In this document: one piece after another, positions 1 to 10,928 of the stretch | Numbering within the stretch: position 1 is the first letter of the stretch | How the letters are laid out: each line of letters opens with the position of its first letter | Assembly (NCBI GenBank): GCA_049472355.1 | Contig: JBLIRP010000108.1 | Span: forward strand, 1 to 10,928 | Length of the DNA stretch: 10,928 nt | Origin: a bacterium | Lineage (GTDB): Bacteria > SZUA-182 > DTGQ01 > JAFGSM01 | Reading direction: 5' to 3' | The notes under the pieces: generated by a model | The model's input: the letters and a program-made list of their open reading frames with translations, nothing else | Databases searched by the model: none | What the model was told of the DNA's origin: nothing | Program-made: the position numbers and the translations under genes

Positions 1-2
1 TC

Positions 3-296
3 AATACCTACGGCACCGAGTATCTGCATCGATTGATCGCGCATCTGCTCCAGGGGCAAACCCCGGCGCAGGCCTTCTACAGCGTGTTTGGGATCACCCT
101 TGGAGGATTCGAAAAAAACTGGCATGTATATCTGCGGCGCCGCTACAACTGGATCCCCTTCCTGACCAGCGGCATTGCCCTGTGGTTTCTGGTAAGCCTC
201 CTGACCCTCGGGATCTACCTGTACAAACGCAGATTGGCAAAAAAAAGGCTTGTGCTGTGGGATATCGAAGACCATATCGATTCCCTTTTCTCCTGA
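3..296 (+). CDS. 3' end of a membrane-anchored protein, probably a peptidase MA-like (gluzincin-type) family protein; 5'-truncated by the window
   Basis: The frame is open from base 3 (NTYGTEYLHRLIAHLLQGQTPAQAFYSVFGITLGGFEKNW...), so the listed start at 33 is not the true start. The YG...L..LI...G...AF...FG......FE..W pattern is typical of the C-terminal helices of peptidase MA-like proteins. It is followed by one TM helix (IALWFLVSLLTLGIYLY) and a basic stop-transfer stretch (KRRLAKKR). The HExxH motif lies outside the window. Confidence 0.6.
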   Translation, partial: NTYGTEYLHRLIAHLLQGQTPAQAFYSVFGITLGGFEKNWHVYLRRRYNWIPFLTSGIALWFLVSLLTLGIYLYKRRLAKKRLVLWDIEDHIDSLFS

Positions 297-340
297 GGAA
301 ACCATCCGGACGGTCACGATAGGGAATTTGAACCCTCCAA

Positions 341-375
341 AAGAATGGAGAAATATCCCCTTTTTCTCCATTCTT
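341..375. terminator. Perfect 13-bp inverted repeat (terminator-like hairpin or protein-binding site)
   Basis: AAGAATGGAGAAA (341-353) pairs with TTTCTCCATTCTT (363-375) around a 9-nt loop, 45 nt after the upstream stop codon. There is no classical U-tail on the + strand. Confidence 0.45.
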
Positions 376-401
376 GAAAAACGGCAAAACCTCGTTATAA
401 T
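374..401 (+). promoter_or_regulatory. Sigma-70-type promoter for the DUF1844 gene
   Basis: TTGAAA (374-379), 16-nt spacer, TATAAT (396-401); about 50 nt upstream of the ATG at 454. Confidence 0.65.
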
Positions 402-453
402 TATAGTGTAATCATGGTGACACATTCGATCAATCATCAATAAGGGATCAGGG

Positions 454-885
454 ATGAGCGAAAAGGACGACGTTATTCAAGGACCAGGCTTCACCATTGT
501 CGATCGAAGGATTGGGGCGCAAAAATCCACAGAGGGACCCAAGCAGGACAGGGACGCCTCCTCGGAAAAGCAGAAGCCATCACGAGAAAAGGCTGAGACC
601 AGGAAGGGAGAGGAAAAGGAACAGACCCCCCTGCCCGAGGTTGATTTTCCCTCCTTTATCATGTCCCTTTGCACCTCCGTGTATATTCACCTTGGCGAAA
701 TTCCGGACCCGACCACGAACCGGAAGGAGCCCAACCTTCCATTGGCAAAGCAGACCATCGATCTTATTACCATGCTCAAGGAAAAGACCGAGGGCAACCG
801 AACCGAAGATGAGGATAAGTTCCTCGAAGAGATGCTCTACTCTTTGAGAATGAGATATATCGCAGTGTCACAGAAAAGGCCGTAA
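454..885 (+). CDS. DUF1844 domain-containing protein
   Basis: Charged, disordered N-terminus with an FTIVDRR motif, then PEVDFPSFIMSL...HLGEIPDP...NLPLAKQTIDLITMLKEKTEGNRTEDE...LYSLRMRY, the recognisable DUF1844 core. Confidence 0.9.
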   Translation: MSEKDDVIQGPGFTIVDRRIGAQKSTEGPKQDRDASSEKQKPSREKAETRKGEEKEQTPLPEVDFPSFIMSLCTSVYIHLGEIPDPTTNRKEPNLPLAKQTIDLITMLKEKTEGNRTEDEDKFLEEMLYSLRMRYIAVSQKRP

Positions 886-931
886 GAGGGGAAAGGGACA
901 CCGAGTTGCTTCCGGGGCGTTCGGGCGGACC

Positions 932-946
932 TGTTATAGTATAACA
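932..946. promoter_or_regulatory. Perfect palindrome TGTTATA-G-TATAACA overlapping an extended -10 (TGtTATAGT); candidate operator/promoter for the transferase-sigma operon
   Basis: Arms 932-938 and 940-946 are exact reverse complements. TG-n-TATAGT lies at 932-940, at the start of an AT-rich intergenic tract. Confidence 0.45.
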
Positions 947-1088
947 TTCTGATAAATTTGAGTTTTCAATCTTCCTTGCCTGAATTCCATTTCCTGTATA
1001 TGAAATGATTTGCATATATTCGGCAAAAATCGGCCCATAGAGACCCGATTATTGAAAGAACCAACAATAAAAAAAAGAAGATTCTTTT

Positions 1089-1697
1089 GTGTTGAGTAAA
1101 TATTATAAAGGGAGACTGGACCCACTTCTGAGCGGTGTGGTTAAGCTACTTCCTGATCACAGGCTGGTTCCCACCATTCTAACCCTTACCGGTTTATTGT
1201 TTAGTCTTTTGACGGGCATTTTTTTTGCATTTAATCGTATACGGATCGGCGGGGTATGTATCATTATTGCCGGGCTGTTTGATATATTGGACGGCACCTA
1301 CGCACGAGTATTGGGCCGGGCCTCATCATTCGGGGCGTTCATCGACTCCACCTCCGATCGGTACGCTGACATGCTCATTGTAAGCGGCCTCGGGGTGATG
1401 TTTGCGCGCAGATCAGCAGTGGGTTATCTGATTCTCACGCTGGTCACGATGATCGGCTTTGTGATGGTGAGTTACACAAAGGCGAGAGCGGAATCCATAA
1501 TCTCCCGGTGTGATGTGGGAATCATGGAGCGCCCGGAACGGGTTATCCTTCTTGCCTTGGGCGCCTTGACGCTCCAAGTTGCCACGGTTTTATGGATACT
1601 CGCCGGTTTGACCCACGTTACCGTTCTGCAAAGAATATGGTATACGTACCAAAAAACTGAGGTTGAAGGGATGGGGTTCAAGGAGGAGGTCGTCTGA
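1089..1697 (+). CDS. CDP-alcohol phosphatidyltransferase, phosphatidylinositol-phosphate/archaetidylinositol-phosphate synthase-like subfamily
   Basis: Signature DxxDGxxAR-x7-8-GxxxDxxxD present (DILDGTYARVLGRASSFGAFIDSTSDRYAD), about six TM helices, and SYTKARAE and GIMERPER motifs typical of the inositol-phosphate-using branch. The TTG start is uncertain. Confidence 0.88.
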   Translation: MLSKYYKGRLDPLLSGVVKLLPDHRLVPTILTLTGLLFSLLTGIFFAFNRIRIGGVCIIIAGLFDILDGTYARVLGRASSFGAFIDSTSDRYADMLIVSGLGVMFARRSAVGYLILTLVTMIGFVMVSYTKARAESIISRCDVGIMERPERVILLALGALTLQVATVLWILAGLTHVTVLQRIWYTYQKTEVEGMGFKEEVV

Positions 1698-1703
1698 AAG
1701 GTT

Positions 1704-2639
1704 ATGTACGCACTCAATGAAGAAGATATCGAAGAAGCCAGCGAGGAGTATGAAGAAAAATTGCTCGAGCACATCGAGTATGAACACGAGGAACTTGCAA
1801 ACCAGGAAAGCGATCACCAGATAAAATTATACCTGAAGGAAATCGGAAAGGTATCACTGCTCACCAGGGACCAGGAAAAGGATTTGGGAAAGAGGATCGC
1901 CGAAGGGGATGAAAGGGCCAAGTCCGAGTTGATCGAGGCAAACCTCCGCCTCGTGGTCAGCATTGCGAAGAAATATGCAAACAACGGCCTTCCCTTCATG
2001 GACCTGGTGCAAGAGGGCAATATCGGCCTGATCAAGGCGGTTGAAAAGTTCGATTACCACCGCGGCTGCAAATTCAGCACGTATGCCATCTGGTGGATCA
2101 GACAGGCCATAACCCGCGCCCTTGCGGATAAGGCCCGCATCATACGCATACCCGTTCACACCCTGGATGCGATAAAATCCATGCTCAAGGCCCACCAGCG
2201 CCTTTTGCAGGACAAACAAAAGGAACCCACCCTGCAGGACATCGCCGATGAAATGGGGGTGGGCATTGGCAAGGTGCAGGAGCTTTTGGGCATCATCAAG
2301 ATCCCCATATCGGTGGAAACGCCCATCGATGAATTCGGCAATTCATGCCTCTCCGATTATATCGAGGACAAAAAAGGGGCTTCGCCCATCGAATGGGTCA
2401 TCAGGCAGAACCTGGCCGAGGAGATTCAGCATATCCTGGACACCCTCTCCGAAAGGGAAAAAAAGATACTGGAGATGCGATTCGGCATCGGTTCCAACAA
2501 GGAAAAGACCCTCGAAGAGATAGGCAGATATTTTCAACTGACGCGTGAACGAATCCGCCAGATAGAGGAAAATGCACTTCAGCGGCTTAAAAAGCCGAAC
2601 AGCGTCCATCCGCTCCTCGATTTTGTGAAAAACTCTTGA
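1704..2639 (+). CDS. RNA polymerase sigma-70 factor, RpoD/SigA-like but lacking region 1.1 (group 2-type alternative sigma)
   Basis: Region 1.2 ([13 protein letters not shown]), region 2 ([55 protein letters not shown]), region 3 ([14 protein letters not shown]) and region 4 HTH ([20 protein letters not shown]). Only 311 aa, with a ~35-aa acidic N-terminus. Confidence 0.93.
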
Positions 2640-2687
2640 CTGCGCCGGCCATCTTCTCCGGAGTGTTAGAGAGGCACATCTAAGGGG

Positions 2688-2716
2688 TTGTTTTTTCCCT
2701 CCGCATAATGTACTAT
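2688..2716 (+). promoter_or_regulatory. Possible distal sigma-70 promoter of degP
   Basis: TTGTTT (2688-2693), 17-nt spacer, TACTAT (2711-2716). The -10 is flanked by the inverted repeat GCATAA (2703-2708)/TTATGC (2719-2724). Confidence 0.35.
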
Positions 2717-2759
2717 ATTTATGCATTATCCCCGAAAGGCAGTAATTTCGTAGAACGAT

Positions 2760-2788
2760 TTGTCAACCTATCCCTGTGCTGATACAAT
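2760..2788 (+). promoter_or_regulatory. Sigma-70-type promoter of degP with extended -10
   Basis: TTGTCA (2760-2765), 17-nt spacer, TGa-TACAAT (2780-2788). Strong RBS AAGGAGG at 2861-2867 before the ATG at 2873. Confidence 0.65.
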
Positions 2789-2872
2789 CCATTGACTGTA
2801 CGATAGTGAAATAAAGTTAGATTTTAGGGGCACGTGGTGCCCGGACATACTGATTGATACAAGGAGGACAGA

Positions 2873-4342
2873 ATGTCACCCAGAAGACGCTGGATACCGA
2901 TACTCATTATCCTTTGTCTTGGTTGTTTCATTGGCGGCCTCATCGTTGCTGCGCGGATCAATGTGACCCCGCAGAGCATGGCCGTCGATGTTGCACCGGA
3001 AGAGGGCACTGTTGAGGATCTCTCGAATAATCAAATCATCTCCCCCTATACCTTCGTGGAAATCGCCAAACGGCTCAACCCCGCCGTGGTGTATATCAGC
3101 TCCACGCAGGTGGTCAAGGGATTCCAGAACTTTCATGCCCCGTTCAGGGACCCGTTCAGGGATTTCTTCGGTGACGACTTTTTCGACAAGTTCTTCGGGA
3201 TGCCCAAGGGAGAACTCAAGCAAAAAAGCCTCGGTTCAGGCTTCGTCATCGATAAGGAAGGGTATATCCTCACCAATAATCACGTGGTGCGTGACGCCGA
3301 GGATATCCTGGTCACCCTGGACAACGGCAATGAATACCAGGCCAAGGTTATCGGCAAGGATGACGACATGGACGTGGCCCTGCTCAAGATCGAGGCCAAG
3401 GGGACACTGCCCGTGGTTGAACTCGGGGACTCGGACGTCTTGCAGATCGGGGAATGGGTGGTTGCCATCGGCAATCCCTTCGGGCTCGAGCATACCGTTA
3501 CCGCAGGGATCGTCAGCGCCAAGTGGCGCACCATCGGCCAAGGGCCTTACAATTCATTCATACAGACCGATGCCTCCATCAATCCCGGCAACAGCGGCGG
3601 CCCCCTGTTCAATATCAAGGGAGAGGTGGTGGGAATCAACACCGCGATTGTCGCCGAAGGGCAGGGAATCGGTTTTGCCATCCCCATCAACATGGTGAAG
3701 GATGTCCTGGAGGACCTTAAAACCGAGGGGAAGATCAAGCGGGGATGGCTCGGGCTGATGATCCAGAGGGTCACCCCCGGCCTTGCCGAATCCTTCGGCC
3801 TCAAGGAAAATAAGGGCGCGCTGGTTGCGGAGGTGGTGGAGAAAGGGCCTGCTGACAAGGCGGGGGTAAAGCGGGGGGATGTCATCATCACCTTCAAGGG
3901 AAAGGAAATACGCGAGTACACGGACCTTTCCCGGTATGCAGGGCTGACCAGGCCGGGCACGAAGGTGACCATGGAGCTTTTTCGCGACGGCGAGAAGATG
4001 GAGATAACGGTCAAGCTGGGCGAATTCGGCGAAAATGGCGGGGTGTCGATGGCGGAGCGTGAAGAAAAGGCCATGGGCATGACCGTTCAGGATATCACCG
4101 AGGAATTGGCCAAGGCATTCGATCTCGGAAGGACCGAGGGGGTCCTGGTCACCGATGTAACCCCGGATTCACCTGCGGAAAAGGCGGGGATCCAGCGGGG
4201 GGATGTCATCATCGAGGTGAACCGGAAAAAGATCGCCGGCGCCAGGGACTTTCGCAAGAGCCTGAAATCGGCTTCGAAGGGCACGGTGTTGTTCCTGATA
4301 CGCCGCGGTGAAAATCTCCTCTATGTGGCAATCAGCAACTGA
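2873..4342 (+). CDS. degP: Periplasmic serine endoprotease DegP/HtrA (Do/DegQ family): trypsin domain plus two PDZ domains
   Basis: N-terminal signal/TM segment, SLGSGFVI, catalytic triad TNNHVV (His), DMDVALLKI (Asp) and QTDASINPGNSGGPL (Ser), PDZ1 (RGWLGLMIQ...GPADKAGVKRGDVI) and PDZ2 (MGMTVQD...SPAEKAGIQRGDVI). Confidence 0.96.
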   Translation: MSPRRRWIPILIILCLGCFIGGLIVAARINVTPQSMAVDVAPEEGTVEDLSNNQIISPYTFVEIAKRLNPAVVYISSTQVVKGFQNFHAPFRDPFRDFFGDDFFDKFFGMPKGELKQKSLGSGFVIDKEGYILTNNHVVRDAEDILVTLDNGNEYQAKVIGKDDDMDVALLKIEAKGTLPVVELGDSDVLQIGEWVVAIGNPFGLEHTVTAGIVSAKWRTIGQGPYNSFIQTDASINPGNSGGPLFNIKGEVVGINTAIVAEGQGIGFAIPINMVKDVLEDLKTEGKIKRGWLGLMIQRVTPGLAESFGLKENKGALVAEVVEKGPADKAGVKRGDVIITFKGKEIREYTDLSRYAGLTRPGTKVTMELFRDGEKMEITVKLGEFGENGGVSMAEREEKAMGMTVQDITEELAKAFDLGRTEGVLVTDVTPDSPAEKAGIQRGDVIIEVNRKKIAGARDFRKSLKSASKGTVLFLIRRGENLLYVAISN

Positions 4343-4351
4343 TACCATGAT

Positions 4352-4366
4352 GAGGTGAAGCACCTC
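4352..4366 (+). terminator. Short hairpin after degP (possible weak terminator)
   Basis: GAGGTG-AAG-CACCTC 10 nt after the degP stop, followed only by TT, which begins the next -35 box. Confidence 0.3.
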
Positions 4367-4394
4367 TTGACAAGAAAAAAATTTTTTCTATAAT
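4367..4394 (+). promoter_or_regulatory. Consensus sigma-70 promoter of the ABC/gld-like operon
   Basis: Perfect TTGACA (4367-4372), 16-nt spacer, perfect TATAAT (4389-4394). Confidence 0.85.
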
Positions 4395-4570
4395 TCTTTT
4401 CTTGTAGCCTTCAGTTGATTTATAAAACGGAAAAATAAAACGTTATTTGCGGCATCAACGTGAAGTACGGTCTCCCCCCCCCGGATGATAGACCGGGGCA
4501 GACAACCGGGATGAACCGAATGCTGAGGGGCGAGACACCTAACGCCTGAAAGGGGCTCAACGATCAAGCC

Positions 4571-5533
4571 ATGATAGAGGTCCAGGAACTACGCAAAAGC
4601 TTCGGCCCGAATGTGGCGGTGAACGGCGTATCCTTCGAGGTGCAAAAGGGGGAGATATTGGGCTTTCTGGGTCCGAACGGGGCAGGAAAGACAACCACCA
4701 TGCGCATCCTCACCTGCTACATCCCGGCGGATTCGGGAACCGCCAAGCTCGCAGGATACGATACCTTCAAGGATTCCATCGAGGTGAGAAAAAGGGTGGG
4801 GTACCTCCCGGAGAGCGCACCCCTCTACCTCGACATGGGGGTGGTCGACTACCTCACCTTCATCGCCACCATTCGTAACATCCCCAAAAACAAGATAAAC
4901 GGCAAGATCAAGGACATGATCCGGGTATGCGGTCTCCAGCGTGAGTCGCACAAGTACATCGGCCAACTCTCCAAGGGATACCGCCAGCGGGTGGGGCTTG
5001 CGCAGACCCTCATCCACGATCCCGATATCCTGATTCTGGATGAGCCGACGACCGGTCTCGATCCGATCCAGATCATCGAGATCAGGGAACTCATCAAGGA
5101 AATCGGAAAGGAAAAGACGGTCATACTCTGCTCCCACATCCTCTCCGAGGTCCAGGCCACCTGCGGGAGGATCATCATCATCAACAAGGGAAGGCTGGTA
5201 GGAAGCGGTACCCCGGAGGAGCTGGCGGACCAGGCCAAGGGAAAGGAAACCGTGTTCATGAGCATCCGCGGCCCACTGCCGGCAATCCTCGAAATCATCG
5301 GCGGCATGAAACATGTGGTCGAGGTCGAATCGCTCGAGCCGGAGGGGGCGGAACAGGCCGGCGACAAGGAGATCCATGCGATCGTGGTCAGGGCGAACAA
5401 GGGAAAGGACATCAAGGAGGACCTCTTCAGGTGTGTGGTGGAAAACGGGTGGTCCCTGTCGGAGCTACGCGCGGAATCCGTAACCCTTGAGGATGCATTC
5501 AAACAATTGACCTGTCAGGAAGAGAGCGTATGA
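4571..5533 (+). CDS. ABC transporter ATP-binding protein, GldA-like (ABC-2 exporter type)
   Basis: Walker A GPNGAGKTT, signature LSKGYRQRVGLAQ, Walker B ILILDEPT, H-loop CSHIL, and a C-terminal extension ending TLEDAFKQLT. Confidence 0.93.
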   Translation: MIEVQELRKSFGPNVAVNGVSFEVQKGEILGFLGPNGAGKTTTMRILTCYIPADSGTAKLAGYDTFKDSIEVRKRVGYLPESAPLYLDMGVVDYLTFIATIRNIPKNKINGKIKDMIRVCGLQRESHKYIGQLSKGYRQRVGLAQTLIHDPDILILDEPTTGLDPIQIIEIRELIKEIGKEKTVILCSHILSEVQATCGRIIIINKGRLVGSGTPEELADQAKGKETVFMSIRGPLPAILEIIGGMKHVVEVESLEPEGAEQAGDKEIHAIVVRANKGKDIKEDLFRCVVENGWSLSELRAESVTLEDAFKQLTCQEESV

Positions 5534-6246
5534 GAAATATCATCGCCATTTTTAAAAGGGAGTTCCGGGCCTATTTCGATTCACCCATTGCCTACATCTT
5601 CATCACCGCCTTTTTGGTCATCAGCATGTGGATCTTCTTCAAGGGATTCTTTCTGATCGGGCAGGTGATGATGCGGGGATACTTCAGCCTCCTCCCCTGG
5701 CTCTTTCTCTTCTTTGTCCCCGCGGTGACCATGAGACTCTGGGCCGAGGAGAAAAAGCTCGGCACGATCGAGGTGCTCATGACGCTCCCGGTGAACGATC
5801 ATGAGGTGATCCTCGGCAAGTATCTCGCTGCATATCTCTTTCTCGGATTGACCATACTGTTGAGCATTTCCCTTCCCATTACCCTGGCGATCCTCGGGGA
5901 GCCGGACCTCGGCCCCATCATCGGCGGCTATGTGGGCGCCATGCTCATGGGGGGCGCCTATCTGGCCATCGGCCTTTTTGCCTCCAGCCTGAGCGAAAAC
6001 CAGATCGTGGCGTTCATTCTGGGAATCGCGTTCTGCTTCGCCCTCTTTATCATCGGTGAAAATTTCGTCCTCCTTGCGGTCCCCTCCCGGCTTGCCGCAC
6101 TGCTATCACAACTGGGACTGGGGAGTCATTTTGAAAGCATAGGCCGCGGGGTCATCGACACCCGGGACATCGTCTACTATCTGTCGGTAATCGGTTTCTT
6201 CCTATTTCTGAACATACGTTCGCTGGAAAGCAGGAAATGGAGCTAA
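5530..6246 (+). CDS. ABC-2 type permease, GldF-like
   Basis: KREFRAYFDSPIAY, TMRLWAEEKKLGTIEVLMTLP, ILGKY, GLFASSLSENQIVA and HFESIGRGVIDTRDIVYY motifs; six TM helices; ATGA overlap with the ATPase stop codon. Confidence 0.92.
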   Translation: MRNIIAIFKREFRAYFDSPIAYIFITAFLVISMWIFFKGFFLIGQVMMRGYFSLLPWLFLFFVPAVTMRLWAEEKKLGTIEVLMTLPVNDHEVILGKYLAAYLFLGLTILLSISLPITLAILGEPDLGPIIGGYVGAMLMGGAYLAIGLFASSLSENQIVAFILGIAFCFALFIIGENFVLLAVPSRLAALLSQLGLGSHFESIGRGVIDTRDIVYYLSVIGFFLFLNIRSLESRKWS

Positions 6247-6250
6247 GACC

Positions 6251-7834
6251 GTGAGCATGAAAAAGATCGGATACGGCACCCACGTGGTGCTCTATACCCT
6301 GGTGGTACTGGCCATTCTGGTGGCCGTCAACTATATCTTCCAGGCCGTCTCCTACCGGCTGGACCTCACTGAAAACCGGGTGTACAGCCTTTCAAAGGCG
6401 ACCAAAAATCTCCTCAAAGGACTCGATGACGTGGTGAGCATTCAGGCCTATTTCAGCAAGGACCTGCCTCCCCAGTTGGTGGAGCTGCGGCGGGACGTCA
6501 GGGACATACTGGATGAATATGGCGCCTATGCGGGGACCAACCTTTCCATCGAATTCATCGATCCCGAGGATGACCCGGAACTGAGCCAGAGGATGCAGTT
6601 CATCGGCATTCCCAAGGTACAGGTCAACATCTTTCAGAGGGACAAGGCGGAGGTGGCCAATCTCTACCTGGGCATGAGCATCATGTTCGAGGACCGCAAG
6701 GAGGTAATCCCCGTCATTCAGAACGTAACCAACCTCGAGTACGATCTCACCTCGGCCATTCTCAAGGTGACGAAAAAGGAGCCCGAGGTGGTCGGCTTCG
6801 TGTCGTGGAAACAGGACCCCGACCGGCGGCAGCAGGACCCCTACATGCAGATCCAGATGGCCCTCCAGAAACAATACGACGTGCGCAATATCAACCTGAG
6901 CCCCGGTCAATCGGTGCTGGAGGACATCGACACCCTGGTGCTGGTGGCGCCGGAGGAGGTTGACGAGAAGGAGCGCTACCTCCTGGATCAATTTCTCATG
7001 CAGGGAGGAAAAGAGGTATACCTGGTGGACATGGTCAGGCTGCAGACGGGAAGACAGCTTTCTGCGGAAAAGGTGACCACCAACATCAACGAGATGCTCG
7101 TGCATTACGGGGTCAAGGTGGAGCCGGACCTGGTGCTGGACCGGTCCAATTCCATGGCGGCGTTCAGCGGCGGCTTCTTCCATTTCCAGCTCCCCTATCC
7201 CTTCTGGCCCAAGATCGTCAAGGACGGCTTCGACCAGTCCCACCCGATGGTGAGCAAGCTGGAGTCCGTCAGCATGCCCTGGACCAGCTCGGTGAGGCCC
7301 CAGGAACAGGTCATCCAGGATAAAGGACTTCAATTGACCGTGCTCGCCCAGACCACCCCCCATGGATGGACACAGAAGGGACGATTCGACCTGAATCCAC
7401 AGCAGCGCTTCGACTTTCAATCCATCACCTTCGAGCGGGTCCCTTTGGCAGCCATGGTCTCCGGATTCTTTGAAAGCTTCTACAAGGAGCGCAAGGCGCC
7501 GATCGATGGTACGAACAAGTTGGATGTCTCCGCCCAGGAGACCCACCTGGTGGTGGTGGGGAATTCCCGCTTCATCCAGGACGACTTTCTGGGACGATTC
7601 CCTGAAAATGCCACCTTCTTTCTCAACATCGTTGACTGGCTGACCATGGGGGATGCGCTCATCGGCATTCGAACCAGGCAGAAGACAGAACGGCCGTTGC
7701 CCGAACTGTCCGAAAGCAAAAAGGCATTCATACGCTATAGCAACATCCTGGGTGTATCGATCCTGATCATTATATTCGGATTGGTGAAGCTCTTTCTCAA
7801 ACGAAAGACGAGGGTCGTTGCCAATGAACTATAA
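6251..7834 (+). CDS. GldG-like ABC transporter auxiliary protein (GIFT/ABC_transp_aux domain) with N- and C-terminal TM anchors
   Basis: N-terminal TM then RLDLTENRVYSLSKAT, IEFIDP, LEYDLTSAI, LDQFLMQGG, LVVVGNSRF, NATFFLNIVDWLT...LIGIR and a C-terminal TM. Start is GTG 6251 or ATG 6257. Confidence 0.9.
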   Translation: MSMKKIGYGTHVVLYTLVVLAILVAVNYIFQAVSYRLDLTENRVYSLSKATKNLLKGLDDVVSIQAYFSKDLPPQLVELRRDVRDILDEYGAYAGTNLSIEFIDPEDDPELSQRMQFIGIPKVQVNIFQRDKAEVANLYLGMSIMFEDRKEVIPVIQNVTNLEYDLTSAILKVTKKEPEVVGFVSWKQDPDRRQQDPYMQIQMALQKQYDVRNINLSPGQSVLEDIDTLVLVAPEEVDEKERYLLDQFLMQGGKEVYLVDMVRLQTGRQLSAEKVTTNINEMLVHYGVKVEPDLVLDRSNSMAAFSGGFFHFQLPYPFWPKIVKDGFDQSHPMVSKLESVSMPWTSSVRPQEQVIQDKGLQLTVLAQTTPHGWTQKGRFDLNPQQRFDFQSITFERVPLAAMVSGFFESFYKERKAPIDGTNKLDVSAQETHLVVVGNSRFIQDDFLGRFPENATFFLNIVDWLTMGDALIGIRTRQKTERPLPELSESKKAFIRYSNILGVSILIIIFGLVKLFLKRKTRVVANEL

Positions 7835-8813
7835 AAAAACCGTCATTCTCATCATATTCCTGTGTATACTGGTCGGCATCGCCTATTTCATGAACCGGCC
7901 CGCCAAAAAGGCGAAAGAGCCGGCACTCTTTCCCGGGTTTGATGCGGAAAAGGCCGTGGCCATTCGCATTAACGGTGAACGCGGCATGCTCACCCTCTCC
8001 AAGGTGGACGGCCGATGGATTGCGGTTGAGCAGGACAACCTTCCCGCGGACAACGATCAGGTAAAACAGGCCCTCCAGACCATTGCCGAGATCGACCGGG
8101 ACAACGTTGTATCCAGGAATCCCGATAAACAGGGAATATTCGAGGTTGATCCGAACAGCGGGTTCGAGGTCCTTGTGCAGGGTGAAGGTGACACCCCACT
8201 CGCCCACTTTTACATAGGAAAAAATGGACCTGATTTTATGAGCACCTATGTTCGTAAGGCCGGCAGCGACGAGGTCATCCTGTACAGTGGGTTTCATTTG
8301 AAATCCAGGTTTGACAAGCCTGCCGATACCTGGCTGGACAGATTCGTCCTCCTCGTTCAGGAGCCCGATGTGGACCGCATTGAATTCAGCACACCGGATG
8401 GCTCATACAGTATCGTCCAGGTGCGTGACGAGGGAAAATGGCGGATGGAGACGCCGGAAGAGGCCGAGGTGAAGGAGGATATGATCAAGGACATGACCCA
8501 GACCCTGTTTAATCTTCGGGCAACCAAGGTCCAGCGTCTGAAGCCCGATCAATCCCTGAAGGAATTCAACATTGATCCCCCCTCCGTGACCATTACCGTG
8601 GGCATGGCCGATGAGACCGCAACAACGCTCCTCATCAGCTCGAAAAATGAAAAGACGGAGGAATTCTTCGTCAAGCCCGTAGACCGGGATGTCATCTATA
8701 CCGTGGGCGCCTTCTCCGTAAACAAGCTCAACAAGAAATGGCAGCAGATCAAGGACGAAGCCCCGCCTCCCCCGCAGGAATCCGTACCAGCCCCTCCCGA
8801 AGAGAACACGTAA
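7824..8813 (+). CDS. DUF4340 domain-containing protein (single N-terminal TM; usual fourth gene of gldAFG-like operons)
   Basis: MNYKKTVILIIF TM anchor and two internally repeated modules (...LSKVDGRW...PADNDQV...YIGK...YVR; ...EGKWRMETP...LLISSK...FFVK), Pro-rich tail. The ATG at 7824 overlaps the gldG-like stop by 11 nt and is preferred over TTG 7818. Confidence 0.85.
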   Translation: MNYKKTVILIIFLCILVGIAYFMNRPAKKAKEPALFPGFDAEKAVAIRINGERGMLTLSKVDGRWIAVEQDNLPADNDQVKQALQTIAEIDRDNVVSRNPDKQGIFEVDPNSGFEVLVQGEGDTPLAHFYIGKNGPDFMSTYVRKAGSDEVILYSGFHLKSRFDKPADTWLDRFVLLVQEPDVDRIEFSTPDGSYSIVQVRDEGKWRMETPEEAEVKEDMIKDMTQTLFNLRATKVQRLKPDQSLKEFNIDPPSVTITVGMADETATTLLISSKNEKTEEFFVKPVDRDVIYTVGAFSVNKLNKKWQQIKDEAPPPPQESVPAPPEENT

Positions 8814-9099
8814 CGCCCCTGTTATGTTGGCCCCGGCGTTCGTGCGGCCTGCGGTTCAATCCGGGTATCGAACATGCAGCGGCATTATGGACTCGCCACA
8901 ATGAAACTCCCTGCATACCTCTGCAACTTGATTCACAGGTTGCATGCCCGTCCGGCGGCAACACAACTCCCGCCTCATTCCCTTCACCAGTAGGCACCGC
9001 AATCCCCCCCGGGGTGTACAGACCTGATCTGCGGTATATATCTTGCTTAAAATAAAGAAGATATCGGGGTATAGTGTATCAATCATACATACTCCACCA

Positions 9100-9128
9100 T
9101 TGTCTTTTTTGGCTCCATATGGTATATT
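9100..9128 (+). promoter_or_regulatory. Sigma-70-type promoter with extended -10 for the Gly/Tyr-repeat gene
   Basis: TTGTCT (9100-9105), 17-nt spacer, TGg-TATATT (9120-9128), followed by a very AT-rich stretch (9123-9160). Confidence 0.55.
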
Positions 9129-9159
9129 AACTATATAAATTCAATAAGATAATAATTTA

Positions 9160-9211
9160 ATGTTCAGGGCGACCTTCCGCGATCATGGAGGAGGATGATT
9201 GCCCTGAACAT
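9160..9211 (+). promoter_or_regulatory. Stable stem-loop in the 5' leader of the Gly/Tyr-repeat gene
   Basis: ATGTTCAGGGC (9160-9170) pairs perfectly with GCCCTGAACAT (9201-9211), extended by GA/TT and an inner CTTCC/GGAGG pairing. Confidence 0.55.
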
Positions 9212-9335
9212 GCACTGCGATTCTTCACGCATCGATTATGTGTGGAGCCGTTGGAGCGGAGAACGGATTCTGTGCGTAAATGACCAGGGCGGATAGAAGA
9301 CGACGCGCCTGCAGTTTGGTTAGGGAGTGAACGGA

Positions 9336-10436
9336 ATGAGAAGATTCGGAAAAATCAAGCTATGCTCCATCCTGAGTGTATTCCTTGTCCTTGCCATATG
9401 TCTTTGCGTGGTCCAGGGCATACTGAGGGCATCCGATACCCAGATCTCCATCAGAAAGGAAACCGGTTTTCCCCTTGCCCCGGACCCCAATGAGGTCTAC
9501 GACCACATCATGATGAAAATCAGGCCGTATGACAAAAACTTTCGTCTCGCACTGAGCATGTATATGGATAACGGGGAGTACCTCTGGATTTACTATACAC
9601 CGACAAATGTCCAGCCGTACCAGGATTACGAGGGAGGCCCGATCCACGCCGGGCTCAATGCCACATTTACTGCAAAGCAATGGAACCTGATCACCCTCGA
9701 TGTGGGGGTCACCCTCGAAGAGGGCCTCGTCCTCCCGGAATTGCGGTCAATCCAGGAGATCGAACTGGTGGGCAACCGCTACGATCTCGCCTATATCATC
9801 GCCTTCCGGGAACTGCCTGACGGCAGCAGAAGCAACATCATCATAGACGATTTCAGCCTCCCCGGGCAAAACCTCACCACCCGGGGATGGAAGTCAGGCA
9901 CCATAAATTATTTCAGCATCGCCTTCGATTCCGATATGCGCGGCCACCTCAAGGCGGAATATACGCCTCCGTCCACCGATGACGATTCGGACGATGACAC
10001 TGAAGAGGATGCGAATCAACCTTACTACTATTACGGATATCCCTATTACAGCGGCTACTACGGAACCGGCTACTACGGCGGCGGCTACTATGGGAGCGGT
10101 TCCTACGGGGGCGGCTATTACGGCGGTGGATACTACGGCGGTGGCTACGGAGGTTACTACGGCGGTGGCTATGGCGGCGGGCTCTACGGCGGTGGCTATT
10201 ACGGCGGCGGCTATTACGGCGGTGGGCTCTACGGCGGCGGGCTCTACGGCGGCGGCTACGGAGGTTACTACGGCGGTGGCTATTACGGCGGCGGATACTA
10301 CGGCGGGCTCGGCCTCTATGGTGGGCTCTACGGCATGGGCCTCTATGGCGGGCTTGCAAGTTACTACGGGGGCCCCATCGGCATGGGAGGCCCCTTAGGG
10401 CTCGGTATCGGAGGGCTTGGCTGGCCCTTTATCTGA
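9336..10436 (+). CDS. Secreted hypothetical protein: signal peptide, putative CBM-like beta-sandwich domain, acidic linker, Gly/Tyr-rich repeat tail
   Basis: ATG 9336 has AGGGAG 8 nt upstream (alternative start GTG 9327). MRRFGKIK plus a hydrophobic core and LRA|SDT suggests a Sec signal. Globular region about 9432-9962, DDDSDDDTEED linker at 9978-10010, then ~137 aa of Gly/Tyr repeats to the stop. Confidence 0.85.
   Translation: MRRFGKIKLCSILSVFLVLAICLCVVQGILRASDTQISIRKETGFPLAPDPNEVYDHIMMKIRPYDKNFRLALSMYMDNGEYLWIYYTPTNVQPYQDYEGGPIHAGLNATFTAKQWNLITLDVGVTLEEGLVLPELRSIQEIELVGNRYDLAYIIAFRELPDGSRSNIIIDDFSLPGQNLTTRGWKSGTINYFSIAFDSDMRGHLKAEYTPPSTDDDSDDDTEEDANQPYYYYGYPYYSGYYGTGYYGGGYYGSGSYGGGYYGGGYYGGGYGGYYGGGYGGGLYGGGYYGGGYYGGGLYGGGLYGGGYGGYYGGGYYGGGYYGGLGLYGGLYGMGLYGGLASYYGGPIGMGGPLGLGIGGLGWPFI
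10023..10370 (+). repeat. Coding tandem repeat, degenerate 15-bp unit (e.g. TAC TAC GGC GGC GGC) encoding GGG[Y/L]Y
   Basis: Repeated tactacggcggcggc / ctctacggcggcggg variants. An exact 30-nt duplication GGCTACGGAGGTTACTACGGCGGTGGCTAT occurs at 10143-10172 and 10254-10283. Confidence 0.92.
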
Positions 10437-10526
10437 TCCCCCCAAACACGCACACCCCAGTCCGGTAAAAAGAATGATTCTTGCATAGGTACAGGGTGAC
10501 ATATAGTACCGGAGGGGGGAAAATCG

Positions 10527-10928
10527 ATGCGTATTGTGCCACGCCATGGGCACCGTGTTCTCATCATTCTCATACTATCCGTCCTGTTCCTCCCCTTTTC
10601 GGCACGGTCACAATTTCAGCCGCCCTTTTTTTCGCCCGGATTCTATAATCCTTTATTCGCACCTCGGACGACGCCGGCATTACCGGCGATCACCCTCATC
10701 AGGGAGTTCCCTGCCGGGCAGATCAACCAGGACCATGTCTCTTTCCTTCTGAAGACATCTTCACCCCTGAGTGTTATTCTGGATATATCAAGCCAAGGGG
10801 GGCAGTTGCTCCGAATCGAGATGATCCCTGAGAATACGGAAAATCCGCCCATAGCCCAGGGAAACCGCATCCTTGTTCCGGTAGGGAGCGAGAAGATCGA
10901 CGGGGCATGGCATGAATGGCTGTTGAGC
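10527..10928 (+). CDS. Secreted hypothetical protein, 3'-truncated; probable paralogue of the globular domain of the upstream Gly/Tyr protein (not in the supplied ORF track)
   Basis: RBS GGAGGGGGGA (10511-10520), ATG 10527, frame open for 134 codons to the window edge: MRIVPRHGHRVLIILILSVLFLPFSARS|QFQPPFFSPGFYNPLFAPRTTPALPAITLIREFPAGQINQDHVSFLLKTSSPLSVILDISSQGGQLLRIEMIPENTENPPIAQGNRILVPVGSEKIDGAWHEWLLS. Clear Sec signal with an A-x-S cleavage site. Confidence 0.85.
   Translation, partial: MRIVPRHGHRVLIILILSVLFLPFSARSQFQPPFFSPGFYNPLFAPRTTPALPAITLIREFPAGQINQDHVSFLLKTSSPLSVILDISSQGGQLLRIEMIPENTENPPIAQGNRILVPVGSEKIDGAWHEWLLS

Follow-up and report, generated by a model that had tools for sequence, protein, structure and literature searches.

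A charge-free Gly/Tyr tail on a predicted exported protein, part of an apparently undescribed order-wide system of tract-bearing proteins with predicted assembly

The window analyzed here, that is, the whole stretch of 10,928 nucleotides, is an entire contig (C11) of a host genome of 3.49 Mb that comprises 148 contigs and is 87.5% complete. The open reading frame at 9336-10436 of its forward strand encodes a product of 366 residues, and its in-frame hexamer coding score was 160, whereas alternative reading frames that overlap it scored -8 to -110. The features in and around this gene are the following:

4571..8813, + strand: GldA/GldF/GldG-like ABC transporter and DUF4340 operon, all below the Gld cut-offs
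9047..9156, + strand: AT-rich 5' region with three sigma-70-like sites (consensus match only)
9322..9327, + strand: Shine-Dalgarno-like AGGGAG, 8 nt 5' of the ATG (read from the sequence)
9336..9431, + strand: predicted Sec/SPase I signal peptide, residues 1-32 (hydropathy heuristic; A-x-A-type sites of aligned orthologues)
9432..9962, + strand: folded head, residues 33-209 (AlphaFold2, Foldseek, VIA and profile matches)
9963..10022, + strand: Pro/Thr plus acidic spacer, residues 210-229 (sequence; orthologue comparison)
10023..10433, + strand: charge-free Gly/Tyr tail, residues 230-366, passing from Tyr-rich to Leu-rich (composition and motif counts)
10362..10382, + strand: YYGGPIG motif, residues 343-349, just ahead of a short hydrophobic C-terminus (alignment)
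10527..10928, + strand: start of a second exported jelly-roll gene, a paralogue, truncated where the contig ends (hhalign)

The start is likely the ATG at 9336 and not the GTG at 9327, because the AGGGAG element lies at the given distance ahead of the former. By consensus match only, the region 8750-10650 contains seven sigma-70-like sites, compared with 1.8 +/- 1.3 in shuffled sequences, and the gene likely has its own promoter inside the 522-nt gap that follows the DUF4340 gene. The product begins with MRRFGKIK and a hydrophobic stretch (Kyte-Doolittle maximum of 2.99 in a 15-residue window); cleavage is predicted after A32, between ILRA and SD, there is no lipobox, and the orthologues present A-x-A-type sites at the matching place. 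The signal peptide, folded domain and short, very acidic spacer that had been proposed in the first-pass annotation were all recovered: the first by the hydropathy heuristic and the aligned orthologue cleavage sites, the second as an all-beta AlphaFold2 model, and the third as a segment (residues 215-225) in which nine of 11 residues are D or E, an acidic spacer being kept in all eight same-family sequences examined. Scans of the whole protein against Pfam (E<=0.1) and NCBIfam assigned no family. Elsewhere in the window, a sigma-70 group 1/2-like factor, below the RpoD and RpoS cut-offs, is encoded at 1704-2639, and the next gene, at 2873-4342, is by eye a DegP/HtrA-type protease.

The head was modeled by AlphaFold2 as an all-beta jelly-roll sandwich (pLDDT 82.6, pTM 0.82). 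Its structural matches are the beta-sandwich of glucuronyl C5-epimerase (4pw2; VIA Z 10.0, rmsd 3.0, 114 aligned residues), CFA20 (Z 9.6, rmsd 2.6) and GH16-type jelly-rolls (Z 9.2-9.5), three kinds that are tied within 1 Z; Foldseek (E 2.4e-4) and Atlas searches gave matches as well, and identity to the best solved matches is 8-14%. In a direct Pfam scan the head fell below the cut-offs of PF21174 and PF05018. A profile search with the head gave 232 matches, mainly partial and inside large multidomain proteins, and reached tandem PF21174 domains of large proteins; five of the seven distant matches that were scanned carry PF21174, and the apparent link of the head to that family is an indirect one, through profile matches. 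Among the 150 matches listed of the 232, ten qualified as tract-bearing. Judging from the modeled fold, the head likely binds a glycan or a partner protein.

Of the 31 genomes searched, 11 contain relatives of the head, namely six of six of its family and five of six of a sister family. The expectation that homologues would keep the tail held: a long charge-free Gly/Tyr tract is present in all 10 complete orthologues, and the eleventh ends at a contig edge after 44 charge-free Gly/Tyr residues. The DUF4340 gene, the last of the Gld-like operon, lies directly upstream in 10 of the 11 orthologue loci, and a paralogous jelly-roll gene lies downstream in eight of them. The partial copy in the window aligned with a relative's copy at an hhalign probability of 92.9 (E 3.6e-7), and the relatives' copies have Pro/Phe/Ser-rich, charge-poor ends.

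The longest charge-free run of the protein spans residues 226-366, and its 141 amino acids include G68, Y41, L11, P5, S4, Q1 and N1, with zero D, E, K, R or H. Counted from Y230, it is the 137-residue tail named in the first-pass annotation, whose quoted motifs and gradient also proved correct in our motif and composition counts: GGGYY occurs seven times, GGYY nine, GGLY four, YY 16 and GGY 12, and from the first to the last third of the tail Tyr falls from 0.40 to 0.15 while L/M/I/F rise from 0 to 0.30. The tail has only four [G/S]Y[G/S] (FUS-type) motifs and no Cys. It is not a product of chance, since pooled-residue shuffles gave a comparable tract in just 1 and 3 of 2633 proteins. Two factors also rule out an assembly artefact of the repeat, which had been named as a point to check. 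First, the encoding: the nine GGYY copies are written in six different DNA encodings. Second, the independence of the assemblies: relatives that were assembled separately have the same tail, with differing repeat numbers.

It is important to note how strictly charge is avoided. Among 926 tail residues of eight same-family sequences (five genomes and three database proteins), a single one is charged, and 34% of the single-base missense changes from the tail codons in the window would yield a charge; across relatives, the GC3 of the tail tracks that of the head, from 0.72 down to 0.33. These comparisons indicate that selection at the protein level keeps the tail uncharged despite drift in codon usage. 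The YYGGPIG motif is kept in all eight complete same-family sequences aligned, and the sister family has a separate conserved motif of its own at the start of the tract, which in its orthologues contains more Leu and Ser. A homo-trimer prediction for the tail scored 0.01, a value that bears neither way on assembly, and a search with the tail among proteins of <201 residues returned nothing at E<=1e-10, a result made uninformative by the low complexity of the query. In the RNA-run search the best share was 0.05, made up of short contig pieces over the repetitive tail only and none over the head; one piece of 219 nt that spans the boundary of spacer and tail shows five differences there and has fewer repeats. 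The RNA runs gave no sign of expression or habitat.

A first scan of the host genome found 49 Gly/Tyr-rich reading frames. In a census that rests on custom gene calls and a hydropathy heuristic, with some genes miscalled, charge-free aromatic tracts were identified in 126 of 654 signal-peptide-like genes versus nine of 1979 other genes, several of these nine being cut or miscalled; the forecast that other signal-peptide proteins with YGG tails would be found in the genome was thus borne out. The tracts range in length from 40 to >240 residues, and no single motif common to all was seen. In 37 of the 126 genes the tract is at least 45% Gly+Tyr, and 23 of these 37 proteins consist of tract over at least 60% of their length, which leaves little or no cargo to be tagged; one paralogue, at C82:24308-24619, is a pure YGGL protein of 103 residues. 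The tract is terminal (N- or C-end) in 96 of the 126, and the last six residues are uncharged in 79 of the 126 tract genes versus 467 of all 2633 genes. Under a permissive pattern, the predicted mature N-termini of the tract proteins are mostly Gln (71) or Tyr (35). Among 34 long tracts, which are paralogues and not independent, L/M/I/F increase toward the C-end in 26, and Tyr decreases in only 19 (p 0.055); the Tyr gradient of the tail studied here is not general among tracts.

Domains joined to tracts were scanned in 51 genes at loci rich in tracts, some of them neighbors of tract genes, and in 20 further tract genes. Tracts were found joined to proteases (S8 and M4) and protease inhibitors (I42 and Kazal), to alpha-2-macroglobulins and a transglutaminase-like protein, to a polysaccharide deacetylase, to Cthe_2159, LVIVD-propeller and beta-helix proteins, and to a 60-haem cytochrome. 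The sequence GLYGGYG occurs 16 times in five reading frames of the host and is absent from the gene at 9336-10436, and most tract genes lie far from the Gld-like ABC operon. A cluster of 16 members with an N-terminal tract (contigs C58:665-2739, C56:35951, C62, C63, C71, C79, C92:2 and C139) shares a conserved C-terminal domain of roughly 110-150 residues, mostly starting AEQAGTW, with no Pfam match in the five members scanned. A charge-free module of ~35 residues, NLYYPV...QxPFLQIAPLLGV, is common to several tract proteins (C38:4753, C91:8579, C106:13074 and C122:2) and to relatives, and is possibly a specific assembly segment. In three YGGL-tract proteins of relatives (L072, L090 and L122), a conserved QIAPLLG module is followed by one terminal CxxCH.

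The distribution of these genes follows the order. A triple-YGG DNA pattern gave 4-67 matches in each of 12 of the 13 order genomes and none in seven other genomes of the phylum, and the thirteenth (G010) has a signal-peptide gene of YGG type, which brings YGG-type secreted genes to 13 of 13. In one genome (G007) the backward control pattern gave more matches than the real one (eight versus four), and the real ones translate as signal-peptide YGG genes. The head profile matched 13 of 13 genomes of the order and none of the seven others; 11 of these genomes supplied sequences to the profile itself, and the matches in G006 and G010 are weak, so the gene at 9336-10436 is not established as universal in the order. 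The genomes of the order are kin and not independent, and absence here means not found in the genomes searched. A looser YGxx pattern, run on five genomes, was discarded, since in two genomes outside the order its matches translated as tyrosine-cluster tails, which we take to belong to BY-kinase-like proteins, and not as secreted tracts. A metagenome scan with the pattern (YGGL)3 found 49 stretches, of which 27 have a signal-peptide-like start, most of them resembling by eye the families of the order, and 22 are cut, open or unrelated. Isolated Gly/Tyr tracts after signal-peptide-like starts (L070, L114 and L077) come from apparently unrelated lineages; this set includes a contig of 67% GC and two lipoprotein-like genes.

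We also identified a small exported Pro/Trp-rich family with the same distribution, having 10-67 matches in each of the 13 genomes of the order and none in the seven others. Its members have ~190 residues, are rich in Pro, Leu and Trp, start with QxWxAxPPYNxLWPLW, contain <1% K+R and are encoded in tandem arrays. The host has 35 matches, on contigs C82:3676-10787 (L024), C116:57289-59818, C27, C52 and others. The fold was predicted with a pLDDT of 91.6; its best structural match had a VIA Z of 3.0 and Foldseek returned no match at E<=0.001, which does not prove a new fold, and the Atlas matches of the family are to be read as leads only.

Regarding the envelope, all 20 genomes of the phylum encode BamA and 19 of them mraY, gene content that identifies the host as a diderm with peptidoglycan synthesis; because the lineage retains both, a tract layer does not replace the normal envelope. 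The host has five secretin matches and type II secretion-like clusters on contigs C88 and C97, whose non-secretin genes were recognized by eye; a GspK search over the phylum was discarded because it was noisy and its controls matched in monoderms. Omp85-family matches number 4-7 in genomes of the order versus 1-3 in other orders, and by eye the extra members in the host resemble TamA/TamB pairs and a two-partner secretion pair. Acetyl-CoA synthase is present, no haem-copper oxidase was found in any of the 20 genomes of the phylum, and the uncultured host is likely anaerobic.

On the basis of these sequence comparisons and of analogy, we give about an even chance to the reading in which the tail would co-assemble non-covalently with the tracts of the ~126 predicted exported proteins into a coat or matrix outside the cytoplasm, displaying the head. 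The protein would be exported by the Sec route and cleaved after A32, and it would then either cross the outer membrane through the encoded type II secretion system or be deposited in the periplasm. The uncharged tails would condense through Tyr-Tyr stacking and Leu/Met contacts, with the mostly-tract proteins as the bulk of the material and the Pro/Trp-rich family, by analogy with the M2 blocks of suckerins, as a possible folded building block. The acidic spacer would keep the head clear of the condensed phase, the head would be free to bind its glycan or partner protein, as its fold suggests, and tract-bearing proteases and protease inhibitors may remodel and protect the layer. Selection against charge, the association with export, the cargo-less members, the variety of partners and the spread over the order favor this matrix reading. 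Against it, tract sequences differ between proteins and between the families of the order, and therefore a loose compositional role fits as well as a material does.

A different role, which we consider unlikely though well worth weighing, is that each tract serves its own protein as a retention or sorting tag, holding it at the surface by insertion into the outer-membrane/LPS interface or through recognition by an export apparatus, for instance the neighboring Gld-like ABC transporter, with no material being formed. The terminal position of most tracts, the excess of uncharged last residues, the conserved YYGGPIG end and the DUF4340 gene upstream of nearly all orthologues fit a tag. However, the 23 mostly-tract proteins have little to retain, the tracts show no visible common motif and are of variable length, and the transporter operon is distant from most of the genes in question.

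The chances are poor, in our estimate, that these are periplasmic inclusion-envelope proteins of the SgpA/B/C kind, coating sulfur or other hydrophobic droplets. The accessible text of two reports describes Sgp as signal-peptide, hydrophobic, repetitive, keratin-like and redundant envelope proteins encoded by 1-6 genes per genome (PMC10386293, PMC6374484), and the small AYYG-type paralogues of our host match that description. On the other hand, that gene number is far from the one counted here, neither this protein nor any of 52 paralogues and neighbors scanned matched PF17228, and proteases or lectin-like heads would be hard to explain on a globule. Nor did searches for sulfur genes find them: in none of the 20 genomes did dsrA exceed its cut-off (best 84 versus 393 bits, with the control genomes below that threshold too), a flavocytochrome c sulfide dehydrogenase (FCSD) domain was likewise not found (control positive in 1), and a crude motif scan revealed no obvious SQR.

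Multihaem cytochromes raise another reading, to which we assign a similarly low probability, in which the matrix is an electron-transfer scaffold whose aromatic tracts pack cytochromes into a conductive layer round cells or aggregates. The host has 34 genes with at least three CxxCH motifs, 398 motifs in total and up to 60 in one protein; two of these cytochromes carry charge-free aromatic tracts, and some YGGL proteins of relatives (L072 and L122) end in the single CxxCH mentioned above. Such gene content, in a lineage with acetyl-CoA synthase and in which neither dsrA nor haem-copper oxidase was found, suggests extracellular electron transfer. Paired-CxxCH counts are 18-58 in the order versus 3-26 outside, which makes the order richer without confining the motif to it. 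Nevertheless, only those two of the 34 cytochromes carry a tract, in two genomes from outside the order, 22 and 26 paired motifs occur without any triple-YGG match, and the gene at 9336-10436 has no haem motif. Cytochrome loci of the host include C92:11987-21760, C67:29575-42546, C136:3232-11849 and C80, and the cytochromes include proteins of 60, 49, 28 and 26 motifs.

Animal Gly/Tyr structural proteins are often cured oxidatively, and the first-pass annotation had suggested dityrosine or DOPA chemistry for this tail. Its 41 Tyr and 16 YY pairs would provide the substrate, and the accessible text of one report states that dityrosine cross-links can be introduced into recombinant suckerin in vitro (PMC9999432). 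This suggestion is weakened by the failure to find a haem-copper oxidase in any of the 20 genomes and by a search of the 87.5%-complete host genome, with working controls, that covered multicopper oxidases (laccases), PF00141 (class I-III) peroxidases and DyP and found none of these; a tyrosinase search, whose control was silent, was uninformative. Going by this gene content the chemistry looks unlikely, and an oxidatively cured adhesive or coat is a very improbable account of the tail. Finally, near-neutral slippage in exported proteins is the least probable account and appears largely refuted: the repeat number varies (tail length among orthologues is 88-137 residues) and Tandem Repeats Finder picks up the array, but charge is excluded, the codons are degenerate, the end motif is conserved, tracts are restricted to exported proteins and whole genes are made of tract.

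Returning to the coat or matrix, a wider proposal that we put forward more tentatively is that the order spends ~5% of its genes on an extracellular material that is modular and condenses by itself, possibly an electrically conductive one, with cargo-less Gly/Tyr/Leu polymers and the Pro/Trp subunit as bulk, into which any tract-bearing protein (lectin-like heads, proteases, inhibitors and multihaem cytochromes among them) would be built by composition alone, in convergence with the glue blocks of suckerins. If true, composition would act as the address code of a bacterial biomaterial. What the sequence comparisons establish is that the Gly/Tyr tract is a real, selected feature of an apparently undescribed order-wide system whose assembly is predicted; our literature search, which did not extend to subscription papers and supplements, found no description of it, and an earlier one may exist. 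To our knowledge, the known bacterial protein matrices and coats (curli, Fap, chaplins, BslA and sulfur globule envelopes) rely on a small number of dedicated genes, whereas here about one gene in 20 appears to bear a charge-free aromatic tract on an exported protein, throughout the order. Confirmed assembly would mean a new design for a bacterial surface and a natural library of suckerin-M2-like sequences from a likely anaerobe, apparently without oxidative curing, that are open to direct testing as recombinant peptides. The analysis also gives a first structural prediction for this lineage.

In comparison with known systems, the head resembles CFA20 and Glce_b_sandwich (PF05018 and PF21174) in its predicted beta-sandwich fold and differs from them in its low identity and in the lack of a direct Pfam match. 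Curli and Fap amyloids, chaplins and BslA are exported and self-assemble into a surface matrix or hydrophobic coat, and these systems use few genes and different chemistry. Pfam scans found no curlin repeats in the proteins scanned, and CsgG-like matches were only pieces of 54-59 residues inside 700-residue proteins; unlike in curli producers, neither a curlin match in those proteins nor a full CsgG channel was found in this host. FUS-type prion-like domains have dense [G/S]Y[G/S] in a Ser/Gln/Asn-rich tract, and the analogy drawn with them in the first-pass annotation is thin given four such motifs and S4, Q1 and N1 in 141 residues. High-Gly/Tyr keratin-associated proteins, insect chorion proteins and shematrins are secreted or matrix structural proteins of GGY/GYG type, a composition that this tail shares; neither this protein nor its scanned paralogues have a Pfam match to them and the tail has no Cys, and the likeness is presumably compositional and convergent.

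SgpA and SgpB are Gly/Tyr-rich. The Sgp proteins A to D of Allochromatium vinosum and other globule-forming Proteobacteria (PF17228) are, as far as the accessible text of the sources goes, likewise bacterial, exported and repetitive, with redundant paralogues, and the protein studied here shares with them a predicted cleavable Sec signal peptide (heuristic and orthologue alignment). They differ from our case in PF17228, in their 1-6 genes against ~126 tract genes, and in that no rDsr was found in this host, the tract is fused to many folded domains and Pro is scarce (5 of 141 residues); a genome-wide PF17228 search was uninformative because its control was silent, and our literature search found no Sgp described with a folded head or at a copy number of ~126. 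Sgp is the closest characterized bacterial kind, and membership in it fails on PF17228. The earlier statement that no characterized bacterial system has this architecture was overstated, since Sgp are signal-peptide, keratin-like structural proteins according to the accessible text of PMC10386293.

Squid suckerins self-assemble into a nanoconfined beta-sheet material. They are defined, in the accessible text of PMC9999432, by Gly/Tyr/Leu-rich M2 modules and Ala/Thr/His-rich M1 beta-sheet modules in the arrangement [Pro-M1-Pro-M2]n; there, simulations show the M2 blocks (GGY, GGL) associating with one another as a glue, and the peptide GLYGGYGV forms a gel with no cross-links. The suckerin likeness seen in the first-pass annotation stands for the M2-type modules, with GGY 12 times and GGLY four times in this tail, and fails for the M1 blocks, which are absent: only two of 138 residues are A, H, T or V, with no His, and there is no [Pro-M1-Pro-M2]n. 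This protein also has a folded head and an acidic spacer and no sign of homology to suckerins, and for lack of M1 blocks and His it does not count as one. By analogy, the tail would work like the M2 half of suckerins.
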